DNA from: a candidate division WOR-3 bacterium
Lineage (GTDB): Bacteria > SDB-A
Direction: 5' to 3'
Assembly (NCBI GenBank): GCA_016934535.1
Contig: JAFGSQ010000043.1
Coordinates: 1-32,035, forward strand
DNA length: 32,035 nt
Shown here: positions 1 through 32,035 of the stretch, piece by piece
How the letters are laid out: every line of letters begins with the position of its first letter
How positions within the stretch are numbered: the first letter of the stretch is position 1
Position numbers and translations under genes: made by a program
Notes under the pieces: generated by a model
Told to the model about the DNA's origin: nothing
Database searches by the model: none
The model's input: the letters and a program-made list of their open reading frames with translations, nothing else

Positions 1-61
1 ATTCGAACCGGAGACCTCCTGCGTGCAAGGCAGGCGCTCTAGCCAACTGAGCTACACCCCC
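1..61 (-). tRNA. tRNA-Ala (anticodon UGC), 3' end cut off by the window edge
   Basis: Reverse complement GGGGGTGTAGCTCAGTTGGCTAGAGCGCCTGCCTTGCACGCAGGAGGTCTCCGGTTCGAAT shows a D-arm, anticodon stem CCTGC/GCAGG around loop CTTGCAC, and T-loop GTTCGAAT. Confidence 0.97.
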
Positions 62-73
62 ATAGAGATTTTA

Positions 74-102
74 ACTTTAATTATATTTGAAGTTTGTGTC
101 AA
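74..102 (-). promoter_or_regulatory. sigma70-type promoter for tRNA-Ala
   Basis: Minus strand TTGACA (102-97), 17-nt spacer, TAAAGT (79-74), ending 12 nt upstream of the tRNA 5' end. Confidence 0.6.
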
Positions 103-117
103 TATCTTTCGGAAGCA

Positions 118-894
118 TTATAGGATGTATCTTTTTTTCCTGAAAACGACAACTGATAAAAGTACTGAAACGCTCACTAAAATTAATATTACGGCTAAAG
201 CAACAAAAGGATTTTCAGGGGCGAGTCTTTCACTGAAAAAGCCTCCCTCTTCCCTAAGAGGAGGAAGAATCGCTTTAACGTGATAAATCACGGTCAGTTT
301 CTGAGTTGATCCCGGAAAATACTGGACAATACCCTCCCAACCGAAAATAAAAGCAAGCCCCAGCGCCGTTGATTTTGAGGCGATTAAAGACAAAAAAGCG
401 AACAACGAATAATAAGCCAATATTGCGAGTATTATCCCGGCTGAAAATTTAAATAAAATCAGGTATGATAATGGTTCGAGCAGTCTGTTAAAAAATACGA
501 CCGCAAAACAAAGAGTAAAAGCCGGAAGAACCGCTATCAAGCAAATAGAAAGATACGACAGGTATTTACCCAGAAATACGTCTTTTTTGGGAACAGGCCT
601 CGATGTCAGAAAGACTAAAGTCTTGTCTTCTATGTCCTCTCTTATGACCGAAGTTCCGTAAAAGACTGCGACTATTCCGCAATAGAAACCTATGTAAAAA
701 ATATAAGCAAAACCGGAGAAAAATGACACGTCGAAAGAAAAAGGCTCCCCTCTCATAAAGCCTGCGAATTTCACGGCACATACAATTAAAAGCGGGAATA
801 CATTGAGCAATATCAGTACTTTAGTTCTTGTTCGCCTCAATCCTGGTTTGAAGAACATCTTGAAGACTATTTGAAAACTATACGGAATGTTCAT
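118..894 (-). CDS. ABC-2 type transporter permease
   Basis: Multiple TM segments; IREDIEDKTLVFLTSRPV..VFLGKYL ABC-2 permease motif; overlaps the ATPase stop. Confidence 0.88.
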   Translation of the reverse strand: MNIPYSFQIVFKMFFKPGLRRTRTKVLILLNVFPLLIVCAVKFAGFMRGEPFSFDVSFFSGFAYIFYIGFYCGIVAVFYGTSVIREDIEDKTLVFLTSRPVPKKDVFLGKYLSYLSICLIAVLPAFTLCFAVVFFNRLLEPLSYLILFKFSAGIILAILAYYSLFAFLSLIASKSTALGLAFIFGWEGIVQYFPGSTQKLTVIYHVKAILPPLREEGGFFSERLAPENPFVALAVILILVSVSVLLSVVVFRKKRYIL

Positions 895-1811
895 CAGGCC
901 ACCAGATAGTCGAAAACAGATTGAAGGTTGTCATCGGACACTTCTATTTCTTCGACGTCTATAGAGTGATTGACGATTTTTTCGGTGAGAAGTCTGATAA
1001 AAAGATCTCTGTTTTGTGTTTTCACTGTCAGTTCTTCATCAGCGAAATCCAGTCCGAAAACACAATCGTTTTCAAGCAGAAGTTTGGCTAGTTTCTTCGG
1101 CTGGGTCAGTTTGATCTTTACAATGTGCGGTTTAGAATCTATGAGGCCTCTAATGTAATGAATATTGCCCTGAGCGAATATCTTCCCCTGATGTATCAGT
1201 ATAATCTCGTCCGTCATCATCTCGACCTCAGGCAAAACGTGAGAAGAAACGAGGACTGTTTTTCCGTTTTTTGAAAAATCCCTGACAATATCCATGACTT
1301 TTATCCTCCAAACCGGATCGACGCCATTGAGAGGCTCATCAAGCAGGAGCAGGTCCGGTTCATGAGAAATGCTTTGTGTGATCCGCAGTCTCTGTCTCAT
1401 GCCCATGCTGAATGTTCCGATCTGTCTCGACGCCGATTCGAAAAGCCCGAGTCTTTTGAGAGAATCTTCCGCTCTGTTTTTAGATTCTTCGACTGCATAG
1501 CCATGAAGCCTGAGGAGATTGAAAACGAATTCAAAAGCTGTCATATTCTTGAAATATGAATCGAATTCGGGGCAATAACCTATCCTCCTGAATACGTGGT
1601 CTACCGAGAATATGTCTTCGCCGAAAACCTTCACTTTTCCTATGTTGGGTTTTATCTGTCCCGCTACAAGCTTTAGAAAAGTGGATTTACCGGCTCCGTT
1701 AGGACCGAGAAGCCCGATGACGCCCTCGCCGATGTCGAGAGTGATGTCGCTGACACCGAGAACTTTTCCGTACCATTTTGATACTTCAATCACTTCGACT
1801 ATCTTATTCAT
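894..1811 (-). CDS. ABC transporter ATP-binding protein
   Basis: Walker A GPNGAGKST, signature FSMGMRQR, Walker B LLLLDEP, SSH switch. Confidence 0.96.
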   Translation of the reverse strand: MNKIVEVIEVSKWYGKVLGVSDITLDIGEGVIGLLGPNGAGKSTFLKLVAGQIKPNIGKVKVFGEDIFSVDHVFRRIGYCPEFDSYFKNMTAFEFVFNLLRLHGYAVEESKNRAEDSLKRLGLFESASRQIGTFSMGMRQRLRITQSISHEPDLLLLDEPLNGVDPVWRIKVMDIVRDFSKNGKTVLVSSHVLPEVEMMTDEIILIHQGKIFAQGNIHYIRGLIDSKPHIVKIKLTQPKKLAKLLLENDCVFGLDFADEELTVKTQNRDLFIRLLTEKIVNHSIDVEEIEVSDDNLQSVFDYLVA

Positions 1812-2663
1812 CTATTTTCTCTCCATTCTTCCTATTTGGGCGTGAAGCAGAAATACGAAAAATAAAGAAAGCAGAACCATATAAAAAGTTGCAATCAGGT
1901 CCATGATTCTGAAACCTCCCGCTCTTCCGAAAAACAGATTTCCGGTGCAATCGACCAGCATCGCAATTGAAGTAAAACTGAATATGTCGCTTCTGAACAC
2001 TTCTTTGAGCATACCGTAGACGGCGAGACCCAAAAAATACACAACAAAAACAATCACGCTGACGAATCTTGAATTGTCCGTGAAACTAGATACGAGAAGT
2101 GTAAAAGAAGAAAAAAATACCGATACGACAACAGAAAACGCCATACAGGAAAGAAGCGACACCGCGCTCATAGTGAAAGACGGAGAAAACACGGCTTTAA
2201 GTAAAACGAGGATCACTCCGGGCACTAAAGTAACACAGAGCATGTAAAATCCGATCACTGACATTTTCCCGGTGATGTAGTCTATTTTTCCTATGGGTCT
2301 CGAAAAATAAAGCGAAACCGCGTTTGTTTTAATGTCTTTCGAAATTAATTCCGAACCCGCTATCAGGCTGATGAGCAGCAATGTAAAAATCATGTAGCCG
2401 TTGACGTAATACAATCTGAGAATGTTTCTTATCGAGGACAGAGATTCAATGTTTTCCTGGATGAAATTGAGCTCGGGTTTTGAAGTGACGTACACAGCAA
2501 TGAGGAAAAAAGCGAGCTGAAGAGCCGACATAGCCAAAACGAGTTTCAGTAGTTTTTTTGAAAACACATAAACAATTCCGCCGCGGGAAATGGGCAGCCA
2601 TGGAAATCTACTGTGCTGAAGTTCGCCGTTCCAGCGAAAATATCCCTTTTTTCTGATTTTCAA
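1812..2663 (-). CDS. ABC-2 type transporter permease
   Basis: TM-rich; ISKDIKTNAVSLYFSRPI..YITGK motif; TTG start overlaps the upstream TGA. Confidence 0.88.
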   Translation of the reverse strand: MKIRKKGYFRWNGELQHSRFPWLPISRGGIVYVFSKKLLKLVLAMSALQLAFFLIAVYVTSKPELNFIQENIESLSSIRNILRLYYVNGYMIFTLLLISLIAGSELISKDIKTNAVSLYFSRPIGKIDYITGKMSVIGFYMLCVTLVPGVILVLLKAVFSPSFTMSAVSLLSCMAFSVVVSVFFSSFTLLVSSFTDNSRFVSVIVFVVYFLGLAVYGMLKEVFRSDIFSFTSIAMLVDCTGNLFFGRAGGFRIMDLIATFYMVLLSLFFVFLLHAQIGRMERK

Positions 2664-3586
2664 GTTTCTGCTCCTCCGACGGCTTTGACAAACCTGTCAC
2701 TCAGAGAAGATTTCAGGCATGAATAACGGATAATTCCGGCTTTCGCTTCTAACGCAGCTTTGAACAGTTTCTTCTTGTCGTAATCTGCCGGCATTGTGAT
2801 TCTTAAAATTCTGTTTTCTCTTTTCTCAATCTTCAGCCCTTCTTCTGATAACATTCTCTCGAACGCTTCATTGTCCCCCTCAATTTTAAGTTCGACCGCG
2901 TCCTGTCTTTCCTCGCTTATGCTGCCGGTCAGTTCAGTCGCTACAATCTTCCCCTTGTCAATAATGACCGCTGAACCGCATGTGAATTCTATGTCCGGAA
3001 GTATATGAGTTGAAAGTACTATACTCATGCTTTTGTTTTCTGAAATATTTCTTATCAGATCGAGCATGTCTTTTCTTCCTTTCGGGTCCAGACCTGCTGT
3101 CGGTTCATCTAAAAAAAGCAGTTCGGGGTCGTGGACGAGAGCCTGTGCGAGTTTTATTTTCTGTTTCATTCCCGTTGAATATGTCTCGACCTTCCTGTAT
3201 CTCTGCTCTTCGAGTCCCACGTAAAACAGAACTTCGTGGGCTCTTTTCACGGCTTCATTCGGCGGCATGCCGCTTAATTCGCCGAGGTACGACACAAGAG
3301 TTATGCCGTCTACATCAGGCAGAAGACAATCGCTTTCAGGCATGTATCCGATTTTTCTTCTTATATCTTTTATTCCGCTTTTTATGTCATATCCGAGTAT
3401 TTTGCCTTTTCCTTTCCTGGTTAGAAGAAAACCGAGCATAACTTTCATGAGAGTTGTCTTGCCCGCTCCGTTAGGACCCAATAGTCCGTATACGCCTTGT
3501 TCAAGTTTCAAAGAAACCCCGTCGAGGGCTTTTATGAAACCGTAAGAATAGCTAAGGTTTTCAATGTCTATGACTAAATTACCCAA
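2660..3586 (-). CDS. ABC transporter ATP-binding protein
   Basis: GPNGAGKTT, YSTGMKQK, LLFLDEP, STH. Likely start is TTG at 3586 (MGNLVIDIENL), overlapping the upstream stop, rather than 3685. Confidence 0.93.
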   Translation of the reverse strand: MGNLVIDIENLSYSYGFIKALDGVSLKLEQGVYGLLGPNGAGKTTLMKVMLGFLLTRKGKGKILGYDIKSGIKDIRRKIGYMPESDCLLPDVDGITLVSYLGELSGMPPNEAVKRAHEVLFYVGLEEQRYRKVETYSTGMKQKIKLAQALVHDPELLFLDEPTAGLDPKGRKDMLDLIRNISENKSMSIVLSTHILPDIEFTCGSAVIIDKGKIVATELTGSISEERQDAVELKIEGDNEAFERMLSEEGLKIEKRENRILRITMPADYDKKKLFKAALEAKAGIIRYSCLKSSLSDRFVKAVGGAET

Positions 3587-3917
3587 TGTTTTCACTTTCA
3601 AGAATTTTTTTGTTGACTGTAGCCCATCTTTTTTCCAGAAACAACAATTTTTTTCTGAATTCCATGAACGTTTTGCTTTTTTCAAGTTTTAATATCAAAT
3701 TGATTTTTTTTTCCTCTTCTCGCGCCGGGTTGTCTCCCCGGACCGTTTTTTCAGCAGCGACCGTGTCAAGTGCCGAAATTTCCATTAATATTGCGTGCAA
3801 TTCCGGATCTCTTGCTAGTATCTTCTGTATTTCATCAAGATTTTTAAGTCCGTCGCTTAATTCAGACAGGGTTCCGATAAAGTTTTCGCCAGAAAAAATA
3901 TTATCGCCTTTACTCAT
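3579..3917 (-). CDS. Hypothetical helical protein (~112 aa)
   Basis: Fills the gap in the operon; ATG at 3917 overlaps the AI-2E stop; charged helical composition. Confidence 0.65.
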   Translation of the reverse strand: MSKGDNIFSGENFIGTLSELSDGLKNLDEIQKILARDPELHAILMEISALDTVAAEKTVRGDNPAREEEKKINLILKLEKSKTFMEFRKKLLFLEKRWATVNKKILESENIG

Positions 3918-5079
3918 CGGACAGCTGGTTTTCTTCCGAATATTTTGGGATATTTTCATCAATAATATTTTTTTCAGATATCCTCGTCAACAGCCTTGTC
4001 AACAGAGCAACAACGGGAGAGGCTAGAATCAAACCAGGAACTCCGAACATTGAAGCGCCAACCATCAGCGAAAACATAACAACCACAGGATTCAAACCCA
4101 TTGAAGTTCCCATAATGTTGGGAGTAATGACAAAGGCGAGAAGGATCTCTTCTATCACAAAAACAACTCCGGCTTTCATAGACATCACTATGGGATTTGG
4201 TCCTGTAAATGTTATGAGCAGGGTTACAATAACAGTGAAAAGAAACCCGAAATTCGGTATGACGGAAAATATTGCGGCTAAAACTCCCAGTAAGACAGAA
4301 TACCTGACTCCCATCACGCTAAGGCCGATTCCAACGATTAATCCGTCGAGAATTGAAACTATTATCTGGCTTCGAATATACAATCCTATGACAGCGTCAG
4401 CTTCTTTGAGAATGAATTTTGACTTTTCAAGTATTTTTTCTGAAAGGAATTTCTTGAAAAAATCTTTTAAACTTGCGGCTTCCTTGAGATAAAGAAAGCT
4501 GATTATCGGTACGATTATTATGAACCATACCGTGTTTATGATAATCAACAGGACATCTTTAATTTTCAAAAGACTGCCCTGGACGTCCTGTTGTCCTATA
4601 GTAATTATTTTCGTTAGGTCAATACCGAGGTTCGTCAGGACATCGTTTTTGTCTATCCAGCTTTGAGCGACGTCAATCCTTTCATTTAACCATTCAATTA
4701 TCACAGGCAGGTATGTTATGAAATTCGTCATCTGAGTGATAAGAACCGGGACAAGGATGACAAGAAAAACGACCAAAAATGACAAAATAACAAGTTCAGC
4801 AATAATTATCGAAATAATTTTCGGGATTTTGTAAGATTCCAGTTTTTTAACGAGAGGATAAATTACATAAGCGAGAATAAAAGCCAGCACGAATGGAAGA
4901 ACGACAATCTTGATTTTCAACAGCACCCAAAGCAGTATCACAGCAAGAGAAAGAAGTAAAAACGGCTTTACCCATTGGGATTTTCTCTGCGGCAACAGAA
5001 GCATTACAGTCAACATAGCGACAAAAGGGGGCGAAAGGACGTCTCTTGCAGACCATAAAAGAAGTCCGAAAAGTCCCAT
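3910..5079 (-). CDS. AI-2E (PerM/UPF0118) family transporter
   Basis: PFVLAFILAYVIYPLV, YIRSQIIV, IPNFG and PNIMG..MGLNP motifs. The true start may be slightly upstream (ATT at 5112). Confidence 0.92.
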   Translation of the reverse strand: MGLFGLLLWSARDVLSPPFVAMLTVMLLLPQRKSQWVKPFLLLSLAVILLWVLLKIKIVVLPFVLAFILAYVIYPLVKKLESYKIPKIISIIIAELVILSFLVVFLVILVPVLITQMTNFITYLPVIIEWLNERIDVAQSWIDKNDVLTNLGIDLTKIITIGQQDVQGSLLKIKDVLLIIINTVWFIIIVPIISFLYLKEAASLKDFFKKFLSEKILEKSKFILKEADAVIGLYIRSQIIVSILDGLIVGIGLSVMGVRYSVLLGVLAAIFSVIPNFGFLFTVIVTLLITFTGPNPIVMSMKAGVVFVIEEILLAFVITPNIMGTSMGLNPVVVMFSLMVGASMFGVPGLILASPVVALLTRLLTRISEKNIIDENIPKYSEENQLSDE

Positions 5080-5107
5080 GATTAGAATTTTATTCTGCCA
5101 TTGCTCT

Positions 5108-5644
5108 TTAATTCATACCCTCCAGATAAACTCTTGAAACATCGGCCTCAAGAGTATAAGGGTATTCTCTGACTATTTCCAGAAAAATCTCTTTTGCTTT
5201 GTAATACTCGGTGTCCAGAAGAATAACCGCGGCCTTGAGCATATTACCGGGACTTCCGCTATCAAGATAAAAACCTGCCGATTGAATCTCCAAACCTTCT
5301 TCAAAAAGAAATGCCGCTTTTTTTGCATACAACAGAGCCAATACTTCAACGGGAGGATTCTGTGACAAGTATCTGTCGCAAACCGCCAGTTCAGGGTTTC
5401 TGTCTATTTCGGCGACGCTGTCCCCCCAATGCCCCAATTCTTTGAGTTTTGCAAAGTAATTTATTCTGCCCACAACGTCATTGAAAAGCGTGTCATCAGT
5501 TGAAACAGCCAATTGATTGAAATACTCAAACGCTTCCGATGGACCTCTTTCAAAATAGATACTGTCACCTTCGGTTATTTTTGAATGCAAAATAGAACCG
5601 TTGAAGACAATCCACATGGTAAAACAAATATCAAAAACCTGCAT
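5108..5644 (-). CDS. Hypothetical protein with TPR-like C-terminus
   Basis: C-terminal YYKAKEIFLEIVREYPYT resembles a TPR/YfiO-type repeat; overlaps the upstream gene. Confidence 0.6.
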   Translation of the reverse strand: MQVFDICFTMWIVFNGSILHSKITEGDSIYFERGPSEAFEYFNQLAVSTDDTLFNDVVGRINYFAKLKELGHWGDSVAEIDRNPELAVCDRYLSQNPPVEVLALLYAKKAAFLFEEGLEIQSAGFYLDSGSPGNMLKAAVILLDTEYYKAKEIFLEIVREYPYTLEADVSRVYLEGMN

Positions 5645-8600
5645 CGTAATATCTTTTCAGGAAATGTTTCCAGAACAATTCCGGATTGGCACCGTAAGTG
5701 AATGGAACAGTTGAATTCATGATCAATTTCTCGTTTTCCAGGTAATTATCTATCCCTGTGAAGAATGGATAAGCGTAATGTCCCTCTGGCCTCTGAGCTG
5801 TCCTGACCGGCCTGGTTTGCTGTTCCCTCATTGATCTCTGGCTTTCAAGAAGCCTCTGAAGGATTCCTCTCTGCCTTTCTACAAGGTCACGGGAGATATC
5901 TCCTCTTTCAATCGCTTTCGCTGAGAGCTCCATCTGTCTTGCGATTTCTTCCAGTTCTGAAAGAATCCTGGCTGATCCCTGAGTTTGACCTGACATCTCG
6001 GAGAGTTTTTGTGACAGGGCTCTCTGATAAGCTCCCATTTCAGCCAATTGCCTCTGTGTAAGGTTCTGACTCCCCAGGATCCGCGTTAAAGAACTGTTTA
6101 TCTGAGCCTGTTCCCCTCCCATTTCAGACAACTGCTGAAGCATCCCTGAATTACCACAGGACATAGTATTTTCCATCATTCTGTTCATGCGCTCGAGCGA
6201 CTTGTAAGCGTCATTTGCGAGCTTCATTATCACAATGTGCTTTATCTGCTCCTCCGGTTTTCGCAATTCGTTTTCCATATCTGCAAGTATTCTTCCAAGA
6301 TCAGTTTCTATCAAAGATGTAAGAGAGGAAAGAGAGTCGAGGGTGTTTTTTGTTCGAACACATGAAGCGAGAGAAGCGGAAGAAAAAACCGGAGATAATT
6401 CTTTATTGTGAATGCTTTCTTCAAGCTCAGACATGCCAAGCATGCATTCCATCATTTCTTTTACGAGGGTCGATGCGGCTCCTCGTCTCATTCCGGACAT
6501 TGATTGTGAAGCTTTCTGAAGGTGAGAAGCCATCGAGGACAGTTTCTCAGTAAGTTCATCCGAAGGTTCAGCGGACGCCAAGGCTTTTTCATTTTCCTGG
6601 AGTGCCATTTCGCCTTCTCTCGACGCACTTTGAGTTTCAGTCGCAGCTTTTTCACCCATCATATCCTCGTCGAGATCCGATACTTCATCGAGTATTCTTT
6701 CAAGTTCGTCCCTGACATTTTCGAGTTGTCTTGTCGCAAGTTCCTGATTGTTCGTTTCGATCTCAGCCGAAACGTTTGCGATTTCCAGGGCTCTTCTGGC
6801 GAGTTCTTCCAGTTTTTTTTCCAGTTCAAGTCTTTTAAGCAGGTTGAGGGTTTTTTCGAGGGATTCAAGAAGGTCTCCGCTCTCAAGTTTCAACTGACCG
6901 AGTATTTCACTCATTTCATTTTCATCGGCGTTCTCTGCAAGTTCGTAGAGTTTTTCGAAAGCTTCTTTTGTCTGCTCATCCAGGACTTCTTCGTAAAGCC
7001 TTGCTATTTCAGCCGATTTTTCAAAGACGAGACTGTCCAACATGTATGACTCCATTGATGCATCAAAATACGCCCTCATCTCGTCCAAAGCCTTTGACAT
7101 TTCATCTACCAAAAGTCTGTGCTTTTTAAGCACTTCTTCAAAGTTTTCCCTGTCAGAAAAAGAAAGGGAGTCCGCCAGGATCAACCTTTGTTCGAGAAGC
7201 TCCAAATCTCTCATTATCTCGGATCCTTTTTCCCTGAAAGACACTGCTCTTTCAAAATCTGCTTTTTCGGAAGAATCGGCTGAAATGAATATTTCGTAAA
7301 GAGTCGGCATGATCAACAGAATCGTGTCTGAAAAACCTGTTTGTGGAGAAGGTCTGTTGTCTTTGACAGCGGCAAATACAAAAGCAGTCTCCCCGGGTTT
7401 TATTGTGAAGTCTCCGGCATTGAGGAGAAAATTTACTTCCAGGGGACCTTTCCCTTTTAGGAATAGTCCTTGAAAGGATTCTGTATTATCAGTACGGGAC
7501 ATAATGAGTTCGGCGTATGTCAAACCGTAGTCGTCTCTGGCGGTGATTTTGATGTCAAACTCAGATAAGTCTCCGGCTCTCAGAATTTTTTCCGGGGGAT
7601 ACGTTATCCTGCAATCCGGAGGCAGATCTTTGATAACCGCGACGATGAAATCGAGGTGTAAAGTGTCTCCCAAAACCGTCAAGGCTTCAACGAAGACACA
7701 TGATGACTCCGAGGCGGGGAATTCGAAAATGACCGTGTTGACGCTTGTTTCTTTGTTTATTTCAGCTCCTGAAATTTTCCACTCGACCGCATTTGCCGCG
7801 CTGAATAATTCGAATTTAAGAACGCTTCCTTCGGGCACCAGATATTTATTCTTAAATTCTAGCGGGTATTCTGTTTGGGCTATGTATGAAGGAAGCTCAA
7901 TGGAAGCTGATATAAACTCTATCGGAGGCGAGATAACATTTACAAACCCTTTTGCTAAAGTGTCAGTGCCGGAAACAAAATAATAATGTGTGTTTTTCTC
8001 AATTTCTCTGCAAAAGGCAAAAAATGTGTCTTCGGAATAATTGTGATCGAGTGTTTCCCCGTCCGCAATTACATGCAAATCCATGCCAGCTTTCACCGGA
8101 AAAATCGAAAATCTCAAATCCTGTCCCCAATATACCGTCGTGTCTCCGGAAGGAATAAATTTTTGTGAACCGTAATATTCTACGACAGAAACACCGAAAC
8201 GCGGAACAAATATCAGCACCGCAGACAAAACAAAAAATCCTGCGATGTCTAGCAATTTTTCGATGAATAAATTTTTGCTTTTGAGAAATCCGAGGCCGGT
8301 TTCGGCTGTTTTTTCCTTCAACTCATCCGATCCGGGCAATTCTAACGTACAAAATTCATGAGAAGCCTTTATCAAGCCTCTCGCTTCAGCCATCGCGTCA
8401 AATTCTGAAACGATAGTATTTTTTCTCAGTAATGAGGACAAAACTCCGGACAAAAATGACACGCCGGCAAAAATCGCCCATACAAGTCCAGGGGAAAAGA
8501 AAACTGAAAATAAAGCCAATAACCAGAAAAAGACGGCTATGCAACTGTAAAATGAATAAGCAATCGCTTTTGAATTGAAATTTCTAAAAAACTCATCCAT
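5631..8600 (-). CDS. Large membrane-anchored coiled-coil protein (DUF4175-like)
   Basis: 989 aa; N-terminal TM helices, D.PP...I..P and ARDDYGL Ig-like segment, AVKDN, long Glu/Gln-rich coiled coil, C-terminal RQRGILQRLLESQRS. Confidence 0.75.
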   Translation of the reverse strand: MDEFFRNFNSKAIAYSFYSCIAVFFWLLALFSVFFSPGLVWAIFAGVSFLSGVLSSLLRKNTIVSEFDAMAEARGLIKASHEFCTLELPGSDELKEKTAETGLGFLKSKNLFIEKLLDIAGFFVLSAVLIFVPRFGVSVVEYYGSQKFIPSGDTTVYWGQDLRFSIFPVKAGMDLHVIADGETLDHNYSEDTFFAFCREIEKNTHYYFVSGTDTLAKGFVNVISPPIEFISASIELPSYIAQTEYPLEFKNKYLVPEGSVLKFELFSAANAVEWKISGAEINKETSVNTVIFEFPASESSCVFVEALTVLGDTLHLDFIVAVIKDLPPDCRITYPPEKILRAGDLSEFDIKITARDDYGLTYAELIMSRTDNTESFQGLFLKGKGPLEVNFLLNAGDFTIKPGETAFVFAAVKDNRPSPQTGFSDTILLIMPTLYEIFISADSSEKADFERAVSFREKGSEIMRDLELLEQRLILADSLSFSDRENFEEVLKKHRLLVDEMSKALDEMRAYFDASMESYMLDSLVFEKSAEIARLYEEVLDEQTKEAFEKLYELAENADENEMSEILGQLKLESGDLLESLEKTLNLLKRLELEKKLEELARRALEIANVSAEIETNNQELATRQLENVRDELERILDEVSDLDEDMMGEKAATETQSASREGEMALQENEKALASAEPSDELTEKLSSMASHLQKASQSMSGMRRGAASTLVKEMMECMLGMSELEESIHNKELSPVFSSASLASCVRTKNTLDSLSSLTSLIETDLGRILADMENELRKPEEQIKHIVIMKLANDAYKSLERMNRMMENTMSCGNSGMLQQLSEMGGEQAQINSSLTRILGSQNLTQRQLAEMGAYQRALSQKLSEMSGQTQGSARILSELEEIARQMELSAKAIERGDISRDLVERQRGILQRLLESQRSMREQQTRPVRTAQRPEGHYAYPFFTGIDNYLENEKLIMNSTVPFTYGANPELFWKHFLKRYYDAGF

Positions 8601-8689
8601 TGATCTCTGACGGTGAACTGATTTCAGACGCCATCCCCCTTGAAAAACACCTTTCCGTAAATTTAAAAATTATCTTAACGGCGTGAGCA

Positions 8690-10039
8690 TCAGAAGAAAG
8701 AACTTAATTCGCGCCTTCTCGTCAGGGCTATTTCGGCGCAAGCTTTGGCAAAAACTGAGACCGTATCCCTGTCCAGCTTCAGAAGAAATTCGTCTGAATT
8801 TATTTCGCCGTTGAACATAAGTTTCGCAAGGTTCAGGTATTCAATACATTTATCTTTTCCGAGAGATTTGTAAAGGAAAGAAGAAAAAGGAGAATTTCTC
8901 ATGTCGAAAACGGTTTCACGGGATCTGCCGGTTTCGAGAAGAGACAGGACGATAAAATTATGTTTAACTTCCTTGTTCAAAGGCGTGTGAGGAAGATGAT
9001 CCTCTGCTCTCTCTATGTCGCCGAGGTTGAATCTTCTCACGTCTCCCAGGAACATGGAAATAGGAGTGTCTCCGCCAGTGCTGAGAGCTATTGCTTCAAT
9101 TATCGCCGTTGAAAGAAGTTTTATTCCGAGGTATTCTCTGGCAATTAAAATATTTTTGTGAGTTTGATTTGTTATCTTTTCGAAAGTAACATCGTCAGGT
9201 GTACCGGCAAATTTATGGAATATCGTGTCCGGATTGAGATTATCCATAAATATCTGCATCTTCATCAGCGCTTTTCTGTAATTTTTTATTGAATAAATTC
9301 TGTCGGCCCATAAAATCGGGTTTGTCTCAGGTATGAGTTCCCATGTACAGTCGAGAAATTTAGCTATGTCCTCGTAGGCAAAATTTTCAACGTCTTTGTT
9401 GCCCATCTCGACAGCCATTCTGAGAATTTCCGTCACCTCGTCTCCCGCGAGGTCAAGTTTGTTCTTTTTGCTTATATCAATAATTCTCTCTTCAAGCTTT
9501 TCGAAACAGCTTTTTCCATCTTCGTCTTTATTTCTGAAGGGAATGGTGCCCTCAATGCATGCTGAAATAGCCAGAAGATGTTTAAGAGAAAGGACGCTTT
9601 CAAGTTCCTTGACCGCAGTCAAAGCGCTCAGGAATTCGTTCATGCCGTTAAGTGTCGAGAGTTTCTGCCCGAAAGCGAATCCGAACACTTCGAGGACCAT
9701 TTTCGCGTTATCTTCCTTGAATTTCTTCTTTATCACAACGCCGTTCTCGTCAGTATCGACGAAGTTGAGAAGCGCTTCTTTCATGACTGTCGGAAACCCT
9801 TGGTCTATCTGATAATATACTATATCGTGAAACAGGCCGGCGAGAACCTGTACAGGCTTCATTCCGTCACATATCTTAAACACATGATCAGGTGTGTGAA
9901 AATTTCTGTTCTGGCTTGTCATGGCGCAGTGAACGTGAAAAGCAAGCTTTTCTTCCCTCGACTCAGGTACTTCGACACCGAGTTTTTCAAACGAATCCTG
10001 AAAAAGACTTATTAATCTGTTCACTGTAGATAATGCCAT
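8690..10039 (-). CDS. Conserved hypothetical protein with HD-like metal-binding motif
   Basis: 449 aa; RNFHTPDH...LAGLFHDIVY matches the H...HD pattern of HD-superfamily hydrolases. Confidence 0.7.
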   Translation of the reverse strand: MALSTVNRLISLFQDSFEKLGVEVPESREEKLAFHVHCAMTSQNRNFHTPDHVFKICDGMKPVQVLAGLFHDIVYYQIDQGFPTVMKEALLNFVDTDENGVVIKKKFKEDNAKMVLEVFGFAFGQKLSTLNGMNEFLSALTAVKELESVLSLKHLLAISACIEGTIPFRNKDEDGKSCFEKLEERIIDISKKNKLDLAGDEVTEILRMAVEMGNKDVENFAYEDIAKFLDCTWELIPETNPILWADRIYSIKNYRKALMKMQIFMDNLNPDTIFHKFAGTPDDVTFEKITNQTHKNILIAREYLGIKLLSTAIIEAIALSTGGDTPISMFLGDVRRFNLGDIERAEDHLPHTPLNKEVKHNFIVLSLLETGRSRETVFDMRNSPFSSFLYKSLGKDKCIEYLNLAKLMFNGEINSDEFLLKLDRDTVSVFAKACAEIALTRRRELSSFF

Positions 10040-10089
10040 ATTGCACCTTCAACCGATAATATCAAATATATAAAACTTACGCAAATTCA

Positions 10090-11310
10090 TTATCTTCTAT
10101 TTTCTTGTTCCAGAATCTCTATCAAATCGTCTTTTGTCAATTTGCAGGGGCTGTTTTTAACATTCGTATTTTTTGTTATAACAGAAAAATATTTTTCTTC
10201 CACTCCGTATTCGTCAAGTTTTGCCAGGCCTGTTTTTTTAAGCAAGCAGTCAATGTTTTCAAAAAGCTTTTCCGTATCAGCCGGCGAATCATAGCCTTCT
10301 GAAAAACCGGCCAGCAATCTGAGTTTTGAAACAGTTTTTTCATCACCGCATCCGGCGCACTCATAAAAGGTCTTTCTAAGACAATGTACAAGCAGGTTTG
10401 CGCATATAAATCCATGAGGTGCTCCGAACATTCCGCCTATCACTGCCGCAAAACCATGAACAGTTCCCAATCCTGCATTAGCAAGAGTTACACCGGAAAA
10501 GAATACGCTGAGGGACATCTCCTGTTTGGCTTTTTCATCGGAAAAGTCACCGGTCAAGTGTTTCATGGCGGAAAACGCCATTTTAAAACCTTGTCCCGCC
10601 AGTAAATCTGTCGCTTCAGTCGCCCTGACAGAAATGAAAGATTCTGCAAGCTGTGTCAATGCGTCCATGCCGCTCGAAAAGGCAGTGTTTACAGGGCAGG
10701 AGTATGTCAGTCGCGGGTCAAGCACAGCCACATCGGGAATGAGACGGTCGCCTCTCAGAGACGCTTTAAGTTCCTCTCCCAAAACATTTATGACGGCATT
10801 TTTTGTCGCTTCGCTGCCCGTCCCGGAAGTAGTCGGCACGGCAATAAAAGGAATTTTATCTTTTTTGAAAATTCTCGGTGAAGGGCGGTTTTCCAGAAAA
10901 TCCTTTGTCGGTCCATTTTCATTCATCAGCACAGACAGCGCTTTGCCTGCGTCTAGGACACTTCCGCCCCCTACGGCGATTATCGAGCAAATTATTTCAT
11001 TTCTGAATTCATCCTTGATCCCGTCTATCATCTTGTCGGTAGGTTCATATGGGATTTTTACGCGAAAGATATGAAGTCCCGTCTTTTCTTTTTCGCGCAT
11101 AAAATCATTATAAAATTTCGTTTCTTCAAACGATTTTGATCCTGTAACCAGCAAAGCGTTCGTTCCAAAACTTTTTGCTATTTCTGCGACGATATCAAAA
11201 ACTCCGATTCCAGAGACAATGCGCGGGGGCACTGAAAGGGCTTTAAATATTTCACTGCTTGATCCTGATACAGCGAAGATTTTACTCAGGAAATCGACCG
11301 TGTTTTCCAT
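10090..11310 (-). CDS. Iron-containing alcohol dehydrogenase
   Basis: GGGSVLDAGK, PTTSGTGSEAT, DALTQ, GLGTVHG and PHG metal-ligand motifs. Confidence 0.95.
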   Translation of the reverse strand: MENTVDFLSKIFAVSGSSSEIFKALSVPPRIVSGIGVFDIVAEIAKSFGTNALLVTGSKSFEETKFYNDFMREKEKTGLHIFRVKIPYEPTDKMIDGIKDEFRNEIICSIIAVGGGSVLDAGKALSVLMNENGPTKDFLENRPSPRIFKKDKIPFIAVPTTSGTGSEATKNAVINVLGEELKASLRGDRLIPDVAVLDPRLTYSCPVNTAFSSGMDALTQLAESFISVRATEATDLLAGQGFKMAFSAMKHLTGDFSDEKAKQEMSLSVFFSGVTLANAGLGTVHGFAAVIGGMFGAPHGFICANLLVHCLRKTFYECAGCGDEKTVSKLRLLAGFSEGYDSPADTEKLFENIDCLLKKTGLAKLDEYGVEEKYFSVITKNTNVKNSPCKLTKDDLIEILEQENRR

Positions 11311-11612
11311 TGTCCCACCTTATCAGGCAATAAAGGATTGTATTTCGTACAAGATCTGGGCTTCTCCATCATCTTTTCGACGGTTTCTTTCCACACCAGA
11401 TAGTGATTCTCGTTTTTATGTTTCGCGGCATCTTCTTCCGAAGAGTAGACTTCGTAAAGCATGAATTCAGTCGGGTCGTCCGATTTTTGAATAAAATCGA
11501 ATCTCAGGTTTCCGTTTTCTTTCGTTGAGTTTTTATGATTTTCGGCTGTCGCTTCTATGAACCGGCTGACAAATTCCTTCTTAACTTTGACGAACACGCA
11601 TGTAACGGTCAA
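11286..11612 (-). CDS. Antibiotic biosynthesis monooxygenase (ABM)/LsrG-like protein
   Basis: E.GNLRFD..Q..DDPTEFMLYEVY....AAKHK...HY..W motif; TTG start with GGAG RBS. Confidence 0.9.
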   Translation of the reverse strand: MTVTCVFVKVKKEFVSRFIEATAENHKNSTKENGNLRFDFIQKSDDPTEFMLYEVYSSEEDAAKHKNENHYLVWKETVEKMMEKPRSCTKYNPLLPDKVGQWKTRSIS

Positions 11613-11613
11613 A

Positions 11614-12171
11614 TCAGACTCCTTTCTTTATGAACTCCTTTAGAAAAAGAAATTCCGGCGAGTCGAGATCGTTGACAATCCTGTAGGAAGCGAATCCGTA
11701 TGATTTTGAATGTTTGAGAATTCTGCGTTTAATACAAACCGCTTCAATTTTATCGGTGTCGAAATTAACGAATTTTTCCGTAACGGCTCGCCTCATGATT
11801 TCCTTTGTTTCATAAAAAAGCTCATTATCCCTGTTGAGGAGGTTTTGAACGGAAAGCAGCCGCAGTATCTCTTTTTTGTCCAATTCACTTCTTTTTAAAG
11901 GAGCGAGATGAAGCCTGAAAATTCTTTTGTTGGTATCTATTTGCTGTAGCAAAGGACAGCTTGTATCAGCGTTTTCATCCAGCGAGGAATATTCAAAACT
12001 GAGATCTGAAAAATACTTTATCCTGTCACCGAGCAAGTGGTCCGAACCCATAGACGCCTGCAGGATCAGTTTACAAATGTCTCTTATTTCGAGACGAGGA
12101 TGAAGTTTGAATTCTGTTTCCAGGATTTTTATTGTTTGAAGAAATTTTTCATTTTCGGATTTAGAGTCCAT
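11614..12171 (-). CDS. Conserved hypothetical protein
   Basis: HP.LEIRD.CKL..QASMG.DH and C-terminal HS..Y...YRIV motifs; likely ATG at 12171; stop lies 1 nt before the ABM start. Confidence 0.7.
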   Translation of the reverse strand: MDSKSENEKFLQTIKILETEFKLHPRLEIRDICKLILQASMGSDHLLGDRIKYFSDLSFEYSSLDENADTSCPLLQQIDTNKRIFRLHLAPLKRSELDKKEILRLLSVQNLLNRDNELFYETKEIMRRAVTEKFVNFDTDKIEAVCIKRRILKHSKSYGFASYRIVNDLDSPEFLFLKEFIKKGV

Positions 12172-12265
12172 TTTCTTGAGACTAACAAAAAAAACAACCA
12201 GAATCAACTCTTCATTTTTTAAAAACTCCTCTTGACCTTTTGCTGTTTTTTAATATCCTATTATT

Positions 12266-12745
12266 ATGGAAAATCTTTGGGCACCCTGGAGGAGTGATTA
12301 CATTTCCAATGTCGATAACACAGTGGAATGTATTTTCTGCAGGGCTGCAGAAGAAAAAGACCCTCTCAAAGTTTTTCGCCTTCAGAAAACTTTGAAATCA
12401 ATTATAATTTTAAATTTGTACCCGTACAATTCAGGTCATGCGATGGTGGCACCTTTAAACCACGAAGGTTCTTTCGAGAACCTATCAATCGAAGAGATAT
12501 CAGACATCAATCTTTGCCTGCAAAAACTCATCACGATCATGAAAAAGAAATTAAATCCTGACGGATTCAATATCGGCGCAAACATTGGAAGGGTCGCCGG
12601 AGCTGGAATCCCGGGACATTTTCATATGCACATTGTTCCAAGGTGGAGCGGAGACACGAATTTTATGCCCGTGTTCGGAAAAACAAAAATTGTCTCTATT
12701 TCGCCTGAAGAAATCTGGCACAAACTCGCTGACGACTTTCAATGA
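12266..12745 (+). CDS. HIT family hydrolase (Ap4A phosphorylase/FHIT-like)
   Basis: LWAPWR, CIFC, NLYPYNSGH, G..AGAGIPGHFHMHIVPRW histidine triad. Confidence 0.95.
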   Translation: MENLWAPWRSDYISNVDNTVECIFCRAAEEKDPLKVFRLQKTLKSIIILNLYPYNSGHAMVAPLNHEGSFENLSIEEISDINLCLQKLITIMKKKLNPDGFNIGANIGRVAGAGIPGHFHMHIVPRWSGDTNFMPVFGKTKIVSISPEEIWHKLADDFQ

Positions 12746-13170
12746 ATGATGCTGAAAAAATATCCTGGAAAGGCTGGCTTGCCGCTGAAAAACCTTACCT
12801 GACACTTTTCGCAGTGTCCGTTCTCGCAGCAGTCTGGATACTGACATTCATTTTTTTACAAAGCGCCGTCGTCTCAACGCTTCTCACTTTTTGCGTGTTC
12901 GTCTACGTTTCAGAGTTCTTCTTACCCGTAGATTACGGTTTGGATTCTGACTCTGCCTGGAAAAAAATCGGACCTGTCATGATAAAGAAACAGTGGACTC
13001 AACTGAGATCATTTTACACCGATAAAAACGGCGTTCTCATAAGTCCTTTTACCAAACCTTCCAGACTTGAGACTTTCCGGGGCATTTACCTTCGCTTTGC
13101 TGATGCAGATAAGGAAATAGTACTTGATTCCATTAAAAAGCAAATTGAAAAAAACATCGGAAACAAGTAG
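12742..13170 (+). CDS. Hypothetical membrane protein (2 TM plus PH-like tail)
   Basis: ATGA overlap with the HIT stop; two hydrophobic helices followed by a soluble domain (SPF..PSRLE.FRG.YLRF). Confidence 0.75.
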   Translation: MNDAEKISWKGWLAAEKPYLTLFAVSVLAAVWILTFIFLQSAVVSTLLTFCVFVYVSEFFLPVDYGLDSDSAWKKIGPVMIKKQWTQLRSFYTDKNGVLISPFTKPSRLETFRGIYLRFADADKEIVLDSIKKQIEKNIGNK

Positions 13171-13196
13171 AGGACCTCTTTTCCTCAGAAGAAATT

Positions 13197-14027
13197 TCAT
13201 GTAAAAATTTCGGCTTTTTCCCAGATATTTTCAAAAAGCATTTTACATGCTTCGGCGAGTTCTTTGTGTTCTATATAAACCGACGTAATCGTGTTGTTTT
13301 TTCCCAATGATTGTTGAAGTGGAAAAACCACTTTCAGTCTATCGACCACTATCATCTTTATAGGCAGGTTTTCCACTATTCTGGCTTGTTGTCCCGATTG
13401 AACCTGATCTTTCACGTAATTCTGGAGCCAGTCAATCGTCTCTATCTCATTTTTTTCGTAAATATTTTTGCAGACACCGCCTCTTTTCAACAGCTCCGAT
13501 TCTTCCTGTTTTTGTTCTGTCAGAAGCAACGGATTATCACAAACGTATGGGCCTTTGTTGAAAGTAAGAGCTTCATTTTTTGATTCCTGAATAATCATCT
13601 GATATTTTTTCTGGTTCTGTTTTCTGTCCTTTATCACTTCAATGAAATCGAGGGGATTCATAATCTCTTTACACTCGTTGAAAACCGGCGTTAGTTCTTC
13701 AACAAGAACTTTTACTATGCCGATTTTTTTTTCAAGCAGATCACTACAGTTTCTGCTGTATTTTTCGAAAACTCTCTCAAATGCTACAGAGGGTTCGACA
13801 GCTTCGTAATATTTCTTTTTTCCCACAAGTTTTTCCGTGCATATTCCCCTGTCCACCATTTTCTGAAGCACTTCGTAGATTTTAGTCCTCGTAATATTCA
13901 CCTGATGTTGTAACTCCGAGGGGGTAAAATTTTTCATAGTCAGCAGAGTTAAATATACTTTTGCTTCCCTTTCAGTGAGTCCAAGTTCAATAAAATTCTG
14001 TATGTGTCTTGCGTAATCATCGTTCAT
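13197..14027 (-). CDS. TrmB family transcriptional regulator
   Basis: LGLTEREAKVYLTLL...RTKIYEVL..MVDRG wHTH and C-terminal K.IVVD PLD-like effector domain; ATG at 14027 with GGAGG RBS. Confidence 0.92.
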   Translation of the reverse strand: MNDDYARHIQNFIELGLTEREAKVYLTLLTMKNFTPSELQHQVNITRTKIYEVLQKMVDRGICTEKLVGKKKYYEAVEPSVAFERVFEKYSRNCSDLLEKKIGIVKVLVEELTPVFNECKEIMNPLDFIEVIKDRKQNQKKYQMIIQESKNEALTFNKGPYVCDNPLLLTEQKQEESELLKRGGVCKNIYEKNEIETIDWLQNYVKDQVQSGQQARIVENLPIKMIVVDRLKVVFPLQQSLGKNNTITSVYIEHKELAEACKMLFENIWEKAEIFT

Positions 14028-14217
14028 TGCGTGTCCTCCGGCAATTTTTGTCTCTTTAAACAAAACAAATCATTATTTGTTCCCAGATGTTATCATTAAA
14101 ACAACACAAGATAAAATCATTTTTGACAAATTATTATAAAATCAACGCTTATTATCAATCAGATGCAGGGGGGCTGAAAATTTTTCTGGCCGGCAATATT
14201 CCTGAAAATGTTAATTG

Positions 14218-14805
14218 CTATTTGAATATAATTACAAGACCTGTCTGTTCAGAGAAAAGAGGGGCGAAAGAATTGAGATTCAAAAGGATCTTATCCCGTG
14301 AAGGAAACATTCCGGCGTCTTCTGCTAGTTTTCTCGATTCAGTTTCGAAGTCGGCCAAAAGATTTAAGGTCGTGTTCTCCCCTTTAACAAGATCAACCAG
14401 TCTGACTATTCCCGATTTACTCTCGAATACCTGGATGCCCTCCAAATCGACGGATATGTCGAGTATTTCAGGTTCCGGAATAATCACCCACACCGTGTCG
14501 CCGATTCTTTCAAGATCTTCATCTGTCAGTTTTTTTAAATCCACTCCGTAGTACATTGTTACGACTGTGTATATAAGGGCTTTATCGGTGCCGGTGAGCC
14601 AGTGGCTGTTGTCAACATGAACGATGACCTGTGTCACTATTTTGTCAGTGACCAAAAAAGTAAGCTGTTCTGAACGAAGAATTTCCAGTGTCGATATCAC
14701 TTTTTTTTCAGTCGGGGATTTGAACAAGAACGAAATCAGAACGAAAATCGCTACGACCGAGATAGAGAGCGCTATCGTGACAATGAGAGAATACTTTTTC
14801 AGCAT
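14218..14805 (-). CDS. DUF4230-like membrane-anchored protein
   Basis: N-terminal TM, YGVDLKKL and V.IPEPEIL motifs; ATG at 14805 with GAGG RBS. Confidence 0.75.
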   Translation of the reverse strand: MLKKYSLIVTIALSISVVAIFVLISFLFKSPTEKKVISTLEILRSEQLTFLVTDKIVTQVIVHVDNSHWLTGTDKALIYTVVTMYYGVDLKKLTDEDLERIGDTVWVIIPEPEILDISVDLEGIQVFESKSGIVRLVDLVKGENTTLNLLADFETESRKLAEDAGMFPSRDKILLNLNSFAPLFSEQTGLVIIFK

Positions 14806-14812
14806 AATAACC

Positions 14813-14887
14813 TCAACAGGACACAAACCTCAGAAATACCAGAATCAGAATTACGACAATACAGGAATATATGACGACTTTTTTCAT
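14813..14887 (-). CDS. Putative 24-aa single-TM small protein
   Basis: MKKVVIYSCIVVILILVFLRFVSC*; GGAAGG just upstream; stop overlaps the RBS of the DUF4230 gene. Confidence 0.45.
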   Translation of the reverse strand: MKKVVIYSCIVVILILVFLRFVSC

Positions 14888-14953
14888 TTACCTTCCACTG
14901 TTAATGTTTTTCAAATTTTATCATCCTTGCGCGGGATAAAAAAGCTTTATATC

Positions 14954-15370
14954 TCAATCGTTTTTATATCCGAAGGGTATTACGTAAACTGGGATCTCTT
15001 CCAAGACTCCTCCCAAAGCTAAGATTACTTTTTCGTCGTCAAAAGCGCCTACCATGACGCTCGAAAGTCCCAGAGATACGGCTTCAAGGCTTACGTTCTG
15101 GCCGAGGTGTCCGGCTTCCATAAAGACATATCTTTCAGCTCTGCTTCCATATCTTGCTTCAGTTCTTTGCACTACTTCCGTTACAAGCAGAACTGCGGGT
15201 GCATTTTCTATAAAGGATTGATTGAGACATGCACTGGCGAGTCCCCGCCTTTTGTCTCCTCGCACCACTGGTAATAATCCGTGGTCCGATGGAACATATT
15301 TATATATTCCCGGATCGACAAATGAAAAAATAAGGATCACCGGCAAAATAAAAAACAAAGAAACTCTCAA
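14954..15370 (-). pseudogene. SagB/ThcOx-type nitroreductase with an internal in-frame deletion (or truncated CDS)
   Basis: Has the C-terminal half (PGIYKY.P..H.L, RYG.RA.RYV.MEAGH.GQN..L.A..LGL....GAF.D) but lacks the R-R-S-x-R and PSAGA..P motifs; signal-like N-terminus is joined directly. Confidence 0.65.
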
Positions 15371-15575
15371 GCGCGGCCCTTTCGGCAATTCAGCGATAAA
15401 AATCGAAAAATTCCGGACACAGGATTTTATACCGTAAGTTTAAAAAAATCAAACTTGATTGACAGGTGGAATAAAACGTGCAAAATACTATTTACAGTCA
15501 AACTTATCCGGCATTGTTTTGTCTTTACCAGCCGGTCCAATCCAGGAAAAGACCCATTTTTCAAAAGGAGTCGCA

Positions 15576-15770
15576 ATGAAAAACACCGGTTTTTTCTGGA
15601 TTTTTTCTTGGTTGGTTTTTGTCTTCCTCGGATGTGATTTTTGGAATTGGGGCAAAACAACGCAATTGACTTTCGGATTGCCGACGTGGATTGTTCGGGA
15701 GATATTTTTAGTTCTTTTATTTGCGCTCGTTATGTTATTTTTGGTTCGTTTTGCCTGGGGTAAAAAATGA
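15576..15770 (+). CDS. Small membrane partner of SSS transporter (DUF3311/DUF997-like)
   Basis: AAGGAG RBS, ATG at 15576; two TM segments, DFWNW..FGLPTW; ATGA overlap with the symporter. Confidence 0.8.
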   Translation: MKNTGFFWIFSWLVFVFLGCDFWNWGKTTQLTFGLPTWIVREIFLVLLFALVMLFLVRFAWGKK

Positions 15771-17185
15771 TTTACTTCACTGTGGCAGTCTATCTTACGG
15801 CTCTCGGGATCATATCGACAGTGGCAAAAATTAAAACAAAAAATTCCCCGGTGGACTATTTTCTAGCTGGAAGATCTTTCGGCAGTATAGTTTTGTTCTT
15901 TACTATAACTGCGACAAATTTTTCGGCGTTTTTCTTTCTCGGATTCGCGGGAGCAGCCTGGAAATACGGATTCGGTCAATACGGTATAATGGGTATAGGA
16001 ACGGCACTCGTGCCGGTTTCTTTTTATTTTGTGGGTAAAAAAGCATGGGAACTCGGAAAAAGCAGAAACTACATAACGCTTCCGGAACTTGCCGGAGGGG
16101 AGTTGAAAAGCCCTCTTCTTAAAAAGCTGTTACTCGGCGTTATGGTGATTTCTACCCTGCCCTATCTATACACTCAAGCTCTGGGAGCAGGAATTATTAT
16201 GTCATCCGCTTTCGGTTTCGACTGCGTGAAAGAAGGAGCCTGCCTGGCTGTTTTTTTTATAGGGACAACAGTAATTCTCGGCGGGATGAGAGGCACTGCA
16301 TGGACCGATGTTTTTCAGGGTCTTTTCATGACCACAGCAATGGCGGCTGCTCTTTTCTTTGTCGCCAGATCTCTCGGAGGATTTTCTTCAGCGGGTCAAA
16401 ATGCTTACACGGCATCACCCGGGCATTTTTCAAGACCCGGTCCTGAAAACTATTTTACAGAGCGAAGGTGGCTGTCTCTAATTATTCTCTGGAGTTTCGT
16501 CAATCCTCTTTTCCCCCAGCTGTTCACGCGTTTTTATGCCGCAAAAAATATGCGAACCTTTAAAACCTCTCTTTGTCTTTATCCCTTGCTCGTAAGTTTC
16601 CTGTTTCTCGCTCCGGTTCTGATAGGAGTTTGGGCGAAAGGCACAACTTTTTCTTTCGACTCTCCGGACTATGTATTGCCTGCCATGGTTCATTTTCTCG
16701 CTCCTGAATGGGTTTACGCTTTTGTCATGACAGGTGCACTGGCCGCGCTCATGTCGACCGCCGATTCGCAGCTGCTTTCAGTTTCGACTATGCTCGCAAA
16801 AGACTTTGTCAGATTCAGAAATGAAATTCTCGCCGGAAAAATCTTAACTTTTTTCATTTGCACCTCCGTATCCGCAATGGTTTTGATGGGACTGAGCTCA
16901 GATACTGCGATTTTCAACTTTCTTATCGGGACAACATTTTCAGCTCTTGCGGCGGCTTTTCCCGCCGTAATTTGCGCTCTTTATTTCAACAGAGCGGGTA
17001 AACACGCAGTAATTTGCTCGCTTTTAGCGGGAGAAGCTACAGTTGTTTTGATATTTTTAAAAATCATTCCGACAAAAGGATTCGCCGACGGCGTTGTAGC
17101 CATGTCCGTTTCTTTGTCAGCGCTTTTCATTAGCATTGTGTTGATAAGTCTTTTAAAATTTTTGAAAAAGCCTCTGAAACTATAA
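15767..17185 (+). CDS. Sodium:solute symporter family protein
   Basis: DYFLAGRS, AT.FSA..FLG.AG, GGMRG.AWTD.FQ and AA.MSTADSQL motifs; many TM helices. Confidence 0.95.
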   Translation: MIYFTVAVYLTALGIISTVAKIKTKNSPVDYFLAGRSFGSIVLFFTITATNFSAFFFLGFAGAAWKYGFGQYGIMGIGTALVPVSFYFVGKKAWELGKSRNYITLPELAGGELKSPLLKKLLLGVMVISTLPYLYTQALGAGIIMSSAFGFDCVKEGACLAVFFIGTTVILGGMRGTAWTDVFQGLFMTTAMAAALFFVARSLGGFSSAGQNAYTASPGHFSRPGPENYFTERRWLSLIILWSFVNPLFPQLFTRFYAAKNMRTFKTSLCLYPLLVSFLFLAPVLIGVWAKGTTFSFDSPDYVLPAMVHFLAPEWVYAFVMTGALAALMSTADSQLLSVSTMLAKDFVRFRNEILAGKILTFFICTSVSAMVLMGLSSDTAIFNFLIGTTFSALAAAFPAVICALYFNRAGKHAVICSLLAGEATVVLIFLKIIPTKGFADGVVAMSVSLSALFISIVLISLLKFLKKPLKL

Positions 17186-17421
17186 ATTGTTGGAAATCAC
17201 TGTAACCGATCTTATTATTACTATTGCTACTGCCCTGTAAACCAGTCGGGTTCTATAAGATACAAATTTTCCGAAGAAAAAATGATTTCTGAAATTGTTA
17301 AACTAGCTCTTCTTCTTAAAGAAAAACCTCAAACAAGAGATTTTTAAAACCTTTAACCGAATGTGAGAAACGAAAAATATTCATCTAACTGAAAAGTTCT
17401 TGATCTTGAGCTCTTCTCTTT

Positions 17422-18468
17422 TCACCTTACGATATTTAAAACTCTGCTTTCTGTTCTGTTTTGTAGTTTGATTTTTACAAGATAGACTCCTGTATTCAGG
17501 TCCGATAAATCGACTTCAATTTTTTCTTCTCCTTCTGCCGGGGTCAAAGACTTCACAATCCTGCCCGAAACGTCCAGTATATCAATAACTGTTCCAGTTT
17601 CCGCTGAACATGTAAAATATATAGTAGCGCAAGTCGAAACAGGATTAGGATAAATCATTAATAGTTCATTATAATTAGGGTCTGACGCGGGTGTTTCTTC
17701 AACGTACACCGGGACAAGATCTCCTATGTTTATTACCGAACTTTGATATATATGTTTGGCTGGAAGAACACCGGATTGCAGCCACGCGGCAAAAAAAATT
17801 TCATTTTCATCATAATGCCACCATGTTGTATCAAGTTGACAGCTCATATTGACCGTCACGGTATCGGGAAAAGTATCGGAAAAGAAAACATATGATCCAC
17901 CGTATAAAGGATACATTTTCCTCATAGGTTGGGCAAAAGAAGAAAAATATCCTGATCCGGAGTTGACGTGTTCTGAAACAGCTGAAATTTGAAGAAAATA
18001 AGTGCCTGGTCCCGGTTCTTCTTCCGCTATTATTTGTGCAATGATATTTCCTTCTTTTGTTGTGCTGTTATAAGTTCCGCTTAAATTGATCTCGACATAA
18101 CACGGTTCCGACATTGCACCTACGTATGCGTTTTCAAGAGCCTGAGGAGTTGGAGGGTAACTTACGTGAATTTGACCGTCCATATAATTATCCGGAACCC
18201 CTGTTACTCCGTAATACGATTTTCTTCCATTATTGTCTTCAGGATTATCTAGATAGAACGGGTCGGCAGATGAAGGCCAATTCACATGATATCTAATAAC
18301 CGTCAAGCTTTCAGCGTGATTGTCAATGAACTGAGTCATATTAGGTTCGTATTGAACACAAAAACTGCACGTGTGATTTGTAAAATTTTCCAGCATGGGT
18401 CGCCTTACGGCTGAATTCAATGACAGAGCCGCTGCCATTGAAAACACAACAATAATGATTTTCTTCAT
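17422..18468 (-). CDS. Secreted Omp28/thioredoxin-like protein with T9SS-type C-terminal domain
   Basis: Signal peptide; ENFT..TCSFC CxxC, RYH..WP...DPF, YYGVTGVP; C-terminal IYPNP...LDVSGRIV...GVYLVK. Confidence 0.85.
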   Translation of the reverse strand: MKKIIIVVFSMAAALSLNSAVRRPMLENFTNHTCSFCVQYEPNMTQFIDNHAESLTVIRYHVNWPSSADPFYLDNPEDNNGRKSYYGVTGVPDNYMDGQIHVSYPPTPQALENAYVGAMSEPCYVEINLSGTYNSTTKEGNIIAQIIAEEEPGPGTYFLQISAVSEHVNSGSGYFSSFAQPMRKMYPLYGGSYVFFSDTFPDTVTVNMSCQLDTTWWHYDENEIFFAAWLQSGVLPAKHIYQSSVINIGDLVPVYVEETPASDPNYNELLMIYPNPVSTCATIYFTCSAETGTVIDILDVSGRIVKSLTPAEGEEKIEVDLSDLNTGVYLVKIKLQNRTESRVLNIVR

Positions 18469-18525
18469 TAAATCTCCTTGAAAATTGGTTTATTAGTTCC
18501 CCTTCAAAGAGGGCACTTTTTTAAA

Positions 18526-18945
18526 TTACTCTTTTCTTTCAACTTTGTCAACAAACACAATTTTTTTGTCTAGAAAATATTTCAAAATATAGCCGATTGT
18601 AAGTCCAATAAAAGCGCCAATATATTTTGAAGCACTGATTTTTATGTATCTGTCGAAAAAAAACTCGATCGACCAAAACACAAGCGTTGTCAAACCACCC
18701 ATAAAACTGTAAAGTACAAATTTTTTGGCATCATGTTTCAGGGAAGCAGTTTTATAGTAAAAAATGAACTTCTTGTCAAGTATGTATTTTAAGATGAGAC
18801 CGGCAAATGTGCCTGATCCCATCGCAATAAACAAAGAGTGGGGAAAATCAAAAAAAAACACTGTCCTCTGAACGGCAATGTTAATAACTATCGCCGCCAA
18901 AGCGAATAGTGTATATTTTAATGTCAAACAGGTAATATTTTTCAT
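18526..18945 (-). CDS. GtrA family protein
   Basis: Four TM segments; duplicated KY.LDKK.(I/V)F motif. Confidence 0.85.
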   Translation of the reverse strand: MKNITCLTLKYTLFALAAIVINIAVQRTVFFFDFPHSLFIAMGSGTFAGLILKYILDKKFIFYYKTASLKHDAKKFVLYSFMGGLTTLVFWSIEFFFDRYIKISASKYIGAFIGLTIGYILKYFLDKKIVFVDKVERKE

Positions 18946-19140
18946 TTTTTGCTATTCATCACAGCTCAAATATTTTTATTAATTACTCCTAATATAATTC
19001 TTTGTAACATTCATTTCATATCTCAGAATAAATAATTCTGACAATCTGATCTAATTTTAATGGTATTGACTTCCATAAACAACAAATATAAACGGTATCT
19101 GTATTTGACTTAATCTGTCGGTGCGAGTAATAAAAAAAGC

Positions 19141-19180
19141 TTGACAATTTTACCCATGTATATATAATATACATATGTAT
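19141..19180 (+). promoter_or_regulatory. Consensus sigma70 promoter overlapped by a palindromic operator
   Basis: TTGACA (19141-46), 18 nt, TATAAT (19165-70); inverted repeat ATGTAT-N7-ATACAT (19156-74) and palindrome ATACATATGTAT (19169-80). Confidence 0.7.
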
Positions 19181-19218
19181 ATCAAGTTTACTGATGATAA
19201 TTTATAAAGGAGGAAAAG

Positions 19219-21564
19219 ATGAAAACGCTGTCGGTATTTTCTTTGCTGGCTCTGATGTTGTCAGTTTCAATTTCAGCGGAAGCGCTCTTTGAAGAACACA
19301 TTTTGTATCAAAATCTGGGAGGAGCCATATCAATTAACGGGTCTGATTTAAACGGAGACGGTTTCATAGACATAGTTTATTGTTCCTTTCTAAACAGTCA
19401 CATAAAGTGGCTCGAAAACGACGGCGGTCAGAATTTCACTTTTCACACAATCATTGAAGGATTCGCTAATCCGCGGGCTGTCGACACGGAGGACATTGAC
19501 GGGAACGGAACGACAGATATAGTCGCTTCAGGCAGAAACAAGATAAGCTGGTTCTCAAACGACGGCGCGGGAAATTTCACGGAGAACGTCATAACTACCG
19601 ACTGGTTCATAGTAAACGGTGTTCAGCTGACAGATGCGTTCACCGATTCAATAATTGACATAAACTCTGACGGGAAAGTAGACATACTCGCAACTTCCTG
19701 CACTTCAGGCGTGATGGGCTGGTTCGAAAACGACGGAGCGGGTAATTTCACTGAACACATAGTTAAAGACAACTGGACTCTTGTCAGTGAAGCCTCCTCC
19801 GCTGACATAGATTCTGACGGTGACCAGGACATATTCGCCGCGGCTCAGGCAAGCGGTATATGGTGGTTTGAAAACGACGGTTCAGAGAATTTTACCGAAC
19901 ATCTTATATTCAACGGCTGGGTAAAACCCAACAGAATTCAAGCAGGCGACATAGACGGGGATGGCGACGTTGATTTTGTGGCCGGATCGTGCGGGGCGAG
20001 CGCTGTGATCGGGTGGTTTGAAAACGACGGATCGGAAAATTTCACTTGCCATCCCCTCAGGACAGGATTCGGCGGGCCGAGAACTCCGATAGTAAAGGAT
20101 ATAGACGATGACGGCGACGTAGACATAATAGCCACGGCCTGGTCTTCTTCCATAACCGTTTATTTTGAAAACGACGGAAATCAAAATTTCGATCAGTACG
20201 TGATCAGCACCGACGCTTACGATCTTCTCGATATCGCAGTCGCCGACCTCGACTCAGACGGCGACAAGGATCTTTTGGGCGGCAGTGCCGAAGCCGCAGC
20301 AAACCATATCAGATGGTGGGAAAGCATAGATTCATTCGTCGTTGCTGATTTCACCAGCGACCTTTATTCTGGACACGCCCCTTTGACCGTACAATTTTCA
20401 GACATGACACGTGCCAAACCAGCGGTAAATTACTGGGCGTGGGATTTCGACTCCGACGGAACCATTGACTCATACGATGAAAATCCTTCGTGGATCTACA
20501 ACTCACCGGGAGTTTATTCGGTCACGTTGATTAGCTCAAATTCCCAGATTTCAGACACATGCATTGAGGACAGTCTGATTTCAGTTTTTGACGGCGAGAG
20601 CGCTCTAAGGTTTTTTACGGTTTACAGTTCTGCAATGTGTCCTTGTTCACCCGAAATAAACATCACGGATTCTTTGACTGTCGAAGCCTGGATATATCCT
20701 GTGAGCTGGGGATCAAACGCTTCACTTGGTTACGGAACGATACTTGATAAAACCAACTTTTCTTTGGTCCTTTTCAAAAATGTATACGGCAGAAACTGCC
20801 TTGCATTAAAATTAAAACACGAGGGAGGTGTCAACAGTCTGGCTGTTACACCCGATTCTTCTATACAACTCAACGGATGGCAGCATGTTGCGGCAACATA
20901 CAGTTATGCCGACAGCAGTGTAAGAATGTTCATAAACGGAGTTGAACAGTCACTTACACTTAATCCATCTCCATCCGGAAAGATTGCAGACAATGCCAAT
21001 TTGAATCTTTCTATCGGCTTGAATCAGGTAAACAACTTCAGATTCGACGGAATAATTGACGAAGTCCGGTTATGGAACATCGCCAGGACGCCTCAGGAAA
21101 TTCAAAACAGCATGGGAGCCTGCCTTTCTGGCAGTGAACTGGGCCTCGCCGGCTACTGGAAAATGAACGAAGCCAACGGAGACACTTTGTTTGACAACTC
21201 TCCAAACTCTGATCATTTCTCGCTTGTTGGAACAGAATGGGTACAGGGAACGCCATTTTACCCAACCGGAATCGAAGAAATCATATTTCCCGCATTTCCA
21301 GCCGAAGTCGTTTCAGATTTCAACTGCAGATGGACGGACGGATTCATCTTCAATTTCGATTTCAGACTTTCTGCAGACAAAGATGTATCCGTCTCTTTAT
21401 ACGACGTTCTCGGAAGAGAAGTAAGAAAAATTTCAAACGGCCACCTCGAAAGCGGAGTTCACGAGCTTTCGCTAAACATGTCGCCTCATCCGGCTGGACA
21501 GTACTTTTTAGTTATAAATACAAACAACACGGTTTTCTCCAAAAAAATTGCCCTGTTCAGATAG
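19219..21564 (+). CDS. Secreted FG-GAP/VCBS repeat protein with PKD, LamG-like and T9SS-type C-terminal domains
   Basis: AAGGAGG RBS, signal peptide; repeated D.DGDGD.D and W(F/L)ENDG..NF units; G.APLTVQF.D..WAWDFD PKD; TVEAWI..WQHVAATY..F.G.IDEVRLW LamG; YDVLGREV..GQYF CTD. Confidence 0.9.
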   Translation: MKTLSVFSLLALMLSVSISAEALFEEHILYQNLGGAISINGSDLNGDGFIDIVYCSFLNSHIKWLENDGGQNFTFHTIIEGFANPRAVDTEDIDGNGTTDIVASGRNKISWFSNDGAGNFTENVITTDWFIVNGVQLTDAFTDSIIDINSDGKVDILATSCTSGVMGWFENDGAGNFTEHIVKDNWTLVSEASSADIDSDGDQDIFAAAQASGIWWFENDGSENFTEHLIFNGWVKPNRIQAGDIDGDGDVDFVAGSCGASAVIGWFENDGSENFTCHPLRTGFGGPRTPIVKDIDDDGDVDIIATAWSSSITVYFENDGNQNFDQYVISTDAYDLLDIAVADLDSDGDKDLLGGSAEAAANHIRWWESIDSFVVADFTSDLYSGHAPLTVQFSDMTRAKPAVNYWAWDFDSDGTIDSYDENPSWIYNSPGVYSVTLISSNSQISDTCIEDSLISVFDGESALRFFTVYSSAMCPCSPEINITDSLTVEAWIYPVSWGSNASLGYGTILDKTNFSLVLFKNVYGRNCLALKLKHEGGVNSLAVTPDSSIQLNGWQHVAATYSYADSSVRMFINGVEQSLTLNPSPSGKIADNANLNLSIGLNQVNNFRFDGIIDEVRLWNIARTPQEIQNSMGACLSGSELGLAGYWKMNEANGDTLFDNSPNSDHFSLVGTEWVQGTPFYPTGIEEIIFPAFPAEVVSDFNCRWTDGFIFNFDFRLSADKDVSVSLYDVLGREVRKISNGHLESGVHELSLNMSPHPAGQYFLVINTNNTVFSKKIALFR

Positions 21565-21611
21565 ATGATTCATAATTAACCGGACGGAAACAATATTTAT
21601 AAAGGACATCA

Positions 21612-22217
21612 ATGAACAGAAGACAAAGAGAAATGGAACATAGAAGAGAGACGATGCTCAAAACGGCAAAAGAGCTTTTTCTTAAAAGAGGCTATGATGC
21701 CGTTTCTTTGGGTGAAATCGCCGAAAAGGCTGAATTCTCGAGAATAACCATGTATTCGTACTTCAAGGGCAAGGCGGATCTTCTGGTCGCGGTTATTGCC
21801 GAAGCCTTCATGGACGAAATCATTAAATACGGCCAAATGCTTAAAGACACGGATTCAAATTACGAAAAACTAAAAAAGTACGGCATTCACGAATATAAAA
21901 TTTTCAGACAATACCCGGGATTCCACATATTGATTGTCAGGTTCAGGCAGTACAGACTTGAAAAAGAAAACATTTCAGAAAGAAATATAAAACTGCTGAA
22001 CGATAGCGATGAAATAGCATCAAAACTGTTTTTCGAAATACTGACCGATGGCATAAAGAAAGGAGAATTCAGAGAGGATCTCGACATAGAGCTTTCCCGA
22101 CATTTTTTTTCAAAAGCCGTCTTCGCTATTGTTCACCCGTACGTTTTTAAAACAGAAAAAGATTTGTCTAAACTCGAAAATGAACTCGATTATCTGCTGA
22201 GGGCTTTCATTAAGTGA
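21612..22217 (+). CDS. TetR/AcrR family transcriptional regulator
   Basis: A.ELF..RGY..VSL.EIA..A.FSR.T.Y.YF..K HTH; C-terminal G...GEFR. Confidence 0.95.
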   Translation: MNRRQREMEHRRETMLKTAKELFLKRGYDAVSLGEIAEKAEFSRITMYSYFKGKADLLVAVIAEAFMDEIIKYGQMLKDTDSNYEKLKKYGIHEYKIFRQYPGFHILIVRFRQYRLEKENISERNIKLLNDSDEIASKLFFEILTDGIKKGEFREDLDIELSRHFFSKAVFAIVHPYVFKTEKDLSKLENELDYLLRAFIK

Positions 22218-22355
22218 TTCCAGTGACTTAATAGCACTCTTTAAAATGTTTTATAAACGAAACACCTTTTGTGAAACAAGTGTTTCTTAAGAATAAAATA
22301 AATGGAATAAAATCCTCCCGGAAAAGGTAAGATTTGAAAATAACCGGAGGGGAAA

Positions 22356-23837
22356 ATGATTTCAAAAAATTCTATGTCGCCTAAAATGGCTGTTTTTGTG
22401 TTGTTTTTGTTTGTGGGGATTGATATCGTCGCCTCAACCGGTCAAATCGGCGAATTCTTAACAAATCTGCAAACAAGCTTTATTTACGAACCGTTGTCCG
22501 ATGAAATGAGCGGCGCTCCCTGTGTTTTGAAGGATCCTTCCGAATATGCCGGCTATAGACCGGCCACTTTCAGAACATCAGACGGAATGAAAGGCTGGTC
22601 TCTTCAGTTGCCGGAAGGATTCCCTCTTGCGACGCCGGCTTATGACGACGGAATTCTTTTTGTCGGAGGCGGGTTCGGATCCTATTCATTTTATGCGGTA
22701 AACGCCGAAAACGGCAGGATAAAATGGGCGGTAAACACCGGAGACGACGGCCCGACTGCCGCCGTTGTTAAAAACGGAATCGTCGTTTTCAACACTGAAT
22801 CATGCGTGATTTACGCTTTGAAAGCCCGTGACGGTCAAGACGTCTGGCACAGGTGGCTTGGTGATCCCCTAATGAGCCAACCCGCTATATCAGGAAGAAA
22901 AGTCTTTATGGCGTATCCGGGTGCGAACGGCCATGTTCTGGCCTGCTTTGACCTTTTCACGGGAGTAAACTATTGGAACAAAAGCATCGTCTCCGACATA
23001 ATATCGGCTCCTGTCGTCTGCGACAGCGAAATATACCTATCGACCTTCGACGGCATGGTGTATTGCTATAAAACTAAAGACGGAGAAGAACTCTGGAGAG
23101 AAAACTACAACGCCAGCTCTGCTCCCTGGATATACGGCGACAAAATTTACACGAGCATGAGGCAGGACGAAGAGATTTTGGACAAAACAGGTACCTCCTT
23201 CATTCAAAGATTTGAAGGCTTGGGATACTTCGAAAGAGGCAGCGGAAGACAGATCAACGAGACTCCCATAAATTACATGACAGCAGATTACTTAAACGCC
23301 GACAGGACATCCGCGTCGGGGCAGCAGCAGGCAGATCTTGACGCCCAGGTAGGTTTCTCATCAACTCCTTCGACCGCTCAACTCGGGCTTGCCGAGGAAA
23401 ACGTTGGGGTTTTTTCCGTATCGGGTGCCTGGTCCTACCAGGGATCAAGACCCCTGATATACGATTCCGACCTCTTCAGCGCTCAGGGTGACGTGGTAAC
23501 CAGAAACGATCCGGAGTCCGGAGAAATGATTTGGCAGTATGAGTATCAGGACACTCTTGAATGCGGGAGAGCTCTGACTCCTCCAGCCATCGTCAATGAT
23601 AAAATATTTGTTGGAAGCAGTACGGGCGAGATTCTTTGCCTGGACGCCGGCAATGGAAACCTGTTATGGAGTTACAACTGCGGCGAACCGATTGTTTTTC
23701 AGCCTTCAGTCATGGATGGAAAGATTTTCTGGGGCACCACCCTGGGTAAAATCTTCTGTCTGGAAACAGGCGATGAAGACAACACAGGATGGGCGATGTG
23801 GGGTGGTAACAGCGAGCACAATGGCTGGGTGGAATGA
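22356..23837 (+). CDS. Secreted PQQ-binding-like beta-propeller (BamB-like repeats) protein
   Basis: GGAGG RBS; N-terminal hydrophobic signal; repeated A.....G...W tryptophan-docking motifs. Confidence 0.88.
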   Translation: MISKNSMSPKMAVFVLFLFVGIDIVASTGQIGEFLTNLQTSFIYEPLSDEMSGAPCVLKDPSEYAGYRPATFRTSDGMKGWSLQLPEGFPLATPAYDDGILFVGGGFGSYSFYAVNAENGRIKWAVNTGDDGPTAAVVKNGIVVFNTESCVIYALKARDGQDVWHRWLGDPLMSQPAISGRKVFMAYPGANGHVLACFDLFTGVNYWNKSIVSDIISAPVVCDSEIYLSTFDGMVYCYKTKDGEELWRENYNASSAPWIYGDKIYTSMRQDEEILDKTGTSFIQRFEGLGYFERGSGRQINETPINYMTADYLNADRTSASGQQQADLDAQVGFSSTPSTAQLGLAEENVGVFSVSGAWSYQGSRPLIYDSDLFSAQGDVVTRNDPESGEMIWQYEYQDTLECGRALTPPAIVNDKIFVGSSTGEILCLDAGNGNLLWSYNCGEPIVFQPSVMDGKIFWGTTLGKIFCLETGDEDNTGWAMWGGNSEHNGWVE

Positions 23838-23847
23838 AAGCGCCGAT

Positions 23848-24876
23848 TTAAACCAGTTCGATTTTTCCTTCTCTGTCGGTAAATCTGCCTATCACGCTGG
23901 CTTTCAATCCTTTTTCGACGAGATCTTCCACGTAATTATCAGCATCGGACAGAGCCATAAGAAGCCCTCCCGATGTCTGGGGGTCGAAAAGGACTTCAAA
24001 TATCAGATCGTCAATTCCGCCTTTTATGTTCACGGAGCATCCGTAGGCTTTTTTGTTCGCGCCTCCTCCCCCCGGTATCATGCCCGAAGAGGCGTGATCG
24101 AGTACCGAAGAAAAAAGCGGCACCATACATGTTTGAACCTCAGCTCCCGTACCTGAACCTGTTATCATCTCTCTCAGATGACCAATCAGTCCAAATCCAG
24201 TGACGTCAGTACAGGCGCTCGGAGAATATTTTTTTGCCGTCTCCGCGGCTATCATATTCAGCGCGGACATCGATGCGACTATCTCTTTGACGTCGGCTTC
24301 AGAGGCTATTCCGGCTTTAATGGCGGTAGAAATTATCCCCGTGCCCAGCGGTTTGGTCAAAACCAAACTGTCGCCGGCTTTCGGAGTGTTGTTCTTCCAC
24401 AACTTTGACGGATGGACTTGACCGGTGACGGACAGTCCGAACTTCAGCTCTTTATCTTCTATCGAATGCCCTCCGACAAGAAATGCGCCGGACTCATCCA
24501 CTGCGCTCATAGCACCCTTGAGTATTTCTATGAAAACCGCATTTTCGAGCTTTCCGACGGGGAAACAGCACACGTTCAGGACAGTCAAAGGAGTACCCCC
24601 CATCGCGTATATGTCGCTCAGAGAATTTGCCGCCGCTATTCTGCCAAACGAAAAAGGGTCGTCCACTATAGGAGTAATGAAATCAATGGTCTGAACGAGA
24701 GCCGTCTCTCCGTTAAGGATATAGATGCCGGCGTCGTCAGAGCTCTCAATGCCTGCCAGGACACGGGAGTCTTTTCTGACGTCCAGTTTTTTAAGCAAAT
24801 CGCTCAGGTCGCACGGACCTATTTTGGCAGCTCAACCGGCTTTTTCAGAGAAATTAGTCAAATAGATTTTTTCCAT
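23848..24876 (-). CDS. selD: Selenide, water dikinase (selenophosphate synthetase), Sec-containing, 342 aa
   Basis: ATG at 24876 with AGAGG RBS gives MEKIYLTNFSEKAG-U(TGA 24834-32)-AAKIGP, in frame with DDAG, QTIDFITP, AAAN.LSD.YAMGG, GGHS, DVTGFGL.GH and DPQTSGGLL motifs. Confidence 0.96.
24806..24820 (-). promoter_or_regulatory. Bacterial SECIS-like hairpin of selD
   Basis: Minus strand AGGTC-CGTGC-GACCT; stem starts 11 nt and loop 16 nt after the UGA; G at loop position 2. Confidence 0.75.
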
Positions 24877-24886
24877 TTTTTCCTCT

Positions 24887-25117
24887 TTACAACTTACGGA
24901 TGTCTTTGATTTCTACAGCCGATCGGTTAACTTCCTCCTTCACTTTCTCGTAATCCTCCCACGAAAATCTCAGGCTCGTTCCACAGTCTGAATCCAAATG
25001 GCGCGGAGTAGGAACCAGTTTTGTCCGGACATTCTTTGTACGGAGTATACTCTCAAGTTTGAAAGCCGATGACACCGAATGAAATAACACGACGCCAAAT
25101 AATTCGCTGTCAGGCAC
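24887..25117 (-). CDS. DUF3343 family protein (putative Se/S carrier)
   Basis: FHSVSSA.K.E..L......LVPTPR.L.SDCG..LR motif; likely GTG start at 25117 overlapping the csd stop. Confidence 0.88.
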   Translation of the reverse strand: MPDSELFGVVLFHSVSSAFKLESILRTKNVRTKLVPTPRHLDSDCGTSLRFSWEDYEKVKEEVNRSAVEIKDIRKL

Positions 25118-26279
25118 TTTTACACCTTCCGGCAATTTCAGTGATCGCTTTGACGGTGTAATCAATTTCGTCTTCTCCCGTAAAATACCCCGGCGCCAGG
25201 CGTATAGTTCCGTCCGGATACGTGCCTATGGTCCTGTGGCAGGAAGGACTGCAGTGCAATCCCACTCTCGATTGTATTCCGTATTTTTCGTCGAGTATGC
25301 CTCCCGCTTCGCTTACGCTTACACCGTCTATAGTCACCGAAAAAGTTCCGGACTGCTTTTGAGGCGAAAATGATTTGTAAACTTTCACCTCTTGTATTTC
25401 TTCGAGTTGTTGGGTAAACCTTAAAAATTTTTTTCTGGCGCCGTTTAGAATATTTTTCAAGCCGGTTTTTTTTACCCATCTAAGGCCGGCTAAAAGTCCG
25501 GCCGCTCCAACCGCGTTCATAGTCCCGCTTTCGAGTTTGTCGGGGAAAAAATTGGGCTGACATTCTTCAACAGAAAAACTTCCCGTTCCTCCTCTTTTCA
25601 GCGGCCTCATTTTTTTTTCGTCCACTTTGTTTCCTACGAGAAGAGCTCCGATACCCATGGGGCCGTAGAGCAGTTTATGCCCTGTCACAGCCAGAAGATC
25701 TATGTTCATTTTATGCATGTCAATTTCGAATTCACCCGCGCTCTGAGCGGCATCGACGAGGAAAAGCAATCCGTGTTCACGCGTTATTGCGCCTATCTCT
25801 TCGACCGGCGCAATCGATCCTATAACGTTTGAACAGTGATTTACGATGAACATTTTCGTGTTCTTGTTTATCGCTTTTTCGAAATCCCTGGGATCAATTT
25901 CACCTTGCTCCGAAGCCTGCAACGCAGTGTACTCGACGGATTTTATTTCTCTCAAATAATTAAGAGGCCTCATGACTGCGTTGTGTTCGAGAGAGGTCGT
26001 CACAACGTGGTCTCCCGGATCCAGCAGTCCGAAAAGTACGGTGTTTATTGATTCTGTAGCATTCAATGTAAAAACCACTCTCAACGGATCTTTCAAACCG
26101 AAGAAACCCGCCATCTCTTCGCGGCATTCGTAAGCCATGCGTCCTGCCTCAACCGACATCCGGTGCGAACCCCTCGACGGACTGGATCCGGGATATTCCA
26201 TGAAAGCCCTCACGGCCTCGATAACTTCAGGCGGTTTCGGCCACGAAGTTGCTGAATTGTCCAGATAAATCAGGTTCAT
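25110..26279 (-). CDS. Cysteine desulfurase/selenocysteine lyase-like PLP enzyme (aminotransferase class V)
   Basis: IYLDNSATSWPKP, EHNAV.RP, DAAQSAG, TGHK (PLP lysine), RVGLHC catalytic motif. Confidence 0.93.
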   Translation of the reverse strand: MNLIYLDNSATSWPKPPEVIEAVRAFMEYPGSSPSRGSHRMSVEAGRMAYECREEMAGFFGLKDPLRVVFTLNATESINTVLFGLLDPGDHVVTTSLEHNAVMRPLNYLREIKSVEYTALQASEQGEIDPRDFEKAINKNTKMFIVNHCSNVIGSIAPVEEIGAITREHGLLFLVDAAQSAGEFEIDMHKMNIDLLAVTGHKLLYGPMGIGALLVGNKVDEKKMRPLKRGGTGSFSVEECQPNFFPDKLESGTMNAVGAAGLLAGLRWVKKTGLKNILNGARKKFLRFTQQLEEIQEVKVYKSFSPQKQSGTFSVTIDGVSVSEAGGILDEKYGIQSRVGLHCSPSCHRTIGTYPDGTIRLAPGYFTGEDEIDYTVKAITEIAGRCKSA

Positions 26280-26280
26280 T

Positions 26281-26505
26281 TTATTTCGACAATTTTACCC
26301 TGAATTCGCCCCCGTTTGAAACTTCAATTTCTGTTTTAAATCCTTTTTTTTCAGCCGCCCTCCTGACGTTGTCCCTCGACGTAGTCGTGTCTACCAAGAC
26401 GATTATCGACCCTTCTTCGAATTTCTTTATGGCGGAAAGAGTTTCGAGAACCGGCTGCGGGCATGATAAGCCCCGGGCGTCTACAATCATATCTTCCATT
26501 TTCAT
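26281..26505 (-). CDS. TusA/SirA (YedF-like) sulfur/selenium transferase
   Basis: VDARGLSCPQPV motif, 74 aa; ATGA overlap with the yedE stop. Confidence 0.93.
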   Translation of the reverse strand: MKMEDMIVDARGLSCPQPVLETLSAIKKFEEGSIIVLVDTTTSRDNVRRAAEKKGFKTEIEVSNGGEFRVKLSK

Positions 26506-27632
26506 TCTCCTTTTTTTATTTTCAGGCTTTTCATAGTAAAACCTACAAACAGGCAGAACAACAACCCCATGATTACGGCGTATTTCCCGAAAAGCCCCGG
26601 ACCTCCCACTAAGATCGTCCCTGCTTCGCTCAATTTATCGGGAGACGACGCGAGCAGGAAATTGTGAGAAAATCCCGCGCCGACTATCATGCCCGCGATA
26701 AAAACGCCGGCGTCCTGGTCTCCTTCTCCCGAAAGAAACAACTGCCTTCCCGGGCATCCGCCGGCCAGAGCGAAAGCAAGACCTGCAAGAGCCATGCCGA
26801 GAAAATTCCAGACATGAGATGAATGCGAAACCGGCTGAAGAACGAATCCGGCGTGGAACTGTTTTAATATTATGTTCGTGACCAAAGCGGTTAATACCAG
26901 AGCCGTTACGCCACTCATGAGGTGCCAGTCCTTTATGAGAACGACGTCTCTGACCGCACCCATCGTGCAGAATCTCGACCTCTGGGCTAAAAATCCTATT
27001 AAAAGACCTGCACCCAGGGATATCAGAACAGGTGCGAATATAGAACCGGGCCCGGTTTCGCTGAAGAATATCGGCGCTCCTTCGCCGAAAGAAACTCTGA
27101 AAATGAGAAAAAGAAAAAGAGCTATCATGAAAATAGGAAAAACGAGTCCGCCGGCGTATGAAGTTTTGACGCTTTTCCCAAGAGAATAACCTTTCTTTAA
27201 AAATATTGACCCTGCGACTACTCCTGAAAAAAGTCCCAGTATGCCTGATATTGCGTTGCCGTCGCCGGCTGACAGCCTTAAAAGAGCTCTCCAGGGACAA
27301 CCCAGGAATACCAGAGCACCTATCATCGCGAACATTCCGAGGAAAAATCTTACGAGAGGAGAAGATCCTCCCCTCGGCTTGAATTCCCTGAAAATCAGCG
27401 CCGATGCCATCGCGCCAAGAACGAAGCCTATTATCTCGGGGCGGATGTACTGGACAGCTGCGTTCCTGTGAAGCCCGAGCGCTCCTGCTATGTCCCTTTC
27501 GAAACATGCGACGCAGACTCCCATGTTGGCGGGGTTGCCAAATTTCTGCAGGAGGACTGCGACTAATCCTATTACCGCCCCTGATATCACGATCCCAGGT
27601 TTTGACGAGAAAAATTTCGTTATTCTGGCCAC
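26502..27632 (-). CDS. yedE: YedE family putative selenium transporter (YeeE/YedE)
   Basis: GNP.NMG.C.ACF.RD, GCP (twice), QRSRFC motifs; TM-rich; first gene of the selD operon. Confidence 0.9.
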   Translation of the reverse strand: MARITKFFSSKPGIVISGAVIGLVAVLLQKFGNPANMGVCVACFERDIAGALGLHRNAAVQYIRPEIIGFVLGAMASALIFREFKPRGGSSPLVRFFLGMFAMIGALVFLGCPWRALLRLSAGDGNAISGILGLFSGVVAGSIFLKKGYSLGKSVKTSYAGGLVFPIFMIALFLFLIFRVSFGEGAPIFFSETGPGSIFAPVLISLGAGLLIGFLAQRSRFCTMGAVRDVVLIKDWHLMSGVTALVLTALVTNIILKQFHAGFVLQPVSHSSHVWNFLGMALAGLAFALAGGCPGRQLFLSGEGDQDAGVFIAGMIVGAGFSHNFLLASSPDKLSEAGTILVGGPGLFGKYAVIMGLLFCLFVGFTMKSLKIKKGE

Positions 27633-28003
27633 GCTTCACTCCCTTCCATTCTTAACGGTTCTCGATTTATTAAATTTCATTTTTGGAGATAAATACAATC
27701 CTCTGACAAGAGGTGGAATACAAAAAAGCGGGATTATTGAAAAATCAGGATAAATTCTCGGGTGAGAAAACAGCGCAGAAAACATTTTCGGGGTTTTCTT
27801 TTCGGACCAAACTGGTCTTTGTTCTGTTTCCTCAAAAACGCGGATATAATATTGATTTTATAACCATAAAAAGATTATTAAACATTTCTGTGATTCAAGT
27901 CAAATGATAATTTTTGATTTACTTTTATATAACGAACGTATAAACTGTATTTCCCTGGTCTGACAGATTCTCTTAAAAATTTCAGTAAAGGACGCATAAA
28001 AGA

Positions 28004-29836
28004 ATGCCGAATCAGAAGCGAAGAAAAGACATACGCAACATAGCGATAATAGCACACGTAGATCACGGAAAGACAACTCTTGTCGACGCTCTGCTCCGTC
28101 AGACCGGAGCTTACGAGTTCAAGGAAGGCGAACATATGATAATGGACGTCAATCCCCTCGAAAGAGAAAGGGGAATTACCATTGTCTCTAAAAATGCCTC
28201 TATACCATACAAAGGAATACAGATAAACATAGTCGACACTCCCGGTCACGCGGACTTCGGAAGCGAGGTCGAAAGAATACTGAAAATGGTCGACGGAGTC
28301 CTGCTTCTTGTGGACGCATTCGAGGGTCCAATGCCTCAAACGAAATTCGTTCTCAAAAAATCTCTCGAACTTCACCTCAAACCGATTCTCGTAATTAACA
28401 AGATAGACAGAAAAAATTGCAGACCTCTCGAGGTCGCCGACATGACATTCGATCTTTTCTGTGAGCTCAACGCCACCGACGAACAGCTCGATTTTCCCAT
28501 AATATATACTTCTGCAAAAAACGGCATTGCCACTCTCGATCTCGACGAAGAAGGAAAAAACATGAAGCCTCTACTTGAAACGATTTTACGCAGAGTGCTT
28601 CCTCCGGTCGCCGATCCTGAAAAACCTTTTCAGATGCTCATCACGATGCTCGATTACGATCCCTACGTCGGAAGATATTCGATAGGAAGAATTTTCCACG
28701 GAAAAATCGAAACAGGCAATCCCGTCGTTCTCGTAAAAACAGACGGGTCGGTGAAACTGTCCAAGATTTCAAAAATACTAAAATACAAAGGCATGAAAAG
28801 AATTGAAGTGCAGTCGGCTCTTGCGGGAGACATTATTCTCGCGGCCGGAATTGACGAAGTCCATGTCGGCGAGACTTTATCTGCACCCGATTACCCTGTA
28901 GCCCTGCCGAAAATCAAAATCGACGAACCGACAATATCAATAGTCTTTTCCCACAACACGAGTCCTCTTTCGGGAAAAGACGGCGGGCGTTTTCTGACAT
29001 CAAGACACATACGGGAAAGGCTCGAATACGAAGCTCTTACTAATGTGGGAATAAAGATAGAGAAATTCGACGGCTCGGAAAAAATAAAAGTTTCCGGCAG
29101 AGGCGAATTGCATTTGTCAATCCTCATCGAGACAATGCGAAGAGAAGGTTACGAATTCGAAGTGTCGGCTCCGGAAGTGATCATGATCAAAATGAACGGC
29201 GACGCTTTGGAACCTGTCGAAGAAGTTCTCGTGGAAATTGACCAGGGTTATCAGGGAAGCGTAATAGAAGCTCTCGGCCCGAGGAGAGCTGAGCTCAAAA
29301 GCATGCAGACCACCTCGATTGGGACATTGCGCCTCGAATTTCTTATACCGACGAGAGGGCTTATGGGATTCAGGAGCGAACTCCTGAGGATGACGCGCGG
29401 AACGGGCACGATGTATCAGAATTTTTACATGTATCAGAAGCACAAAGGTGAAATCCCTCGTCGCAGAGGTCCGACACAGATATCAATGAACGCGGGTAAA
29501 GCTTCCGGTTACGCCCTCTTCAGCCTGCAGGAAAGGGGCGAGATATTCATAAGACCCGGTGACGACGTCTACGAAGGCATGATAATAGGGACAAGTCACA
29601 AAGCGAGGGATCTTGTCGTCAACGCGACAAAGGAAAAAAAACTGACTAACATAAGGGCGGCCGGTTCCGACGAAGCGATAAGACTGACACCGCCGAGGGA
29701 AATAACGCTCGAATTCGCACTCGAATTCATTGAAAATGACGAGCTCCTCGAAATAACACCGAAAAACATACGTTTCAGAAAAAGATTTCTCACGGAAAAC
29801 GAAAGAAAAAGAAACGATCCGGAGAGAAACACTTAA
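28004..29836 (+). CDS. typA: Translational GTPase TypA/BipA
   Basis: RNIAIIAHVDHGKTTLVD, ERERGITI, DTPGHADF, NKID, GRGELHL, KKLTNIRA and ELLEITP motifs. Confidence 0.98.
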   Translation: MPNQKRRKDIRNIAIIAHVDHGKTTLVDALLRQTGAYEFKEGEHMIMDVNPLERERGITIVSKNASIPYKGIQINIVDTPGHADFGSEVERILKMVDGVLLLVDAFEGPMPQTKFVLKKSLELHLKPILVINKIDRKNCRPLEVADMTFDLFCELNATDEQLDFPIIYTSAKNGIATLDLDEEGKNMKPLLETILRRVLPPVADPEKPFQMLITMLDYDPYVGRYSIGRIFHGKIETGNPVVLVKTDGSVKLSKISKILKYKGMKRIEVQSALAGDIILAAGIDEVHVGETLSAPDYPVALPKIKIDEPTISIVFSHNTSPLSGKDGGRFLTSRHIRERLEYEALTNVGIKIEKFDGSEKIKVSGRGELHLSILIETMRREGYEFEVSAPEVIMIKMNGDALEPVEEVLVEIDQGYQGSVIEALGPRRAELKSMQTTSIGTLRLEFLIPTRGLMGFRSELLRMTRGTGTMYQNFYMYQKHKGEIPRRRGPTQISMNAGKASGYALFSLQERGEIFIRPGDDVYEGMIIGTSHKARDLVVNATKEKKLTNIRAAGSDEAIRLTPPREITLEFALEFIENDELLEITPKNIRFRKRFLTENERKRNDPERNT

Positions 29837-29919
29837 GTGTAATCATACTTTATTTTAATTTGAATTTCGTCGAATGAATTCATTTTGATTATCTATTATG
29901 TCGGTATAAAATTGTACTT

Positions 29920-30210
29920 ATGAAAATAATTGAATTCTCCAATCTGAATCTCGTTTCATACATAAAAAAACGAAACGGATCGCTGAACATATCGATTCAA
30001 GCTATTATTCAGGGGTGATGAAACGCCTCGTACGGCCCGGTCGGGTCTCTTGTCGAAAATTATGAAGCAAGCGGAGTACTCGCTTTTGAATACGAAGGAC
30101 TCAGAATCAATATTGAAAAAACCGTGATGGAAAAATATTCAGAAAACGGAACACTGAAGTTTTACACAGACAATTTCGGCTGGACCGAGATTTTTTTTTC
30201 AGAAATTTGA
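29920..30210 (+). CDS. Candidate small selenoprotein (96 aa) with tandem UGA-UGA (G-U-U), HesB-like/CC-motif type
   Basis: Single frame from ATG 29920 to TGA 30210, interrupted only by TGA TGA at 30016-30021; fills the typA/GTPase gap; SECIS-like hairpin directly downstream of the UGAs. Confidence 0.72.
30034..30047 (+). promoter_or_regulatory. SECIS-like hairpin downstream of the tandem UGA
   Basis: GGCCC-GGTC-GGGTC (4 G-C pairs plus 1 G-U); loop begins with G, 17 nt after the second and 20 nt after the first UGA; GC-rich island in an AT-rich gene. Confidence 0.62.
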
Positions 30211-30238
30211 GATGAGAGGTTTTTACAGGAACACTTTT

Positions 30239-31213
30239 TCACAAGTGGAGCTCGACTACGTCTCCGTCCGACAGAGAATGGTCTCTCTGCACCATCTGTC
30301 CGTCATAAACGCCTTTTCCCCATACTTTTGCCATTTTCAGGTTCTTTCTGAAATCCTGATGAACGGTTACGGCGAAATCCTCTATCGTAGCGCCTTTTTT
30401 GAGGATGAAAGGTGTGGACATGTCGGCATGGAAACCAGGTTTTTTGGAATACACTCTTATGCAATCGAGTTCCCGGAAAAATCTTTCTTTAATACACTCA
30501 ATATTCCATCCTGTTTTTGATGAAACAGGAACTGATGCGAAAGGGCAATCGTAAAGTTTTTTGAATATCTCGTAATCTTCCGCGAAATCGTCACCATCGT
30601 GTTTGTTGACAATAAGTATAAATTTGGATTTGTGTGATTTTTTCACGTAATCATCTCCCACAGGCTCAATTCTGTGTTCTTTGAGTATCTCGAGGGATTC
30701 GGCTGTCTGCGTGAAAGGATCGCCCTCCAGATCTACGACCAGGGCTATTAAGTCCGCTCTTTTCAAAAGGTCGAAAAGCTGAGGTTCGACGAAATCACGA
30801 GTGAGAGGAGGAGTATCAACCAACTGTATGAGTATGTCTTTATATTTCATCATACCGGGAAGAGGGCTCCATGTTGTGTGGGGAGAAGAATTTATTTCAG
30901 GTTTTGCGTGGGTGAGGACAGACAATAGTGATGATTTCCCGGTGTTCGGAGCGCCGGCTAATGCTATTTGTCCGGCTCCTTCTTTCTTTAAAGAAAAAAG
31001 CGACTCGTGCCTTGATACATTTTTTTTAGAATGACGGGCTTCTTTGAACTTCGAGAGTTTTTTTCTAAGATCGGCTCTGAGTTTGTCGGTACCTTTGTGT
31101 TTGGGGACAGTGCCAATGAGTTCCTGCAGCAGAGTTATCTTTTCCTGCAGGTCCAGAGCTTCTTTGTATCTTTTTTCAGCCTCAAAATACTCTGGAGGAA
31201 GATTTGTAGGCAT
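30239..31213 (-). CDS. OBG/DRG-like GTPase with C-terminal TGS domain
   Basis: MPTNLPPEY..PKHKGT N-terminus, GAPNTGKS, DTPP, NKHD, TGS segment HQDF...AKVWG...L.DGDVVELH. Confidence 0.9.
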   Translation of the reverse strand: MPTNLPPEYFEAEKRYKEALDLQEKITLLQELIGTVPKHKGTDKLRADLRKKLSKFKEARHSKKNVSRHESLFSLKKEGAGQIALAGAPNTGKSSLLSVLTHAKPEINSSPHTTWSPLPGMMKYKDILIQLVDTPPLTRDFVEPQLFDLLKRADLIALVVDLEGDPFTQTAESLEILKEHRIEPVGDDYVKKSHKSKFILIVNKHDGDDFAEDYEIFKKLYDCPFASVPVSSKTGWNIECIKERFFRELDCIRVYSKKPGFHADMSTPFILKKGATIEDFAVTVHQDFRKNLKMAKVWGKGVYDGQMVQRDHSLSDGDVVELHL

Positions 31214-31244
31214 GATTATTCTTTAACCGAAAAACTTTTCAAAA

Positions 31245-32030
31245 TCAACCGTATTCGGTACAAAGCTCTTTGTTTAACTCATCTATCATGCTCAAGACCA
31301 TTTCCAGTTTTGCCGGAAGGTCTTCGGGACATGTTATAAACAAAAGTTGTTCTACCTTATTTAAAACATCAGGCGGATAATCTCTCTCGGAATATCTTAG
31401 TCCGAAGTCGTATTTATTTTTTCTGTATTTCAGGTTCAAAAGTCCTGCCAGATTTCTGTGGACTAAAACGTCGTAATTTGTCTTGGCGTCAATAAAATGC
31501 TTTCTGTCGCAGTTTTTTTTCGACTCGATTTCCCACAGCCATTGAGGTCCACTTCGGATTTTTTTATAAAAAGCCGAGCAATTTTTTTTCAATTCGTCCT
31601 CATCTGTCGGAGTTACATCTATCATTGATTTTTTGTCGAACCAGACAACCGCTTTACCGTGTCTGTCGCTTTGTGTCAATTTATCCTTTGAAGATTCTTT
31701 CATAACAGCCAAGTCGACGTAATAATGTTTCGGAGAATCTTTAAGAAGATAAAAACACTGAGAATGACCGTGCCACGTAGGTTCAGGCATCCTGAATTTA
31801 GCCTCGATCCCGTGATTTTTTTTAAGATACTTTTCTATTGAGACAAAAATATCTTCGACGTGTTCATCTTCACAAACTACGGCAAGATCGAGGTCAGAAA
31901 AATCGTCTTGAAATCCGGTCGCTGCTGATCCTCCTTCCCACGCAGTCAGGATTTTTTCGTCTGGTTCCAATAATTCCTTTAGATCGGAATTAATTTTCTG
32001 TTTATATTCCCATGCGTTCATTTTAATCAT
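31245..32030 (-). CDS. Nucleotidyltransferase domain protein (Pol beta superfamily)
   Basis: EGGS.A.G..D.FSDLDL motif and a helical C-terminal domain. Confidence 0.85.
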   Translation of the reverse strand: MIKMNAWEYKQKINSDLKELLEPDEKILTAWEGGSAATGFQDDFSDLDLAVVCEDEHVEDIFVSIEKYLKKNHGIEAKFRMPEPTWHGHSQCFYLLKDSPKHYYVDLAVMKESSKDKLTQSDRHGKAVVWFDKKSMIDVTPTDEDELKKNCSAFYKKIRSGPQWLWEIESKKNCDRKHFIDAKTNYDVLVHRNLAGLLNLKYRKNKYDFGLRYSERDYPPDVLNKVEQLLFITCPEDLPAKLEMVLSMIDELNKELCTEYG

Positions 32031-32035
32031 TCACC

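Follow-up and report, generated by a model that had tools for sequence, protein, structure and literature searches.

We propose that a short gene in the window, the 32,035-nucleotide stretch of contig JAFGSQ010000043.1 (candidate division WOR-3 bacterium) analysed here, very probably encodes a real selenoprotein with two directly adjacent selenocysteine (Sec) residues (Table 1). Under our preferred reading, to which we give a probability of roughly 0.78, it specifies a soluble protein of ~96 residues, hereafter the UU protein, and both adjacent UGA codons would be decoded as Sec by SelB and tRNA-Sec. We regard the gene as real because it is conserved in 12 sequences, shows coding-type substitution and is accompanied by a GGUC hairpin, and not because of the open frame alone, which by itself is within chance expectation.

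Table 1 Features of the UU gene and of the nearby selD region
Feature	Position	Strand	Details
96-residue protein CDS	29920..30210	+	Predicted Sec33 and Sec34; stop TGA 30208-30210; full-length homologues, coding-type divergence, single-domain AF2 model
UGA1 (codon 33)	30016..30018	+	First base of GGUC loop 23 nt further; same column as the CC/Se-family invariant Cys/Sec and the first IscA ligand Cys
UGA2 (codon 34)	30019..30021	+	20 nt to first loop base; 12 nt to stem
17-nt core (codons Y-G-P-V-G-S)	30031..30047	+	Identical in 11/11 homologues of the main UU type
SECIS-like mini-helix	30034..30047	+	5′ arm GGCCC 30034-30038, loop GGUC 30039-30042, 3′ arm GGGUC 30043-30047
Promoter-like site TTGATT-16 nt-TAAAAT	29885..29912	+	Ends 8 nt 5′ of the ATG; consensus scan, weak
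Sec-type selD	23848..24876	-	In-frame TGA 24834-24832; loop distance 19 nt
NifS-like gene	25110-26279		Adjoins selD region
YedE-like gene	26502-27632		Adjoins selD region

Reading frame and surroundings

The frame starts with an ATG at 29920, holds TGA TGA as codons 33 and 34 and continues for 62 sense codons up to its stop, 28 nt from the stop of a convergent ORF for a TGS-domain GTPase (30239-31213, minus strand). All of this matches the original prediction of a plus-strand frame at 29920-30210, the translation of which was reproduced exactly. None of the four genus genomes shows a Shine-Dalgarno sequence ahead of the ATG. The consensus scan that gave the promoter-like site returned 2 sites, compared with 1.1 expected from shuffled sequence, and the mRNA might be leaderless or nearly so if it starts from this site. 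A terminator-like hairpin at 30172-30192 was dismissed, as it lies inside the 3′ end of the ORF and is not conserved in the other three genomes of the genus (G001, G002 and G003). Two metatranscriptome runs belonging to the study of the probable source run gave nothing that matched the stretch, which counts neither for nor against expression.

Gene callers break up these genes, and public protein sets contain them only as C-terminal pieces of 51-69 residues that start after the UGAs and are named 'hypothetical protein'. In three of five such pieces (P0011-P0015), Asp, Phe or Arg stands in place of Tyr38.

Conservation of the UGA pair

Based on regional base composition, the probability of 62 open codons is 0.010, and 31 of the 1515 TGATGA sites in the genome have open flanks of 31 or more codons upstream and 62 or more downstream. 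Among these 31 sites, the one at 30016-30021 alone has a GGUC-loop hairpin downstream.

The sequence G-TGA-TGA is present in frame in 12 of 12 sequences, comprising four genomes of the genus, seven metagenome contigs of high GC content and one genome from a different family (G027). These represent at least three lineages, between which protein identity is ~35% or less. Each of the three other genus genomes encodes a homologue spanning residues 1-96 with exactly two in-frame TGAs, at 48-56% identity in the search and 50-58% in the alignment. The UU protein diverges much faster than its neighbour TypA (50-58% versus 86-88% identity). A search of six genomes of the phylum found no homologue in the two other genera among them. 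The G027 gene forms a second UU lineage (E 1.6e-5, two TGAs), whereas a match in G197 with one TGA and one TAA (E 9e-4) was noise on inspection.

The metagenome contigs were collected with a degenerate DNA pattern in which each of the two codons could be TGA, TGC or TGT and Y-G-P-V-G could be spelled by any of its synonymous codons. Thirteen stretches matched, of which seven were true homologues (GC 61-69%), and all seven had TGA TGA together with the identical 17-nt core. The remaining six (L023, L027, L028, L029, L033 and L034) were left out of the count, since their frame closes within a few codons or their similarity is confined to the pattern. The four complete homologues of one high-GC clade have an ATG 31 codons 5′ of the Gly with a strong Shine-Dalgarno sequence ahead; in L026 the start is 38 codons 5′ of the Gly. 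In a pattern search of genome contigs the G003 record was the sole match, although one of the two patterns used (Cys-Cys back-translated) was unable to match TGA. When 1.84 billion representatives were searched with a profile of the four-sequence alignment, four matches reached E <= 0.001; only P0002 was meaningful, the other three being repeat proteins.

Homologues align on either side of the UGAs, as the original prediction had asked, with TGA TGA in 12 and Cys-Cys at these columns in P0002 (G-C-C-N-A) and in L040 and L041 (P-C-C). Genomic context differs from lineage to lineage and is not conserved. Within the high-GC clade, the conserved neighbours are a CcdA/DsbD-like membrane protein, a CxC thioredoxin-like lipoprotein, an ArsR regulator and an ArsP permease, which hint at a redox or metal(loid) role.

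Substitutions follow a coding pattern on both sides of the pair. The pN/pS ratio is 0.31-0.55 over codons 1-32 and 0.43-0.51 over codons 46-95, the latter bearing out the purifying selection expected downstream of the UGAs. Variable columns at codon positions 1, 2 and 3 number 19, 10 and 27 of 32 before the UGAs and 29, 25 and 43 of 49 after them, so that third positions are the most variable in both flanks. Indels between homologues are all multiples of three, and full-length copies contain zero additional stops or frameshifts.

An assembly error at 30016-30021 had been raised as a possible source of the TGA pair. A contig from an independent study spans 30007-30204 with 19 differences, none of them at 30016-30021, and since it retains TGATGA we conclude that there is no assembly error. 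This contig also carries two compensating 1-base indels, spaced by 5 nt, that together put the sequence back in frame.

A short hairpin with a GGUC loop

Within the invariant 17-nt core, five of five fully synonymous third positions are frozen, even though the 11 proteins are only ~35% identical. The stem has five pairs here, with T30048 giving a C-U mismatch, while other homologues have one or two more closing pairs. The RNAalifold consensus is a six-pair hairpin with compensatory changes at two pairs, both contributed by one distant sequence (L047), since the hairpin is invariant within the main clade. In G027 the hairpin has eight pairs and the GGUC loop, is set in another codon register and lies 27 and 24 nt from the UGAs. 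The Cys-Cys homologues L040 and L041 are without a GGUC hairpin.

The stability of the hairpin is unremarkable (z = 0.10, -0.91, 0.49 and -0.76 in four 66-nt folds), and the minimum-energy fold of the G003 sequence does not include it. An Rfam scan of 29850-30260 gave only noise (E >= 0.72, far under gathering scores). Across the genome there are 27 GGUC-tetraloop hairpins, eight of which have a TGA 19-24 nt upstream versus 3.2 expected. The hairpins of the PrxU gene and of three C-U-G protein genes are among the eight.

Selenocysteine machinery and other selenoprotein genes

The genome encodes SelA, SelB, tRNA-Sec(UCA) and a Sec-type SelD, so all three of the components that were to be confirmed (selA, selB and tRNA-Sec) are in place. 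The nearby Sec-type selD was likewise recovered, and its in-frame TGA reads EKAG-U-AAKIGP. SelA was found in five of five genomes checked, namely the UU carriers G001, G002, G003 and G027 as well as G005, which is without the UU gene.

Loop distances are similar among the other selenoprotein genes of this genome. A GGUC loop follows the UGA by 20 nt in the PrxU gene (NF040737, 422 bits) and by 23 nt in the genes of three C-U-G proteins, which are candidate selenoproteins, and a GGUCU loop is found at 21 nt in two FdhA genes (TIGR01591, 840 and 898 bits). The distances in the UU gene, 23 nt from UGA1 and 20 nt from UGA2, are therefore distances used by other selenoprotein genes of the genome.

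Family and predicted fold

By sequence comparison, the 96-residue protein is related to, but divergent from, the CC/Se motif family (NCBIfam NF041239). Aligned by hhalign, the UU alignment and NF041239-type members match with a probability of 97.4% (E 1.2e-11, 64 columns), and U33 falls on the invariant Cys/Sec column. Read with U as C, UU proteins scored 44.2, 44.1, 40.9, 39.4, 25.8 and 14.1 bits against the model, and three of nine passed its cut-off of 40. The window protein had no match to it at E <= 10, and the maximum within the genus was 14.1 bits; being under the 40-bit cut-off, it is filed as a relative and not as a member. No match to Pfam and NCBIfam models was obtained for the window protein and no curated cut-off was reached. 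In a sample of 401 genomes, NF041239 members had no stop in six cases, one TGA (C-x-x-U) in five and two TGAs in none. The single-Sec members differ in their hairpins, the loops of which are AGUUA or UAGA and lie at 26-29 nt.

The fold is predicted to be IscA/HesB-like. The AF2 model forms one domain (pLDDT 86.8, pTM 0.78) to which both halves contribute, with pLDDT values of 93 and 91 over the first 20 residues. The best nine Foldseek matches are IscA, SufA, HesB-type or DsrR chains (probability 0.96-1.00), albeit modest as matches (best E 5.6e-3, TM 0.44-0.51), and the best seven VIA matches are of the IscA/HesB kind with Z from 5.2 to 3.6, the next row being 2.2, where a Z below 8 may mean a common arrangement only. 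In hhalign against a 13-sequence IscA alignment (E 1.2e-4, probability just 55%), U33 and Y38 pair with two invariant residues, the first Cys and the Tyr, respectively. These fold searches, together with the hhalign results and the NCBIfam matches, support the proposed likeness to CC/Se-motif and HesB/IscA proteins.

With the PF01521 HMM there was no Pfam match, and NCBIfam HesB/IscA-type models gave only weak matches (E 0.04-0.08, far under cut-offs). PF01521 had no match in six genomes of the phylum at E <= 1e-8, a PDB sequence search with the UU profile returned zero matches at E <= 10, and the C-terminal Cys motif of IscA is absent from nine of nine UU proteins.

Proposed decoding and its alternatives

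We infer three things: that Sec is inserted at both codons, that one hairpin is re-used for this, and the chemistry proposed below for the pair. The GGUC hairpin, lying in the coding sequence over codons 39-44, would bind SelB-GTP-Sec-tRNA(Sec). With UGA1 in the A site the loop would be 23 nt away, as in the three other candidate selenoprotein genes of the genome, and one translocation later, with UGA2 in the A site, it would be 20 nt away, as in the PrxU gene. A second SelB ternary complex would then have to load onto the same hairpin ahead of RF2 termination. In the product, G-Sec-Sec would lie on the loop that joins strand 2 to strand 3 of an IscA/HesB-like fold, placing Sec33 where IscA has its first cluster-ligand Cys; the C-terminal Cys-Gly-Cys of IscA is missing. 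We hypothesise that the selenol pair most likely acts either in redox chemistry, as a vicinal diselenide/diselenol couple, or as a chelator in which two selenium atoms bind a soft metal, a metalloid or selenium itself. The combined picture, in which this would be the first natural prokaryotic protein with adjacent Sec-Sec, one very short SECIS would be used twice in succession by two SelB, and an eight-membered-ring diselenide or two-selenium clamp would be mounted on an IscA-like scaffold without other ligands, appears to us reasonably probable.

The most serious competitor, although an improbable one, is that only one Sec is inserted, either because the Sec-tRNA(Sec) that decoded UGA1 re-pairs from the P site with UGA2 in a +3 slip, the A site still waiting, or because a near-cognate Trp or Cys tRNA reads one of the UGAs. 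Re-pairing would be perfect because UGA1 and UGA2 are identical, inserting the second Sec would probably be slow because another SelB complex has to be recruited for it, and the distance from UGA2 to the loop is 1 nt under that of the two FdhA genes, though it equals that of PrxU. However, a single UGA would yield the same product with less termination, which leaves selection for the UGA pair unexplained. Both TGAs are kept 12 times out of 12 at identities of ~35% or less between lineages, the pattern used on metagenomes would have caught TGC or TGT as well, and in Cys homologues both of these columns are cysteine. Hopping of the ribosome from the Gly codon was discarded, as this codon differs between species (GGG, GGC, GGT or GGA). 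We consider it still less probable that the tandem UGA acts as a genuine, reinforced stop after a 32-residue peptide, with the conserved downstream part being an ORF of its own or an RNA element, for instance a terminator or a regulatory hairpin. Bacteria do have tandem stops, gene callers split these genes into public fragments of 51-69 residues that begin past the UGAs, and TGA is an ordinary stop here, terminating this very ORF and many genes in which a Shine-Dalgarno sequence and ATG follow. Such a stop is nevertheless difficult to reconcile with a downstream part that is always in the frame of the upstream part, with indels only in frame, with a predicted single domain built from both halves and with Cys-Cys homologues that are uninterrupted proteins. 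Moreover, no start is conserved past the UGAs, codon 37 being Ser or Thr in the genus and the GTG of the fragments occurring only in the high-GC clade, and no T-run follows the hairpin on its 3′ side.

That the frame is a chance opening, or a pseudogene decaying in the spacer between two genes, is hardly tenable. Equally long open flanks do occur at 31 of 1515 TGATGA sites and the window protein matches neither Pfam nor NCBIfam, but 12 homologues from at least three lineages retain the frame, the two TGAs as well as a GGUC hairpin, pN/pS is below 0.6 in both flanks, full-length copies are free of other stops or frameshifts, and the compensating indels of the independent contig restore the frame. 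We assign almost no weight to a genus-wide use of UGA as an ordinary sense codon (table 4 or 25) without Sec. It would account for a frame that is open whatever residue TGA encodes, but table 11 leaves the long ORFs across the window unbroken, many genes close with a TGA ahead of a Shine-Dalgarno sequence and ATG, unrelated high-GC organisms keep the same motif, and the confirmed in-frame TGAs of FdhA, PrxU and SelD are at known Sec positions with hairpins after them. We retain insertion of Sec at both codons as the preferred reading.

Comparison with known systems

The apical loop of the Escherichia coli fdhF SECIS is GGUC, the same four bases as in the UU gene, and its hairpin, too, is part of the coding sequence and closely follows the UGA, at ~11 nt versus 12 nt between UGA2 and the stem here. 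Sec insertion at fdhF is inefficient, and we know of no precedent for two successive insertions from one hairpin, the fdhF model being that of one UGA at a set distance with inefficient insertion. Unlike the fdhF element, the hairpin of the UU gene would serve two adjacent UGAs, has a stem of 5-7 pairs and shows no evident bulged U. For fdhF, a single UGA set 11 nt from the upper stem-loop is described (PMC8659212).

The NF041239 family shares with the UU protein a length of ~90-100 residues, a Pro a few residues after the motif and the same layout of later strands, and some members have Cys-Cys at both UU columns. Its Sec form is C-x-x-U with one Sec, in contrast to U-U in the window protein, and the CC/Se motif family is listed accordingly as CxxU with one Sec in Table 1 of a 2026 prokaryotic inventory (PMC13188914). 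With respect to IscA, hhalign puts G-U-U-x-A-x-Y of the UU protein over the G-G-C-S-G-x-S-Y block; however, the C-terminal C-G-C-G, invariant in the 13-sequence alignment, is lacking in the UU protein, which has a second Sec directly after the first. The HesB-like selenoprotein (TIGR01911/NF038090) is given there with the motif UxGP (Table 1, PMC13188914). We infer that the Sec in its G-U is at a position equivalent to that of the UU protein.

Closely spaced chalcogens are known from eukaryotic SelL (a UxxU diselenide), thioredoxin reductase (Cys-Sec) and MerA/MerT (vicinal Cys-Cys). As the UU protein would, these and the UxxU and UxxxxU proteins hold two redox-active or metal-binding S/Se atoms close together, but the UGAs of UxxU proteins are 9 nt apart whereas those of the UU gene are contiguous. 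UxxU and UxxxxU selenoproteins are both listed in Table 1 of the inventory, which also links several two-chalcogen bacterial selenoproteins to metal or metalloid handling (PMC13188914). Directly adjacent Sec occurs in 0 of the 119 entries of that table, although supplementary files may list UU, and the arrangement of two adjacent Sec on one hairpin is absent from it. In the literature on adjacent or tandem Sec, vicinal diselenides and consecutive UGA we found no description of a natural bacterial Sec-Sec, and a term search of deep-Sep (PMC12013277) and BSepDB (PMC13326102) returned nothing relevant.

Implications

If both codons are decoded as Sec from the one hairpin, the rule for the distance between UGA and SECIS in bacteria would operate over a span of at least 3 nt, and SelB reloading would have to outpace RF2. 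The classic fdhF model comprises one UGA, a fixed distance and one hairpin, and a natural, conserved UGA-UGA pair with a 14-16-nt mini-helix would provide a direct test system for it, addressing the distance tolerance of SelB, the reloading of a hairpin within one translocation and the way in which termination is held off twice. Selenoprotein finders that halt at the second UGA will miss this class of genes. A vicinal Sec-Sec site, whether as a diselenide under strain or as a bidentate selenolate ligand, would be new chemistry of relevance to redox enzymology and selenoprotein engineering, and in these organisms the pair could serve as a redox relay of very low potential or as a carrier of selenium or a soft metal(loid).

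A conserved gene with two adjacent in-frame UGA codons

A single open frame, here called the UU gene, stands alone between typA and a convergent TGS-domain GTPase gene in the window; it reads through two consecutive TGAs at codons 33 and 34 (UGA1 and UGA2) and would encode 96 residues with a G-U-U motif (see table). The original prediction had described this frame and the short gap to the convergent gene, both as we find them, and proposed a candidate vicinal Sec-Sec selenoprotein. Under translation table 11 the region is split into pieces of 32, 25 and 28 residues, and UU genes appear in public protein sets solely as 'hypothetical protein' entries, C-terminal fragments 51-69 residues long (12 of 12 matches). 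Such a frame is unremarkable by itself: base composition gives a probability of 0.010 for 62 open codons, and of 1515 TGATGA sites in the genome, 31 are preceded by 31 or more open codons and followed by 62 or more. Since similar open frames arise by chance, the case for the gene rests on comparative evidence.

Six-frame searching of 41 genomes recovered matches over the full length (query residues 1-96) at 48-56% identity in all three other genomes of the genus, every one with two in-frame TGAs and no more, the rest being noise (E > 0.03). Within a phylum sample of six genomes, the gene is present in 4/4 genomes of the genus and was not found in the two from other genera. All four genus sequences share the motif [RQ]-G-TGA-TGA-[NS]-A-[ST]-Y-G-P-V-G-S-L, with typA upstream in two further species (G002, G003) and the convergent GTPase downstream in three (G001, G002, G003). 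Between these species TypA is 86-88% identical, whereas the UU protein is 50-58% identical. To scan metagenomes we used a DNA pattern that accepted TGA, TGC or TGT in each of the two codons and every synonymous spelling of Y-G-P-V-G. Seven of the 13 stretches obtained were true homologues (L024, L025, L026, L030, L031, L032, L035; GC 61-69%), all seven with TGA TGA; the other six were dropped, their frame closing within a few codons or their similarity being limited to the pattern. In one high-GC clade, the four complete homologues (L030, L031, L032, L035) have their ATG 31 codons upstream of the Gly and behind a GGAGG-type ribosome-binding site; in L026 the start lies 38 codons upstream of the Gly. 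A profile built from nine full-length UU proteins (A3), searched over 401 genomes, added one carrier from another family, G027, whose gene likewise has two TGAs (I-E-G-U-U-H-A-A-L-R-L-S-G-R-M).

An assembly error at the TGA pair, a possibility raised with the original prediction, is excluded because an independent wastewater study (run X2) yielded a contig that spans 30007-30204, differs from the window by 19 substitutions and two single-base indels that compensate each other, and is identical to it at 30016-30021. In this close relative, a single-base insertion is offset by a single-base deletion 5 nt away (window 30137-30142), so that the frame is restored, a small sign of selection on it.

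As judged from the four genus sequences, both halves of the gene are coding and in one frame. With pS near saturation, pN/pS is 0.31-0.55 over codons 1-32 and 0.43-0.51 over codons 46-95, variable columns by codon position number 19/10/27 of 32 and 29/25/43 of 49, respectively, and the sole indel in the alignment is one codon. No conserved start codon 3' of the TGAs was found in the genus and high-GC clade sequences; the GTG start chosen by gene callers in the high-GC clade corresponds to Ser or Thr in the genus. The expectation that homologues would align on both sides of the UGAs, with selection downstream of them, is borne out, and on these comparisons the UU gene is a real, conserved gene. 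Within the last 13 codons of the frame, before its stop, lies a terminator-like hairpin of 8 pairs with a nine-T run (30172-30200, forward strand), which is not conserved in the three other species of the genus.

Coordinates of the features described
Feature	Location	Strand	Remarks
Sec-type selD	within 23848-27632	-	in-frame TGA at 24834-24832
Class-V aminotransferase, NifS- or Sec-lyase-like	25110-26279	-	selenium-utilisation cluster
YedE/Sulf_transp protein	26502-27632	-	selenium-utilisation cluster
typA end	29836		upstream of UU gene
UU ORF start (ATG)	29920	+	then 31 sense codons
Gly32 codon	30013-30015	+	directly 5' of TGA TGA
TGA TGA	30016-30021	+	then 62 further sense codons
UU ORF stop (TGA)	30208-30210	+	28 nt to stop of convergent GTPase ORF
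TGS-domain GTPase ORF	30239-31213	-	Pfam MMR_HSR1 and TGS
tRNA-Sec part	G000 C11:3-82	-	contig end
tRNA-Sec part	G000 C67:1-75	+	contig end
Paralogous C-U-G ORF	G000 C19:5522-7408	+	loci L074-L076
Paralogous C-U-G ORF	G000 C19:7527-9407	+	loci L074-L076
Paralogous C-U-G ORF	G000 C18:74714-76645	-	loci L074-L076
Candidate selenoprotein ORF (L078)	G000 C43:8213-9169	+	
Candidate selenoprotein ORF (L077)	G000 C11:208-1392	+	
Lipoprotein	L026:1562-2014	-	39% identity to L032 copy
Lipoprotein	L032:333-797	+	39% identity to L026 copy
High-GC neighbour ORFs	L026:2030-2731, L026:569-1021, L026:2690-4159, L035:2898-3479		
G000, genome of the window.

Sec machinery and a hairpin downstream of the UGAs

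The genome carries selA, selB and a tRNA-Sec with anticodon UCA, the latter split over the ends of two contigs (C11 and C67); since these ends overlap in reverse complement, C11 joins C67 and selC lies directly upstream of selA-selB. SelA occurs in all five genomes checked (four UU-gene carriers and the non-carrier G005). The Sec-type selD that had been pointed out near the UU gene itself has an in-frame UGA and belongs to a selenium-utilisation cluster (23848-27632, reverse strand) upstream of that gene; the cluster ends 2.3 kb from it, and its members lie 2.3-6 kb away.

A 17-nt stretch, TACGGCCCGGTCGGGTC (30031-30047), is identical in 11/11 sequences of this type, despite protein identity of ~35% between clades and a Gly codon directly before the TGAs that occurs in all four synonymous forms, and is therefore constrained as nucleic acid. 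It forms a hairpin (GGCCC / GGUC / GGGUC as arm / loop / arm), with a closing C-G pair in 10 of 11 aligned sequences and a C-U mismatch in the window. The G027 hairpin differs (GGCUGUCC / GGUC / GGAUGGCU), sitting 4 nt further on in another codon register, and two of six RNAalifold consensus pairs are changed on both sides in that sequence. Two Cys-Cys homologues (L040 and L041) lack a GGUC hairpin. Three results speak against the hairpin: 66-nt windows did not fold more stably than shuffled sequences (z 0.10 to -0.91), the minimum-energy fold of G003 is without it, and Rfam gave no match for the UU gene region. Three database fragments (P0012, P0013, P0015) have Asp, Phe or Arg for Tyr38, with altered bases just 5' of the stem.

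A genome-wide census (2.23 Mb, both strands) of GGUC tetraloops with a closing stem of 5 or more pairs returned 27 hairpins; eight of them follow a TGA at 19-24 nt, where 3.2 would be expected. With distances counted between the U of the UGA and the loop's first base, the GGUC loop of the UU gene lies 23 nt from UGA1 and 20 nt from UGA2. The corresponding distances are 20 nt for a PrxU peroxiredoxin (NF040737, 422 bits, cut-off 270), 21 nt for two FdhA genes (GGUCU; TIGR01591, 840 and 898 bits), 23 nt for three paralogous, putatively secreted C-U-G proteins and 19 nt for selD (loop CGUGC), so both UGAs fall within the 19-23 nt range that the organism already uses. The fdhF loop is also GGUC. 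The stem begins 12 nt from UGA2; an account of the E. coli element places its upper stem-loop 11 nt from the UGA (PMC8659212).

The C-U-G proteins (L074-L076) are ~630-residue paralogues, each with an N-terminal hydrophobic segment and two of three with a T9SS C-terminal sorting domain, in which the TGA of the C-U-G motif is followed by a GGUC-loop hairpin of 7-8 pairs. Because their NCBIfam match is limited to the T9SS tail, they may represent an undescribed family of secreted selenoproteins. Two more candidate selenoprotein ORFs (L077 and L078) matched no NCBIfam family; the motif is F-U-S-G-C (UxxC) in one, whose GGUC hairpin follows the TGA at 24 nt, and L-C-U-G-G in the other, whose hairpin is of another kind.

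In the simplest model, one hairpin would be used twice: SelB would bring Sec-tRNA to UGA1 while the loop is 23 nt away, the ribosome would advance 3 nt, and a second SelB complex would bind the still-intact mini-helix, now 20 nt away, and deliver at UGA2. The identity of the second UGA would also allow peptidyl-tRNA(Sec) to re-pair +3 onto it, giving a one-Sec product; that both UGAs are conserved, as is Cys-Cys in homologues, argues against this. Based on the conserved double TGA, the coding signature, the hairpin and the Sec machinery, the UU protein is very probably a Sec-Sec selenoprotein, as originally proposed.

Family and fold

Pfam gave no match for the UU protein, nor did NCBIfam for that of the window. 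Its homologues scored 44.2, 44.1, 40.9, 39.4, 25.8 and 14.1 bits against the CC/Se motif family NF041239 (cut-off 40), and UU homologues faintly matched NCBIfam models of the A-type Fe-S carriers IscA/HesB/SufA (E 0.04-0.08). Among 1.84 billion representatives, a profile search brought up a single meaningful protein, P0002 (103 residues), with G-C-C-N-A at the aligned place; with the Cys-Cys of L040 and L041, this puts the anticipated Cys at the UGA columns. NF041239 itself had 11 matches in six of the 401 genomes searched: six without a stop, five with one TGA in C-x-x-U and none with two. The UU alignment matches these members with a profile-profile probability of 97.4% (E 1.2e-11), U33 aligning with their only invariant Cys/Sec column. 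The UU protein is a relative by this shared column and differs in its two TGAs, where sampled members have none or one.

AlphaFold2, with a nine-sequence alignment, predicted one compact domain (pLDDT 86.8, pTM 0.78), the N-terminal 20 residues scoring 93 and 91 and the lowest block (69) being residues 31-40, the U-U site. Top structures in fold searches were IscA, SufA, HesB-type and DsrR, with modest scores (Foldseek ranks 1-9: probability 0.96-1.00, E 5.6e-3 to 7.8e-2, TM 0.44-0.51; VIA ranks 1-7: Z 5.2-3.6, next row 2.2). Against 13 IscA proteins from the genomes, hhalign gave a probability of 55% (E 1.2e-4) and paired G-U-U-x-A-x-Y with G-G-C-S-G-x-S-Y, which would make Sec33 the counterpart of the first cluster ligand. 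The invariant C-terminal C-G-C-G of IscA is absent from all UU proteins. The suggested resemblance to CC/Se-motif and HesB/IscA proteins is upheld by the profile match and the modest fold matches, and we file the UU protein as a divergent relative of NF041239 with a predicted IscA-like fold, below the curated cut-off and not a member. PF01521 (A-type carriers) was found at E <= 1e-8 in 0/6 genomes of the phylum, that of the window included, versus 17/55 other sampled genomes; the phylum may be without a canonical A-type Fe-S carrier.

Novelty and possible function

Among the 119 prokaryotic selenoprotein families in Table 1 of a May 2026 review, NF041239 is entered as CxxU with one Sec, two-Sec families are UxxU, UxxxxU and similar, and the UU motif does not appear (PMC13188914). 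Sites in passages of the Haft preprint are CU and TU, not UU (10.1101/2022.07.06.499078). Literature searches turned up no report of naturally occurring Sec-Sec in bacteria, and supplements may contain more. The family and the machinery are known; new would be the UU motif and the proposed way of using one SECIS.

In the high-GC clade the UU gene follows that of a conserved ~150-residue lipoprotein with a lipobox and a C-x-C motif (L026, L032), for which Pfam gave no match and whose gene overlaps the UU start codon in L032 and ends 4 nt before the UU gene in L026. A DsbD/CcdA-type membrane protein adjoins in L026 and L035, and L026 has an ArsR-family regulator downstream and a divergent ArsP-type permease. 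In G027 the UU gene has genes for a cytochrome c assembly protein and a c7-type cytochrome as its neighbours. These neighbours weakly suggest thiol-redox and metal(loid) handling as a common thread, and our preferred reading is that the UU pair would act as a vicinal diselenol/diselenide redox relay or a two-selenium chelator.

Follow-up and report, generated by a model that had tools for sequence, protein, structure and literature searches.

Two adjacent in-frame UGA codons upstream of a single SECIS-like hairpin in a small conserved gene of a candidate division WOR-3 bacterium: a candidate selenoprotein of predicted IscA/HesB fold

The window (the whole stretch of DNA that was analysed, 32,035 nt) contains a 402-nt gap (35% G+C) that separates typA from a convergent GTPase gene. 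The sole open frame of this gap, 29920-30210, is a previously unnamed gene in which two consecutive TGA codons stand in frame. It has one relative, referred to below as L001, at 5843..5550 on the minus strand of another locus. The window also contains selD, which has an in-frame UGA of its own. The features needed for the argument are the following.

23848..24876, minus strand: selD, selenoprotein gene (TIGR00476, E 6e-101), with its ATG at 24876
24834-24832, minus strand: in-frame UGA of selD, codon 15, at the usual GU(A)AK site
24820-24806, minus strand: SECIS-like hairpin of selD, AGGTC-CGTGC-GACCT, after the 11-nt spacer GCTGCCAAAAT, with its loop 16 nt after the UGA
29885..29912, plus strand: promoter-like TTGATT-16-TAAAAT, a consensus match only, ending 8 nt 5' of the ATG
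29920..30210, plus strand: small tandem-UGA gene, 96 codons and a TGA stop, with TGA TGA in frame at codons 33-34
30016..30018, plus strand: first in-frame UGA, codon 33, 15 nt from the base of the hairpin and 20 nt from its loop; TGA also in L001
30019..30021, plus strand: second in-frame UGA, codon 34, 12 nt from the base of the hairpin and 17 nt from its loop; TGA also in L001
30022..30033, plus strand: 12-nt spacer AACGCCTCGTAC, codons N-A-S-Y; 3 of its 12 positions differ in L001, 2 of them synonymously
30031..30054, plus strand: most conserved nucleotide block, which contains the hairpin; 23 of 24 nt identical to L001
30034..30047, plus strand: SECIS-like hairpin GGCCC-GGUC-GGGUC, stem 30034-30038/30043-30047, loop 30039-30042

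The initial annotation had placed TGA TGA at 30016-30021, followed by GGCCC-GGTC-GGGTC with the loop 20 and 17 nt away, and had described a similar arrangement in selD, with the loop 16 nt from the UGA. These coordinates are correct, those of selD being on the minus strand, and the 5' arm of the stem does encode Gly-Pro in both genes.

It may be asked whether chance alone, in intergenic DNA, could account for the open frame and its hairpin. The region is A+T-rich, the ORF would not be listed by gene callers, and the product matches no Pfam or NCBIfam family. There are two promoter-like sites, where 1.1 are expected from shuffles. The run free of TAA and TAG is matched or exceeded by 11 of 2000 shuffles. 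Relatives were sought in 80 loci fetched by means of the neighbouring GTPase, one of which (L001) holds one; the comparisons of the gene are made on n = 2 sequences. The L001 protein is 57% identical to that of the window (E 5e-28, tblastn), TGA TGA again occupies codons 33-34 of its gene and, as in the window, the gene lies directly after typA. A match of this quality at the same place, next to a typA that is only 79% identical in nucleotides, argues against a chance frame, and so does the confident fold prediction (AF2) described below; the nucleotide identity of the small gene itself, 66%, argues against recently exchanged DNA. The reading in which there is no gene is close to refuted, and we give it hardly any probability.

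The protein is under selection on both sides of the UGAs: pN/pS between the window and L001 is 0.27/0.88 before them and 0.25/0.52 after them, and the only indel is of 3 nt, a whole codon. The in-frame UGAs are kept in the orthologue, with coding conservation on either side, over about 1.5 substitutions per synonymous site. From this sequence comparison, the UGAs lie in frame within a real, conserved and apparently translated gene of 96 codons.

Tandem stops terminate efficiently, and in E. coli the insertion of Sec at one UGA succeeds for only about 30-40% of the ribosomes (PMC4513850), so that two Sec in a row should be costly. It could be that UGA UGA is a strong double stop which ends a 32-residue peptide, and that the downstream part is a relic (a pseudogene) or is rarely made; protein searches, which returned no Cys homologue and no further family member, would agree with this. 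On the contrary, the 62 codons downstream of the UGAs are open in both species, with the whole-codon indel and a pN that is lower than pS, and they match L001 on their own at E 1.5e-19. In the window copy, no ATG, GTG or TTG occurs in frame after the UGAs before codon 68, so that the downstream part has no start of its own in this interval and the conserved residues 35-67 require read-through. Moreover, AF2, run on the two-sequence alignment, predicts that the downstream part forms one confident domain with the first 32 residues. We judge a double stop to be very unlikely. Two other explanations were rejected: genome-wide reassignment of UGA, since TGA terminates 16 of the 28 long ORFs of the window, and hopping or frameshifting, since the frame is unchanged across the UGAs and there is no matching landing codon downstream.

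The organism probably decodes Sec, as its selD carries a UGA in frame at the expected position. This gene belongs to a cluster that also comprises a PF11823 Se/S-carrier protein, a cysteine-desulfurase/SclA-like gene, a YedF-like gene and YedE. The small gene and the selenium genes are not linked in L001, where the gene beyond typA codes for a choice-of-anchor B protein. The 32-kb window contains no selA, selB or selC, and the L001 locus spans only 9 kb; the tRNA at its start was considered as a candidate selC and rejected, as it is a cut tRNA-Ala(UGC) at 1-61.

Both UGAs are probably read as Sec. They could also be read as Cys, one or both of them (CU, UC or CC), by a tRNA of the tRNA(ReC) type that depends on SelB and on the SECIS, in which case the gene and the hairpin would be just as real; Sec and Cys are indistinguishable from the sequence evidence used here. 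Genes resembling tRNA(ReC) are present in about 56% of the genomes that have UXXU-type hydrogenases, compared to about 2.3% of the other Sec-type genomes, and where they are present either or both UGAs may be decoded as Cys (PMC13582414). The window, whose sole tRNA is the cut tRNA-Ala(UGC), has no gene of the tRNA(ReC) type, and the organism retains a selD of the Sec type together with a cluster of genes for selenium handling. Besides, TGY would be a cheaper way to encode Cys, yet TGA TGA has been kept over the whole divergence from L001. Decoding as Cys seems quite unlikely to us.

The product is predicted to be a single domain of the IscA/HesB type that spans the UGAs, with the UGA-encoded residues, in the motif G-U-U-N, in a loop between the second and third strands. 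The AF2 model obtained from the two-sequence alignment, with the UGAs joined, has a pLDDT of 88.1 and a pTM of 0.79, and its strands 21-30 and 36-45 flank the UU loop. The model obtained from the single sequence is poor (pLDDT 47.4) and was left out of the fold search. In Foldseek, the PDB structures of ranks 1 to 12 are all of the IscA/SufA/HesB type (best E 4.7e-3, probability 1.00), with TM values to structures of this type of 0.48-0.53.

The A-type Fe-S carriers IscA and SufA have a C-terminal Cys pair, and the first Cys of IscA is, as we assume, positioned in the loop equivalent to the UU loop. The present protein resembles them in its fold alone: it lacks the C-terminal pair and any other Cys. 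Its sole chalcogen residues are the two encoded by UGA. The L001 protein has no Cys either. The HesB-like selenoprotein (TIGR01911) belongs to the same predicted fold class; in keeping with it, the UGA residues here are placed in the loop after the second strand, with G-P a short way downstream. TIGR01911 has the motif UxGP and one Sec, while the present protein has UUNASYGP and, on our reading, two. It gives no match to TIGR01911 in an NCBIfam scan to E 1, and no Pfam family, Fe-S_biosyn included, matches either protein up to E 1. The U-U pair would be a vicinal diselenol/diselenide, which may serve in redox chemistry or in the binding or trafficking of selenium, sulfur or a metal.

The absence of a Cys homologue is unusual for selenoproteins. 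Searches of proteins, contigs, plasmids and phages returned no Cys-containing homologue that aligns a Cys with either UGA. An all-against-all search of 1.84 billion representatives gave no match at E <= 0.001, and word-indexed protein searches with the single protein, with the two-sequence alignment and with shorter fragments gave none either. A scan of genome contigs with the protein itself, in a collection without the window's own genome, produced 116 pattern matches, none of which was confirmed; plasmids and phages searched by tblastn contain no relative, and the sequences of the PDB give only chance-level matches (E >= 0.3). Four weak tblastn matches (E 0.05-0.8), which had looked syntenic, were rejected: that of L028 lies inside a long gyrA-like ORF, and those of L032, L021 and L027 have near-identical alignments and were discarded as the same thing.

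For both UGAs, the hairpin conforms to what is expected of bacterial SECIS elements in its stem, its loop, the G of the loop and the spacing (PMC13188914), as had been claimed. Its loop, GGUC, has 4 nt (consensus 3-9 nt); its stem counts 5 bp, including one G.U, in the window and 6 bp in L001 (consensus upper stem 4-16 bp); G30039 and G30040 occupy the first two loop positions, where the consensus has at least one G; and the distance from UGA to loop is within the consensus for the first UGA (20 nt) as well as for the second (17 nt). The consensus model in the legend of Fig. 2 of PMC13188914 also includes a minimum free energy (MFE) of -7.5 kcal/mol or lower, a value which may refer to the hairpin alone or to a longer stretch. 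The energy of the isolated hairpin is -6.5 kcal/mol in the window, short of this value, and -8.9 in L001, where the 6-bp version reaches it; that of the 55-nt fold which contains it is -10.3 and -14.1, respectively. Hairpins with the consensus geometry and an energy of -6.0 kcal/mol or lower are found after 51 of the 1343 TGA triplets of the window (3.8%, both strands).

The initial annotation had proposed to fold both regions. The hairpin does appear in the MFE structures of folds that begin at the UGAs, but the z-scores of the MFE do not set it apart from shuffles: 41-66-nt stretches of the window range from +0.1 to +1.6, and L001 gives values of about -0.1 to -0.2. For selD, z is between -1.0 and -1.45, and the energy of the hairpin between -4.9 and -5.9 kcal/mol. 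It is important to note that the proven SECIS of E. coli fdhF gives only z = -0.76 under the same procedure, which means that the test has low power; after this control, z-scores were dropped as a discriminator.

Conservation at the nucleotide level is a stronger argument against chance than either the frequency of such hairpins or the fold energy. The initial annotation had made its case depend on the hairpin being conserved in homologues that contain the UGAs, and the hairpin is base-for-base identical in the one homologue found (1/1). Among 24-nt segments of the gene, identity to L001 has a median of 16 and reaches 23 at 30031-30054; the longest identical run, 17 nt, starts at 30031, and the runner-up has 8 nt. 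The lone difference in this block, T30048 which is G in L001, gives the hairpin of L001 its sixth pair, with C30033. Four-fold degenerate sites are identical in 4 of 4 cases inside the hairpin and in 6 of 7 in codons 39-45, against 4 of 17 elsewhere in the gene and 114 of 322 (35%) in typA and the GTPase gene; the excess in the hairpin region has P ~0.01, on 4 to 7 sites.

The conserved Gly-Pro-Val-Gly-Ser motif dictates four of the five stem pairs and, through its Val codon, the second loop G (G30040), so that the hairpin and the protein motif are inseparable, and the independent information in the hairpin amounts to four synonymous sites. The initial annotation had also suggested looking for covariation of the stem across homologues. 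None was found: RNAalifold counts compensatory changes at 0 of 13 pairs, and none is demonstrable since the stem is invariant and only two sequences are compared.

These results bear on another possibility, which is that the gene codes for a selenoprotein but that the 14-nt hairpin is not the element, or not the sole element, for both UGAs, these depending instead on a larger or different structure or on separate signals. The codons for G-P-V-G-S may by themselves give rise to the hairpin, its z-scores are no better than those of shuffles, and some bacterial SECIS elements are known to deviate from the consensus (PMC13188914). RNAalifold, applied to the window and L001, favors a rival hairpin at window positions 30012-30038, which uses the GGCCC arm, holds UGAUGA in its 5' arm and shows one U.G to U.A change; and the conserved CTTGTCG at 30049-30055, after the hairpin, pairs weakly with UGAUGA in one MFE structure. 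However, the rival hairpin begins upstream, and a ribosome would have opened it by the time it reaches the UGAs. The 14-nt hairpin is the best candidate of consensus type for both UGAs in the scan, its synonymous sites are all identical to L001 against the 35% baseline, and the GGUC of its loop recurs in the proven fdhF element, at nearly the same distance. We regard a different or additional element as unlikely.

We argue, with moderate confidence, that 29920-30210 is a small selenoprotein gene of IscA/HesB fold whose adjacent Sec pair is recoded by way of one SECIS hairpin. Most likely, both UGAs would be recoded through GGCCC-GGUC-GGGUC at 30034-30047, and this hairpin would be what SelB binds. 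When the first UGA is in the ribosomal A site, the base of the hairpin would be 15 nt downstream; one translocation later, it would be 12 nt from the second UGA, which is one nt above the 11 nt of E. coli fdhF and of the organism's own selD. At these two distances, the hairpin could persist in its folded state at the mRNA entrance for two cycles, and the same hairpin would present SelB.GTP.Sec-tRNA(Sec) twice, in successive cycles, SelB being used twice. In a third cycle, the hairpin would be at 9 nt, which is closer than the 11 nt of fdhF and selD.

The SECIS of E. coli fdhF is similar in that it is a hairpin within the coding sequence just 3' of the UGA, with an identical GGUC loop; in K-12, the distance from the UGA to the start of the loop is 18 nt, compared to 17 and 20 nt here. 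It differs by its longer stem in two parts with a bulged U17, its single UGA and its 11-nt spacer, while the present hairpin has an unbulged stem of 5-6 bp and lies 12 and 15 nt from its two UGAs. In fdhF, G23 and U24 of the loop are conserved, and U17 and G23 contact SelB (PMC8659212). The initial annotation had described the small gene as mirroring selD. The 5-bp stem, a G early in the loop (at its second position in selD) and the Gly-Pro arm are indeed common to the two genes, as are the presence of an in-frame UGA and a spacer of similar length (11 nt in selD); these features amount to a generic likeness between SECIS elements rather than a special correspondence. The loop is the GGUC of fdhF, whereas selD has a 5-nt loop (CGUGC), one UGA and a weaker hairpin.

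Selenoproteins of the UXXU type also have two close UGAs 5' of one predicted SECIS. In the UXXU Group 4 [NiFeSe] hydrogenases, a single downstream SECIS possibly controls both UGAs (PMC13582414); further families of this type are Prx-like, metal-binding and FmdB proteins (PMC13188914, Table 1). In these proteins 9 nt separate the UGAs, and there are homologues of the Cys type, whereas here the UGAs are 0 nt apart, so that one elongation cycle would have to decode the first and the very next cycle the second, and the searches returned no Cys homologue. Two consecutive Sec codons do occur in a natural gene, that of the algal PDI_e selenoprotein, in the motif GUGUU (PMC7539508). This protein differs in being eukaryotic and in having a PDI/thioredoxin fold and a SECIS in the 3' UTR, which works at a distance and imposes no spacing constraint.

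A bacterial SECIS, for its part, must sit just 3' of its UGA, and each time SelB binds, it brings a single Sec-tRNA. Adjacent UGAs thus probe both the persistence and re-use of a folded hairpin in the next cycle and the tolerance in distance. Our literature search on adjacent or tandem Sec codons found no bacterial report, and Table 1 of PMC13188914, with 119 prokaryotic selenoprotein families, lists UxxU, UxxxxU and CU motifs and no UU. That a single SECIS serves two UGAs is an existing proposal for UXXU proteins, and adjacent UU is reported in algae; UU in a bacterium would be new, if confirmed. We suggest, more tentatively, that the gene may be the first bacterial selenoprotein gene with adjacent Sec, defining a new family of IscA fold whose vicinal U-U would be its only reactive residues and whose synthesis would involve two consecutive SelB events on one SECIS.

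If this is true, the gene is a natural test of the spacing tolerance of SelB and of its turnover on the ribosome, since the second UGA has roughly the canonical spacing and the first lies another 3 nt away. A natural, conserved bacterial UU gene would also be a ready-made reporter of SelB processivity, would supply chemists with a natural vicinal diselenide/diselenol, and would add a new small protein, possibly one with a part in the handling of selenium or metals. Finally, neither standard gene calling nor the protein databases reveal tandem-UGA genes of this kind.

The 402-nt gap (35% G+C) that separates typA from the gene of an Obg-like GTPase holds a small open reading frame. Five frames of this gap are full of stops; the remaining one is open from ATG 29920 to TGA 30208–30210, save for two adjacent TGAs.

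Small gene, its neighbours and its relative
28004–29836, + strand: typA, upstream neighbour of the small gene
29920–30210, + strand: small gene (UU gene), 96 codons
30239–31213, − strand: Obg-like GTPase gene, convergent neighbour of the small gene
L001 (locus from another genome), 5843..5550, − strand: relative of the small gene, 97 residues, 57% identical to the window product (P0002, 96 residues, with U written as C)

When the gap was shuffled 2000 times, only 11 of the shuffled sequences gave a run free of TAA and TAG as long as that observed. The organism uses TGA as an ordinary stop: 16 of the 28 long ORFs of the window terminate with it. P0002 matches no family in Pfam or NCBIfam, has no match in a word-indexed protein search or, at E ≤ 0.001, among 1.84 billion representative sequences, and a scan of genome contigs gave no confirmed match. 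Relatives were sought by using the neighbouring GTPase as a handle, which gave 80 loci that were then searched by local tblastn. The single true relative among them (E 5e-28) is L001, on contig CAYNIW010000003.1, whose GTPase is 72% identical to that of the window. Four weaker, seemingly syntenic matches (E 0.05–0.8) were all rejected; the one that was checked, L028, falls within a gyrA-like ORF. In L001, as in the window, typA directly precedes the small gene, the TGA TGA occupies the identical codons 33–34, and the two genes differ in length by one whole-codon indel, downstream of the UGAs. Such a match, with the tandem TGA in register, argues against there being no gene at all in the gap.

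A 191-residue M50B-like peptidase ORF (4972–5547, + strand) lies between the GTPase gene and the UU gene in L001 and is absent from the window. In the window, a promoter-like site (29885–29912, + strand) ends 8 nt upstream of the small-gene ATG, and its transcript, if the site is real, would be nearly leaderless; the L001 gene begins only about 31 nt past the typA stop. A terminator-like hairpin followed by a T-run (30172–30199, + strand) is found within the final codons, upstream of the stop at 30208; its stem is absent in L001, and it may be a chance occurrence or a part of the convergent GTPase gene.

Several observations speak for translation through the UGAs. Between the window and L001, pN is lower than pS after the UGAs (0.25 and 0.52) as it is in codons 1–32 (0.27 and 0.88). 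The first in-frame ATG, GTG or TTG past the UGAs in the window is codon 68, so that the conserved residues 35–67, which have no start of their own, require read-through. AlphaFold2, run with the two-sequence alignment, predicts one compact domain (pLDDT 88.1, pTM 0.79; pLDDT spans 43–88 across the five models, and a prediction from the single sequence reaches 47.4), in which the U-U loop is flanked by strands 21–30 and 36–45. When this model is compared to the PDB with Foldseek, ranks 1–12 are exclusively IscA, SufA, HesB-like and related "Fe-S biosynthesis" proteins (best match: E 4.7e-3, probability 1.00, TM about 0.5). Based on the predicted domain and these matches, the parts before and after the UGAs belong to a single protein with a fold of the IscA/HesB class. 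Altogether, the evidence from the gene, its conservation and the fold makes it unlikely either that translation normally ends at the double stop or that the gene does not exist.

Neither full translation, from the window or L001, contains any Cys, and the two UGA-encoded residues are therefore the only candidate reactive groups. Considering also the fold class, our best guess is that the U-U pair acts as a vicinal diselenol/diselenide, either in redox reactions or in the binding of Se, S or a soft metal. It may be, instead, that one or both UGAs are decoded as Cys by a SelB-dependent tRNA(ReC), a reading already proposed for UXXU genes (PMC13582414).

The initial annotation had described a SECIS-like hairpin positioned to serve both UGAs and a similar arrangement in selD. 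The window sequence bears out both layouts, the loop distances of 20 nt from the first UGA and 17 nt from the second, and the coding of Gly-Pro by the 5′ stem arm in both genes.

Tandem UGAs and hairpins
30016–30021, + strand: tandem TGA TGA
30022–30033, + strand: 12-nt spacer between the second UGA and the hairpin
30034–30038, + strand: hairpin 5′ arm, GGCCC
30039–30042, + strand: apical loop, GGTC
30043–30047, + strand: hairpin 3′ arm, GGGTC
24876, − strand: selD start
24834–24832, − strand: in-frame TGA of selD, codon 15, context G-U-A-A-K-I-G-P
24820–24806, − strand: selD hairpin, AGGTC-CGTGC-GACCT, after an 11-nt spacer

The stem of the small-gene hairpin has five pairs, including one G.U. 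The bacterial SECIS consensus is given as a loop of 3–9 nt, an upper stem of 4–16 bp, a G among the two leading bases of the loop, a UGA-to-loop distance of 16–37 nt and an MFE ≤ −7.5 kcal/mol (PMC13188914). The loop size, stem length, loop G and spacing all agree with it for both UGAs, and the energy of the hairpin alone is borderline relative to the threshold (−6.5 kcal/mol in the window, −8.9 in L001, where a G in place of T30048 forms a sixth pair with C30033). A hairpin of the same geometry at ≤ −6.0 kcal/mol follows 51 of the 1343 TGA triplets of the window (3.8%). By MFE z-score the region does not stand out (window: +0.1 to +1.6; L001: about −0.1 to −0.2), but this test cannot discriminate, since the proven fdhF SECIS of E. 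coli K-12 reaches only −0.76. The apical loop of fdhF consists of the same four bases, GGTC, and starts 18 nt past its UGA, compared to 17 and 20 nt in the small gene; the upper hairpin starts 11 nt past the UGA in fdhF and in the selD of the window, and 12 and 15 nt in the small gene.

The two small genes share 66% nucleotide identity (192/291). The best-conserved 24-nt window is 30031–30054, with 23 of 24 positions identical (median 16), and the longest identical run, 17 nt, starts at 30031 (runner-up: 8). Synonymous change was compared at the four-fold degenerate positions of codons whose residue is conserved.

Identical four-fold sites, window versus L001 (two sequences)
Hairpin codons: 4/4
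Codons 39–45: 6/7
Rest of the gene: 4/17
typA and GTPase gene: 114/322 (35%)

The excess has a P of about 0.01 (binomial and Fisher); for the pre-specified hairpin, four identical sites at a rate of 0.35 each give 0.016. The high identity in the hairpin codons and codons 39–45 suggests, from two sequences, a constraint at the nucleotide level beyond that on the protein. The hairpin may nevertheless be a by-product of the codons, recoding being the task of another structure: the conserved G-P-V-G-S forces four of the five stem pairs and the second loop G, and only the C30036–G30045 pair consists of two free synonymous sites. RNAalifold detects no compensatory pair in the two sequences, as every stem position is invariant between them. 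It prefers a 9-pair hairpin (30012–30038, + strand) whose 5′ arm includes the UGAUGA and which takes up the SECIS-like hairpin's GGCCC arm; one of its pairs is U.G in the window and U.A in L001. On mRNA that is not being translated, this fold could hide the UGAs or be a competitor of the SECIS fold; a ribosome sitting at the UGAs would presumably have opened it already.

If the SECIS-like hairpin serves both UGAs, its base would lie 15 nt downstream when the first UGA is in the A site and, after one translocation, 12 nt downstream of the second, near the 11 nt found in fdhF and in selD. In a structural study of full-length SelB, the loop G is about 20 nt from the UGA. Given the distances of 15 and then 12 nt, the hairpin could persist as a folded stem at the mRNA entrance through exactly these two cycles; a third would bring it to 9 nt, closer than in fdhF and selD. 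The cycle that follows immediately would require a second Sec-tRNA ternary complex. In E. coli, Sec is inserted at one UGA by only about 30–40% of the ribosomes (PMC4513850), and for this reason the yield of full-length UU protein may be low and strongly selenium-dependent.

The idea that a single SECIS governs two close UGAs is in print for UXXU-type hydrogenases (PMC13582414). Two consecutive Sec are described in the algal PDI_e (GUGUU), which its authors call the first such case, and whose SECIS sits in the 3′ UTR (PMC7539508). Table 1 of a 2026 review, which comprises 119 prokaryotic selenoprotein families or subfamilies, does not include a UU motif, the nearest being UxxU, UxxxxU and CU (PMC13188914), and our search of an open-access library gave no bacterial case of adjacent Sec. 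The nearest named family by fold is the HesB-like selenoprotein family (TIGR01911, motif UxGP, one Sec), whose model does not match the small-gene protein. The novelty thus lies in the predicted combination of adjacent Sec codons with one canonical-looking SECIS, within a family of small proteins that is itself new.

The selD of the window is of the Sec type (TIGR00476, E 6e-101) and belongs to a compact selenium-handling cluster (23848–27632, − strand), divergent from typA.

Selenium-handling cluster
23848–24876, − strand: selD (TIGR00476)
24887–25165, − strand: Se/S-carrier-like gene (PF11823)
25110–26279, − strand: cysteine-desulfurase/SclA-like gene
26281–26505, − strand: YedF-like gene, CPxP motif
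26502–27632, − strand: YedE

No selA, selB or selC is found within the 32-kb window. Its sole tRNA (1–61, − strand), cut by the window start, was found by Rfam and missed by ARAGORN; it was rejected as a tRNA-Sec, being a truncated tRNA-Ala with anticodon UGC. In L001 the selenium cluster does not adjoin typA, so the neighbour that the small gene keeps in both loci is typA rather than this cluster. Last, type A sorting domains of the T9SS occur in proteins of the window (17422–18468, − strand; 19219–21564, + strand) and a PorU-sortase-like match, a weak one, in L001 (30–2312, + strand), which suggests an organism that uses type IX secretion.
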